Shown: positions 1 to 64,000 of the stretch, piece after piece
Numbering within the stretch: the stretch's first letter is position 1
Layout of the letters: the number at the start of each line of letters is the position of its first letter
From: Paramoeba atlantica
Taxonomy: Eukaryota > Protista > Discosea
Assembly (NCBI GenBank): GCA_977017575.1
Contig: CDRNVI010000164.1
Location: forward strand, 248,001-312,000
DNA length: 64,000 nt
Reading direction: 5' to 3'
Notes under the pieces: model-generated
Seen by the model: only the letters and a program-made list of their open reading frames with translations
Told to the model about the DNA's origin: nothing
The model's database searches: none
Made by a program: the position numbers and the translations under genes

Positions 1-139
1 ATTGAGTTGATGGTTTGTTTATTTATTTATTTATTTATTTATTTGCTGTGCCAAAAATAATTTATTTGATCATAATTTATCAATTATTTAAAAATGAATT
101 AGGTTAAAAATCATTCTCTCATTTTTGTTTTTCTTCTAG

Positions 140-2110
140 GTCCACTATTTGGGAAGCTTTTCGAATCTCGAAGCTGCGCCAATCAAATTAAATGCGTTGT
201 ACATTCAAAGACCATTTTGTACAATGTCTAATTTGCAAAATACAATTATTCAACATTACATCCGACAAGGACTCTCTGAGTGGTACAAGGTAATCTTTCT
301 TTCTTTCAAATTAGGTCCAATCAATTCGTAAAATCATTCATTCTTCTTTCCTTCTTTCTCCAATAGATTATCGGATCAGCAGCAGTTCTCGGTTCACCCG
401 TGACGCTCGTTGACAGACTCGGAACAGGATTTTATGATTTCTTCCACGAACCAGCGCTTGGTTTTGTTGCTGGTCCAGAGCAATTTGGAAAGGGGTTGGC
501 AAAGGGGACTCAATCTTTGATTAAGAATACTCTTTCTGGGTTGTTTGGGAGTGCTAGTAAGTTTACTGATGCTGTTAGTGGGGGGCTTGTGAAGGTTTTT
601 TTGTTTTGTTTTTTCTTGTTTGACTTTTTAAAAAAGAAAAGAAAATTACATTCAATCTTTGAGTAGTTTTATTCTTTTGTAATTAACTCTTTTAAAAATT
701 AAATAGGTTGGTATGGATGATGACTGGGAAAGAGAGCGACGAATTGCTGCTCTCAAAAAACCAAAACATCTCGGAGAAGGATTACAACAAGGGTTTATGG
801 GTTTGGGAGAAGGTGTTTTCAAGGGTGTAACAGGTTCTTCATTTTTCCTCACAAATTATTTTTTGTTACTTATTTTGATTTCTCTTTCTTTTTGAACCCG
901 ATTTTGCGTTCTCAATCTCCAAAAAACAGGTGTGGTAATGCAACCAGTGAAAGGATTCCAAGAAGAAGGTGCTCTTGGTCTTGTCAAAGGGCTCGGAAAA
1001 GGTACAGCAGGGCTTGTTTTGAGACCTGCTGTTGGTGTTGTTGATGTTTTTACTCGGACTGCTGAGGGAATGGAGAATATGGGCAAGTTTATTGGTGGTG
1101 ATGGAAGAAGGGTTCGTATTCGCCCTCCTCGTTCTGTTGGCAATAATCAGGTTATTTGTTCTTTCCATTTTTTGGGATGTTGTTGTAATAATTATATTAA
1201 TTCTTTATGATAATATCGATTCTTTTGCTCACAAAATCTATCTTTTTTTTGTAAAATAGGACAAATTATTAAAGCCATTTACATGGGGTCAAGCAGCATT
1301 AGATACTGTCGCTCGAGAAATGGAAGATGGGAAATATGCAAAAGTGGGTTGGAATTACAGATTTTCTTTGTTCCCTGTTCCTTTGGATGATTTGCAATGG
1401 ATGACTATTGATTTGGAAAAGATTGTAAGCCTTTATTTTAAATATAAGAAAGAAGAGAAAAAAGAAAAAAGAAAAGAAAAAAGAAAGGAAAAAAGGATTG
1501 GACTGAGACTTTCTTTTCCCCACAAAAGCGAGGAAGCTGGCTTTTTATCTCTCCAGATCGAATCCTTCTCTGCGCAGGGTCAGTCGACGCAGCTCGCCAA
1601 ACTCTCGACTGCAAATGGAACAAACAAATGGAATCAATTGTCAAATTCACTCGTTCTTCCAAAGGAATTAATGTTGTTCTTCGAAAAGAAAGTGAAGAAA
1701 TTATTGTTTCAAAAGAAATGGTCGAGAAAATTTTGGTGGCTTTGAAGGCTTGTCAGAGTGTCAAGGGGAAGTCTCACGGAGGGAAGAGGAAGAGTGTTTT
1801 GAGAAAGGGAATGTTGGAAAAGAAAGACCCTGTTATTTCGAGAAAGTCATACCAGCCGATTGGGTTTTTTTCTTCTCTCTTTCTTTCTTTGTGTGGATTT
1901 GTGAATATTTTTTTCTTGATTTCTTTCTTTCTTGTTTCTTCTTGTTGAATCATTTTTGTTCTATTTTTCAACTTACAATTTCTTTTCAGGTCAGAAGAAG
2001 GTGATGAAGAAACTCCTCTCTTAGGAAGCAAACGTACAAAAAAGAAGAGTTCCTGTAGTTGTTGTGATGATGACAGTGAGGAGTGTTGTTCTTTCTGTGT
2101 GATTTTGTGA
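140..2110 (+). CDS. VPS13: VPS13-family lipid transfer protein, C-terminal exons (5' part outside window)
   Basis: Spliced ORFs give LNALYIQRPF..HYIRQGLSEWYK, IIGSAAVLGSPVTLVDRLGTGFYDFFHEP, KKPKHLGEGLQQG, GALGLVKGLGKGTAGLVLRPAVGVVD and RIRPPR, typical of the VPS13 C-terminal/ATG2_C region. Last exon 1990-2110 ends CVIL-TGA. Confidence 0.9.
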
Positions 2111-2403
2111 TTTTATGATTTTATTTTATTGTGGTGAATGACAAAAAAATATCCTATCAAACAAACAGCTCATGGAAAACAATAAATTTGGTCTTCTTCA
2201 AATTGTTTGTTGTCTTTCCAATTTGATTTGTGTTCTCTCTGCAAACTGGTTTTTAACTTCCATCAACAATGATGAGAGACTACTTGGTCCTTTTGTCTTA
2301 TCGGTTTTATTGGTTTGGAAAGAAACCTTTTGGTTTTTTTCGAGAGTTCACTTTTCCTTTTGCAAATTTGTGGTGCATATTGGAAAGACTTTCATCTTTT
2401 TTC

Positions 2404-3480
2404 TCAATTAATGGCTGGTCGTTGAACAATAATGTGCCAATTGAGATCCCCCAGCTTGGCTCGGTCAGCCAAAGTCCACATTCGCCCACCCTTGAGCAAG
2501 TTGTTGATCAATCTTTCCATCCATCCAGGACACATCCCAAATTCAGTAAAGAAACGAACAACAGATCGAATCCAAAGAAAGATATTTGTTTTCTGATCAC
2601 AGATTGGCCATGTTGGAGCGCTGGAGGGCTCGCTCACCACCTTTTCGAACCCAGCTCTTTCCAATGCGGCAACTACATCTGCAGGATAGTTGCTCTGGGT
2701 TGCCATGAGAGTTGGCATCCACACATGATGCATTTGGACATGTTTGGGGTTCTCCCAATCAAAATGTGGTGTCAAAAGATATTCAGAGCATGTGTAGTAC
2801 CCGCCTGGCTTCGTTACCCGAAACAACTCGCGAGCGACATCATCCAACTCTGAAACTTTGAAGAATGGCCACACTGCTTGGATTGAATAGGTTGCATCGA
2901 AATGTTCATCAGGATACGGAAATTGTTGATGATGATCCGCCACAGTAAAGTCCAGCATCTTGTCCATACCCGTCTCTTTCGCATGCTCCTGAGCATTGGC
3001 AATTTGCACTGAGTCGATATTGAAACCAGAAACATGTGCATTTGTCAACGAGGCGATATGATGAGCCACTCTACCCCTTCCACATCCAACGTCCAAGACT
3101 CTTCCCCCAGCGGACACGTTCAGTTCCTGGGCAATTTGCTGCTCCAGAATCAACTGATTCGCAAAGAGACCTTCTGTATCGTCGAGAAGAGGGGGAATGT
3201 ACAACTTCTCAATATCTGCCACTGCCAAGAGCTGATTCAGGACTGCGTACAGATTCCGAACATGCATCGTTTCCACCACCGTATCGCTTGTTTTCATCTT
3301 TCCTTCCATCAGAAACTCGTGAGCTTCCACACACTTCATCACCTCCTCCTGAGAGACATCGCTCAGAAGAGTCCTCAAACTTTTATAACTGGTCGAAACT
3401 TGATACCAAGTCACTGAACGGAAGATCGAATAGGCATAGACAGCTACCAGAGCAAAAACAAGCGCCTTCCAGTAATTCAT
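2404..3480 (-). CDS. SAM-dependent methyltransferase, sterol C24-methyltransferase-like, with N-terminal hydrophobic anchor; intronless, 358 aa
   Basis: ATG at 3480 (MNYWKALVF); SAM motif I VLDVGCGRG, HVSGFNID, FPYPDEHFDATYSIQA, ELFRVTKPGG; stop TGA at 2404. Confidence 0.8.
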   Translation of the reverse strand: MNYWKALVFALVAVYAYSIFRSVTWYQVSTSYKSLRTLLSDVSQEEVMKCVEAHEFLMEGKMKTSDTVVETMHVRNLYAVLNQLLAVADIEKLYIPPLLDDTEGLFANQLILEQQIAQELNVSAGGRVLDVGCGRGRVAHHIASLTNAHVSGFNIDSVQIANAQEHAKETGMDKMLDFTVADHHQQFPYPDEHFDATYSIQAVWPFFKVSELDDVARELFRVTKPGGYYTCSEYLLTPHFDWENPKHVQMHHVWMPTLMATQSNYPADVVAALERAGFEKVVSEPSSAPTWPICDQKTNIFLWIRSVVRFFTEFGMCPGWMERLINNLLKGGRMWTLADRAKLGDLNWHIIVQRPAIN

Positions 3481-3810
3481 CCTCCACAACTCGAGACTGA
3501 GCAAGGCGACGGTGGGGGAAAACAACACAAGAAAGGAAAGCAAGGCGACAATAACGGGAAAACAAAAGAAAAAACGACAAAAACTCCCCTCTTGTTCGAA
3601 GTAAATCCTTTTTTTTGTGAAATTTCGATTCGCAATGTTTTTCGACCAATGTTGGTTTGTGAGACTCCGGACAAGAAAACAAGAGATTGAATGATTTAAA
3701 GGGATGAAACCCAAGTTAATAAAACTTCCTCAAAACAAATTCCAATTAGATAACTCTTTTTCGATTTTAAATAGCAAATGTACAAAAAGTACTATCTATC
3801 TTCGAACATT

Positions 3811-5999
3811 TTACTTGACGTCATTTGGGAGTTCAATCTCCAAGCTAAGGTTTAGGGGACTCGTTGCTTCTTTTTCACCACTACTTCTTTTATCTTTGTT
3901 CATATCTAACTTCCGTTTTCGGTGAATTTTTGGACTTTTTTTTGGGAATTGCCCCCCTTTTTGTCCAGGAACACTCCCTTGCATACTCTCACAAGTTCGA
4001 GAGTGCTCCGCAACACACTCTATATTCATCTGAAGATTACAATTCAAACATCGAATCATCATCGGATTTTCCTCCACAGGAGATCTCAAACGAGGATGAT
4101 CTTCTTCACCACCTGTTTTCCTCTCATTCAACTCACTAATTTTTTTTTTGACAATAATTGAGTCATTCCCACTGCTCATCCTCCTCTTCCCAACTCTTTT
4201 CTTGACAAACTTTCTTACCACCGGATCATCAGGATTCGGACGAGTTCGAATCTTCCGAGCCAATTGATCTTTAACCAACGATTGATCCAATTGGACCAAG
4301 CTTTCTTGAATCCGAGGAGAAACAGCGAATTCCATTCCAGTTGGAACTCGTCCTAAGACAGCACTTTTCCTTCTCCCTCTCGGAGTGACAACAGAAGGGC
4401 GAGGAGAAGCACGGGGTGATGGAAGTGGTGAAATATTTGCAGAACCAGATGATCGATCAGGGAGACTCAGGCCGAAACTTGTTCGACGGTTTGTGGCAGG
4501 AGATGGCGATGCTGGGGGAGACTCATAGATTTTTTGGAGGGAAGAGGTCAATCTTTCTCGAAGTCGGACAAAGTTTGAGAGAGAAGATTTGGCGGAAGAT
4601 AAAAGAGCTTTCTTGTTTGTTGGACCTGCGATCCATGGATGGAGGAGGGCATCTTTTGATTCCATTCTCTTCGTGGGGTCTGGAATGAGAAAGAAGGAGA
4701 GAATTAGAAAGATTCGTTCGATCAGTTTTAGGAAATTAATTTTGAGAAGAAAGAAAAACCTTTTTCAAGTAACTTGGTGATAAAATCTTTTGCTTCACTT
4801 GAAACTGAATCCCAAGTTCCAGGAAACTCAATTTCACCTTCACAAATCTGTTCAACCAAACGAGGAGTCTCTTCATTAAAAAAGACCCAAAATGGAGCAT
4901 TCATTTGGAAGTCAGGATCTCGATAATCGTCACTCGAAAAAAAAGGAGGAAAACCACAGAGAAGAATATAGGTAATAACACCAAGTGCCCACATATCACA
5001 AGCTTTCCCCTCCACTGGAAGAGGATCAGGATTCTTTGCTGATTTAAAGAGCTCTGGCGCTTTGTAACCAAGGGTTCCTATGAAAAAGGAGAAATATAGA
5101 GATAAGAATTTGAATGAATTGAATTTTCAAAAAGAATAAAGAAGAAAAAAGAGAAAAAAGAGAGGAACAAACCTGTTGTATTAAGATCAAGAGCACCAGC
5201 ACTTGTTGAGAGACCAAAATCAACCAATTTGATGGGAGCTGTGGGAGAATCTGAAGCATATAAAATATTTTCTGGCTTGATATCTCGATGTGCGACTCCA
5301 TTTTTGTGAAGATAATACAATGCATCACAAAGTTGACGAACAATCTATTTTAAATTCTCTTTTCAGAAAACATAGGAGAAAGGAGAAAAAAAGGAATCGA
5401 AAGAAAGGTGGAAGAAATCGAATAACCATGACAGCATCGTGCTCAGAGTAATTTCTACATTCACAAATAGCATCAAAGAGTTCTGGTCCACTAGCCAACT
5501 CCATCACAATAAACAACCGATCGATCGTCAAGAAGACATCAACCAATTTGATAATATTCTGATGATTGAGAGACATCAAGATCGATACTTCTTGAATAAT
5601 TTCGCTGTTTCTGATTAAAGTCTTTTCATGAATTTCTTTGATGGCCACCATTTGCCCAGCTTGGACAACAGGGGGTTGTGTTGTGGATGTTGAGGATGAT
5701 GAGGCTGCTGCTGAATGAGGGGATGAAACAACACCTTTAGTAGGAGTTTTTGGGAAATCGATTGATGGAGAGGATTGTGATAAAGTTGATGTTATTTCCC
5801 TCACTTTTCCAAGATAAACTTTACCAGTTGCTCCTTCCCCGATCATTCTCTCTTTGACGTATCGTTGACGAAAAAGTTCAATATCTTGTACACGAAAAAG
5901 ATTGGCCAACTTCGAATCAGAAAACGTGAAGATATCGTGCATGGAATACCCTCTTTTTCGCCTTGCTTTCTTTCGAATCTCTTCCTCTTTCACATCCAT
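3811..5999 (-). CDS. CaMK-group Ser/Thr protein kinase with long C-terminal extension, multi-exon
   Basis: [68 protein letters not shown] across exons; final exon ends PNDVK-TAA at 3811. Confidence 0.9.
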
Positions 6000-6256
6000 A
6001 ACTCTCTTTCTTCTCTCTTCTCTCTTCTCTCTTCTCTCACAAAAAAGTTCAGCAAAAGAGAGCGCTGATACAAAACAAAAAACTTAGCAGAAAATTGTTC
6101 CTTCTTTGAAAACACTTTTTTTGCCTAAATTAAGAATTTTGAAAAAGACATGTTTTTTGAGATTTTTTTGGGATTTTTATTCTGGCTCAAATCCGATATT
6201 TCTTGGAAGAGAGCCTGCTTTTTCTCTTTTTTTTCTCATTCGTTTGTTTTCTCACG

Positions 6257-6830
6257 ATGGTTTGTCAAACTCACTTCCTTTTTCTTTTACTCTTCATCTT
6301 TTTTTCCATCTAAAACCTTCTTCTGTTCTTTCTCAGGCAGCAGAATTTATCTTGGAAGAGATTCCTGGTCAAGTTGGAACTCTCGTTCTTGACCATAATG
6401 GATCGATTCTTCAAGTTAATCTCCTTTCCCTTTCACATCCCTCAAAAAAAGAACTCTTTCTTTCCTCAATCTCTTTTCCCTCAATCTGTTTTTCTCTCTT
6501 TTCCTAAATCTCTTTTCCCCAAGTCATCTGGTGATTTGGACGGAAATCAACAAGCAGCTGGAAGTGTCTTGCGAATGCTTCAAAACACCAACAGTTTGGC
6601 GACCGACGGAAAATTTCGAAGGATGACAGGTTTTTTGAAGATTTTTCAGAAGGAAAGAAAAAGAGAGAACCATAAGAGATTGAGAAACAATTCATCAAGA
6701 CCAAAAGAGTTGAAAAGAGAGTCAAAAATCCATCAAATCTCATCTCATCTCCACAGTGAACTGCACAAATGGGACATCTTATGTGATCACCATGACAAAT
6801 GGAAAAATTTTTACAGTGAAAAGAAAGTAA
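6257..6830 (+). CDS. LAMTOR4: Ragulator subunit LAMTOR4-like small roadblock protein, 4 exons
   Basis: ATG-only first exon (6257-6259), then AAEFILEEIPGQVGTLVLDHNGSILQ / SSGDLDGNQQAAGSVLRML..FRRMT / VNCTNGTSYVITMTNGKIFTVKRK-TAA. IPxQxGxLV, SSGDL, FRRxT and VKR match LAMTOR4 as I recall it. Confidence 0.7.
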
Positions 6831-7085
6831 TCAGAGAAGGGGAGAAAGAGGAAATGAAAAGAAAAAAAAAACAAGAGAAAAACTGAAAGAAAAAAAACAA
6901 ATTCTTCGAAATGTGCGTTTCTTTCTGCTTTTTTGTCAAGAGTCTGGACTTCGCAGCTTAAAAATAAACGAAGGTCTGAATCGACGCTGATTTTCCTTTT
7001 TTCTTTTTTTTTTGTTTGTTTCTCTTTTTTCTTTCTTCTTCACCGTCTTCTTTCTTCTCTTTCCTTTTCTTCGAAAACCACAATC

Positions 7086-8194
7086 ATGAATGTCAACAAA
7101 CTTCTTGACGCAACTATGAAAATTGCAGGTGCTGGGTTGACAGTTGCTCTTCTTGGAAATCAAGCAACCTTTGTTGTGGAGCCAGGGCACAGCGGCGTTG
7201 TTTTCGATCGTTTCCAGGGAGTGAAAGAAAAGGTGTATGGTGAAGGGCTTCACTTTGTGGTTCCTTTTTTGCAATGGCCAATCATCTATGATACTCGAAT
7301 TACTCCAAGTCTTCATAGAACCGAAACTGCGAGCAAAGATTTGCAGACCATTCGTTTGTTTGTTCGACTTTTGCATCAACCAGTCGTTGAGAAGTTGCCT
7401 TGGATTTTTTCTCAAGTTGGTACTGATTATGCTGAGAGAATCCTTCCTTCTATTGGAAACGAAGTCTTGAAAGGTTGATTTTTTTTTTGATGTGTTCGAA
7501 ATTTTTTTTCTTTGTGTCACCTAATCCTTTTCTCTTTCTCTTTCTCTCAGCTGTTGTCGCTGAATTTGATGCTGATGAATTGGTCACCCAGCGTGAGGCT
7601 GTTTCTTGTGATATTCGCGATCGTTTGATCAAAAGAGCTGAACACTATAACATCATCCTTCGTGATGTTTCAATTACCAAACTCGAATTCAGGTAATATT
7701 TTATTTCTCTCTCATTTCTGTAAACAGAGATTTTCTCTCTCTCTCAGCTTTTTTTTCAAAAACGATCAAAAAAAGAATTTCAACTCACAACTTTTTCTTT
7801 GCACGTACAGTCCTGAATATACTGCTGCTATTGAACGAAAACAAGTTGAACAGCAGATTGCTGAACGTCAGAAATTTATTGTCGAGAAGTCCAAACAAGA
7901 GAAGCTCGCTGCTGTGATTCGAGTTGAAGGAGAGACTGAAGCAGGTCGATTACTCTCTGAAGCAATGAAGATTTCTCCAGAATTTTTAGAACTCCGTACT
8001 CTTTTTTTTTCTTTTTTCTCTCTCTCATCTCTCATTTCTCTCCCCTTGTTCAAACAATTTGATTAAATGAATTTTTTTTCACAACAGGAAAAATTGAGGC
8101 TGCCAAGAAGATTGCTGAATACCTCGCTCGATCACAACGTGTGGTGTACCTTCCCAATAACGGTGGAAACCTTCTTTTGAACATCCCAAATTAA
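7086..8194 (+). CDS. PHB: Prohibitin (SPFH/band 7), 4 exons
   Basis: VEPGHSGVVFDRFQGV, GEGLHFVVP, TASKDLQ, DYAERILPSIGNEVLK, AVVAEFDADELVTQR, AIERKQVEQQIAER, LELRKIEAAK. Confidence 0.95.
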
Positions 8195-8340
8195 AAAAAA
8201 AACACAATCAAAATTTCCTTTCATAAAAAAATCCATTCTCTACTTACCCTCCCCTTGGCTCCCTCCTTCTCTTTTCTTTTTTTTTCTCTCTCTCTCTCTG
8301 ATCATTTCTCTGCTCAATTATTTACGCAAATAATTTCATT

Positions 8341-8898
8341 TTATTCTGTATCTTCATCGTCATAAGCCTCGTCAACTGCAGTAATCGAATTCCAATCATC
8401 AAAAAGAGCTTGAGAACATCGACCATCTTGTTTGAGACAATTATTAAATGTTCGACGAATACACTCTTCGTGAACCATCCAAAAGGGACGAAGACATTCT
8501 TTTTGTCTTTGATAATAATTACCACTGTTCTCGTTGTCGGAGGTAACATTTAAGCATTCAGTCAAACCCTCAAAAGCAGTCTGTGTCATAATCGGCGAAA
8601 ATGGCACAGTTTTGGAACAAGTATCAGAAAAACGATTGTAATTCCAACCTCGATTGCATTTTGGATAAATAGCACTTCCAACCAATTCGGTTTCGTAACT
8701 TGTTGCTGTGTAAACAAGGCTGCGGAGGGTCGATTGGGCTTTCAAACAACAATCCTCTCGAGTAGAACAAGCGTATCGACCTTGGTTTTCTACAAATCCA
8801 GTGAGGGCATCACTAATATCCACAGCCTCACCAGAATGAAGGTATAATACCAAAGATAGTATCACAACAGAAAGAAAGGAGAAAAAAAATACTCTCAT
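8341..8898 (-). CDS. Hypothetical secreted cysteine-rich protein, about 185 aa, intronless
   Basis: ATG at 8898, hydrophobic signal-peptide-like N-terminus, about 9 Cys, acidic tail; family not recognised. Confidence 0.6.
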   Translation of the reverse strand: MRVFFFSFLSVVILSLVLYLHSGEAVDISDALTGFVENQGRYACSTREDCCLKAQSTLRSLVYTATSYETELVGSAIYPKCNRGWNYNRFSDTCSKTVPFSPIMTQTAFEGLTECLNVTSDNENSGNYYQRQKECLRPFWMVHEECIRRTFNNCLKQDGRCSQALFDDWNSITAVDEAYDDEDTE

Positions 8899-9183
8899 CA
8901 CCCAAGTTCAAAAATTCAAAAAAAAAAAAACTTTTGGTTCTCGCACTACCAATTAAGGAAGGAGGAGAAAAGTTGTTGTTTTGTTTGTGAAAACAGAGCC
9001 AAAATGAAATCAAAAATATCGTGGGTCAAATTGAAACGCCCTATATTTTCCGACTGCTAAATCGGATAAAAATTGATTTTTGAGCATCCGAAAAGATTTT
9101 GCACACGTTTTCTTTCATTTTCTTTTTTTGTTTTTTTTTTTCTGTTGTCTCTTCTGCTGCGCCGAAAAGAAAAACTGAAAGAT

Positions 9184-10912
9184 ATGGTGGCCAGCAAACC
9201 TCTCACACACAATTTTCTCACAGAGCCTGAGCTCATGCGGCTTGGGAAACACAAAGATAAAAAATTTGAAAAGGTAAATTCTGAGTGGCTCTCTCCTCTT
9301 TTTCTCTGGCTTGATCGACTCTTGATTCCGACAAATGTCGCACCTAACGTGTTAAGTTTGGCAGGTAATTTGTTCTTTTTTATTCGATCAATTTTCCTCA
9401 CCAAAACTCCAAAAAAGAGAGAGAAGATGACCCACTCTTTCTCTTTTTTCAATCTTCATTTTCCCTTTTCTTTTCCTTTTGCGATTCTCACATTGTTTTT
9501 TTTTCGTTAGGTCTCCTCTGTGTTGTCCAGGCTTTTTATTGCTGTCAAATGTATTACGATCTTCATTCTTTTGGAATTACAATCCTCTCTGCATTTTTAG
9601 TTTTCATGAACTTTGTTCTTCATCGAATGGACAACTGTCATGCGAAAAATGTTCGAAATGTATCTGTGTTAGGAGACTTGTTCTCAGATGCGTGTGGCAA
9701 CGTTGGAGCAATCTTTAATGCCCTTGTACTTTGTCAAATTACTGGAATCACAGATCTTGATTCATGTTGGTATATTGTCCAAATGCTCCAACTTGGTCTC
9801 CTTCGACATCATGTAAAAGCTTTCAAGGAAGGTTATCTCCATTTTCCCTTTCTCACAGGACCGAATGCCGCTTTTTTCTGGTTTGGAATGATCACCGTTT
9901 TAAATCTCTTTCTGGATGATATTTGGGTTGAATACACTCGAAGTATTCTTCATGTAACTTCCCTTTTGTCTTCTTGTTATTGGGCATTGTTGCTGTTCTC
10001 TGCGATTGAAGCTGCCACACTCCCTTTCAGCAGTCGGAACGGAATTATTTTTTGCTTGGCCTACCGATCTCTCCCCGCTTTGTTGTATTCTTTTGGTCTC
10101 TCTCAGGACGAAAATTATATTGATATTGTTTGTGACGGGTTATTTATGTCGATCCTCACTACCGATATGATTGTTGGACGAAAGGCAGGTCGTGATCTCC
10201 ACCCTTGGATTGTTCTTTTTGCAATGGCTTCCATCGTCAACAACTTTGTCTGTCTTTTCTTGGTGACCTTCTACTTTTTTTCTCTCTTTTACGAAATCTC
10301 TCAACATTTGAACCTCCCGTTATTCACCACTGTGGTCAATGTTTATTGCGATGGGATTTACGATCTTTGTCATCTTGGCCACAAAAATGCTTTTCACAAT
10401 GCTCTCCAATTTGGAAATCGCCTCTTTGTTGGAGTTTGTTCTGATGAAGACGCTTCTGTTTATAAAAGAAAGCCGATTATGAGCACACAAGAGCGGTGTG
10501 AGGCTGTTGCCGCTTGTAAGTGTGTTTATGCTGTGATTCCAGGTGCTCCTTGTCATGGATTGCCCGCTGAATTCATTCAAAAACATAATATCCATATTGT
10601 CGCTCATGGTGAGGTTGGTTTTTTCCTTTGTTTTGTTTTTATTCGGGATGATTGATGGGGGTAGTACAAAAAACCATTTTCTCTGACATTCTTTTTTACC
10701 TTTTCCTCACATTCATTCTCCCTTTTTTTTTTTTCTTTTTCTTCAAAAAAAAGGAATACGAGAAGCCGGGTGACAAATACTATGCTGTTCCTCGGGCAAT
10801 GGGGATCACACGAATTCTCCCACGAACTCACGGACTGTCCACTTCCGAACTAATTCGCCGAGTATGCGAGTACAATGAAGCCAAGCTTCGTGAAGAGGGA
10901 AAATTAGGTTGA
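9184..10912 (+). CDS. Fusion of CEPT/CDP-alcohol phosphotransferase-like membrane domain and HxGH cytidylyltransferase domain, 3 exons
   Basis: N-part PTNVAPNVLSLAG and degenerate CDP-AP motif; C-part VYCDGIYDLCHLGH, LFVGVCSDE, KRKPIMSTQER, RTHGLSTSELIRR. Both domains lie in one uninterrupted exon (9511-10613). Confidence 0.85.
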
Positions 10913-11175
10913 GTCCTCTTCGAAACACCAAAAAAATAAATAAAACTCTCGATCCACTCCTCTCTGAATTTGTGTGAGTTTGTCCACATCCTTCGACTTC
11001 GAAAGATCATATTGTCTGACTTTTTCAGGGAAAAAAAGGAAATAAAATTAACATAATTATTATTTTGGTCTTTCTCAAGTTTGAGTTCAGCAACACAGAC
11101 TTGTCCCTTTTTGGGGGAGGGATTGTGTTAGTTTCTCACACTTTCACGTGTGGGGAGGTTGATGATCACCATTTT

Positions 11176-11658
11176 CTAAAATCTGATCAAATTTTCAACT
11201 ACCCAAGATGGTTTTGAGGGTTTTGAAGAAAAGAAAAGAGTATAGATAATCGGAACTGATGCAACCAAGGATATGAGGAGCACAGCCCCTCCTCGAAGTT
11301 GATAACCATCAGGAGGTTTTTCAGGAGGTGATGAAGAAGGTGGGGCGTTTCTTTTTGCAATTAAATTCGATAAAATAAAATTTTTTGGGAGTGATGAAAC
11401 TCCTTTTGTTATTGGGCAAGGTAATCGGCAATGAGGACAAAGAATTCTGAAAGAAAAGTCAGTGGAAAGAAAAAAGTGAACCAAAAATAAAAAAAGAAAC
11501 ACAAACATTATCGGGGAACCGGCTGACAACTGTTCAAGACACCCCAAACAGAAAGTGTGAAGACAAGGTAATGCTCTTGGATCTTTATATTCTTCACAAC
11601 AAATCGCACATTCAAACTCTTCTTCGAAGTTAGCGTGATTAGGTGAACCTTCAGCCAT
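11176..11658 (-). CDS. Small C3HC4 RING E3 ligase with C-terminal transmembrane helix
   Basis: CAICCEEYKDPRALPCLHTFCLGC...ILCPHCR, LPKNFIL; in-frame intron at about 11447-11506; hydrophobic GGAVLLISLVASVPIIYTLFF near the C-terminus. Confidence 0.8.
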   Translation of the reverse strand: MAEGSPNHANFEEEFECAICCEEYKDPRALPCLHTFCLGCLEQLSAGSPIMFVFLFLFLVHFFLSTDFSFRILCPHCRLPCPITKGVSSLPKNFILSNLIAKRNAPPSSSPPEKPPDGYQLRGGAVLLISLVASVPIIYTLFFSSKPSKPSWVVENLIRF

Positions 11659-12099
11659 TCAACATAAATGTTACCACTCTTGGTATTTGTGTTGCGAGTT
11701 GTTTAACTTGAAAAGACTCTCAAGACCAATTCTTTCAGATATAAATCGATTGAAAAGTAGGCGAGATTGAGATGGTGTAGGTAGATTTGTTTGAACTCTC
11801 GTGTGTATTTGTGTTAGACTTGTGGTGGTGGTGTGTTTGGTTTGTCCGCTCCGGCAAGTCAAAAACAACGATAAAAAATCAACGAAGCTGCGTTTTCGTT
11901 GATTGTGTTTTCGCTGATCCCCCACAGATTTTCCTGGAAATAAGACAAAGCGGTTTTTGCTCAGTGGTTTGTTTTTTTATTTATTATTATTGGTTCTTTG
12001 TTTTTGAAAAGGACAATGTCATCCAAAAGAAAAGTTATCGAATGATCTTTTGTTTGCAAAAAATCCAAATTTCTTGTTTTTTTTGGCTTTGACTTTTGG

Positions 12100-13113
12100 C
12101 TACCTTTTCTTTCGGAATTTCGTATTTGTGGCACGTTTACTTTTAGGAGAGATTGGAGAGTCATGAATTAGGAATTTCAATTGCTCATAACAACCCCAGA
12201 ACTGATTTACAGCAAAATCATACATTCTTTGATCTCTCTGAAGAAGAGGACTCTTTTCTTTTAACACATTTTCAGTCTCGGTTGCGTTCTGAAGTTCTTG
12301 ACAAGTCAGTTCATTCTTTGTTGCCTGATTTATGTGTCGCAACTTTCGAAATTCTTCTGGAGCACCTTGGAAAAAGTCTGGAAACAGGATTGCTAATAAT
12401 TGAACAGACTTTTCGAATTCTTCTGTGATTCCACAAAAATAATATTCCTGCAAATGTTTCATGGCAATCTCCACTTGCTTTTCTGGTCCTAACCGATGTT
12501 TTACAGCCAAATTGTCCCATTCTGGAACTTTTTCAGTACAACCAGGATCATCTTCTGGTCCACAAAAATAAATATACTCTGAGCGAGGGTGATTGAAACA
12601 TTGTGTCCAGTTTGGGTTCAACACACAGGAAGAGAAAGATTGAGTTCCCCAGTATCGTCGAATGTTTCCTCGAATTCTCTTATCAGGGAGGTAACGAGAG
12701 TAGCAATAGTGACTGGAAATCCTTGAAAATGGTTTTCGTATCACGTTGATGTACGCAATTCGTGTATCTTCAATGTTGGGAAAGTTGAAGTGATTTGAGA
12801 TGACAGCACGTTCTGATCTTTTGAGAGCTTCTGTAATAGCTTTTCGGATGATATCGGGATCGTGGTAAGGTCCTTTCGGTTCGATGTATCGAAATTTGTT
12901 TGCAACAGAAAGCTTCTTGATTAGATAGGACAACGAACTGCTTCCTGTCTTTCCGATTCGATTGTAGATGATTATTTGAGGGTGGTTGTTTGTTGATAAA
13001 CAAATATTTGGAAGTTGGCTAATCAGATTATCGATTGTGGAGTTGAAAGGGGATCCTACCTCTCCTCCAACACTCAGGAAAAGGAGGAAAGAAAAAAAAT
13101 CATGCGAGAACAT
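12100..13113 (-). CDS. Golgi-type sulfotransferase, heparan sulfate 2-O/uronyl 2-O-sulfotransferase-like (start uncertain)
   Basis: 5'-PSB IIYNRIGKTGSSS, 3'-PB YINVIRKPFSRISSHYCY, YYFCGITEEFEKSVQLL; first ATG at 13113 precedes a hydrophobic stretch. Confidence 0.75.
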   Translation of the reverse strand: MFSHDFFSFLLFLSVGGEVGSPFNSTIDNLISQLPNICLSTNNHPQIIIYNRIGKTGSSSLSYLIKKLSVANKFRYIEPKGPYHDPDIIRKAITEALKRSERAVISNHFNFPNIEDTRIAYINVIRKPFSRISSHYCYSRYLPDKRIRGNIRRYWGTQSFSSCVLNPNWTQCFNHPRSEYIYFCGPEDDPGCTEKVPEWDNLAVKHRLGPEKQVEIAMKHLQEYYFCGITEEFEKSVQLLAILFPDFFQGAPEEFRKLRHINQATKNELTCQELQNATETENVLKEKSPLLQRDQRMYDFAVNQFWGCYEQLKFLIHDSPISPKSKRATNTKFRKKR

Positions 13114-13301
13114 CAAACCAAAACCAAAACCTGAAAACAAAAACCGGGCAAGTGAAAGACGAGTAGGATTTTTATTTTTATCTTTTATTATTTTTCGTAC
13201 AATAATATTTTTAAAAATACTCAATACTTTTCATCAAGGGAGCAAGGGTATTCCGTTTCTCTTTCTTTCTTCGCTGTCCCAAGAACACATTTTCTTTTGA
13301 A

Positions 13302-13634
13302 ATGCAAAGAAGAACCACTCCACGTCAAATCGAAAGAGAAGGGAGATTCTTCGATCCACCTGAAGAAGATGACCCAAAAGATTCGGAGGATGGTCCCTGC
13401 AAGGGAAAGGGTGTGAGCATTCTCATTACAAAGAAATTTGCAATGTTTGTGGCCTTTCTTATGGTCATCACAGTGGACATCACTGTCCTGTTGGAGGTGA
13501 TCAAATTTTCACTGTTCTTGGGAATTTCGAGAGTTTGTCTTTTTGCTCTTTTTCGATTTGACCTTGTTTTTCTTTTTTGACTTCATTTTTTTTTAATTTT
13601 AGGTATCAATGTTAAACCAGCCAAACGGAATTGA
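13302..13634 (+). pseudogene. Frameshifted paralog of the adjacent small Cys/His-rich gene (or homopolymer sequencing error)
   Basis: Aligns to 13820-14155 only if one G is restored in AAGGGTGT at about 13408-13412, giving CKGKGCEHSHYKEICNVCGLSYGHHSGHHCPVG; same intron position and KPAKRN ending. Confidence 0.65.
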
Positions 13635-13819
13635 AAGAAGAACAGAACAAAAACAAGAAGTTTTTCTCTTTTTCAATGAAAAAGGAGAGAGGGATTCTTA
13701 TTTGTTTATTGGTTATCATTTTGCTAAAATTTTTCATAAAAAAGGAACAAGATTTTTTCGGAATTTCTTCAGAAAGTTCTCTTCGTTTTCTTCCTTAAAG
13801 ACCACATTTTGTTTTTCAA

Positions 13820-14155
13820 ATGAACAAAAGAACCAATCCACTCCAAATCGAAAGAAACGGGAGATTCTACAATCCACCCGAAATGGATGATCCAAAAGAT
13901 GAGGCGGATGGACTTTGTAAAGGGGAAGGGTGTAAACACACTCATTTCAAAGAAGTTTGCAGTGTTTGTGGACTTTCTTATGGTAATCATAGTGGACATT
14001 ATTGTCCTGTTGGACCTCCAGGTCGTAAAATTTATACTGTTCTTGGGAATTTCAAAAGTTTTGTATTTTTCTCTTCTTTTGATGACTCGTTTCTCCTTTT
14101 TAAATTCATGTTTTGTATTTTAGAACCCAATATCAAACCCGCCAAACGAAATTAA
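13820..14155 (+). CDS. Small Cys/His-rich putative metal-binding protein, 2 exons
   Basis: MNKRTNPLQIERNGRFYNPP..CKGEGCKHTHFKEVCSVCGLSYGNHSGHYCPVG..KPAKRN; supported by conservation with the tandem paralog. Confidence 0.7.
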   Translation: MNKRTNPLQIERNGRFYNPPEMDDPKDEADGLCKGEGCKHTHFKEVCSVCGLSYGNHSGHYCPVGPPGRKIYTVLGNFKSFVFFSSFDDSFLLFKFMFCILEPNIKPAKRN

Positions 14156-14502
14156 AAGAAAAGAATGAAACATTTGAAACGAGAAAAGACCTTTCTCTCT
14201 TTCAGTCATGAAGAGAGAAAAGTTTCTCCTTATTCCCCAGATAATAAAACAATCTCAGAGTTCTCAACTTTTGTCAAAGAACTTTTCCTTTCTTTTCTTT
14301 TGGTTTTTGCGAAAGAATGATTTGCTGACGTCAGCTGGCCCAAAACGACTTTTTTCAAAGGGCAAAAGGAAAAGGGAAAAGAAAGAGAAGACTGGAAGAG
14401 AGGAAAGAAGAATAGAAAGAGGAAAGAAGGTCAGTTTCAGGGGACAGTTAAGAAAAGAAAAGAGAAAAAAAAACTATCTTTGAGGAAGAAGAAGAAAAAA
14501 AG

Positions 14503-17320
14503 ATGGATTTTTTGGGCGCTGGAAGAAAGAGAAGTGCAGCGGAGTTGGGATCAATGGAAGAAGAACCAGGAATGAAAGATTTTATGTACATTACTCCTCT
14601 TGGTGCTGGTAATGAAGTTGGGAGGAGCTGTATTTTCATGGAATATAGGTTTTGATTTTGATTTTTGTTTTTTTTTTGATTTTTGTTTTTGTTTTGTTTT
14701 TTTCTCTCTTTGTTGTCTGTTGGGGGCAAAAAGGAAAGAAGAAGAAGAACTCAGAAGGAAAGATTTTATGGATGTTACTCTTCTTGGTGTTGGTAATGAA
14801 GTTGGGAGAAGTTGTATTTTTCTTGGAATGGAGGGATTACTTTGAGTCTTTTTCTTCTTTCTTCTCTCTTCTCTCTTCTCTCTTCTCTCTCTTCTCTCTT
14901 TTCTCTTTCTCTTTTTGGGTCAATGGGTCAAGAAGAAAGAGATGATACTCCTCTTGGTAATGACAATAAAGTTGAAAAGGGTTATATTTTTCTTAATTAT
15001 CTGTATTGATGTTCTCTTTATTTTCTTTTGCTTTGATTCTCGATTTCTCTTCGTGATCAATGGAAGAAGAACCAGAATCGGTTGTGAGAAAGTGTTCTTT
15101 TCCTTCTTCTTTCTCTTTTTTTTTCCCATATTGGCGAGAAATAGAATTTTTTTTTATTCTTTTTTTTATTCTTTATTCCCTTCTCCTCTCTCTTCTTCTC
15201 AACATAAAAAAAAACACTCCAGAGACAAAAGAATCATGCTCGATTGCGGAATCCACCCAGCATACAACAACATGAGAGGATTACCATATTTTGATCACAT
15301 CGATCCATCAACAATTGATCTTCTTTTGATCTCTCATTTTCATTTGGATCATTGTGCTGCTCTTCCTTATTTTTTGGAGAGGACTTCTTTTAAGGGGAGG
15401 GTTTTTATGACTCATCCGACCAAGGCGATTTATAAGATGATTTTGAGTGATTATATTAAGGTTTTTTTTTTTTTCTTTCTTTCTTTCTTTAATTTGATTA
15501 GTTCTTTTAATGTTTATTTGTGATCGAAAAATATTATTTAATTAAAGAAAATGTTTAAATTGTTTCGTTAATAACAAACAAGAGAAAACAACTCTTTTTT
15601 CAAAAAATCTTATTTAATATTTCATGATTTAATTCCTTAATCATTCTCATAATCTTTCCCCCTTACAACAAACAAAACAAAAAAAAACAAAACCAAAAAA
15701 AAAACAAAACCAAAAAAAACAAAAACAAAACCAAAAAAAAAAAGGTGAGCAACATCAACGTGGAAGACATGCTCTACGACGAAAAACATCTCTTGGCAAG
15801 TATGGAGAAGATTGAGACCATTAATTATCATCAGGAGATGTCTCATAATGGCATTAAGTTTTGGTGTTATAATGCTGGTTTTTTTTTTTTTGATTTGGAT
15901 TTTTTTGATTTGGATTTTTTTTTGATTTTGATTTTTTGGTTTTGATTTTTTGATTTGGATTTTTTTTTTGTTTTTTTTTTTGGTTTTTTTTGGATTTTTT
16001 TTTGTTTTAGTGATTTTTTTTTATTTTTCTTTTTTTTTCTTTTCTTTTTTGGAAGCAAAAAAGTTGTTGGAGAAGGTGTGATCATTGTCAAGAGAACAAT
16101 TCTCTTTCTTTTCTCTTCTAATTCCTTCTTCCTCTCTCTTCTCCCCTTCCTCTCTCATCTCTCTCTCAGGACATGTGTTAGGAGCAGCGATGTTTATGAT
16201 CGAAATTAATGGAGTGAGAGTGTTGTATACTGGGGATTTTTCTCGACAAGAAGATCGCCATTTGATGGCAGGTTTTTTTATTTATTTAATTTTTTTAAAA
16301 TATTTTTTTTTAATTTTTTTTTTAAATTTTTTTTAATATTTTTTTATTGTTCATTTAAAAAATTCTCTCTTTTTCTTTTTCATTGTGAAAATTATTTCGA
16401 ATTAATTCTTTTTCCTCATTCTCTAAATTCTCAAATCAAAAAGCGGAAACACCATCAATTCGACCAGATGTTTTGATTTGTGAATCAACTTATGGTGTTC
16501 AAATTCATGAACCAAAACCAGATCGAGAAGCACGATTTTGTCGGTTTTTTTCTATTTTTTTCTGTTTTTTTTTATTTTTCTTTTTATTCTTTTTTTGTTT
16601 TTATTTGTTTTTCTTTTTTTTTTTTCCTCTTTTCTTTTTCTGATTTTATTTTTAGACTTGTTCACGATATTATTGAGAGAGGAGGGAGGTGTCTTATTCC
16701 TGTTTTTGCGTTAGGGAGAGCCCAAGGTTTTTTTTTTTCTTTCTCTCCTTTCCTTTCTTTTCTGACGCTTTTCTTCTTTCTCTTTTTCGACAGAGCTTCT
16801 CTTAATTTTAGATGAGTATTGGGATGGTCACCCCGAACTTCAAGATATCCCCATTTATTATGGTTTTTATTTCTTTCTTTTTGTTTTTGTTTTTTGTTTT
16901 TTTTTGAGTTTGTTTTTTGGGATGTTTTTTGTGGGTTTGTTTAAAAACAAAATTTACTTGTAAACTCTATCAATATATTAATAAATCAAAAAATAATTCT
17001 AAATCCATTTCTTTCTCCTAAAAACCAAACAAAAAACCAAACCAAACAACAAAACAAAACAACAAAACAACAAAACAAAAAAACAAAAAAACAAAAAAAC
17101 AAAAAAACAAAAAACAAAACAACAAAACAAAAACAACAGGAAGTGCGCTTGCACAAAGATGCATGTCCGTGTACCAAACATACATCAACATGATGAATGA
17201 AAGAATTCGATCTCAATTTGCCATTTCGAATCCTTTTTTGTTTAAACATATTTCGAATTTGACGAGTATTGAACATTTTGATGATTCTGGTCCTTCTGTT
17301 GTTATGGCTTCTCCTGGTTC

Positions 17321-17352
<32 letters not shown>

Positions 17353-19696
17353 TCTCTCTCTTTCTTGTCTCTTTCTTGTCTCTTGTCTCTTTCTTTCTCT
17401 TTTTTTGCCTCTTTTCTTGTCTGTTTTTTTGGAGGAGAGAACATTTTAAGAGTATTGAACATTTTGATGATGCTGGTCCTTCTGTTGTTATGGCTTCTCC
17501 TAGTTCCTTCTCCTCTCTTCTTCTTTCTCTTTCTCTTTCTTCTTTATTGTCTCTTTCTTGCCTCTTTCTTTCTATTTTTTGTCTTTTTTTTGTCTTTTTT
17601 CTTTTAAATTTGATAAATAACAACTATTTTTCGAATCATTCAATAATTTTTGACCATTCATTTTTAGGAATGTTACAAAATGGGATGTCGAGAGAGTTGT
17701 TTGAAAAATGGTGTACTCGAAAACAAAATGGAGGTTCTCTCTCTTTCATTCATTTTTTTTTTGAATTTTTTATGATTTTTTCTATATTTTTCTTTTTTTA
17801 TTCAATTAAGTCTTCTTTCTTTTTTATTAATTCTTTTAAAACTTGGTTCATATTTTCTTTCTCCCTTCTCTTCTCTTCTTCTCTCTTTTCAATAGTTGTA
17901 ATCCCGGGTTATTGTGTCGAAGGAACACTTGCCAAACATGTCATGTCTGAGCCAGAGACAATCACAACAATGAGTGGTTTGGATTCTCTCTCTCTCTCTT
18001 CTCTCTCTCTTCTCTTTCTCTCTTCTCTTTCTCTCTTCTCTCTCATCTCTTTCCACCTTTAACCCTTCCCCCTTCCTCTCTCTCTCTCTCTTTCTCTTTT
18101 CTTTCACAGGGATGGAAGTAACACTAAAAATGTCAGTGAGATATATTTCTTTCTCTGCACATTCTGATTTTAAACAAACTCGAGAATTTGTTGATTTGTT
18201 GGAACCTCCTTATATTGTTCTTGTTCATGGTGATGCCAATGAGATGAATCGTTTGAAGAATGCTGTATTTATTTGTTTATTTGTTTATTTATTTGTTTAT
18301 TTGTTTATTTGTTTGTTTATTTGTTTATTTATATATTTATTTGTTTATTTATTTATTTGTTTGTTTATTTGTTTATTTATTTGTTTATTTGTTTATTTAT
18401 TTGTTTGTTTGTTTGTTGATTTGTTGAACCTCCTTATATTGTTCTTGTTCATGGTGATGCCAATGAGATGAATCGTTTGAAGAATGCTGTATTAATTTAA
18501 TTTTATTTGTTTATTTATTTATTTATTTGTTTATTTGTTTGTTTATTTGTTTATTTGTTTGTTTAATTTGTTTATTTATTTATTTATTTGTTTATTTGTT
18601 TATTTGTTTATTTGTTTGTTTGTTGATTTGTTGGAACCTCCTTATATTGTTCTTGTTCATGGTGATGCCAATGAGATGAATCGTTTGAAGAATGCTGTAT
18701 TTATTTGTTTATTTGTTTATTTATTTGTTTATTTGTTTATTTGTTTGTTTATTTGTTTATTTATATATTTATTTATTTATTTATTTATTTATTTGTTTAT
18801 TTGTTTATTTATTTGTTTATTTGTTTATTTATTTGTTTGTTTGTTTGTTGATTTGTTGGAACCTCCTTATATTGTTCTTGTTCATGGTGATGCCAATGAG
18901 ATGAACCGTTTGAAGAATGCTGTATTAATTTTATATTATTTGTTTATTTGTTAATTTGTTTGTTTTTATTTATTTATTTGTTTGTTTGTTGATTTGTTGA
19001 ACCTCCTTATATTGTTCTTGTTCATGGTGATGCGAATGAGATAAATTGTTTGAAGAATAGGATTTATTTTATTTCTTATTTGTTGAGTCTCTTCTGTTCT
19101 TGTTTTCTCTCTTTTCTTTTCACTCACAATACCAAAATAGTTAACACTCCGATATGAAGGAAAAGATGTCGAAATTCTCACGCCTAAAAATTGTACTTCT
19201 GTTTCACTTGAATTTAAAGCAACAAAAATTGCAAAAACAGTTTGTTTTCATATCTTTGTTTCAAAAGAGGAAGAGATAAAAACATTTATTTCTTTAAAAA
19301 TTTTAATAATAAATAAAAGGGATCAATAAAGGAAGAAAATAAAGAAAATAAATAAAATAAATAAAATAAATAAAATAAATAAAATAAATAAAATAAATAA
19401 AATAAAATAAAATAAAAACAAAATAAAACAAAATAAAACAAAACAAAATAAAACAAAACAAAACAAAATAAAATAAATATTAAAATAAATAAAAACAGGT
19501 GGGAGATCTAGCAGCAGAAGAACCAACAGAAAAAGGAGAAATAGAAGGATATGTTGTCCAAAAAGATTTTGGAAATCCGATTCTTCTTGCTCCTGCTGAT
19601 TTGGATATTTATACTAATTTGAATAGTACTGTTATTACTCAGAGACAGGTTTTTTTTTATTTTTTTATTTATTTTTTTATTTATTTATTTTTTTGT

Positions 19697-19735
<39 letters not shown>

Positions 19736-20827
19736 TTATTTACTATTTATTATTTATTTTATTTATTTTATTTATTTTATTTATTTTATTTTATCGATAA
19801 TAGAAGAAAGAGTTGGAAATTATAGATCAACAATAATAAAAAAAATAATAAATAATTTTAAATAATCAATAATATTAAATCATAAAATAAACAGGTGGTG
19901 CCATTCAATTTACCACTATCAACTCTGCAAACAGTCCTAGAATCAATGTATGAATATGTTGAAGCGGATGAAGAAGAAGAAGAAGATGGTAATATTAAAG
20001 CTCATATTATTGTTCATCAGGAAATTAAAATTTCTCAGGTTTTTTTTATTTTATTTTTATTTTATTGTATTTATATGTTTTTTGTTTATTTGTTTAGAAC
20101 TTATCTTTATTTGTTTATTATTTGTTTGTTTATTTTCTTTTCTTTTCTTTTTTTTTTTTGGTTGAAAAATAAATTGAAGTTAAGAAATTTAATTTTTGTT
20201 TCAAAGTTGAAAGGAAAAGTGGACAATATCACACTTGAGTGGGATAGTTCAATTATGAATGACATGTTGGCCGATTCTATTCTCACCCTTGTTGCTCAAG
20301 TTTCTTTTTTCTTTTTCTTTCTCTCTCTCTCTCTTTATTAAATGGGTTCACTTATTTTATCTTTTTTTTATTCAAAAAAACAGCTCCAATCAACTCCTTT
20401 AGAAAATTCAAATCACCGATGTAGCCACTCAAAACACCACGTCAAAGGAGAAAAAGAAACAGAAAAAGAAGAAGAAGAAGAACTCAAAGAACTCGAACAA
20501 GGAGAAGAAGAAATCCAATTCCTCAGCGAAGAAGAAAAAAAAGAACAAGAAAGAAGAAATTTAATCCTCAAAATTCTCCGCCCACAATTCAAAGAAATCA
20601 AATGGGACGACAAATACAAACAAATTCTCATTGCAAAAGGACCAAGTTCTAAAATTGCTCGATATTCTACAACTGAGACAACACTTGAAGAAGAAGAAGA
20701 AGGTGAATTAGAGTTTGGAGAAAGGGGAATTGATTCGAAAAAGATTAAGGATGGAGATGACGAGTTGGCGAATGCTTTGCAGAGAGCGTATCTTCGCGCG
20801 AGGATGGCTGTTTATCCGATGGCTTAA
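14503..20827 (+). CDS. CPSF3: Cleavage and polyadenylation specificity factor 73 kDa endonuclease, many exons
   Basis: [121 protein letters not shown]. Confidence 0.95.
14745..15085 (+). repeat. Three degenerate copies of parts of CPSF3 exon 1 inside intron 1
   Basis: About 14745-14835 ([20 protein letters not shown]), about 14920-15000 ([16 protein letters not shown]) and about 15055-15085 (GATCAATGGAAGAAGAACCAG) versus exon 1 at 14550-14648. Confidence 0.8.
17449..17505 (+). repeat. Intronic copy of CPSF3 exon end [16 protein letters not shown]
   Basis: GAGTATTGAACATTTTGATGATGCTGGTCCTTCTGTTGTTATGGCTTCTCCT is a near-exact copy of about 17263-17315. Confidence 0.9.
18188..19060 (+). repeat. 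Five-copy tandem array of about 78 bp CPSF3 exon end plus donor, separated by TTTA/TTTG microsatellite
   Basis: TTGTTGATTTGTTGGAACCTCC...GAAGAATGCTGTA at about 18188, 18414, 18620, 18846 and 18986; copies 2 and 5 lack one G; copy 5 is more diverged. Confidence 0.95.
19340..19800. repeat. (AAAAT/AAAAC)n and (TTTA)n microsatellite tracts in CPSF3 introns
   Basis: Seen directly at about 19340-19495 and 19650-19795. Confidence 0.9.
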
Positions 20828-20865
20828 CGAGAAGAGAGAGAAGAGAGAAGAGAGAGAAGAGAGAG

Positions 20866-20960
20866 GGGAGTTTGGAGAGAGGGGTATTGATTCAAAAAAG
20901 ATTAAGGTTGGAGATGAGGGGTTACAAGGAGCTTATCGTTGTGCGAGGATGGTCTACTGA
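20866..20960 (+). repeat. Degenerate copy of the CPSF3 C-terminal coding sequence just after the stop codon
   Basis: Translates as [31 protein letters not shown] versus [36 protein letters not shown] at 20708-20815. Confidence 0.85.
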
Positions 20961-21145
20961 TGACTGAATGAGGAGAGATGAGAAGAGAGAAGAGGAATTG
21001 ATTTGCGAAAAAAATTAAAATATGAGATATCAAAGAAATCAAAAGAATAAATAAATCATTGAAATCAACCTTCTTTGATTGTCGCAATATTAAATAAGCT
21101 TGACGAATCTTCTCATACAATTTGAATCTCAAGGAAGAATCAAAA

Positions 21146-23364
21146 TCATTTCCACAATTGAACTGATTTTTGATCTGGTTCTGAAACTAAAACTGAACCA
21201 GACGAATGTACACCAACCCCAAAAGGATTCTTCATCTTCCCAAATCCAAAAGAAAAAAGAAAAGTTCCATCTTTCTCAAACACACTCACTCTCCCATTTT
21301 CCCATTCACCAACAATAATTCGACCATTCCCATCAACATCAACACCGCTTGGATGATCCAATTGAGAATCTTTTGATCCTCTTTCTCCAAAAGTTCGAAT
21401 AAAATTTCCTTCAATTCCCATCACTTGAATTCGATGATTCCAAGTATCTGAAATAACAAGATTACCATCTCCATCAACTACTACACTACAAGGACGGTTA
21501 AATTGACCTTCAGAAGAACCCTCAGTCCCAAAATATCGAATAAAACATCCATCATAACTAAACACTTGAATTCGATTATTCAGAGTGTCAACAACAATAA
21601 TTCGACCTTCTTCATCAACATCAATCCCATATGGTTCGTTGAATTGACCAGGTTGAGAACCTTTACATCCAAATGATCTTATCAAACAACCTTCTTTGTT
21701 CAACACCATCACTTTCAATTGTACTTGGTTGAGACATACAATCTCATCATTCAACCCAATTGCAACATCAATAAAAGATCCATCAACTTTGAGAGTTTGA
21801 ATCAAAGATCCTTCTTTGTTTCTAATTCCTAACTTCCTTCCATTATGACAAACAATAAAGTTACCATCAATGTTCTCAACAATTCCCCAAGGGTTTTCAT
21901 CACAACAAAAGGAAGAAATAAATTCCATTCGATCACCAATCACTCCTTTCTTTTTTCGATTCAAAAGTGAAACATCAAGTTCATCAATAAGATCATTCGC
22001 AATTTGAAGAAAAGTTGAAAAGAGATCTTCATCGAAAAGAGAATCAGTTGTTGGAGTTTGAGACAATCTAAGAATTGTATCACACCTCATTCTCAAATCA
22101 ACTTTCTCTAAATCTAAATCTTTCTTCATCACTTTCTTGTTCATTAATTTCTCTTCTAATTCTTGAATCTCTTGTTTTACTTTTCTTGTTTCCTTTTCAA
22201 CAAACTCCAATCTCTTTTCCAATCCAACTCCAATCTTCAAAATCTCATTTCTCTTTCTCAAAACACTCTCTTCTAACGAGAAAACATTCTGTCGATGTTC
22301 ATTGTGAACCCCAAGAACACATTCCAAACAAACAAAAAGAGAACACTCAAAACAAAACCCACTCAAATTCTCAGATGGGTGAGTTAAACAGTGTTTCTTT
22401 TTCAAACTTTCTAATCCCTCATCATTCCCAAGTTGTTGGTTTCTTCTTCCTTCTTGTTGTTGTTGGTTTTGTTGGTTTTCACGTTTGTGGTTTCGAGAGA
22501 AAATATTGGAGGAATGAGATTGTTCACAAGAATCACAAATGAACAATTCACATTTCAAACAATACATTGAAGTTTGTTCTCCACACCTTTCGAAATTCAC
22601 ACATTCTTTTGTTTCATCTGTTTGTTGGTTATACTTTGTTGGTTAAGGGGGAATTTTCTTTGTTTTTATGTTTTTATGTTTGTTGTTTGTGGAACAATTG
22701 TTTTGTGGTGGGTGGTGAGGCAAGAAAAAGAAAAAGAAAGGAAAGAAAAACATGGAGTTGGAGGAATACAGAAAGAAGGAATCTTTGAAGATTCAATCAC
22801 ATCAATTGTTTCAGGAATTAAATAATTGGAATCAAATGATTCAATTGTCTCATATCTTCCTCCTCCTTCTCCTTCAATCTCTTTTCGACAAACTGGACAA
22901 CATCTCTTCTTCTTCTCACCATCACTCAAACAACAACTTGAACTTGAAGAAGAAGAAGAAGAACCACCAACTTGAAGAGGAGAAAGAAAAAGATTGGGAC
23001 CACCATCACCGCCGCCACCATCACTGCCACCATCACCATCACCACTCTCAGAAGTTGAAGTTGAAGTTGAAGTTTGTTGAGAGGAGAAGAAGAGTTTGTT
23101 GAGACAATCAGAGCAAAAAGAGTGGCCACAAGGTAATGATCTCGGTTCCTTTTCCCATCTCATCATTTCAAAACAAATCAAACATTCAAATCCTTTACTT
23201 TCTTCACACTCTTTCCTTTCTGTTTCTTCTTCTTCTTCTTCTTCTTTTCCTTTTTCAACTAACTTCTCTTCCTTCTTTCTCTTGGTCTTCTCTCCCTCCT
23301 TCTCTCCCTTCTTTCTCTTCTTCTCTTCTCCTTGTTCAGTTTTCACTCGTTTCCTCTTTCCCAT
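21146..23364 (-). CDS. TRIM-NHL E3 ligase (RING, B-box1, B-box2, coiled coil, NHL propeller), copy 1, 2 exons
   Basis: ATG 23364 MGKRKRVK; RING CLICFE..PCGHSFCSDC...CPVC; phase-1 intron (TTC T|GTATTC...AAACAG|AT GAA) joins the two ORFs; B-boxes CVNFERC..CLKC..CDSC..H and CLTH..CFEC..CLEC..H..H; NHL repeats FNEPYGIDVD, DTLNNRIQVF. Confidence 0.9.
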
Positions 23365-23559
23365 TTTTCCACAACACAATTTCTAATTTGGTTGACAACA
23401 AAAAACAATTCAAAACAACAGAAAGAAGACGAGAAGAAGGTTACCACAACACAAACAAACAACAAACAAACAACAAACAACAAACAAACAAAAAAGCTAA
23501 ATTTGGGCCTCTTTTTTTTCATCTTTCATTTCTTTTGGGTTGAGAGAGAGAACATTCAT

Positions 23560-24440
23560 ATTCACTGAATGTTGGTGTGTTAAGTCCTGAAAATGGATCC
23601 ATTTGAAATCAAAAGAAGAGAACTTTCAATTTGAATCTTCAATTATTTGAATGTTGAAAAAGTGAATGGTTTTTACAATCTCAATGTTTTGGTTTTTAAA
23701 ATTTGATATTTCCATCACCAAGCAAGAGTAAAACATTTGAGGGGAGATGGGTTTTTTAAGAAGAGAAAGGAGAGTTATCAGGCAGCAGAGATATCAAGGT
23801 GTACAAAGACTCCTCATCAACCAAGTTTGGAAAAGAAAAAAAAAGGTTTTGAGAGATCGTCAAAGTCAAGACAAGAAGAGAAGGAAATCCTTGTGGATGT
23901 GAGGTGGGAGACATTATTATTGAACCAGGTCTCCTCCAATGAAATGAGTAAGGAGAACAAAAGCGATTGTCAACCTCGAAATCCCTTATTGACTCAATGA
24001 TTCAAACCAAGGAGACAGTGGAGTACAAGCACCAAAAAAATGAAGAGAAGACAAGAACCATCCAATCAACATAGCGCAAGAAATTGAGTTGCAGAATTTT
24101 GGAGGGAAAGAAGAGTTTTTGATCTTTCAGAGAGGTTGGAGGAGCGAGACTTAGCCATGCAAAAGTGGGGGAGAGAGAGGAAGAGGGAGAAGGTGTTTCT
24201 CAAAAGTGATCAAGATATTCATCCATGAAGCGGAGGGGATCTTAATCTTAAAGTCTTTGGGGAGGGGGGTTTTAGGATGGAAGAGGTGTCTGTTTTTCTG
24301 TTTCTTAAAAAAGAAGAGGAGTTTGCTTCACACTTCTTGAAAAAGATTTTAGATTTTGGGTTTTTTTATCGAAATGAACAATAAAATATCAACCTCTCTT
24401 TGTTAGACGTTCAACATTTGTTCCTTTTTCCAAGAAAAGT
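23560..24440 (+). pseudogene. Possible decayed coding relic (block X, copy A); identity unknown
   Basis: GC-richer than neighbouring spacer DNA, protein-like frames broken by stops (..EVGDIIIEPGLLQ*..); duplicated at about 29010-29960. Confidence 0.3.
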
Positions 24441-25080
24441 TCACAAGTTTGTTGAGATCCATTTGGAGAACCAAATTCGAAAAAAAGAGCAGTCCTGAAG
24501 AGAAAAGAAAAAATATTCAAAAAGAAAAATCAATCGGTTTTTTATTTGTTGAAATAAAGAAAAGAAAAGAAACCTGATTGGTCTCAAATAAGAAGGAGTC
24601 TCATTTCCCCCCCCACAATTTCGAGAAATTAAATTATCTTTGAATTCCTTCTTCAAAAAATAAAATTAAATTCAAAAAAGAAACCAACAGAATAAAGAAA
24701 AAAGAATGAAGAACCAATCAAATAAAGAAAGGAATTCTCAGAATCCAAATCTTCTCATACAGGTTGTGAAATCTAAAAAACATCAAAGATCAAAATAACA
24801 AAAGAAAAGAAATCATTAAAAGAATAAAGAACAAACAAAAAGATTTAAAAAAAATAGAAAAGAAGGAAAGAAAGTTCAAGACAACCTTGATATTTTTAAA
24901 ACTCAAATATTCCTTCTCAATAATTTTGGAAAACATCTGCGAGGTGTCGCTCATCCAGAGAGAAAAAAATTTGAGAAAAGATTTCTTTGAACCAAAAAAA
25001 TTCAACCAAAAAAGAAATTGGTTTGGTTTGGTCATGGTTTTTCTCAGACAGTTCAAATCTCAGAATCTCAGGAAGAACGA

Positions 25081-25160
25081 TCATTTCCTCAATTGAGCTG
25101 ATTTTTGATCTGGTTCTCAAGCCACAATCAACCAAAATAGATCCACTTTCGGAGATCAAT
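25081..25160 (-). pseudogene. Remnant of the TRIM-NHL 3' end
   Basis: TCATTTCCTCAATTGAGCTGATTTTTGATCTGGTTCTC matches the gene end (EPDQKSAQLRK* versus EPDQKSVQLWK*); upstream SGSILV is in a shifted frame; the gene's downstream flank is also copied. Confidence 0.7.
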
Positions 25161-25641
25161 TCCTTCAACACAGTCTTGGAAATCCTCTTCAGGAATGAAA
25201 ATGACCTTGTTTTGACTTTCAAAAGAGAAAAGGAAAAGGAAAAAAATAAAATAATTTTTCCTAAAAGACTCAGATCATTCATAGAGACAAGAAAAAAACC
25301 TTTTGGTGATCCAAATCATTACATCACATCTCTCAACCCTTCTGTCAAGAAAAATCCACTCCAAAACAGTCCTGAATGGGTGTAAGGAATGGTGGAGTAT
25401 AATATTCCCACAACTTTTCCACAGAAGAAACAAAATCATTTTTTACACCTTGATTTGGATCTGGAAGAAGAGAGAAGTTGTGAAATTTTGGAAAGAGAAA
25501 AGAACAAACTCTTTCACCTTTTCTTCATGTTCCCTTTTTCTCATTGTCCAATAAATTGAAAGAAGAAAAGAAACCAAAAAAGAAAATGGTGAATTGGAGT
25601 TGGGCGGATCAACCTAACTTTGCAAAAGATTGACAAGAAAT

Positions 25642-25712
25642 GCGCCGGTGGTTCAGTGGTAGAATTCTCGCCTGCCACGCGGGAGGCCCGGGTTCGATTC
25701 CCGGCCGGCGCA
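25642..25712 (+). tRNA. tRNA-Gly(GCC)
   Basis: 71 nt cloverleaf: acceptor GCGCCGG/CCGGCGC, D-loop AGTGGTA, anticodon arm CTCGC-CTGCCAC-GCGGG, T arm CCGGG-TTCGATT-CCCGG; oligo-T Pol III terminator follows. Confidence 0.97.
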
Positions 25713-26595
25713 ACTTTTTTTTTTCTTCTTCTCAACTCAACCTTTTTTTTGTGTTTTAATTTCATGGTGAAGAAGGGTCCCAATCTAAAAACCAACCTCT
25801 CTTTTGGAGGGCACCTTTTTGTTCCTTGTTCAAATTCCCTCAGTTGTTGACCTTCATTTTGGATATTTTAGGTTCAACAAAAAGCTCATTTTTTCAAAAA
25901 ACAGAGATTACCTTTTCTTTGATCTTTTTCTTTTCGAATCACCAATTCTTTTTGTTCCCAAGAAAAAGGAGTTTACACTTCACACTTCAAGAAAGAAATG
26001 AGAAAAAAAAAGTTTTTCAAAAAAAGAGAATCAAATGAACAACCTCTCTTTGTTTGAAACATTCCCAAATGAGAAAAGTTCACAAGTTTGTTGAAATCCG
26101 TTTTTGAGAACCAAATTCGAAAAAAAGAGATTCTTTCCAGTCCTAAAGAAAAAGGAAAAATATTCAAAAAAAATGGTATCATTTGATGAAATAAAGAAAA
26201 GAAGAGAAACCTGATTGCTCTAAAAAGAGAAAGAAGTATTTCCAATTTTTCCCCCAAGTTCAAGAAATTAAATTAGCTGTGAAATCTAAAAAACTTCAAA
26301 ATTAAATTCAAAAAAAAGAACCTCAACAGAAAAAAAAGAAAAAAAGAAAAGAAATAACTCAACCAAAAACAAACAAATATAAGATTAAAAAAATAGAAAA
26401 AAGGAAAGAAAGTTTTCAAGACAACCTTGATATTTTCACTCGGAAAACTTTCTCAATAATTCTCCAAAACATCTCCGAGGTGTCACACCTCTGAAATGTG
26501 AGAGTTGGAGAGAAAAATTCAATCAAAAAAAGAAAAAAGGTTTGGTTTGGTTAGTGACGAATTTTCTTCGATAGTTTGAAACTCAGGAAGAACGA

Positions 26596-28819
26596 TCATT
26601 TCCACAATTGAACTGATTTTTGATCTGGTTCTGAAACTAAAATTGAACCAGATGAATGTACACCAACCCCAAAAGGATTCTTCATCTTCCCAAATCCAAA
26701 AGAAAAAAGAAAAGTTCCATCTTTCTCAAACACACTCACTCTCCCATTTTCCCATTCACCAACAATAATTCGGCCATTCCCATCAACATCAACACCGCTT
26801 GGTTTCTTCAATTGAGAATCTTTTGATCCTCTTTCTCCAAAAGTTCGAATAAAATTTCCTTCAATTCCCATCACTTGAATTCGATGATTGAAAGTATCTG
26901 AAATAACAAGATTACCATCTCCATCAACTACTACACCACAAGGACGGTTAAATTGACCTTCAGAAGAACCCCAAGTCCCAAAACATCGAATAAAACATCC
27001 ATCATAACTAAACACTTGGATTCGATTATTCTCACTGTCAACAACAATAATTCGACCTTCTTCATCAACATCAATCCTATATGGTTTGTTGAATTGACCA
27101 GGTTGAGAACCTTTACATCCAAATGATCTTATCAAACAACTTTCTTTGTTCAACACCATCACTTTCGATTCTACTTGGTTGAGACATACAATCTCATCAT
27201 TCAACCCAATTGCAACATCAATAAAAGATCCATCAACTTTGAGAGTTTGAATCAAAGATCCTTCTTTGTTTCTAACTCTCAACTTCCCTCTATCATGACC
27301 AACAATAAAGTTACCATCAATGTTCTCAACAATTCCCCAAGGTTTTTCATCACAACAAAATGAAGAAATAAATTCCATTCGATCACCAATCACTCCTTTC
27401 TTTTTTCGATTCAAAAGTGAAACATCAAGTTCATCAATAAGATCATTCGCAATTTGAAGAAAAGTTGAAAAGAGATCTTCATCAAAAAGAGAATCAGTTG
27501 TTGGAGTTTGAGACAATCTAAGAATTGTATCACACCTCATTCTCAAATCAACTTTCTCTAAATCTAAATCTTTCTTCATCACTTTCTTGTTCATTAATTT
27601 CTCTTCTAATTCTTTAATCTCTTGTTCTACTTTTCTTGTTTTCTTTTCAACAAACTCCAATCTCTTCTCCAATCCAACTCCAATCTTCAAAATCTCATTC
27701 CTCTTTCTCAAAACACTCTCTTCTAACGAGAAAACATTCTGTTGATGTTCATTGTGAACCCCAAGAACACATTCCAAACAAACAAAAAGAGAACACTCAA
27801 AACAAAACCCACTCAAATTCTCAGATGGGTGAGTTAAACAGTGTTTCTTTTTCAAACTTTCTAATCCCTCATCATTCTCTTGTTGTTGGTTTCTTCTTCC
27901 TTCTTGTTGTTGTTGGTTTTGTTGGTTTTCACGTTTGTGGTTTCGAGAGAAAATATTGGAGGAATGAGATTGTTCACAAGAATCACAAATGAACAATTCA
28001 CATTTCAAACAATACATTGAAGTTTGTTCTCCACACCTTTCGAAATTCACACATTCTTTTGTTTCATCTGTTTGTTGGTTATACTTTGTTGGTTAAGGGG
28101 GAATTTTCTTTGTTTTTATGTTTTTATGTTTGTTGTTTGTGGAACAATTGTTTTGTGGTGGGTGGTGAGGTGAATTGTTTCATTTGAAAAGAAAAAGAAA
28201 GGAAAGAAAAACATGGAGTTGGAGGAAGACAGAAAGAAGGAATCTTTGAAGATTCAATCACATCAATCGTTTCAGGAATTAAATAATTGGAATCAAATGA
28301 TTCAATTGTCTCACATCTTCCTCCTCCTTCTCCTTCAATCTCTTTTCGACAAACTGGACAACATCTCTTCTTCTTCCCACCATCACTCAAACAACAACTT
28401 GAAGAAGAAGAAGAACCATCGACTTGATGAGGAGAAAGAAAAAGATTGGGACCACCATCACCGCCGCCACCACCACTGCCACCATCACCATCACCACCAT
28501 CACCACTCTCAGAAGTTGAAGTTGAAGTTTGTTGAGAGGAGAAGAAGAGTTTGTTGAGACAATCAGAGCAAAAAGAATGGCCACAAGGTAACGATCTCGG
28601 TTCCTTTTCCCATCTCATCATTTCAAAACAAATCAAACATTCAAATCCTCTCCTTTCTTCACACTCTTTCCTTTCTGTTTCTTCTTCTTCTTCTTCTTCT
28701 TTTCCTTTTTCAACTAACTTCTCTTCCTTCTTTCTCTTGGTCTTCTCTCCCTCCTTCTCTCCCTTCTTTCTCTTCTTCTCTTCTCCTTGTTCAGTTTTCA
28801 CTCGTTTCCTCTTTCCCAT
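26596..28819 (-). CDS. TRIM-NHL E3 ligase, copy 2, 2 exons
   Basis: Same architecture and intron as copy 1; ORFs 28124-28834 and 26596-28050. Confidence 0.9.
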
Positions 28820-29009
28820 TTTTCCACAACACAATTCCCAATTTGGTCAACAACAAAAAGTAATTCAAAACAACAGAAAGAAGACGAGAAGAAGGTTACC
28901 ACAACACAAACAACAAACAACAAACAACAAACAAACAAACAAAAAAGCTAAATTTGGGTCTCTTTTTTTTCATCTTTCATTTCTTTTGGGTTGAGAGAGA
29001 GAACATTCT

Positions 29010-29960
29010 TTTTCACTGAATGTTGGTGTGTTGAGTCCTGAAAATGGATCCATTTGAAATCAAAAGAAGAGAACTTTCAATTTGAATCTTCAATTATTTG
29101 AATGTTGAAAAAGTGAATGGTTTTTACAATCTCAATGTTTTGGTTTTTTAAAATTTGATATTTCCATCACCAAGCAAGAGTAAAACATTTGAGGGGAGAT
29201 GGGTTTTTTAAGAAGAGAAAGGAGAGTTATCAGGCAGTAGAGATATCAAGGTGTATAAAGACTCCTAGTCACCAGGATCCAATATTTTTTGGAAAAGAAG
29301 AGAGAGGTTTTGAGAGATCATCAAAGTCAAGACAAGAAGAGAAGGAAATCGCTGCTGAGAGGTGGGAGACATTATTATTGAACCAGGTCTCCTCCAACGA
29401 AATGAGTCAGGAGAATGAAAGGGACTGTCAACCTCGAAATCCCTTATTGGCTTAATGATTTAAACCAAGGAGAGTGGAGTACAAGCACCAAAAAAATGAA
29501 AAACAATGTCAACTATGATTAAAGAGACAAAAAGATCCTTCTATCGCAGCCGAAAAGTAATTCGTTCAGTCTTGGGAGTCGAAGTTTTTGACAAGAACCA
29601 TCCAATCAACATAGTGCAAGAATTTGCATTGCCAATCCTGGAGGGAAAGAAGAGTTTTTGATATTTCAGAGAGGTTGGAGGAGAGAGACTGAGCATGTAA
29701 AAGTGGGGGAGAGAGGAAGAGGGAGAAAGTGTTTCTCAAAATGATTAAGATATTCATACATAAAGCGGAGGGGATCTTAACCTTAAAGTCTTTGGAGAGG
29801 GGGGGTTTTAGGATGGATGTGGTGTCTGTTTTTCTGTTTCTTAAAAAAGAAGAGGAGTTTGCTTCACACTTCTTGGAAAAGATTTTAGATTTTGGGTTTT
29901 TTTTTATCAAAATGAACAATAAAATATCAACCTCTCTTTGTTAAACGTTCAACATTTGTT
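29010..29960 (+). pseudogene. Possible decayed coding relic (block X, copy B)
   Basis: Homologous to 23560-24440 with indels; no long intact ORF. Confidence 0.3.
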
Positions 29961-30372
29961 CCTTTTTCCAAGTTCACAAGTTTGTTGAGATCCATTTGGA
30001 GAACCAAATTCGAAAAAAAGAGCGGTCCTCCGATTTTTCTTAAAATAAAGAAAGGAATTCTCAGAATCGTGGTCATATCCCCAAGTGAACTGATTTTTGA
30101 TATGAATGGTGGAGTAAAATATTCCCACAACTTTTCCACAGACTAAACTATCATTTTTTTCATATTTTTTCAATATTGATGACCAATCACCTTGATTTGG
30201 ATCTGGAAGAAGAAATAAGTTGTAAAATTTGGAAAGAGAAAAGAACAAACTCTTTCACCTTTCCTTCATGTTCCCTTTTTTCATTGTCCAATAAATTGAA
30301 AGAAGAAAAGAAACCAAAAAGAAAATGAGAGTTGGCGGATCAACCTAACTTGGCAAAAGATTGACAAGAAAT

Positions 30373-30443
30373 GCGCCGGTGGTTCAGTGGTAGAATCTTC
30401 GCCTCCCACGCGAAGGGCCCGGGTTCGATTCCCGGCCGGCGCA
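30373..30443 (+). tRNA. tRNA-Gly(CCC)
   Basis: Identical to the GCC tRNA except around the anticodon arm: TTCGC-CTCCCAC-GCGAA; oligo-T terminator. Confidence 0.95.
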
Positions 30444-31422
30444 ACTTTTTTTTCTTCTTCTCAACTCAACCTTTTTTTTTGTGTTTTAATTTCATGGTGA
30501 AGAAGGGTCCCAATCTAAAAACCAACCTCTCTTTGGAGATCACCTTTTTTTTCCTTGTTCAAATTCCCTCAGTTGTTTTGGAGAACCAAATCGCATGATT
30601 CTTGAAAATCAAAAATAAGAGAGAAAGATGAGAAAAAAGAAAGAGAAAGAAAACCACACAACCTAAAATTTCCCAGGACTCTCTCCAAAACTTCAAAGGG
30701 GCCGGTGTTTGCACGAAAAAGAATGAATAACCAATAAAATAAGAAAGGAATCCAAATCTTTTCATGCAGGTTGACTCTCATTTCTGCAAGTGGACTGATT
30801 TTGATCCCGAGAGAAGAAATGTGAGAAAAGATTTCTTTGAATCGAAAAACTTCAACCAAAAAAGAAATTGGTTTGGTCAGTTCGAATCTAAGAATCTCAG
30901 GAAGAACATTTCCAGCCACAATCAACCAAAATAGATCCACTTTCGGAGATCAATTCCTTCAACACAGTCTTGGAAATCCTCTTCAGGAATGAGAATGACC
31001 TTGTTTTGACTTTCAAAAGAGAAAAAGAGTAAAATATTTTTCCCAAAAAACTTAGATCATTCAGAGAGACAAGAAAAAAACCTTTGGTGATCCAAATCAT
31101 TACATCACGTCTCTCAACCCTTCTGTCAAGAAAAATCCACTCCAAAACTCTCTTGATGGGTGTAAGGAATGGTGGAGAAGAATATTCCCACAACTTTTCC
31201 ACAAAATAAACGATCACACCTTGATTTGGATCTGGAAGAAGAGAAAAGTTGTGAAATTTTGGAGAGAGAAAGGAACAAACTTTTTCACCTTTCCTTCATG
31301 TTCCCTTTTTCTCATTGTCCAATAAATCGAAAGAAGAAAAGAAACCAAAAAGAAAATGAAGTGTTGTTGTTGAATTGGAGTTGGGCGGATCAACCTAACT
31401 TTGCAAAAGATTGACAAGAAAT

Positions 31423-31493
31423 GCGCCGGTGGTTCAGTGGTAGAATTCTCGCCTGCCACGCGGGAGGCCCGGGTTCGATTCCCGGCCGGCGCA
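31423..31493 (+). tRNA. tRNA-Gly(GCC)
   Basis: Identical to 25642-25712 with the same flanks. Confidence 0.97.
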
Positions 31494-32361
31494 ACTTTTT
31501 TTTTTCTTCTTCTCAACTCAACCTTTTTTTTGTGTTTTAATTTCATGGTGAAGAAGGGTCCCAATCTAAAAACCAACCTCTCTTTTGGAGGGCACCTTTT
31601 TGTTCCTTGTTCAAATTCCCTCAGTTGTTGACCTTCATTTTGGATATTTTAGGTTCAACAAAAAGCTCATTTTTTCAAAAAACAGAGATTACCTTTTCTT
31701 TGATCTTTTTCTTTTCGAATCACCAATTCTTTTTGTTCCCAAGAAAAAGGAGTTTACACTTCACACTTCAAAAAAGAAATGAGAAAAAAAAAGTTTTTCA
31801 AAAAGAGAGAATAAAATGAACAACCTCTCTTTGTTTGAAACGTTCCCAAATGAGAAAAGTTCACAAGTTTGTTGAAATCCGTTTTTGAGAACCAAATTCG
31901 AAAAAAAGAGATTCTTTCCAGTCCTAAAGAGAAAAGAAAAAGGAAAAATATTCAAAAAAAATTGGTATCATTTGATGAAATAAAGAAAAGAAGAGAAACC
32001 TGATTGCTCTAAAAAGAGAAGTATTTCCAACCAAGTTCAAGAAATTAAATTATCTTTGAAATCTAAAAAACTTCAAAATTAAATTCAAAATAAAGAACAT
32101 CAACAGAAAAAAAAATAACAAAAGAAAAGAAAAACAAACAAATAGAAAATTTAAAAAAATAGAAAAAAGGAAAGAAAGTTTTCAAGACAACCTTGATATT
32201 TTCACTTGGAAAACTTTCTCAATAATTCTCCAAAACATCTCCGAGGTGTCACACACCCGAAATGTGAGAGTTGGAGAGAAAAATTCAACCAAAAAAAGAA
32301 AAAAGGTTTGGTTTGGTTAGTGACGAATTTTCTTCGATAGTTTGAAACTCAGGAAGAATGA

Positions 32362-34582
32362 TCATTTCCACAATTGAACTGATTTTTGATCTGGTTCTGA
32401 AACCAAAACTGAACCAGATGAATGTACACCAACCCCAAAAGGATTCTTCATCTTCCCAAATCCAAAAGAAAAAAGAAAAGTTCCATCTTTCTCAAACACA
32501 CTCACTCTCCCATTTTCCCAATCACCAACAATAATTCGACCATTCCCATCAACATCAACACCCATTGGATTCTCCAATTGAGAATCTTTTGATCCTCTTT
32601 CTCCAAAAGTTCGAATAAAATTTCCTTCAATTCCCATCACTTGAATTCGATGATTGAAAGTATCTGAAATAACAAGATTACCATCTCCATCAACTACCAC
32701 ACAATGAGGATGGTCAAATTGACCTTCAGAAGAACCATGAGTCCCAAAATATCGAATAAAACATCCATCATAACTAAACACTTGAATTCGATGATTCAGA
32801 GTGTCAACAACAATAATTTGACCTTCTTCATCAACATCAATCCCACGTGGTTTGTTGAATTGACCAGGTTGAGAACCTTTACATCCAAATGATCTTATCA
32901 AACTACCTTCTTTGTTCAACACCATCACTTTCGATTGTAGTTGGTTGAGACATACAATTTCATCATTCAACCCAATTGCAACATCAACAAAAGATCCATC
33001 AACTTTGAGAGTTTGAATCAAAGATCCTTCTTTGTTTCTAATTCCTAACTTCCTTTCTTCACGACAAACAATAAAGTTACCATCAATGTTCTCAACAATT
33101 CCCCAAGGTTTTTCATCACAACAAAAGGAAGAAATAAATTCCATTCGATTACCAATCACTCCTTTCTTTTTTCGATTCAAAAGTGAAACATCAAGTTCAT
33201 CAATAAGATCATTCGCAATTTGAAGAAAAGTTGAAAAGAGATCTTCATCAAAAAGAGAATCAGTTGTTGGAGTTTGAGACAATCTAAGAATTGTATCACA
33301 CCTCATTCTCAAATCAACTTTCTCTAAATCTAAATCTTTCTTCATCACTTTCTTGTTCATTAATTTCTCTTCTAATTCTTGAATCTCTTGTTTTACTTTT
33401 CTTGTTTCCTTTTCAACAAACTCCAATCTCTTTTCCAATCCAACTCCAATCTTCAAAATCTCATTCCTCTTTCTCAAAACACTCTCTTCTAACGAGAAAA
33501 CATTCTGTTGATGTTCATTGTGAACCCCAAGAACACATTCCAAACAAACAAAAAGAGAACACTCAAAACAAAACCCACTCAAATTCTCAGATGGGTGAGT
33601 TAAACAGTGTTTCTTTTTCAAACTTTCTAATCCCTCATCATTCCCAAGTTGTTGGTTTCTTCTTCCTTCTTGTTGTTGTTGGTTTTGTTGGTTTTCACGT
33701 TTGTGGTTTCGAGAGAAAATATTGGAGGAATGAGATTGTTCACAAGAATCACAAATGAACAATTCACATTTCAAACAATACATTGAAGTTCGTTCTCCAC
33801 ACCTTTCGAAATTCACACATTCTTTCGTTTCATCTGTTTGTTGGTTAAGGGGGAATTTTCTTTGTTTTTATGTTTTCGTGTTTGTTGTTTGTGGAACAAT
33901 TGTTTTGTGGTGTGTGGTGAGGTGAGGTGGTGAGGCAAGAAAAAGAAAAAGAAAGGAAAGAAAAACATGGAGTTGGAGGAATACAGAAAGAAGAAATCTT
34001 TGAAGATTCAATCACATCAATCGTTTCAGGAATTAAATAATTGGAATCAAATGATTCAATTGTCTCACATCTTCCTCCTCCTTCTCCTTCAATCTCTTTT
34101 CGACAAACTGGACAACATCTCTTCTTCTTCTCACCATCACTCAAACAACAACTTGAACTTGAAGAAGAAGAAGAAGAAGGACCACTAACTTGAAGAGGAG
34201 AAAGAAAAAGATTGGGACCACCAGCGCCATCACCACCATCGCCATCACCACCATCACCACCATCACCACTCTCAGAAGTTGAAGTTGAAGTTTGTTGAGA
34301 GGAGAAGAAGAGTTTGTTGAGACAATCAGAGCAAAAAGAGTGGCCACAAGGTAACGATCTCGGTTCCTTTTCCCATCTCATCATTTCAAAACAAATCAAA
34401 CATTCAAACCCTCTCCTTTCTTCACACTCTTTCCTTTCTGTTTCTTCTTCTTCTTCTTCTTCTTTTCCTTTTTCAACTAACTTCTCTTCCTTCTTTCTCT
34501 TGGTCTTTTCTCCCTCCTTCTCTCCCTTCTTTCTCTTCTTCTCTTCTCCTTGTTCAGTTTTCACTCGTTTCCTCTTTCCCAT
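32362..34582 (-). CDS. TRIM-NHL E3 ligase, copy 3, 2 exons
   Basis: Same architecture; ATG at 34582; ORFs 33845-34708 and 32362-33816. Confidence 0.9.
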
Positions 34583-34798
34583 TTTTTCACAACACAATTC
34601 CCAATTTTGGTTGACAACAAAAAACAACTCAAAACAACAGAAAGAAGACGAGAAGAAGGTTACCACAACACAAACAACAAACAACAAACAACAAACAACA
34701 AACAACAAACAACGAACAGAAAAAAAGAAACCCAGATTTTAGCCCAAAATTGAAAGGTGTCCTTTTGGCGGTTTTTGGTGAAACTTGTTTTTCTTTTG

Positions 34799-36900
34799 AT
34801 GGCTGAGAACAGAAAAAGGAAGAGAGATGATGAGAGTTGCGAGAGTCCAATGAGAAAAGGAAAAGAAGAAGTGGGCGATGAAGAGGAAGGTTCTTCTCAA
34901 AGTCCAGCGAATGAACAGGACGGGTTTCAGTGTGGAGTTTGTTTGGAGATTATGACGTGGGAGAGAACCCCTCGTCTTCTCCCTTGTGGACACACTTTCT
35001 GTACTGAATGTTTAAACGGTATTATTCGAACAAATGAAGACGAAGGGGACGATATAAATCGAGGGGGAAAGAGAAGGAGAAGTGAAAATCACAGTAGTGA
35101 AAGTCTGAGTAGCAGTAGTAGTGGAAGTGAGAGCAGTCAGGGGAGCGAAAGCAGTCAGGGAAGCCAGGGTAGTCAAGGGAGTTTGTCTCAGAGTTTGAAT
35201 GATAGTGAGAGTGGTGGATCAGGTTCTTGTCCTTTTTGTCGAGCACCATTTGAATTTGATTCAATGGAATCTCTTGTGATCAATCATTTGGTTCCTGAGA
35301 CGATCGATATTCTTGTATCTTCACAAATCTTGACTTTCTCTGGTAAATTTTTCAAATTGGTTCATTTGGCTTTCTTCCTTTTCCTTGAATTAACAAAAAG
35401 AAAACAGAAGAACAGGATTGTGATAATTCAGAAATCTGTGGACAAAAAACAAAAATGTTTTGTCCCCAATGCAATCTCTTCATCTGCGATATCTGCGAAT
35501 CATCACATATGGCAAACCGATTTAGTCGACATCACAAACGACAACATTATGACTATGGCCCAGATCGAATTGGCGATTCTACAACACACTCCATTGATTT
35601 AAAAAGAGGACCAGAATGTTCGGAACACCCCTCTGAAATCGTTATTGCCTATTGTTTTGAATGTTCTGTATTTGCTTGTGTTCGCTGTATACTCGGAGGT
35701 CATGAGGACCACAAAAATCAAGTTGTCCCGCTTGAAGAAAGTGTTCAACGACGACAAAATGAAGTTGAATCGATCCGAGCTGAAGTTGAAAAGAGATTGA
35801 CTGAAGTGAAAAAGAAGAAAGAGATCAACATTCGGGAACGGAGAGAGTTGGAAGCCAGGGTAATGAAAAAGCGCTCAGAAGGAAAGGAGTTGGGTTTTGA
35901 GATTGATGATTTAAAAATAAGAAATGATGCAATCTCTCGATTATCGAAAACAGCGAAATCATATTCGATTCTTGACGATCGTGTTTTTTCAACCATCCTC
36001 CAGACCGCAAAAGAGATTCTAAATGAACAAAGAATTACGGAAACTTTTTCTTCTCCCCCCAAAAGTGGGCTTGTTCGAACTAGTTCTGATGGAATTCGCT
36101 CAACTGCGCCTTTTGATTTGGAGGAATTAAAAGGAGAACCTTGGGGTGTCAGCGCGAATGGTGATGATCATTTTCTGGTGGCAGACGGAGGGAGGAATCA
36201 AGTCACGATTTGGACCAAAGATGGGACTTTTGTCAAAGCAATTGGCCCTGTGATCGACTATCCTTTAGATGTGGCTGTTGGTATCGATGAACAAGTTGTA
36301 ATTACTGATTGTGCAAATAGCCAAGTTTGGATTTTGAGTAAAGAGGGGGAACTTCTAAAAAAATTCGGGATGAAAGGATCGCAACCGGGTCAGTTCGATC
36401 AACCACATGGAGTAACTATTGATAAAGAAGGTCATATTATTGTCGCTGATAGTTCAAATCATCGGATCCAAATATTTCGAAGTGATGGGACTTTTATTCG
36501 ATGTTTTGGTTCGAAAGGCTCTCGTTCCAATCAGTTTAATTCGCCTCAAGGCGTTGCTGTAAGTGAGAATGGTGAACTCGTTATTTCTGACTGTGGGAAT
36601 CACCGAATTGTTATGGTGGATATTGAAGGGAAGTTCATTCGTACTTTTGGAAGCAAGGGTTCGAAACGGTCTCAATTGAAGAGTCCAAAAGGAGTCGCGA
36701 TCGATGGAGAAGGACGGATTGTTGTTGCGGAATTCGATAATGGGAGAGTGAGTGTCTTTGGGAATGACGGGTGTTTTCTTTTTTCTTTTGGTTCTTTAAT
36801 AACGTTTGGAAAACCATTTGGGGTTGCCATTGATCGGACCGGTTCGGTTCTTATTTCAGATCAAGGAAAGAGAAAGAAACCCCTTCAATTGTGGGAGTGA
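34799..36900 (+). CDS. TRIM-NHL E3 ligase, older divergent paralog, 2 exons
   Basis: MAENRKRKR; RING CGVCLE..PCGHTFCTEC...CPFC; phase-1 intron at about 35343-35407 at the homologous position; B-boxes; NHL repeats FDQPHGVTID, DSSNHRIQIF, FNSPQGVAV. Confidence 0.92.
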
Positions 36901-37302
36901 GAACAAAAAAAAAAAGATTCAAAAAAAAAAAGGAAAAAGGGAAAAAATATCAAATACTAAAGATTGATTCTCAATTTACGTTGTAAGTTTATTTAAAGAA
37001 GAAAATAAAACCAATTTGATCTCATTCGATCAGTCGAAATTCAAAAAAAATGGATGCAAAGGGCGAAAAAATGAATATTCCAAATAAGGATAAAAAGAGT
37101 TCTTTTCCCGAGAACCTTATTATTTATATAGAAAAGAAATGTTCTTCGCGGAATTGAGTTCGCTCTGTGTTGCGCGCTCACGCGGTTGTCACTTCTCCTC
37201 TCCTCTCTCTTTTCTCTTCTCTTCTCTCTGCCTGAGAGAAGACTCGACTCGATTTGAGAGTTTTTTTGTTAAGAACTTTTGGTTTTTTTAGGAGAGGAAA
37301 AA

Positions 37303-39926
37303 ATGTGTTGGTCTTATGAAGTTTCGTTGGTGACTGTTACCATTGTGGTTTCGTCAGTTGTTTTGATGTTCATCCGAAGGGCGAGCCGCCAGGATGTTGG
37401 CAATGCTCTCTGGTGTTCTGTTTTTGGTTCTATGCAAATTATTGACTTGCTTCTTTGGGTTTTTTTTTTTTTTTTTTTTTTTTTGTGGATTATTTTTGTG
37501 GATTTATGGTTTTTTTTTTTTTTTTGCCAATGATTCAAAGTTTCTTTTTTTCCCCCAAGATGGAAAACGATCAGGGAGATTTAAAGAGTTGTTCGATGAG
37601 TAACCAAAGAATTACTCGATACGGATTTTATATCATCTCACTCGAACCAATTGCTTCTCTCCTCTCTCGAATGTACATCAACAAACAATTTTACCCCAAG
37701 ACTTTGTTGGTGTACATCTTCTTCTTTATCATCTTGCCATGGATTGGGCGAGACTACCTCAATGATTGGTGTTCGGATACCTATTGTACACATCTTACAG
37801 AAGAAGGAAACTTGATTTTGGGGTTAGGGGTGGATGAAAAGAATGGTCTTGCGTGTTGGATGAAATATTTCTTCTTTGGTGAGCACCAAACAGAGATCCC
37901 TCTTCTCTTACGAGTTTTCTTTTTGGTGGGAATCTTTGCTCCTTTTCTGGGAGATGTCCCTCTCCTTAAAGGATTAATCCATGCATCTATCATCACAATT
38001 ACTTGGTTGATTGGCTTTTTTTCAGCTTCTCATGCCAGTGTTTGGTGTATGGCTAATGTGGCCCAATGTTTGTTGTGTGCTGTTGATCCTTATCTCTTTC
38101 CTCTTCATAAAGCAGGCAGTCCTGTCAATCGAGGAAAGAGAGGAGATATTCTTCAAGATAATTATTTAAAGAAGAAAGTGCCAGAAAATTTGGATGCGAT
38201 TGTTGTTGGGAGTGGAATTGGGGGATTGACCACTGCTGCAATGATGGCGAAGGCTGGCAAACGTGTTCTTGTTTTGGAGCAACATTATCGAGCTGGAGGA
38301 GCAACACATACTTTCGATGAATTTGGAAATCTTTTCGATTCTGGGATTCATTATGTTGGAGCCAACGATTTCTGTGTTCCCATTCTCGGATTGATTGGAG
38401 ATGTTCCCGTTAAATGGAGTCAGATGGGGAAAAAGGAAGATGATTTTTGTTATGATGAGTTCGATCTTGGTGACCCCAATGATCTTTATCGATACCGAAA
38501 GGGAAGAGAAGCGATCATGGAAGAATTATTGACTCGTTTCCCCCACGAAAAGGAAGGAATCAAAGCCTATTTCAAAAACCTTGGGAATGCTCAGATGGCT
38601 ACTTACTCTTTCGCTATTCTCAAAATCCTCCCCTTGAGTTGGCAAAATAGTTTCGTTGGACGATGGCTCTTCTCTCTCTTTCTCTCAAAAGCAGCCGATC
38701 GATCAGCCACAGAAGAGGTTGAAAAATTCATCAAAGACCCAAAATTACGAGCTCTTTTGTCTGGAGGCCAATTAATTGATTGGAATTTGGCTCCTGATCG
38801 TACTTCTTGGTGGGTTGTGGCTTCGATGATGAGTTATTATTTTGATGGAGGATTTTACCCTGTTGGAGGATCCCAAACTATTGCTCAATCTATCATTCCG
38901 ACGATCGAGAAAAGTGGTGGTCGTGTTCTTACCAATGTTCGAGTTGAAGAGTTTGTTATGTCTGATGATGAAGAAGCTGTGATTGGTATTCGTCTTCATA
39001 ATGGAGATGAAATCTCTGCCCCAATTGTTATCTCTGATGCTGGAGCAACAAATACTTATGCCAAATTGTTGCCATTGTCTGCTTTGAAGAAAAAAGGATT
39101 GGATCTTTCCAAGTTGGAGAAAATTCAACCCTCGAATGGACACATGACCGCTTTTGTGAACTTCGATGGACCATCTTCAAAATTCGATTTACGTCCAGCT
39201 AATATCCATTCCTTTGGTGATCTCCCAAAATTCGATTACTCCATTTCTGAAATGCAGAGAGCTCTTTATCGAGACCAAAAAAAATATCGAGATGGTTGTT
39301 TAATTACTCTCACTTCTCCTTCTGCAAAAGATCCTGAATATGAGAAAATGTTTCCTGGATGTTCAAATGTGTTGTTGTTGGCAGAGGGGAAGTATGAGTG
39401 GTTTGAAGAGATGGGTCCACAGATCCATGGCGAGCGAACTGAGTCTTATCTTCAATTTAAGAAAGGTTTTTTGTTTTTTCATTTTTTTTTGCTTTGATTT
39501 TTTTTGAGGGGGTTCTTCTGTTATTTTTCTTCTATGTTCCTCTTTGTGATTGATTTTTTTCATTTTTAAATAAAATCAGAATGGGAAGAAGTCTTCCTCA
39601 ACCGACTCTACACTTTCTTCCCCAAAACAAAAGACCACATCACCAGAATTGAGATCGGAACTCCCCTCTCGACAGAACATTTCCTTGCAGCAGACAAAGG
39701 AGGTTCCTATGGACTTGAATGGACTCCTGAACGTTTCAATCTCCCTCTTCTTTCTGATTTCTTTCATGCCCAAAGTCGTTTCTCCGGTTTGTATTTGACT
39801 GGAGAGGCTTCTCTCTTTGGTGGGTTCTGTGGGGCTATGGTCTCTGGTATTATCTCTGCTTATCATGTTTTGGGTCTTCGTGAGTTTTTGAAAGTGATTC
39901 TGTTTCATCATGGTCATGCAGATTAG
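37303..39926 (+). CDS. Multi-pass membrane domain fused to RETSAT/phytoene-desaturase-like FAD oxidoreductase, 3 exons
   Basis: N-terminus MCWSYEVSL..MQIIDLLLW plus several hydrophobic helices; then VPENLDAIVVGSGIGGLTTAA..KRVLVLEQHYRAGGATHTF, FDSGIHYVG, GTPLSTEHFL..GGSYGL, LYLTG; stop TAG at 39926. Confidence 0.85.
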
Positions 39927-40216
39927 CTTCTCTTCACTCTCTCTCTCTCTCTCTTTCTCTCTCATCAACTTTATTCTCGCATTCTCCCTCTCGATTCAGT
40001 TGGTTCTGTGTTGCTGAGAAAAAACAAAATCGGAAAGATTCAAAAAAAATTAAAAATAAAACTTTTTCTTGTATTAAATATCATTAAATTACGTTTGTGT
40101 TGGTCAGGAAAGGGGAATGATTTGCTCTTTGGTTCCTTGGCTCTTTGGTTCTGTTCAAAATTTCTTGTGCACAAAATCAAAATGCAAGTTTTCAAAGATT
40201 TTTTTGAAACACACTC

Positions 40217-43200
40217 TCAAGGTGGTGGTGGTTCTTCTGTTTTTGCAGGTGTATTTTCAACTGCTCTTCTCAAAGCTTTTCTCACAGATGCAATAATGAT
40301 TGGTTTGGTCACAAATCCTTCCATTCCTAATGTTAAGAAACATTAAGAACAGAGAAATTGAGAAGAAGAAGAAAAAAAAAAAGAGAAATGAAAAAGAAAA
40401 AAAAAAAGGGGAAAACAAAACAAAACAAAAGAGAGAAGATAAAGAAAAAAAAAAGAAAAATCAAAGAAAAATCAAAGAAAAAAAAACCTGCTTCTCGACA
40501 TCTCTTTTCATTGGATTCTTCGATATCAGCTGTCAATGCAATAATTGGAGTTTCACAATTCAAACAAGAAGAATTTTCACGAATTGCTTTCGAAGCTTGG
40601 AATCCATCAATATTAGGCATGTTACAATCCATAAAAATCACATCAAATTTCTCTTGTTTTGAGATTGCAATAGCCTGTTTATTTTTGTTTTTATTGTTGT
40701 TGTGTTAATTCAAAATGAAGAAAACAGAAGAATAAAAAAAGAAAACAGAAGAATAATAAAAAAAAGAGATTTTACAAAAAAAAAAGAAAAAGAAAAAGAA
40801 AAAGAAAAAGAAAAAGAAAAGAAAAAAAACCTGTTCCCCACTTGAGACGACAGTAACTTGATGAGAATCTCTCATTAACATCCGCTGAATCACCAATTGA
40901 TTCACTTCATTATCATCCACAGCCAATATCTTTTGTGGAGCAACTGTTTTCCCAAATCAAAAATGAATAAATAAATAAAAATAAATAAAAATAAATAAAA
41001 TAAATAAATAAAAAATAAATCAATTTGCCACAAAAAAAAAAAAAACACAAAAACAAAAACAAAAACAAAAACAAAAACAAAAACAAAAACAAAAACAAAA
41101 ACAAAAAAACAAAAACAAAACTTCGATCAAGACATCTCGATTTTTTCTTTCGAATTTTCCGATCAATTCTGACTCCAGGAGTAGAATTGCTCCGAGTATG
41201 AGGACTCTCTCTTTTCAAATCCTTTTCTTCTCTTGCGATCGCTTCTGAAGCTGATAGAACTGGAGTCTCAAGAGAATGGAGTGATACAAGTGGAAGAGGA
41301 TCATCAGAGTATTTACTCCTTTCTTCTTTTGGATCTTCTGATAAAGGAAGAAAGCTCGAAACTCTTTTAATAAAATCTTCGATTGGCCTTGTGAAAAGAA
41401 GTTAGATTCTCAATATTTTGTGGAAACAAAAAAAGGATTTAAAAAAATGTTTCTTTTATCAAAAAAAAAAAAGAATAAAAATAAACCAGCCAGTGTCTTC
41501 ATCAGACAAGTAAACAGGAATCGAAAAAGTGAATGTTGAACCAACTCCAACTTCACTTTCCACCCACAATTCTCCACACATCAACTCAATAAGCTGTCAA
41601 CAAAAAAAGGAAAAAAGTATTAAAGAATAAAAAAGGTGGAAAAATATTGAAATTGGTCAAAAAAAAAAGAAAGAAACACTGACCTTTTTGGAAATTGCTA
41701 ATCCAAGACCTGTTCCTCCATAAACTCGATTCACAGATGAATCAACTTGTTCAAATTTCGCAAAAAGAGCATCTTTCCTTTCTATTGGAATCCCAATCCC
41801 TTTTGTAATATTTGTGTGAATTAAAATTTGTTTTTTTTTTCGAAAATTCCAAAAATAAATTTTCGTTTTCTTGCTCCATTTCTCCAAAACAAACAAAACA
41901 AAACAAAACGAAAAAAAAAAAATTTGAAAAAAGAAAACCTGTATCTGCCACACTCATTTTTAACACCCCAACTTCTCGATTGGTTCCAATATTTGGTTCA
42001 GAACTTGAGATATATCTGTTGTGGAGTCTTATTTCAGGTTGAGAAATCCAATATTCTTCTTCAGGAGATGTCTGTATTTAATTGAAAGTTGAGAAAAAGA
42101 ATTTGAAAAAAAGAAAATGAAAAGAAAAATGAAAAAAAAGTGAAAAAAGTGAAAAAAAAAAGAATTACCAAAACTTTAGCTGAAAGGGAAATTCTCCCAT
42201 TTTCAGGTGTAAACTTTACAGCATTCGACAAAAAATTCATCAAAATTTGTCCAACTCTTGTTTCATCCATTAAAATTCCTTTTCATGAAAAAAAAAAGAA
42301 AGAAAAAGAAAAAGGAAAAGTTGTTAGATTTCATATTTTTCGTAAATGTGAATGAAAAAAACCAAAAAAAGAAGTGTTTTTTAATTACTTTGATCATCAA
42401 TATCAGAAACTATTGTCACATTCTTTTGAGCTGCTTTGTTTTGAACAGTCGAAATTGTTGCATTCACTACTCGTTCCACTTTCGCTTCAGTTGTGCAGAT
42501 CCTTGTCTGTGAATCAAAAAAGAAAAAAAAAAAAGGGAAAACAATATTTTCATCAATAAACTTGAAAAGATAAGTTTCTTTTCAAAAGAAGAAGAAAAAG
42601 AAAAAACCTGATTTGCTTCAAGTTTCGAAAAATCTAAAATATCATTCACAAGTGCAAGGAGTATCTTTGTACATGATTGAAGTTGATCAAATTCTATTTG
42701 ATTTTGTTCTAAAACCTAGTTTTTTTTATGTTCAATTAAATAATAATAAAAAATATCAAATTAAAAAAAGAAAGAAAAAGAAAAAGAAAAATACAAAACT
42801 GACTGAGGAAGGGTATGAACAAGAATATCAGTTGTACCAAGAACTCCATTGAGAGGTGTTCGAATTTCATGACTCATATTTGAGACAAAATCTGTTTTCG
42901 CTTGATATGCCTGTTTATCTTTTTGTTAAAAACACTAACACAACAATTTTATTATTTCTCTCCAAAAAATAAAACTCTAAAAAATAAAAAAATAAGAAAA
43001 AAAGAAACAAATAAGAAAAAAAAAAAACCATCATTGCTTGTTCTCCCAATATTCGTTGTTCTGCTAAACTTTGCTTCAACTTAGCAGCTGTTTTCGAGTT
43101 TCTGTGGAATGCATAAAACACCACAGCAAATAAAATTGTCACAACAACAGACAAAACCAATCCCATGATGAGGATCACCATGTCATCTGATGAGTCAATC

Positions 43201-45063
43201 GCTTCATCAAATCTTAAAATTGAGAAAGATCAGAAAAACCGGGTTTACTCAGGATTGGAATAAAAAAAATAAATAAATCAAAAAAAAAAAAGAAGAACTC
43301 TTTAGTGGGATAAATAATTATTTCCCAAAATCGATCATTTGCATAAAAACCTCCAACATACTTGGATGATTTGAGGGTATCAGAACGATTGTCAGCATAC
43401 AATTCTACTTTGTTTTCTGGATCTATTAAAATTAAAATTGTCAGAAATCCAAAATTGCAATGATTCAAAATAAAGTGAAAACAAACCAGATGTATCATAA
43501 ATTCGGACATCAAGATTACTCCCTCCCTTTGCCAACTTCGAAGCATTCACAAAATCACCCACTCGAATTACTAGCACAACAAAACCTAATAAGTCTGGGC
43601 GAGTGAGGGGATCTGTTGGATCGAATCGACTTGAATTTGTTTCTGTGAGATAAGAAGAAAAAACTGGAGAGATCGAAAGGATTCCAGACTGTTTATTGAA
43701 AGATGTTAAGACAAGTTGAAAATAGGTGAAAGAAAAAGAAGATGGAAAAGAAAAAAGACCTGTGATCCAGTTTCTTGAACAAGGGTAATTTTTTCAGTTG
43801 ATACAGGTAAACTAGTGTTTGCTGCTTTTACTAAAGCATCACGTCTTGAAGGGTTACTATTCAAATCAAATCCAGCAGCTAAGAAAATGGTCAATAAGTT
43901 GAGCAACACAAAAGAAAGTTTGTTCGATTGGTTTTTGTTTTTTTTGTTGTTTCTATTTCCTCTTTCTTTCTTTTCTTGCGAGTTTCTTCACCAACGCCAA
44001 TTCTCCTTTTCTCTCCACCCCTGACCCAAAACAGCCAACAAAAACGCACATATCAATTAGAAAGGAAATGAAACCGAGTCGATTTGGTTCCAATGGATCA
44101 ACATAATAAACAGGAAAATAATATGGTTGAGTTGTACGAGGAACCACACCATCTTCAGTGCTTTCAGTAAAAACATAACCAGGGATATCCAATTCCATTG
44201 CAGCACTTTCTTCAAATCCTTTTCTGTCTTCCTCCCAAACTCGAGGAATATACTCCCATGCCTCAAAAAGAAATTGTTTCAAAAGAAAGTTTTCTTCTTG
44301 TAGTAAAAAAGAAAGGAACCTGAATTTGACTATGGCCATTGTTGCGAAGAGCGAGAGAATCTTGTAATGGGAGAGTAAAATTTGTAAAATTGGATCTTGC
44401 TAAGAGAAGAGGATCGAAGGTGAGCACCAATTGACGACATGAAACCTGTTTAGTGTGTGTGTGTTGGTTAAAAAATATGATGATGATTTTTTTTTCTTTC
44501 AAATCTCCCAAACAGAACAGAACCTCAAGAAGTTCTAAAAGCTCCCATGAAGATCCCAGGACAAAACTCATTGATTCTGCCCTCTCTTGAAATATAGTCT
44601 CCGCTAAATCATTATGTTCTGTTTGAGCAACCAAATAGACACCTATTGTGATTCCAATCTACAAAAAGAAGGTCTGTTTAGGAATTTGTTGATTGTTTTT
44701 TGTTTTTTTTTTAACGACAAACCATCAAAGAAAAGATCACAAAGAGAGCCAATAAATAGAGGAGAATGCTTTTGTGTTTCTTCAAAAACGAATTTCTTTT
44801 TTTTAGAGAAAAGGACATGTGAGGAACGTTTTTCAAAAACAAAAAAAAACAGAAAAAAAAAAAGAACTTTTGTTGTTGGGTTGGTTCGTCTTTCGAGTCC
44901 GAGCTCTCGTTTTCTGCCGCTTCATATTCACCAAAACCTTCCTGTCCGACAAAACAAAGTGAGAATTCGCCTGCTCGATCTTCCAAAAACAAAGAAAGAA
45001 GAAAACCTTCCAATGACCTTGCCCCAAAGGTCTGTCTTGTGTCAACTCGACCTCAACATCCAT
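40217..45063 (-). CDS. Hybrid sensor histidine kinase (TM-CHASE-TM-HisKA-HATPase-REC), copy L
   Basis: ATG 45063 MDVEVEL; [34 protein letters not shown]; H-box [14 protein letters not shown]; N-box [14 protein letters not shown]; DTG and GGTGLGLAI; [28 protein letters not shown]. Confidence 0.93.
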
Positions 45064-45360
45064 AACCAGCCAGTTTTATCCACAGCGCGAAACCACCCAG
45101 AAACCACACAGAAAACACAAAAAACGAAAAATAAAAGAGGAAAAAAAGGAAAACCACACAGAATTTTTCTTAATATGGACCCGAAAAAGATAGAAGTCCA
45201 GAATTCTCATCGAAATTTCGATGATTTAGGGACACCAAAAAAAGAGAAGGAGACACCACACGATCGTTCCCTTTCGGATTATTTGGGGTTCTTTTGTATC
45301 AGCAGATCACCTGTTTTGTGTCCGAGCAAATTCTTTGGAATGGTTTCGACAAATCAAATT

Positions 45361-45615
45361 TTTTGAAATCATCACCCCCCCTCTTCCTTCTGATCATTCT
45401 CCGATTCAATTTCCCTTTGTATTCTTGATTCTTTTGGAAGGACACTTTTTTTTAGAAACCAGATTCTTGTGTCCGAATCTTGTGTCCTGTTTTTGCGTCT
45501 GAGTGTGGTGGTTTTCTTTTCGAGATTGGTCTATCAGATATGGTTCCTCCACATCGGGTTTTTTGAAATCACCACCCCCGTCATTTCCTTCTGATCCTTC
45601 TCCGATCCAATTTCC
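45361..45615. repeat. About 55 bp imperfect direct repeat in the intergenic region shared by the two kinases
   Basis: TTTTGAAATCA[TC]CACCCCC..TTCCTTCTGATC[AC]TTCTCCGAT[TC]CAATTTCC at 45361 and 45561 (200 bp offset). Confidence 0.8.
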
Positions 45616-46030
45616 TGTTGATTCTGATCCTTTCACTCAATTTCTGGGAGAACAGGTTGTTTTGAATTTGGTGGGTCTGCTTTTTTTGAAGGAACCATTT
45701 CTTGGACCAAATTTCTCAATTGATTAAAGACGTTTCCCAAAAAAGAAACCCCCACAAAAAAAACGTGAGAACGTCACAAAAGGCTAAAAAGGAAGCGAAC
45801 TTTTCGACTCTTTCGAGGGCAAAAAAAAGTGACATCCGCTTTTTTTAGAGAAATCCCATTTTGGGATCATTTATTTTTCGGGAAATCCGAAATTCAAAAA
45901 TGTGAGACTTTTGTAAGATTTCTGTTTAACTCAGTTTTCCTTCCTTTTTTTCCTTATTTTGTTTTTTTGTTTCGGTTCCGCTGTTGTTGGTGCTGGTTTC
46001 GTTGGGTTTTTTCCCCCGTTTTTTATAATT

Positions 46031-49000
46031 ATGGAGATCGAGATCGAATTGGAGAATGAGAATGAGAAGACTTGGAGGGTCTCTCTTTTTGTTTTGTTTT
46101 TTGTTTGGGAAAATCTCGTTTTGATTTTTTTTTGTTTAGGAGGCTTTTTGTGACCACGATCAAGAAAACTTGCTGGTTGACCCGCTCCCTCAACCAAGGT
46201 CCTGCGCTTTGTTCTCTTTTTTTGTTACTTTTCAGCCATTTTTCTCACAAGATAAATAGAAAGCCTTGTTTGACGAAGAAACGCAAAAGCATTCTTCTCT
46301 ATTTGTTCGCTCTCTTTGTGATCTTTTCTTTGATGGTTTGCCGAGTTTTGCTGTTGTTTTTGAAAAAAATATCAAACAAATAATTTTCTGGTCACCCGTA
46401 GGTCTCAATCACAATAGGAGTCTATCTCTTGGCTCAAGATGATCATGACGATTTACTGGAGAGTTTGTTTCAAGAAAATGCGAAATCAATGGAGTTGGCC
46501 ATTGTTTCTCAATGGCACACTTTACAACTTCTTGAGGTTTCGTTTTGAATTTTTATTTAAAAAAAAGTGTTTCTTAACAAACGTTAACAGCTATCATGTC
46601 GTCAATTGGTGCTCACCTTCGATCCTTTTCTCTTAGCAAGATCCAATTTTACAAATTTTACTCTCCCATTACAAGATTCTCTCGCTCTTCGCAACAATGG
46701 CCAAAGTCAAATTCAGGTTCCTTTTCCTTTCTCGAAAAAAAAAAAAGGAAATGGTTTTGATGACTTTTCTTTCTCAAGGCATGGTCTGTTATTCCTCGAG
46801 TTTGGGATGAAGACAGAAAAAGTTACGAAGAAAGTGCTGCAAATGAGTTGGATATCCCTGGTTATGTTTTGACTGAAACCACTGAAGATGGTGTGGTTCC
46901 TCGTTCAACTCAACCATATTATTTTCCTGTCTATTATATCGATCCAATAGAGACGAATGGAAGAGGTATTTTTTCTTTTAAATTTCTCTTTTCTGAAAGA
47001 GTTCATTTTTATATTCCTTTCGTTAGCTGCTGGATTTGATTTGAATAGTAACCCTTCAAGACACGATGCCTTGGTAAAAGCAGCAAACACTGGTTTACCT
47101 GTATCAACTGAAAAAATTACCCTTGTTCAAGAAACTGGATCACAGGTCTTTTTTCTTTTCCATCTTCTTTTTCCTTCACTCATTTTCAACTTGTCTTAAC
47201 TTTTTGAAACAAACAGTCTGGAATCCTTTCTTTCTTTCCAGTGTTTTCTACTTATATCACAGATACAAACACAAGTCGATTCGATCCAACAGATCCCCTC
47301 ACTCGCCCAGACTTATACGGTCTTGTTTCTCTCGTCATTCGAGTGGGTGATTTTGTGAATGCTTCGAAGTTGGCAAAGGGAGGGAGTAATCTTGATGTCC
47401 GAATTTATGATACATCTGGTTTGTTTTCACTTTATTTTGAATCATTGCAATTTTGGATTTCTGACAATTTTAATTTTAATAGACCCAGAAAACAAAGTAG
47501 AATTGTATGCTGACAATCGTTCTGATACCCTCAAATCATCCAAGTATGTTGGAGGTTTTTATGCAAATGATCGATTTTGGGAATTAGTCATTCATAACAC
47601 TAAAGAGTTCTTCTTTTTTTTCAAATCTTCAGATTATTTGAGTAAAAGATTTTCTGACCCAACAATCAATCCACAGATTTTCGAATTCAGTTGATAACTC
47701 AACAGACGAAATTATCTTAGCCATGGGATTGGTTTTGTCTGTTGTTGTGACAATTTTATTTGCTGTGGTGTTTTATGGATTCCACAGAAACTCGAAAACA
47801 GCTGCTAGGTTGAAGCAAAGTTTAGTAGAACAACGAATATTGGGAGAACAAGCAATGATGGTTTTTTTTTTCTTTTGAATTTTATTTGTTTCTTTTATTT
47901 TTTAGAGTTTTATTTTGAGTTTTAATTTTTGGAGAGAAATAATAAAATTGTTGTGTTAGTGTTTTTAACAAAAAGATAAACAGGCATATCAAGCGAAAAC
48001 AGATTTTGTCTCAAATATGAGTCATGAAATTCGAACACCTCTCAATGGAGTTCTTGGTACAACTGATATTCTTGTTCATAACCTTCCTCATTCAGTTTTG
48101 TATTTCTTCGTTTTCTTTTTCTTTCTTTTTTTAATTTGGTCTTTTTTATTATTATTTAATTGAACATAAAAAAAACTAGGTTTTAGAACAAAATCAAATA
48201 GAATTTGATCAACTTCAATCGTGTACAAAGATACTCCTTGCACTTGTGAATGATATTTTAGATTTTTCGAAACTTGAAGCAAATCAGGTTTTTTCTTTTT
48301 CTTTTTCTTCTTTTGAAAAGAAACTTATCTTTTCAAGTTTATTGATGAAAATATTATTTTCCTTTTTTTTTTTTTTTGATTCACAGACAAGGATCTGTAC
48401 AACTGAAGCGAAAGTGGAACGAGTAGTGAATGCAACAATTTCGACTGTTCAAAACAAAGCAGCTCAAAAGAATGTGACAATAGTTTCTGATATTGATGAG
48501 CAAAGTAATTAAAAAACACTTCTTTTTTTTGGTTTTTTTCATTCACATTTACAAAAAATATGAAATCTAACAACTTTTCCTTTTTCTTTTTCTTTCTTTT
48601 TTTTTTCATGAAAAGGAATTTTAATGGATGAAACAAGAGTTGGACAAATTTTGATGAATTTTTTGTCAAATGCTGTAAAGTTTACACCTGAAAATGGGAG
48701 AATTTCCCTTTCAGCTAAAGTTTTGGTAATTCTTTTTTTTCACTTTTTCTTTTTTTTTTCATTTTCATTTTTCTTTTCATTTTCTTTTTTTCAAATTCTT
48801 TTTCTCAACTTTCAATTAAATACAGACATCTCCTGAAGAAGAATATTGGATTTCTCAACCTGAAATAAGACTCCACAACAGATATATCTCAAGTTCTGAA
48901 CCAAATATTGGAACCAATCGAGAAGTTGGGGTGTTAAAAATGAGTGTGGCAGATACAGGTTTTCTTTTTTCAAATTTTTTTTTTCGTTTTGTTTTGTTTT

Positions 49001-50492
49001 GTTTGTTTTGGAGAAATGGAGCAAGAAAACGAAAATTTATTTTTAATTCACACAAATATTACAAAAGGGATTGGGATTCCAAAAGAAAGGAAAGAAGCTC
49101 TTTTTGCGAAATTTGAACAAGTTGATTCATCTGTGAATCGAGTTTATGGAGGAACAGGTCTTGGATTAGCAATTTCCAAAAGGGTTAATGTTTCTTGCTT
49201 TCTTTTTTAACCAATTTCAATACTTTTCCACCTTTTTATTCTTTAATACTTTTTTCCCATTAAAATTGAAATTTTTCTTCTCAAAACAGCTTGTTGAGTT
49301 GATGTGTGGAGAATTGTGGGTGGAAAGTAAAGTTGGAGTTGGTTCAACATTCACTTTTTCGATTCCTGTTTACTTGTCTGATGAAGACACTGGCTGGTTT
49401 ATTTTTATTCATTTTTTTTTTTGATAAAAGAAACATTTTTTTAAATCCTTTTTTTGTTTCCACAAAATATTGAGAATCTAACTTCTTTTCACAAGGCCAA
49501 TCGAAGATTTTATTAAAAGAGTTTCGAGCTTTCTTCCTTTATCAGAAGATCCAAAAGAAGAAAGGAGTAAATACTCTGATGAGCCTTTTCCAACTGTATC
49601 ACCGCCAACTCGTGGTGACGACAAGAGAAAGAGGGGAGTCAGAAAGAAACAATTGGATGAGAAAGGTTTTTTTTTTTTGGAACCAACAACAAGAGAACAA
49701 ATTCTTTTTGTTTTCTTAATTTTTTTCATCATTTGAGAGAAAAAATTAATTCATTTTTGATTTGGGAAAATAGTTGCTCCACAAAAGATATTGGCTGTGG
49801 ATGATAATGAAGTGAATCAATTGGTGATTCAGCGGATGTTAATGAGAGATTCTCATCAAGTTACTGTCGTCTCAAGTGGGGAACAGGTTCTTTTTCTTTT
49901 CTTTTTCTTTTTCTTTTTCTTTTTCTTTTTCTTTTTTTTTTTTTGTAAAATCTCTTTTTTTATTATTCTTCTGTTTTCTTTTTTTATTCTTCTGTTCTTC
50001 GTTTTGAATTAACACAACAACAACAAAAATAAACAGGCTATTGCAATCTCAAAACAAGAGAAATTTGATGTGATTTTTATGGATTGTAACATGCCTAATA
50101 TTGATGGATTCCAAGCTTCGAAAGCAATTCGTGAAAATTCTTCTTGTTTGAATTGTGAAACTCCAATTATTGCATTGACAGCTGATATCGAAGAATCCAA
50201 TGAAAAGAGATGTCGAGAAGCAGGTTTTTTTTTCTTTGATTTTTCTTTGATTTTTCTTTTTTTTTCTCTCTTTTTTTGTTTTGTTTTCCCCTTTTTTTTT
50301 TTTTCTTTTTCGATTTTTCTCTTTTTTTTTCCTTCTTCCTCTCAATTTCTCTATTCTTGTTGTTTCTTAACATTAGGAATGGAAGGATTTGTGACCAAAC
50401 CAATCATTATTGCATCTGTGAGAAAAGCTTTGAGAAGAGCAGTTGAAAATCCACCTGCAAAAACAGAAGAATCACCACCACCACCTCCTTGA
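46031..50492 (+). CDS. Hybrid sensor histidine kinase (TM-CHASE-TM-HisKA-HATPase-REC), copy R
   Basis: ATG 46031 MEIEIEL; same motifs and intron positions as copy L; ends [12 protein letters not shown]. Confidence 0.93.
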
Positions 50493-50634
50493 GAGTGCGT
50501 TTCAAACTTGCATTCAATATTTTTTATTAGATTTTTCTGTGTTCAACAGGATTGAAGATGGAAAACGATATTTATATTAAAATCGTTATTTAAAAATCGT
50601 TATTTAAAAGAAGAGAAGAGCTAGATGTGGAAAT

Positions 50635-52328
50635 CTAATCCACTTGTTGAGCAATAAACATAAAAATATCATGACCAGGGACTGTAGTCTCAAATCCTCC
50701 AGTAAATTCTCCCACATTTTCATGTGCCCAGACATCACGAACATTGGCAGTTGAATTTGAACTCCAACCCAAATCTGTCCAATTAATTTGAATTTTCTTG
50801 TGGCTGTGGCGAGAGCCAGCATTGAAAAAGATGACGGCATAATTTCCATTCAAAAGTGGTTTGGTCCAAACTGATGTTTCTTCGTTTTGAGAGAGAACAT
50901 CTCCTGAAAGGAAGAGAGGATCTTGATTAATTTGGATCACCTGAAAAACAAAAACTGGTTGGTGAGAACAAAAAAAAAAGAGAGAGAGGGGAAAAATATA
51001 AGATTGCCTCATTGTTCATCACAATCGATTTTTTAGTGTCAGACATGTTTCGAATATCAGTGGCCACAAGAAGAGGTGACATCCAAAGAGACCAAAAAGA
51101 AAATTCGGTCTGAAAAAAAATTAAAATTAAAAAGATGGAAAAATAATCAAAAACAAAAACAAATCATCATCCACAACCTTTGAGACATCATAAGGCATGG
51201 TTTCAGGAAAAAGAGTTTCGAGAAAGTCAGGGTCCATATATCCAAATTGTTGTGCGATTTTACTTGGGCCAAGTGTTGCCATAAATTGAATGATATCACG
51301 AACCCCCTTTGCGTTAAAACATTAGAACAAAAAAAGATAGAAAGGAAAAAACAATCAAAATTGAAAACCTGTCCAAAACCTTCACCAGCTGCAGTGGGAG
51401 GCCAATGCCAATCAGGGAGGTGATCCATTTGAATTCGAAACATCTGTCCATACTCAGCTCCCCAAGAAACCACATCTTCTTCCCCCCATTGACACAGAGA
51501 AAAGAAAATGGGTCGCCCTGTCGCATTTAATGCTTGAGAGAAATTCATATAGAGATCTTTTCCATCGACCCCACTTGTTTGAAAAGACAAGATTAGATAA
51601 AGATTTCTCCTAGGATTTTGTTGTTACAAAAAAAAAAAAGAAAACCTTGGTTTATGGCAATAGTCAGCTTTGACGAAATCAACTCCCCAACTGGCAAGAT
51701 TATTGGCATCTTGTTCATAATACCCATACGAACCTAATTTTTTGGACAAGATTAAACGAGAAAACAAGTCGATTTTACAAAGGAAGAGATCTACAAAAAA
51801 CAAAATAACGACCTGGTCGATTGTATTTACAGGTTAAGGTGCCAACACACGTATACAAACCCAGTTTTAAACCAAGGCTATGGATATATTCAATCAAACT
51901 TGGCATTCCAGAAGGAAAGCGAACAGGATCCGCATACAAATTTCCGTTTTCATCTCGGTTGTGTGCTGACCAACAATCATCGAGATTAACATACTCATAC
52001 CCCAACGCGGTCATATTTTGGTCAACCATCGCTCTTGCGATTTCTATTCTTTGTTTTTTTTAGCACAGAATAAAGAAAGTGATGAGCCTTTCTGTCAAAA
52101 AAAAGAAAAAAACCTTTTACTTCTCGTTCATTGCAAAAATCAGTTGCTCCACAAGCATCATCCGTACACCTTTTTTCTCAACTCAATTTCAAGAAAGAGA
52201 GAAAGAAAAGGAGTGAAAGAGAAGATCTACCAGGTATTCCAACCCATTGGAGGTCGTTGACCAACTCCATTATCATAACATACTCCAATTACCACTAAAT
52301 AACCCACACAAAGAAAAAATTTCCTCAT
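50635..52328 (-). CDS. Alpha-galactosidase / alpha-N-acetylgalactosaminidase, glycoside hydrolase family 27, multi-exon
   Basis: Signal peptide, DNGVGQRPPMGWNTW, YEYVNLDDCW, RFPSGM, LGLKLGLYT, GRPIFFSLCQWG, C-terminal beta domain NVRDVW..VPGHD. Confidence 0.92.
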
Positions 52329-52722
52329 AACTCGAAGTCGAAGAGATAGCGATCTGCGCACAAAACAATTATGACGGGGAAAGGTTCCAAAAAAAAAGAT
52401 TATTTTAATTCTCTTTTTTCGTACAACAAAAAGAATTTGAGAAACAAAAGAGAGAAAAAAAGGTTTGAAATTTTCTGAGAGAAAAAGAGAACAACCAACT
52501 TTTTTCGAGTTTCACAAACTGAAATAAAAATAAAAAACACGAAAAAAAAAAACCCAAAAAAAAAAAAAAAAGAAAACAGCGGTGTGCGCAAAACGTAAAA
52601 TGAGCGAAAAAAGGGTCCCAAACAAAAGAGGCCCTTATTTGGGTTTCTTTTTTGTGTGGAATTGTTGGAATTGTTTTTTTTTCTTTTTTGTTTGAAAACC
52701 AATCCAACAAACCGCGTTCGTT

Positions 52723-55700
52723 ATGCAACAAGGAGAGTGCGCTCCTCCCTCTCCACGACAACTCCCTCTTATCCCCAATAGTAATGGGGTTGCAAAGCGA
52801 GATCTCCCTCTAATTCCTTCCCCTAAACAACAAGCCTCACCGACTCAAAGAAGAGCTCTCCCATCTTTCCCGACGGAGAGCTCCGTCGAACGAACACCAC
52901 CATCACCGCCATCCCCACTCATTAAACCAACACCTCCAGTCCCACCAAAAAGATCCATATCATCCACCTCAATCAAGGGACCGTCGCGATCAATCACACC
53001 AACGCCAGCACAACGATCTGCGCAAACAAGCTCCCCTTTCATTTCACCACAAAAAAAGAGACTCGAAGTCGAATTATTCGGAACAGCAAAATCGATCTCG
53101 TCTGCACAAATCTTAACAAACCCAACCAACTCTGAAAAATCAAATCCTTTATCTTCTTCTGCTACTGGGGTACCCCCGATCTCCCCAAGAAGACAACTCA
53201 GAAAAAGTTTCAATCCCTCTTCTTCTCAATCAGCCGCCTCGATTTCTCAAACTCCTGGATTATCTCCAAGGGGAGTGAATCCCATTCCGATCAAAGAGTT
53301 TGCAGAAAGAGAGAAAGAAAAAACAAGCCCCGGAAGAGAATCGTCAGTGATGCCAAGAGGGCTCCCACCAAGTCCAAGACAACCAAGAACGCTCACTCCT
53401 TCTCAAGAAAGGAAAGTATCTCCTCAAACTAGCCCAAGGCGTCCCCAATCGACAAGAATCCTCGCTTCTCCTTCCTCTTTTTCTTATTCATCTTCATCAT
53501 CGGAAGAGACCAGTGCGTTCTCTCCTTCTGGATCTTTTCCTGAACCAGTTTTCTCTTTTCTTTCCTTTTTTTTTATCTCTTTATTTTATCTCTTAACCTC
53601 TGATTCCAAAAAATAGAGACAAATATCACCAAGAATGGTTGGACCACCAAAAATTGACCCGCAAGAAGAACCACAGAAAGTAATACCTTTTTCTCTCCTT
53701 CTTTTGTGTTTGATCGTAACTTTTTGGATTCACCCCCCCCTCCTCCTCTGGATTAATTAGGTCTGTGTCGGAAAATCAGTCTGGTTGGGAAATAGAAGGA
53801 TCACAGCCCAAAACTTTGCTTCGATTGCTGAAGAAATTACAATGGTCTTTTTTTTTGCTTACACCCTCTCCTCCTCCACACAACTTTCTTCCTGTAGGGA
53901 AAATCTCTAACTTTGTTCCTGTGAACAGACCGCAAACAAAAAGAGCCAGAACTTGGATGAAAGAAAAGTTTCTGGTGATGCTCCGGTCAATTCAATAGGT
54001 ACTTTTGAAAAAAGTAGGAGATTTAAGAACCAAAAAACTTATTTCAGTTCTATCTAGAGGCAAAAGAAGCACGCCGAAAATTAATCGTCAAAGAAATCAT
54101 CACAACTGAACAAGATTATTCTGTATGTTCCTCTTTTTTCTTTTCTTTTTGATTTTCCTCTCCTGAAGATTGGAAAAAAACAGGTGGATTTAGCAACTAT
54201 TGTTACTCGTTGGGTTATCCCCATTCGGTTCTTCTCTTTCTTTGTTAAAATACACTTTTAGAAGTGTTCTTTCTTTTTAAGTTCATCAAAAAGTCATTCC
54301 ATTTTTTTTTCAAAATATCGACAGGCAATCTGGATGTCTGACCATGGAGTTACTTGGATGTCTCTTTTCGAACGTTGAAATTTTATCACAATACATGCAC
54401 GGTCTATTACGTTCTCTGACAGATGCTGAGGAACGAGGAGAATTAGAAAATTCAATTGGTCTCTCTTTTCTTTTTCAAATTTCTCCGGGTCAAAAAAAAC
54501 ACCTTCTGAACCAGTACTTTTTTTTAGGAAACATCTTTCTTGCAAATGCAAAAAATATTTTGGGGTCTTATACAGTTTACTGTTTGAACTATGATGAAGG
54601 TTTTCTGGGCTTTTTTTTTTCTCCTTTTTTTTTCTCTCCTCAAAAGTAGTTTTTCCCCAGCGACGAATTTGTTGGTGAAACTGCTTAAGAAGAACAAAGA
54701 ATTTCAAAAAAAGCACAACAAGGTATTTTTTCTTGGATTCTTTTTTTTTTTTGGAACGATGCTCACAATCTTCTGAAAATAGTTAATGGAAGATCCAATC
54801 ATGAAAGGTTTGACTTTAGGCGGATTTTTAGTGAAACCAGTGCAACGTTTGTGTAAATACCCTCTCTTACTCAGAGAGTTGATTAGTAATACTAAGGGTT
54901 TTTTCTCTCTTTTGATTTTTTTTTCTCTGTTGAAGCAAAAAACGAGACACAAATTGATGAATTGTTCAAATAGAATCTCACCCCGATTTCCACAATCTTC
55001 AAGCGGCCTATGATGAAGTTCAAAAGGTCTTTTTCTTTATTCTTTCAAAAACAATCAACTTCTTTTGTTGTATTGTTAAAAAGAGATTTTTATCAATTGG
55101 TTTTGGGTTCAAGAAAGTGTAACTCTTAGCTGTTGTGAACATACAGTCGAACTGGTTTCGTGGCTTCGGAAGCCCATCTTAACTCCTTTTTTTTCTTTTT
55201 GTGCCACTTGTTGTTGTTTTTATTGGGAGACTGATTTTTTCCCCCTCCAGTGTGTTAAAGCTGTGAATGAAAACTCCAAATCAGGAACCAATACAAGAAA
55301 TTTGAAACGTATTGAACAACAACTTTGTGGGAAGCTTAAAATTCAGTTATGTGTTTCCGGGCGTCGTTTTATTCATGAAGGTTTTTTCGAGATGATCTCT
55401 TTTTTTTTGGAAACTTTTTGGTCGTTATAACTTAGAACTTGAAAAATAGGTCGAGCAAAAAAGGTTTCAAACACAAGAACAGGAACTCATATTCAAGAGA
55501 GGCATTTCTTATTATTCAATGACCTTCTCCTTTATGCTGAGCCTGTTGTTGGTTTGTGGATTTCTCTTTTCTTTTTTTCCCTTTTTTCCTTTTTTTTTTC
55601 CTATTGACGAATTCTTAAAATTGTTTGTTCCCTATCAAGGTCAAAAGAAGTTTCGAGTCAAAGGAAGCATTGATCTGGCCGATTATCGAATGCAAGAACT

Positions 55701-56901
55701 TCTCCAAGAGGATGGAATCGAAATTTTTCCTCGATCCCAGGTAAACCTTGTTCTCTTGATACACTCCTTTTAAATCGATTCAAATTAATTTTTTCTTTCT
55801 AGGGTTCAGGGGACATGGATCAAAAATCGTATGCAATGTTGTTTCGAAATACAAAAGAGAAAAAGGAGTGGGTGAAATTCTTCGAGGAGGCTTTTGATGA
55901 AATAGATGAAGAAAAGAAGAAAAATGAAGCTCAGGAAGGAGAAGTTGCCGCTTTTACAATATCTGGAAACAAAGATGCTGGAAGCGATCAGGTTTTTTTT
56001 TTTTCCTCCAACTATTATTTTTCGTGTGAATTTAGATCGATTTTTTTTTTTCTCTTTGGCAGGTCAAACTCCTTCAGGTTCGAAACAAAATCGAGGGATT
56101 CCAAAAAGCTTTTGGTGTAAATTTTAATCAAAAATGTGTTTTTGAAGGGATGTTGATGTTTCATGACCCACGACATCACGCGGCAAAGTACACTCCTCGT
56201 TGTGTATTAGTATTTGAGGGATTAGTTGCCATCGCAAAAAGAAAGAGTGATGCCCGTAACGTGAAAAATAGCTTGATCATCGAGAAGAAGATCCCAATTA
56301 ATGATTTGAAAGTGCAAGTTGGTAATCCAACTTCAATGCCTCGAGGGGCTGTTGTTGCTGAGACAGAGGAAGAAGATGGTGGAGGAGGTTGTTTTAATTT
56401 TTTTTTTTGATGAACTTTTTGCAACAGCCTAAAAGGTTTCACTTTCTTTTTATTAATCTCTTTGTTTCTTCCTCTTAGTTGGGGCAAGTGATGGGTTGGC
56501 TGGATCATCTTCCTCTGTTCTGACTTCACCAAGATTTGGAAAAAGAGCTCGATCACGTTCGAAAATAACAGGTTTGATCTCTTGGTTCCTCTTTCATTCC
56601 GATTTTGTTCATTTTTTGAAACCTATTTTATTTTAGCTCCTGAGAAGAGCCTGTCATCAACAGCACTTCTTACAAATACAACTTCTGGTTTGCATTTTCT
56701 TTTTTCTTACTGGGTTTTGACAGTTTTTCTAACTATTTTTTGTAGTGGTGATGGTTCAGGGTTGTACATTAGTCATGAATTTAGGGAGTGGGGAAGTTTT
56801 CATGTTTAAGGGTCTCACCCACGTCGCAAATGGGCTGTCAGAAGCTATCCTCTCACTCCAGGTCTATTTTATGTTTTCATTGGTGTTCTTTCCAGGATTA
56901 A
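52723..56901 (+). CDS. Dbl-family RhoGEF (Pro/Ser-rich N-terminus, DH-PH, further PH-like region); 3' end uncertain
   Basis: KEIITTEQDY, LFSNVEIL, LGGFLVKPVQRLCKYPLLLREL, HPDFHNLQAA, AVNE, RRFIHEG, ERHFLLFNDLLLYA. Confidence 0.85.
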
Positions 56902-57300
56902 AAGAAACTAAAATTGTTAAACATCCTTCTTTTTTAGATGAAAAAAAGAACTGTTTTCAGCGGCGGTGGTGTGGCTTTTGGTGACCTTTTGGGTGGCAAG
57001 GAAGAGTGAGAAGGAAGAGAAAAAGAAGACCAATCTCACGATGCTCCAACATTTTCTTCGAAAAATAAGGAAAAACAAAGAGGACAACCCTTCCACGAGG
57101 AGTCGGAGGATGTCTCTGATAATTCAAAGAGTGTTTTTTCACAAAGTGGAAAAAACTCACCCCCCAAAAAAACGGTTCTTGGAGAAAAAAAAAAAGAACA
57201 CAAAAAAACATATTCCCAACAAAAAAAAAAAGAAATCTTCTTATATCAATTTTTCTTTTTAATTACTTGAATTATTTTAACCCCTTTTTCAAAAAAATAT

Positions 57301-58621
57301 TTACTGAGGTTGTTGCCAAGCAGAGGCAGCACCTGCCAAACCAGCATCCCATTGAGGAGGAACAGCAGCAGCGGGAGCAGCAGCTTGCTCAGCAGGGACA
57401 GGAGCAGCAGCAGCAGCAGCGGGAGCGGCAGCAGGAGCATCACCCCAGTTTCCAGCGGGTTGAGATGGATCCCAGTTACTGTCCCAGTCGAGGGGTTGTT
57501 CCTGTTCAGGGGCAGCCTCTTCTTGTTGTGGGTCATCAGGGTCACGGTAGAAGAAGAGATCAACCATCACTTCCCATGGTTGTTGACGAGAGATGGCTCC
57601 ACGAAGACGGAGAACCTCACGGCAGAGCTGGAAGGAAAAGTTGAGAAAATGAAGGAAAAAAAAAAACAATTTTTTCACACTTCCTACTTTTTTCACGCTT
57701 TTGCTCTTTCTCATTCAAAAAAACAAAATAATAAATCACGTAACCAAAAAAAAAAATCTTTCCACAACAGACACCACACACACAAAAAGAAAAAAGAAAA
57801 AGACAAGGAAAGAGATACCATCCAATACATAAGACCAATGGACAACTTGCTCTTGTTGTTGCAAGGGATAGCAATATCAACATTCTTCACAGATTGTTCG
57901 CTGTTCACGAAAGCGATTGTGGGAAGGTTAACATAAGCAGCCTCTCTCAAAGCTTGCCCATCACCATAAGTGTCAGTCACAACCAAAAGGCGAGGCTCGA
58001 TGAACTTCTTCTGGATCTGATTAGTGAAAGTACCAGGAGTGAATCGACCAGAGACAGCACGAACACCAGCGAAGTGAGAGAACTTCAACACAGCCCGTTG
58101 ACCGAATTGACGAGCGGAGATAACAGCGACGTCTTGTGGTTTCTCCACGGCGACAATGCAACGAGCAGCGAGCATAAGCTTCTCCCAAGTTTTTTGGAGG
58201 TTGAAGACATAATAACCTGACCAAAAAAACACGAATTAAAAGGTGAAGAAACAAAAAAAAAAGGGAATTGACAGTGATTTTTTTCTTGCTTCTGGGTCAA
58301 TGAGGTTTCTTGGGGGGAAAATTGGAGCCCAAAAACTCAAGAAAAAGTTCATTATTTCTAATCTCTTTTCTCTATCTTTCTCTAAAACACGGGAGAAACC
58401 CACTTTTCTCGCTTGAACGAGAAAAAAAAGGTTGTTTTCTTTGGTCCAAAAAAGAAAACAAAAAAAAAAGAAACAAAAAAAAAAATACCATCGCTGCGAC
58501 GTTCCCAGATGTATCGCTCCATGTTGGGGTCAAGATTGCGAGACCCACGGTGAACCTCACAGGCCAACATCATCTTGATATCCTCCGGGGAGGGTTGGAG
58601 AGCAGCGGGGAACTGCGACAT
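57301..58621 (-). CDS. RPSA: 40S ribosomal protein SA (uS2), 3 exons
   Basis: [70 protein letters not shown]. Confidence 0.97.
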
Positions 58622-59060
58622 CGTCTCCTAAAACACTCCCAGATTAGAGAAGACAAAAAAAAACGAATTTTTTCGATTTTGGTGTTTTAGGAAAGGGTGA
58701 GGTGAACCCTTTGTTTGAAATTTTTGGACAGAATTCATGGAAAGATTTCAAGAAAAAGAGAAAAAAAAGACAACAGACGAACCTGGTAGTTGAGGAAAAA
58801 AGGGAAAAAGAGAAAAAAGTCTTCCCTTGATTCCCACCCTCCTATAAAAATACTATTGAAAAATCCATTCCCACCCGAGAAACGAAGGAACGACGAAAAC
58901 CCCCCTATTTGGGTCACTTTAAAAAGCCCCTCAAATTTGGGCGGCTTTTTTCTTTTTGTGTTTTTTTTTTTGATTTTATTATTGTGGGGGGTTGTTTTGT
59001 TGGCGTCTGTGTGTGTGTGTTTGTTCTGTGTTCGTCGGACTTGAAACGTGGAGAAGAGAT

Positions 59061-60380
59061 ATGCCTACATGCCCGATTTGTCAAAAGGACTTTGACTCCT
59101 ATAGCGCTTTATTTCAACATAAATCTCTTTGTAATGCCCAGAAAGATGCGATTGAAGCGGAGCGCCTGAAAAGAGAAAAAGAGTTCGAAGAAGCTCATAG
59201 AATTGTTATTCCAGAGGAAGAACAAGAAAAAATTCGAAATTGGAAATTTGTACCCGGTGATTGTAAAGCAGGAGATCCTCGAAACTCTGTTGAAGATCCT
59301 CGATTTTACCATCACATTCAAGGTGGTCTTGGTTCTGATGGAGTGTTGGTGATTGAACGCACAGAGGGTGATGTAGTGATCGTAAAACCCGTCGCTGAAG
59401 CTGAAGGTGAAATCTTTTCTTCTCTTTTGTTTTGTAGGTTGGTTCAAGAGATGGGGCAGAAAGGAGGAGAAGAAGAAGAAGAAGAAGAAGAGAAAAAGAA
59501 GGATGAGGATTTTCTTCTCCCTTCTTTGTTGGTGAAGGTACCCAAGATCCGACCCCTCCACTGCAAGTCTTCTGAGTTTGAAAAGTTTTGTACAAAGTTG
59601 AAATTACTTGAAAAGTATAAAGAAGGGGGAGCAAACCAGTCTTACATGAATCGAATCTCACAGAAATCATTCCTTCTTGTAATTGAATTTATGAGAGGGG
59701 ACTCAATTTACTCGATTGGTCCGAACAAATTTTTCGAAAAATGGAATGAAAAGAGCCTTGCAGGAGTTGGAATGGTGATTGCTTTGGATATGTTGATCAA
59801 TAACTGGGATCGATTTCCTGTTCCTCAGCTTTGGGAAAATGAAGGAAATCCTGGGAATTTGATGATTCTTCAAAAAAATAGATCATCTGATGTTGGTGAG
59901 GAGAAGAATTCAAGCGAGTCGCCCTCAACAACAACAGTAGTAGTTGCGATCGATCAATCCACCACCCCAATTGTTCATGACGGAATGAGAGAGAAATACT
60001 TTTCGAAAGTTCGACAAATGATCGAAGAACCAGACTTTTCTTGGTTTGCCCCATACATTCAAAGTTTGTGTGGTGTTAAAAAACAAGGGGGGGTTGTGGT
60101 GGAGGGTGCTGTTGCAGCAGCAGCTTTTCTCTCAGATGAAGAAATGAGAACCCAAGTGAGAATAGGGTTTAAGTTGGTGATTGATTGGATCGCACAAAAT
60201 TGTGAGAAATTGGGAGATTTGGTTGAGAAAATTGCTCAAGAAACCGAACAAACGATGAAAGAAGCGGTGAAAACGCAAGACAAAAAAAGAGAACAATACA
60301 CTCTGAATCTCGAAAAACGGATTAAAGGATATGAACAATTTCTCCACGAAATAATGAAATTAGTTGCAGAAAAAAAATAA
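59061..60380 (+). CDS. Actin-fragmin kinase-like atypical kinase with N-terminal C2HC zinc finger; intronless, 439 aa
   Basis: GGLGSDGV, VIVKP, LDMLINNWDRFP..WENEGNPGNLM, VVAID resemble the Physarum AFK catalytic domain; N-terminus CPICQKDF..HKSLC. Confidence 0.75.
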   Translation: MPTCPICQKDFDSYSALFQHKSLCNAQKDAIEAERLKREKEFEEAHRIVIPEEEQEKIRNWKFVPGDCKAGDPRNSVEDPRFYHHIQGGLGSDGVLVIERTEGDVVIVKPVAEAEGEIFSSLLFCRLVQEMGQKGGEEEEEEEEKKKDEDFLLPSLLVKVPKIRPLHCKSSEFEKFCTKLKLLEKYKEGGANQSYMNRISQKSFLLVIEFMRGDSIYSIGPNKFFEKWNEKSLAGVGMVIALDMLINNWDRFPVPQLWENEGNPGNLMILQKNRSSDVGEEKNSSESPSTTTVVVAIDQSTTPIVHDGMREKYFSKVRQMIEEPDFSWFAPYIQSLCGVKKQGGVVVEGAVAAAAFLSDEEMRTQVRIGFKLVIDWIAQNCEKLGDLVEKIAQETEQTMKEAVKTQDKKREQYTLNLEKRIKGYEQFLHEIMKLVAEKK

Positions 60381-60545
60381 AAGGAAAAAAAAAAAAAAGA
60401 ATGAGTTTGATTTAAAAAAAAAAAAAAGAAACAATTTGAGAAAGTTTCTGAACAAAAAATTTTACATTTGTCAGAAGCTTTGTTGTGAACAAAAGAAAAA
60501 ACAAAAGAAAAGAGGAAAAAAAAAATTCAAAACAAAAAAATAATA

Positions 60546-60618
60546 AGCCACTAAAGGGGCTCGAACCCTTGACCACTAGGTTAAAAGCCTAGCGCTCTAC
60601 CGACTGAGCTATAGTGGC
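60546..60618 (-). tRNA. tRNA-Lys(TTT)
   Basis: GCCACTATAGCTCAGTCGGTAGAGCGCTAGGCTTTTAACCTAGTGGTCAAGGGTTCGAGCCCCTTTAGTGGCT forms a full cloverleaf. Confidence 0.97.
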
Positions 60619-60813
60619 TAACTTGAAAAGAAAGTTATTTTTCAAATTTTTATAATTTTTGATAAGATCTCGTGACTTTTTTCAGTTTTTTTTGGGACCC
60701 CATTTTTTAGAGATTGGGACCAAGAAATAGCCTCAAGGCTCAATTTGTCGAGCGTCTCACTTTTTTCTTTTTTATTTTTGCTTTTCGAGTTTGCGAAAAA
60801 ATCAAAACACAAA

Positions 60814-61239
60814 ATGGCCAATTGCGATGATCCCTCTCTTGTTGAAGCTTACGAATCACTCCGTGGAAAGGATGTGAACTGGGTCTGCATTGGATACGGA
60901 CAAGGAAACAAATTGGTTGTCCAAGCCAAGGGAAATGACGGTGCTGCTGGACTCCAAGGCGCCCTCGATGATAAACAATGCCAATACGGAATGGTCAAAG
61001 TGAAGTATGTTGCTGATGAAGATTCCGAGCTTGGTTTCACTGACTCCGTTCGTGAGAAGTACGCCTTTTTCACTTTTGCTGGTGAGAACGCTTCCGCTCT
61101 CAAGCGAGGAAAGATTTCTGTCCACAAGGCCGATTTGAAGAAAATCTACCGTGAGTTTGCCATCGAAATTCAAGCCTCTGAGAAATCTGAATTGAGTGAG
61201 GAGAATATCCTCGGACTTATCAAGAGGGTGAACTACTAA
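60814..61239 (+). CDS. Coactosin-like ADF-H domain actin-binding protein, 141 aa
   Basis: EAYESLR..VNWVCIGY, LDDKQCQYG, KYAFFTFAGENASALKRGKISVHKADLK..FAIEIQASEKSEL. Confidence 0.88.
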   Translation: MANCDDPSLVEAYESLRGKDVNWVCIGYGQGNKLVVQAKGNDGAAGLQGALDDKQCQYGMVKVKYVADEDSELGFTDSVREKYAFFTFAGENASALKRGKISVHKADLKKIYREFAIEIQASEKSELSEENILGLIKRVNY

Positions 61240-61597
61240 ACAAAAAAAAAAAAAATAAATGAAAAATTATTGACAACAAATTATTTTTATGAAAAATTGA
61301 ATTTTTGGTTTTTGTGTGGTTTTTGTTTTATTTTTTTTTTGTCTTTTTGTCAGTTTTTATCATCCTCTGCAGAAAAAAGAATAAAAGAAAAACTCCAACA
61401 ACTTTCGGTCACAATTTCATCCCAAATTTTCTCAGTTTCTTGCGGCTTTATGATACAGCAATTACCCCTCCTTCGCAATTAAAATTTTGTTATGATTCCA
61501 TTCCACAAAATAAATAAGAGAGAATTTTTTTTGGGAGTATCCAAAGGGGATGATGGTCAGGCATTTCTCTCTCTCATTTTTCTCCCTCCTCTCATCC

Positions 61598-62161
61598 TCA
61601 CTTGCCCCCAACTTTTCTCAGTTTGACCGCTGTTGGATCAAACATGCCAATTTGCGGACCAAGTTGTTGGCTCAATTGCCTCACTGTTTTCTTTGGTTCT
61701 GGTGGGGGTGTTGAAGGTTTTTCTTCCTCTTCTTTGCTATCATCTTGTTCTTGGAGTTGTTCTTTGGCTTCTTCTTTCGTCTCGGAAGGACGTTCCAAAA
61801 GTTTGCGAGGGTTGGTTGGTCTCCTAACAAACCGCCTTGGTCTCCCTGGATGGAGTGAATTGTTGTTTGAATACAAATAAAAAATGAATCTCTTCTCTCT
61901 CTCTTTCTTTGTTTTTCCCTTCATTAATAATTAAACATTTTTTCTTTGAAGAAAAAAAAAAAAAAAACCTGCTGTGATACTCGGTAACTGGTTCTCTTTG
62001 GCATCGGCGCTTGGTGGTGGGAGATTTTGTTGGATAAGGTTGGCGCTCTCTTGTTGAGGAGGGGGTTGGCATCCCCAATCCCATACCCAACTGACGTAGC
62101 TGGTCAAGTAATTGTACCAAGATTCTTGGCCATTTTGTTCTGGAGCTGAATCGTCCGCCAT
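61598..62161 (-). CDS. Small protein with CPI-like (capping protein interaction) motif and C-terminal WH2-like motif, 2 exons
   Basis: ATG 62161; splice ACA GCA G|GT...CCAG|GG AGA creates LPSITAGRPRRFVRRP; ends GMFDPTAVKLRKVGGK-TGA. Confidence 0.65.
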
Positions 62162-62335
62162 ATTACTTTGGTGAAAGTCGGAAAAAAGAAAACAAAAAAA
62201 AAAACAAGAAGTTCCAACCAAAAAAGATAAGGAAGATATTCTTCGGCGAAGAACTTTTTGTTTGTGTTGAAAAAAGACTTTTTGTTTTTCAAATAATTGA
62301 GATGAGGGAACACAATTTTATTTTGAGATCTCAAC

Positions 62336-63041
62336 TTAAGAAGAAGCAGGGGCTTTCAGGCTCTTTGCTTGGCGCCCTGGAACAACAAAAAGAGTCCGTC
62401 AGAAAAGAAAAATTTGAAAACTACAAAAAGAAAAAAGAGAAAAACACATAAAAGAAGAGAAGGAAAGACACAAAAGAAGAAAGGAAGGTGGCAAAAGGTG
62501 GTGTGGAGTGTGTGTGGTGGTGGGCGGCAAAACAAAACAAAAAAAAAACGCCTTTCCCGAAAAAAAAAAAAAAAAAAAAAAAAAAACAAAACCTTCGCGG
62601 AAGTGGTTCTTAAAACGACGGGAAAGGGTGGACATGTATCTCATTCTACCAGTTCCAGTTGTTCGTCGCCTCAGAGCTTTGTATGACCAGTTGTCTGTGT
62701 TTTCTTTTGTCAATAAAAAAGGTAAAAAAAAAAAAAATAAAAAAGGAAAGGGATACATTTTCGCATTTTAGCGGAAGGGTATCCACATGATGCACAAGTG
62801 GACTTTTGAACGTGGTAAGATCTCTGCCCACAGCGACGACACATAGTGTGTGTCTTGTTGTGGCGCTTTCCAAAGCTTTGAGTTCCCTTGGTCTAAAAGG
62901 GAGCTTAAATGAGAGAGAGTTTTTTTCTCAAGTTTGAAAACAAAAAAACAGCAACAAAAAAGACAATAGATTGGAGATTGTCTTTTTAAAACGGGTCTCT
63001 CTCTTGAGACAAAGAATAAAAGAAAAAAAGCCTCTTACCAT
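62336..63041 (-). CDS. RPL37: 60S ribosomal protein L37 (eL37), 4 exons
   Basis: ATG-only exon, then [48 protein letters not shown]. Confidence 0.97.
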
Positions 63042-63162
63042 TGTGCACCTCCAAGAAAGAGAAAAAGGGAAAAAAGGAAAAAAGGGGAACGACGTTCGGC
63101 TAAATCTCCCCGTTTTTTAGGGCGTTAAAATTGACTTCATCGAATTTTGTGTTTTTGATAAT

Positions 63163-64000
63163 TTATTTTTTTTTTTTATTCTTGGGTTTTTTGGTGTTGG
63201 AAAAGGGACAGATAACTTCCACCCCCTTCATTTTGTGTTGGTTCAACAAAGAAAGAGAAAAGATAAAATAAGAAGATGAGGTGTGTTGCAAATGCAAGGG
63301 CTCCTGCGACCATTCCACTCTGTTGTTTTGGAGCTTTCGTGAAAAAATAGTAACCCTACCACAAAAAAAAAAAATGAGAATTTTGCCTCTCTTCGAAAAA
63401 AGACCCACCTTGTTTGTTTTGGAAAACAAAAAAAAAAGAAAACAAAAAAGAAATCTAACCAAAGAAGAGGCAGAGAGAACACCAAAAATCACAAAAAATG
63501 TCAGAGATATGATTGTTGGAAGGTGAATCAGGTTTGGAAGGAGACTCAAACAAAATCCAATCATTGAGTAACCCTGAAAGAAAAATAAGAAGATGAAAAC
63601 CCAGACAAAAAGAGGTCATTTGGAGGAAAAATAAAAAGACACTCACCGAGACAGAAAGGATGGTTAAGAAGGAAAGTTCCATCGTCATTGCATATGAGAT
63701 AGCAAAGTACCAAAAAGATGACATCGACCAATATGAAAAAGAGAGTCCAAAAGCCGCTCCCATTAAAGTACCATCTTGCTATTTTGGAAAAAAAGATTAG
63801 TGAAAAAGTTTATTTAAATCCTTACTTTTCTTCTTTTTCTTTTTCTCTTTCTCTCACACTTTTTAAAAAGAGAGAAATGACAAACCAAACGAGTCGCTGA
63901 AGCTTTTAAGGTAAACATGATGATCGATGTTAAAGTAAAAACAACCATTGTAGCTCCATAGAGATCAGGTGCTGTTCCATCAGAGTCTCGCTTGAAACCT
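63163..64000 (-). CDS. 3' part of a multi-exon, multi-pass membrane protein of unknown family (runs off window; end uncertain)
   Basis: Hydrophobic exon-like segments YGATMVVFTLTSIIMFTL, GAAFGLSFSYWSMSSFWYFAISYAMTMELSFLTILSVSVSVFLFFL and LPTIISLTFFVIFGVLSA, separated by U-rich GT-AG introns. Confidence 0.5.

What the first reader, a model, noticed from the sequence alone, without database searches (positions are those of the whole stretch)
9184..10912. Kennedy-pathway fusion in which the phosphotransferase half looks catalytically dead
Seen: a CEPT-like membrane domain and a cytidylyltransferase in one ORF. The CDP-AP signature DxxDGxxAR..GxxxDxxxD reads HRMDNCHAK..GDLFSDACG, so D1, the conserved G, D3 and D4 are replaced. 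The cytidylyltransferase keeps HLGH and RTHGLSTS. Established: D3 and D4 are needed for metal binding and catalysis, and ECT/CCT catalyse the step just before CEPT. Inference: a pseudoenzyme serving as a membrane anchor, lipid sensor or channelling scaffold for an active cytidylyltransferase. The known IPCT/DIPPS fusion has the opposite order and a different nucleotidyltransferase fold.
Basis: partly seen in the sequence, partly recalled or inferred. Interest (0 to 1): 0.7.

Follow-up and report, generated by a model that had tools for sequence, protein, structure and literature searches.

The report
Cytidylyltransferase fused to dead CEPT domain
An amoeba gene joins an apparently working lipid-headgroup-activating enzyme (a CCT/ECT-type cytidylyltransferase) to a ten-helix membrane domain that descends from the next enzyme of the pathway but has lost its catalytic residues; the same fusion runs through many protists and I found no paper describing it.

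Summary
Window 9184-10912 (+) is a three-exon gene. Spliced contigs from one public run join both introns exactly as modelled.

- **Fusion:** the junction between the CEPT/CHPT-like membrane domain and the cytidylyltransferase (CT) lies inside exon 2, so the fusion is real.
- **Homology:** family profiles hit human CEPT1 (E 1.6e-24 to 3.9e-29) without gaps over the signature motif.
- **Lost residues:** D1 is H, the motif G is N, R is K, D3 is S, the eukaryote-specific catalytic His is D, and D4 is G. Only D2 survives. Published single mutants at these positions cut CEPT1/CHPT1 activity to 20% or less.
- **CT half:** it keeps HxGH, the equivalents of K122, H168 and Y173, and RTxGxSTS.
- **A family, not a one-off:** 108 full-length fusions were compared, from Amoebozoa, cryptophytes, diatoms, a bolidophyte and a red alga. 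Six keep every catalytic residue (for example Bangiopsis). The other 102 are degenerate, most with D3 replaced by Lys.
- **Still constrained:** against a metagenomic orthologue the dead domain shows pN 0.21 against saturated pS 0.79.

The best reading is an active CT held on the membrane by a CEPT-derived pseudoenzyme. Whether that domain is an anchor, a sensor or a scaffold was not tested. Seven literature searches found no description. This is a new variant of a known kind.

The parts
9184..9364 (+). Exon 1: start codon, N-terminal amphipathic region and the start of TM1 with the conserved APN motif (VAPNVLSLAG)
   Evidence: Translation. Intron 1 is joined in an X1 contig, 9362|9509 with cut +2. 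Orthologues P0002 and L001 start at the same place.
9365..9510 (+). Intron 1, 146 nt, GT..AG
   Evidence: sequence; joint that skips 146 bases, GT..AG.
9511..10613 (+). Exon 2: the rest of the CEPT-like membrane domain and the first two thirds of the cytidylyltransferase, in one continuous reading frame
   Evidence: A 1261-nt spliced contig covers 9556-10612. Orthologue L001 aligns without gaps over all 367 codons.
9621..9698 (+). Degenerate CDP-alcohol phosphotransferase signature (HRMDNCHAK...GDLFSDACG): D1 is H, G is N, R is K, D3 is S, catalytic His is D, D4 is G; only D2, A and the second G are kept
   Evidence: Gapless profile alignment to human CEPT1 and Xenopus CHPT1. Motif table of the family. 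Mutant data in PMC10156783 and PMC10182977.
10332..10613 (+). Cytidylyltransferase domain, first part (PF01467), with HLGH at 10371-10382 and the equivalents of CCT K122 and H168
   Evidence: Pfam E 2.5e-15. Alignments to human ECT 3elb and rat CCT 3hl4.
10614..10753 (+). Intron 2, 140 nt, GT..AG
   Evidence: sequence. X1 contig record 2 joins 10612|10753.
10754..10912 (+). Exon 3: the end of the cytidylyltransferase domain (equivalents of CCT Y173 and Y182; RTHGLSTS at 10823-10846), a short C-terminal helix and the stop codon; no CCT-type M-domain amphipathic segment follows
   Evidence: Translation. Profile alignment to CCT and ECT. 84% identity to L001.

Best explanation
**Proposed function.** The gene encodes a membrane-embedded CTP:phospho-base cytidylyltransferase of about 480 residues. 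The C-terminal CCT/ECT-type domain is the working enzyme. It most likely makes CDP-ethanolamine and/or CDP-choline from CTP and the phospho-base.

The N-terminal ten-helix domain descends from a choline/ethanolamine phosphotransferase (CEPT/CHPT). It has lost the di-metal site and the proposed catalytic His, so it no longer performs the canonical transfer of the phospho-base to diacylglycerol. It holds the CT, through a linker of about nine residues, against the cytosolic face of the membrane next to the former active-site funnel. In this it would replace the amphipathic M domain that tethers ordinary CCT.

**Shown here:**
- the gene model and its splicing
- homology of both halves to their families
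- loss of the phosphotransferase residues
- retention of the CT residues
- purifying selection on the dead domain
- the same state across a wide protist family that also contains a few fully intact, presumably bifunctional, members

**Inferred:**
- that the CT is active
- its substrate
- the cytosolic orientation
- that the dead domain acts as tether and dimerising scaffold, possibly also as a sensor of lipid or CDP-alcohol, or as a partner of a canonical CEPT
For: - **Real, spliced fusion.**
- **Membrane half is CEPT/CHPT.**
  - The whole-family profile hits CEPT1 8gyw at E 3.9e-29 over profile positions 12-315.
  - The amoebozoan-only profile gives E 1.6e-24.
  - The AF2 model of orthologue P0002 has pLDDT 90.6 and pTM 0.85, with ten TM helices followed by a CT fold.
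  - Foldseek matches that model to CEPT1 (E 2.4e-9, TM-score 0.60 normalised to the target) and to PfCCT (0.85).
- **Catalytic residues lost.**
  - CEPT1 D136A and D154A nearly abolish activity, and D158A leaves about 15%.
  - In xlCHPT1 every Asp-to-Ala mutant falls below 20%, and E129A and H133A almost abolish activity.
  - Pfam PF01066 hits intact and mildly degenerate members but not P0002 or the window's exons.
- **CT residues kept.** HxGH, K122, H168, Y173, Y182, R196 and T202 equivalents are present. Most are invariant or nearly so in 46 family members.
- **Purifying selection on the dead half.**
  - Window against metagenomic orthologue L001: pN 0.213 against pS 0.786 (saturated) for 273 membrane-domain codons, and pN 0.172 in the motif region.
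  - Membrane-domain identity to Paramoeba aestuarina is 69%.
  - Five members of the window's subclade share the replacement pattern LH..D..H and LFS[D/E].CG.
- **Family context.** 102 of 108 fusions are degenerate and 6 are fully intact.
Against: - No enzyme assay exists for any member, so 'dead' rests on sequence and on mutants of other proteins.
- Three acidic residues remain near the old site: D2, a D at the Glu129 position and a D at the His133 position. An altered mechanism is therefore not excluded.
- The membrane domain is conserved beyond what a plain anchor needs. Many polar residues inside helices are invariant in the family: Q153, Q156, R161, H163, R236, N237, D265, D269, D279, R288 and H291 in P0002 numbering. 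That hints at a retained or new ligand-dependent function.
- The CT lacks the choline-cage Trp151 of CCT. It has a nearly invariant Cys there, so the substrate is uncertain.
- I could not check whether this genome also encodes a canonical CEPT to consume the CDP-alcohol.
Confidence: 0.68

Rival explanations
1. The membrane domain is still an enzyme. It has been rebuilt for a metal-independent or otherwise altered transfer, or for another donor or acceptor, so the protein remains bifunctional.
For: - The domain is under strong purifying selection, the old motif region included.
- Each clade has a conserved replacement motif. D3 is Lys in 74 of 108 members, with D4 kept in 91 of 108. A Lys or Arg in place of a metal ligand could stand in for Mg2+ (inference, not tested).
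- The window's subclade keeps D2 and two other acidic residues nearby.
- Many invariant polar residues lie within the membrane helices.
Against: - The window's clade lacks D1, D3, D4 and the catalytic His together, and has no Lys or Arg replacement at D3.
- Each single loss cripples CEPT1 or xlCHPT1.
- Different clades carry different residues at the same positions: S, A, T, Q, N, G, K or R at D3. That looks like loss of constraint on chemistry rather than one new mechanism.
Confidence: 0.17
2. The dead domain is mainly a heterodimerisation module. It pairs with a canonical, active CEPT through the TM7/TM9 interface seen in CHPT1 dimers, and so delivers the CT product directly to a live phosphotransferase (channelling in trans).
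For: - CEPT1 and CHPT1 are homodimers whose interface is formed by TM7 and TM9.
- The TM7-TM10 half of the fusion is the best conserved part of the membrane domain, and it aligns to the VAHMTKSEMH region of CEPT1.
- Retention of the whole ten-helix fold fits a need for specific packing.
Against: - No canonical CEPT from this genome was available.
- No co-evolution or complex modelling was possible with these tools.
- A single-domain CT of this fold normally needs a homodimer, which favours homodimers of the fusion. This rests on established knowledge of CCT and GCT.
Confidence: 0.1
3. The fusion or its dead site is an artefact: two neighbouring genes wrongly merged, an assembly error, or a decaying pseudogene.
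For: Nothing positive. The idea was considered only because Pfam does not recognise the membrane half.
Against: - The junction lies inside one uninterrupted exon.
- A spliced contig spans it.
- The same architecture and the same exon structure occur in independent metagenome contigs L001 and L004, and in transcriptomes of several amoebae.
- pN is far below pS.
Confidence: 0.02

Closest known systems
Choline/ethanolamine phosphotransferases CEPT1, CHPT1 and yeast Cpt1 (CDP-alcohol phosphotransferase family, PF01066; PDB 8gyw, 8ero, 8ul9, 9uet)
   Same: - Homologous ten-helix membrane domain with the N-terminal amphipathic helices.
- Shared APN motif, motif positions in TM2/TM3, and the conserved TM8-TM9 loop.
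   Different: - D1, D3, D4, the motif Gly and Arg, and the catalytic His are all replaced.
- The Pfam model is not matched.
- A cytidylyltransferase is fused directly behind TM10.
CTP:phosphocholine cytidylyltransferase (CCT/PCYT1; PDB 3hl4, 4mvc) and CTP:phosphoethanolamine cytidylyltransferase (ECT/PCYT2; 3elb)
   Same: - Same fold.
- Same catalytic residues: HxGH, K122, H168, Y173 and RTEGISTS.
- Profile E-values are 8e-35 (CCT) and 6.8e-52 (ECT, two domains). Evidence.
   Different: - A single CT domain, where ECT has a tandem pair.
- No M-domain amphipathic helix and no phosphorylated tail, unlike CCT.
- Trp151 of the choline cage is Cys.
- The RYVD dimer motif reads KCVY.
- It is permanently membrane-tethered by a polytopic domain.
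Archaeal bifunctional IPCT/DIPPS (L-myo-inositol-1-phosphate cytidylyltransferase / CDP-inositol phosphotransferase; NCBIfam NF041135)
   Same: A cytidylyltransferase and a CDP-alcohol phosphotransferase for consecutive steps in one polypeptide.
   Different: - Opposite order, with the transferase domain C-terminal (profile positions 227-359 of 419).
- Six-helix prokaryotic CDP-AP with an intact motif.
- The nucleotidyltransferase is of a different fold (established knowledge, not tested here).
Intact-motif members of the same fusion family (for example Bangiopsis sp. P0104, and metagenomic P0026, P0034, P0042, P0051 and P0093)
   Same: - Same architecture.
- Same CT peculiarities (NVY.DG.YD.CH.GH and APC).
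- Same family in the tree.
   Different: They keep D1, D2, D3, His and D4 and match PF01066, so they may be truly bifunctional. The window's protein keeps only D2.

Membership tests
CDP-alcohol phosphotransferase (CEPT/CHPT type) | Sequence and fold homology of the membrane domain | tested here: met
   - Profile hits to CEPT1: E 3.9e-29 and 1.6e-24.
- Foldseek on the orthologue model: probability 1.00, TM-score 0.60 normalised to the target.
- Ten TM helices in the AF2 model.
CDP-alcohol phosphotransferase (CEPT/CHPT type) | Signature D1xxD2GxxAR...GxxxD3xxxD4 (di-metal and CDP site) | tested here: not met
   The window reads H-x-x-D-N-x-x-A-K ... G-x-x-x-S-x-x-x-G. Only D2, A and the second G remain.
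CDP-alcohol phosphotransferase (CEPT/CHPT type) | Eukaryote-specific catalytic Glu/His pair (xlCHPT1 E129/H133) | tested here: not met
   Glu is replaced by Asp, a conservative change. His is replaced by Asp.
CDP-alcohol phosphotransferase (CEPT/CHPT type) | Pfam PF01066 at gathering score | tested here: not met
   No hit for the window's exons or for orthologue P0002. Relatives P0104, P0026, P0024 and P0006 do hit.
CDP-alcohol phosphotransferase (CEPT/CHPT type) | Phosphotransferase activity (CMP release with CDP-alcohol plus DAG) | not testable with these tools
   Needs an enzyme assay or yeast cpt1 ept1 complementation.
CCT/ECT-type cytidylyltransferase (PF01467) | Pfam domain and fold | tested here: met
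   - PF01467: E 2.5e-15 for exon 2 and 5.8e-18 over the full profile length in P0002.
- Foldseek to CCT, PfCCT and ECT.
CCT/ECT-type cytidylyltransferase (PF01467) | Catalytic motifs HxGH and RTEGISTS, plus Lys122, His168 and Tyr173 of CCT | tested here: met
   HLGH, RTHGLSTS, YK(R), AHG and EEY align to these positions. Most are invariant or nearly so in the family.
CCT/ECT-type cytidylyltransferase (PF01467) | Choline-cage Trp151 (CCT) or tandem CT domains (ECT), the features that assign the substrate | tested here: not met
   Cys stands at the Trp151 position. There is only one CT domain. The family scores about equally with CCT and with the ECT N-terminal domain, so the substrate is left open.
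CCT/ECT-type cytidylyltransferase (PF01467) | Amphipathic membrane-sensing M domain after the catalytic domain (CCT) | tested here: not met
   The protein ends about 20 residues after the RTHGLSTS helix. The AF2 model shows only one short terminal helix.
IPCT/DIPPS-type bifunctional enzyme | N-terminal cytidylyltransferase followed by a C-terminal, motif-intact CDP-AP domain | tested here: not met
   The order is reversed here. NF041135 aligns only to the N-terminal membrane part of relative P0026, at profile positions 227-359 of 419. The motif is degenerate in the window.

The most novel reading that the evidence does not exclude
The fusion family began as a single-polypeptide, two-step Kennedy-pathway enzyme: a CT plus a CEPT, a form still intact in a red alga and a few uncultured lineages. 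In most lineages, including this amoeba, the phosphotransferase was converted into a conserved pseudoenzyme. Its former CDP-alcohol/diacylglycerol pocket now serves as a built-in membrane-lipid or product sensor that gates the attached CT. That would be a polytopic functional counterpart of the CCT M domain, and the first pseudoenzyme described in the CDP-alcohol phosphotransferase superfamily.
Probability: 0.25. Interest if true: 0.75.

Novelty: new variant of a known kind. Interest (0 to 1): 0.6.

Why it matters
- **Regulation of CCT.** How cells match phospholipid head-group activation to membrane demand is a central question in lipid biology. In animals and fungi, CCT senses membranes through a reversible amphipathic helix. 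Here, and in diatoms, cryptophytes and other protists, the cytidylyltransferase is welded to a ten-helix relic of the next enzyme. That implies a different solution to the same problem.
- **A natural experiment.** The family holds both motif-intact and motif-dead members. A bifunctional, possibly channelling, enzyme can be compared with its pseudoenzyme descendants.
- **Annotation.** Automatic names such as 'ethanolamine-phosphate cytidylyltransferase' or 'cytidyltransferase-like' hide the membrane half. Pathway reconstructions for diatoms and amoebae may therefore miscount both CTs and CEPTs.
- **Literature.** No paper in the searchable library describes the fusion or a pseudoenzyme in the CDP-alcohol phosphotransferase family.

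Tried and rejected
- **Single-sequence searches of the membrane half.** phmmer of exon 2 against PDB sequences found only CT hits, and Pfam found no PF01066. Homology needed family profiles.
- **Artefact or merged genes.** Rejected. The junction is inside one exon, a spliced contig spans it, and independent orthologous loci have the same structure.
- **Decaying relic.** Rejected, because pN is far below pS in the dead domain.
- **Many independent losses of the active site.** The tree cannot show this. Parsimony needs only 2 changes for intact versus degenerate and 4 at D3, because the intact lineages sit on an unresolved node and the tree is unrooted. I therefore claim only that the replacement residues differ between clades.
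- **Substrate assignment (choline or ethanolamine).** Inconclusive. CCT and the ECT N-terminal domain score alike. NCBIfam gives only generic cytidylyltransferase models.
- **Literature.** Seven full-text searches found no description of the fusion or of a CDP-AP pseudoenzyme.
- **Earlier notes of this scan.** Word searches found nothing on lipid enzymes in this genome.
  - The joined three-exon protein was not searched or folded. Exons were searched by reference, and the full-length orthologue P0002 served as proxy.
  - I did not look for a canonical CEPT, CCT or ECT in the same genome. Only this window is readable.
Full report
**1. What is in the sequence**

The region lies in an AT-rich eukaryotic window (GC 0.23-0.42). 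The ORF list and the raw sequence give a three-exon gene on the + strand:

| Feature | Coordinates | Note |
|---|---|---|
| Exon 1 | 9184-9364 | start codon at 9184 |
| Intron 1 | 9365-9510 | GT..AG |
| Exon 2 | 9511-10613 | holds the domain junction |
| Intron 2 | 10614-10753 | GT..AG |
| Exon 3 | 10754-10912 | stop included |

One public run (X1) is kept as contigs and labelled RNA only as a guess. It carries two informative contigs:
- one joins 9362|9509, equivalent to my intron 1 after the stated 2-base shift;
- a 1261-nt contig joins 10612|10753, which is my intron 2, and runs from 9556 to 10956.

Because these contigs are spliced at GT..AG borders, they derive from RNA. They show that the message contains both halves. 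The junction between the membrane domain and the cytidylyltransferase (about 10332) lies inside the uninterrupted exon-2 frame. The fusion is therefore not an annotation artefact.

I did not search or fold the joined protein. The full-length orthologue P0002 (72% identical over exon 2) served as proxy.

**2. Identity of the two halves**

Pfam sees only PF01467 (cytidylyltransferase-like) in exon 2, at E 2.5e-15.

The word-indexed protein search with exon 2 returned 206 relatives. Nearly all are 457-595 residues long and cover the whole query. Named sources are:
- Paramoeba aestuarina (P0002), Thecamoeba quadrilineata and Clydonella sp., all Amoebozoa of the Discosea;
- the cryptophytes Guillardia theta and Geminigera cryophila;
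- the diatoms Nitzschia inconspicua and Eucampia antarctica;
- the bolidophyte Triparma laevis;
- the red alga Bangiopsis sp.

The window itself most likely comes from a discosean amoeba related to Paramoeba. This is inferred from the nearest relatives only.

A profile of 46 family members hits the following:
- human ECT 3elb at E 6.8e-52;
- rat CCT 3hl4 at E 8.2e-35;
- human CEPT1 8gyw at E 3.9e-29, over profile positions 12-315 against chain 16-320;
- Xenopus and human CHPT1.

A profile of the ten amoebozoan membrane domains alone still hits CEPT1 at E 1.6e-24, and it has no gap across the signature region.

The AlphaFold2 model of P0002 has mean pLDDT 90.6 and pTM 0.85. It shows, in order:
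- two N-terminal amphipathic helices;
- ten membrane helices (residues 55-327), with a short ninth helix as described for CHPT1;
- a linker of about nine residues;
- a Rossmann-type CT fold.

Foldseek matches the model to CEPT1 (E 2.4e-9, TM-score 0.60 normalised to the target), to CHPT1, and to CCT, PfCCT and ECT (up to 0.85).

**3. The phosphotransferase site is gone**

The gapless profile alignments fix the register against CEPT1:

| Position | CEPT1/CHPT1 | Window |
|---|---|---|
| D1 | D | H |
| D2 | D | D (kept) |
| motif G | G | N |
| motif A | A | A (kept) |
| motif R | R | K |
| second G | G | G (kept) |
| Glu129 (xlCHPT1) | E | D |
| D3 | D | S |
| His133 (xlCHPT1) | H | D |
| D4 | D | G |

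The published experiments say the following:
- In human CEPT1, D136A and D154A nearly abolish activity, and D158A leaves about 15% (PMC10156783).
- In Xenopus CHPT1 the four Asp bind two Mg2+ ions, and each Asp-to-Ala mutant falls below 20% (PMC10182977).
- In the same enzyme, E129A and H133A almost abolish activity, and His133 is proposed to activate the diacylglycerol hydroxyl.

The window's protein lacks four of these six residues at once. The shifted Asp in 'SD' sits one position after D3. I do not regard it as a substitute, because D4, D1 and the His are also missing. Still, three acidic residues stay near the old site, so an altered chemistry cannot be excluded by sequence alone.

**4. 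The cytidylyltransferase looks intact**

Alignment to rat CCT and human ECT shows these residues in place:
- HLGH at the His89/His92 positions;
- Lys at the Lys122 position (YKRKP);
- His at the His168 position (AHG);
- Tyr at the Tyr173 and Tyr182 positions;
- RTHGLSTS at the Arg196-Thr202 positions.

Most of these are invariant or nearly so in 46 family members.

The differences from CCT and ECT are:
- Trp151 of the CCT choline cage is a nearly invariant Cys;
- the RYVD motif reads KCVY;
- there is only one CT domain;
- nothing resembling the CCT M domain follows it.

CCT and the ECT N-terminal domain score alike, so the phospho-base substrate is left open.

**5. A family-wide state, with intact exceptions**

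I tabulated the motif in 108 full-length fusions, the window included.
- Six keep D1, D2, D3, His and D4. These are Bangiopsis P0104 and a clade of five uncultured sequences, and they match PF01066.
- The other 102 are degenerate.
- D3 is Lys in 74 and Asp in 9.
- The His is Tyr in 81.
- D4 is kept in 91.

All eleven rows of the amoebozoan clade lack D3, His and D4. The window's subclade has also lost D1 and the motif Gly.

The quick maximum-likelihood tree is unrooted, and the intact lineages sit on an unresolved node. Parsimony therefore needs only 2 changes for intact versus degenerate, and 4 at D3. I do not claim many independent losses. I claim only that different clades carry different replacements.

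The ESM Atlas look-up adds a diatom-rich cluster of 100 members. It also gives, as a lead only (score 0.78), a 590-residue rotifer cluster carrying both Pfam domains.

**6. The dead domain is under constraint**

Two metagenome contigs carry orthologues: L001 from JGI and L004 from TARA. Both have the same exon layout and the same replacement pattern, LH..D..H and LFS[D/E].CG.

Nei-Gojobori counts for the window against L001 are:

| Region | Codons | pN | pS |
|---|---|---|---|
| Membrane domain | 273 | 0.213 | 0.786 (saturated) |
| Motif region | 50 | 0.172 | 0.751 (saturated) |
| CT domain | 94 | 0.091 | 0.704 |

Identity to P. aestuarina is 69% in the membrane domain and 82% in the CT. Many polar residues inside the helices are invariant across the family. 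The domain is therefore not drifting. It is kept for something more specific than hydrophobic anchoring.

**7. How it most likely works**

- **Shown:** a spliced message that encodes a CEPT-derived ten-helix domain without the catalytic set, followed after about nine residues by a CT with its catalytic set.
- **Inferred from the CEPT1/CHPT1 topology** (both termini and the active-site funnel on the cytosolic side; abstract): the CT sits on the cytosolic face, beside the former funnel.
- **Inferred from CCT/GCT biology and the CHPT1 homodimer**: the membrane domain probably dimerises and so brings two CT domains together.
- **Best reading (confidence 0.68):** the protein is a permanently membrane-bound phospho-base cytidylyltransferase whose tether is a pseudo-phosphotransferase. 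The CDP-alcohol it makes would be used by a separate, canonical CEPT.
- **Open:** whether the old pocket still binds CDP-alcohol or diacylglycerol and regulates the CT, or pairs with a live CEPT.
- **Main rival (0.17):** the domain has become an altered enzyme.

**8. Comparison with what is known, and novelty**

It works like a CCT/ECT and is a member of PF01467. It is a homologue of the CDP-alcohol phosphotransferases, but it fails their defining motif test.

The archaeal IPCT/DIPPS fusion joins analogous steps, but in the opposite order and with an intact six-helix transferase.

Seven full-text searches found no paper on this fusion or on a pseudoenzyme in the CDP-AP family. Databases name the relatives only 'cytidyltransferase-like' or 'ethanolamine-phosphate cytidylyltransferase'.

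I class it as a new variant of a known kind, of moderate to high interest. 

Noticed in passing
window 12100-13224 (-): A 374-residue ORF with a weak Pfam Sulfotransfer_2 match (E 6.4e-5), directly downstream of the fusion gene on the other strand. This is a carbohydrate-type sulfotransferase family in what appears to be an amoeba.
   Followed up: partly
window 11176-11658 (-): An ORF with an N-terminal C3HC4 RING finger (E 1.8e-8) followed by hydrophobic stretches. It is probably an exon of a membrane-bound E3 ligase and may relate to the TRIM-type genes that other notes report in this window.
   Followed up: partly
window 7860-8000 (+), inside ORF 7662-8066: By eye, the translation contains a stretch that looks like the C-terminal part of a prohibitin/SPFH protein. 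Pfam gave no hit on the whole ORF, so it is probably a single exon of a spliced gene.
   Followed up: partly
P0003 / P0121 (MMETSP1310, labelled Chloroparvula japonica RCC2339): This 'green alga' transcript is 65% identical to the window's exon 2, and it groups with strong support with the window and Paramoeba inside the amoebozoan clade. This suggests an amoebozoan contaminant in that transcriptome.
   Followed up: no
ESM Atlas cluster: A 590-residue cluster of 60 members, commonest in Rotifera, carries both PF01467 and PF01066 (95% of members). The fusion may therefore also exist in animals known for gene uptake. The score is only 0.78, so this is a lead.
   Followed up: no
L001 3667-4185 (-) and L004 4850-6322 (-): In both metagenomic orthologous loci, the gene downstream of the fusion on the opposite strand encodes a Vps5/PX sorting-nexin-like protein. 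The window has different neighbours (RING, sulfotransferase), so synteny is shared between those two loci but not with the window.
   Followed up: no
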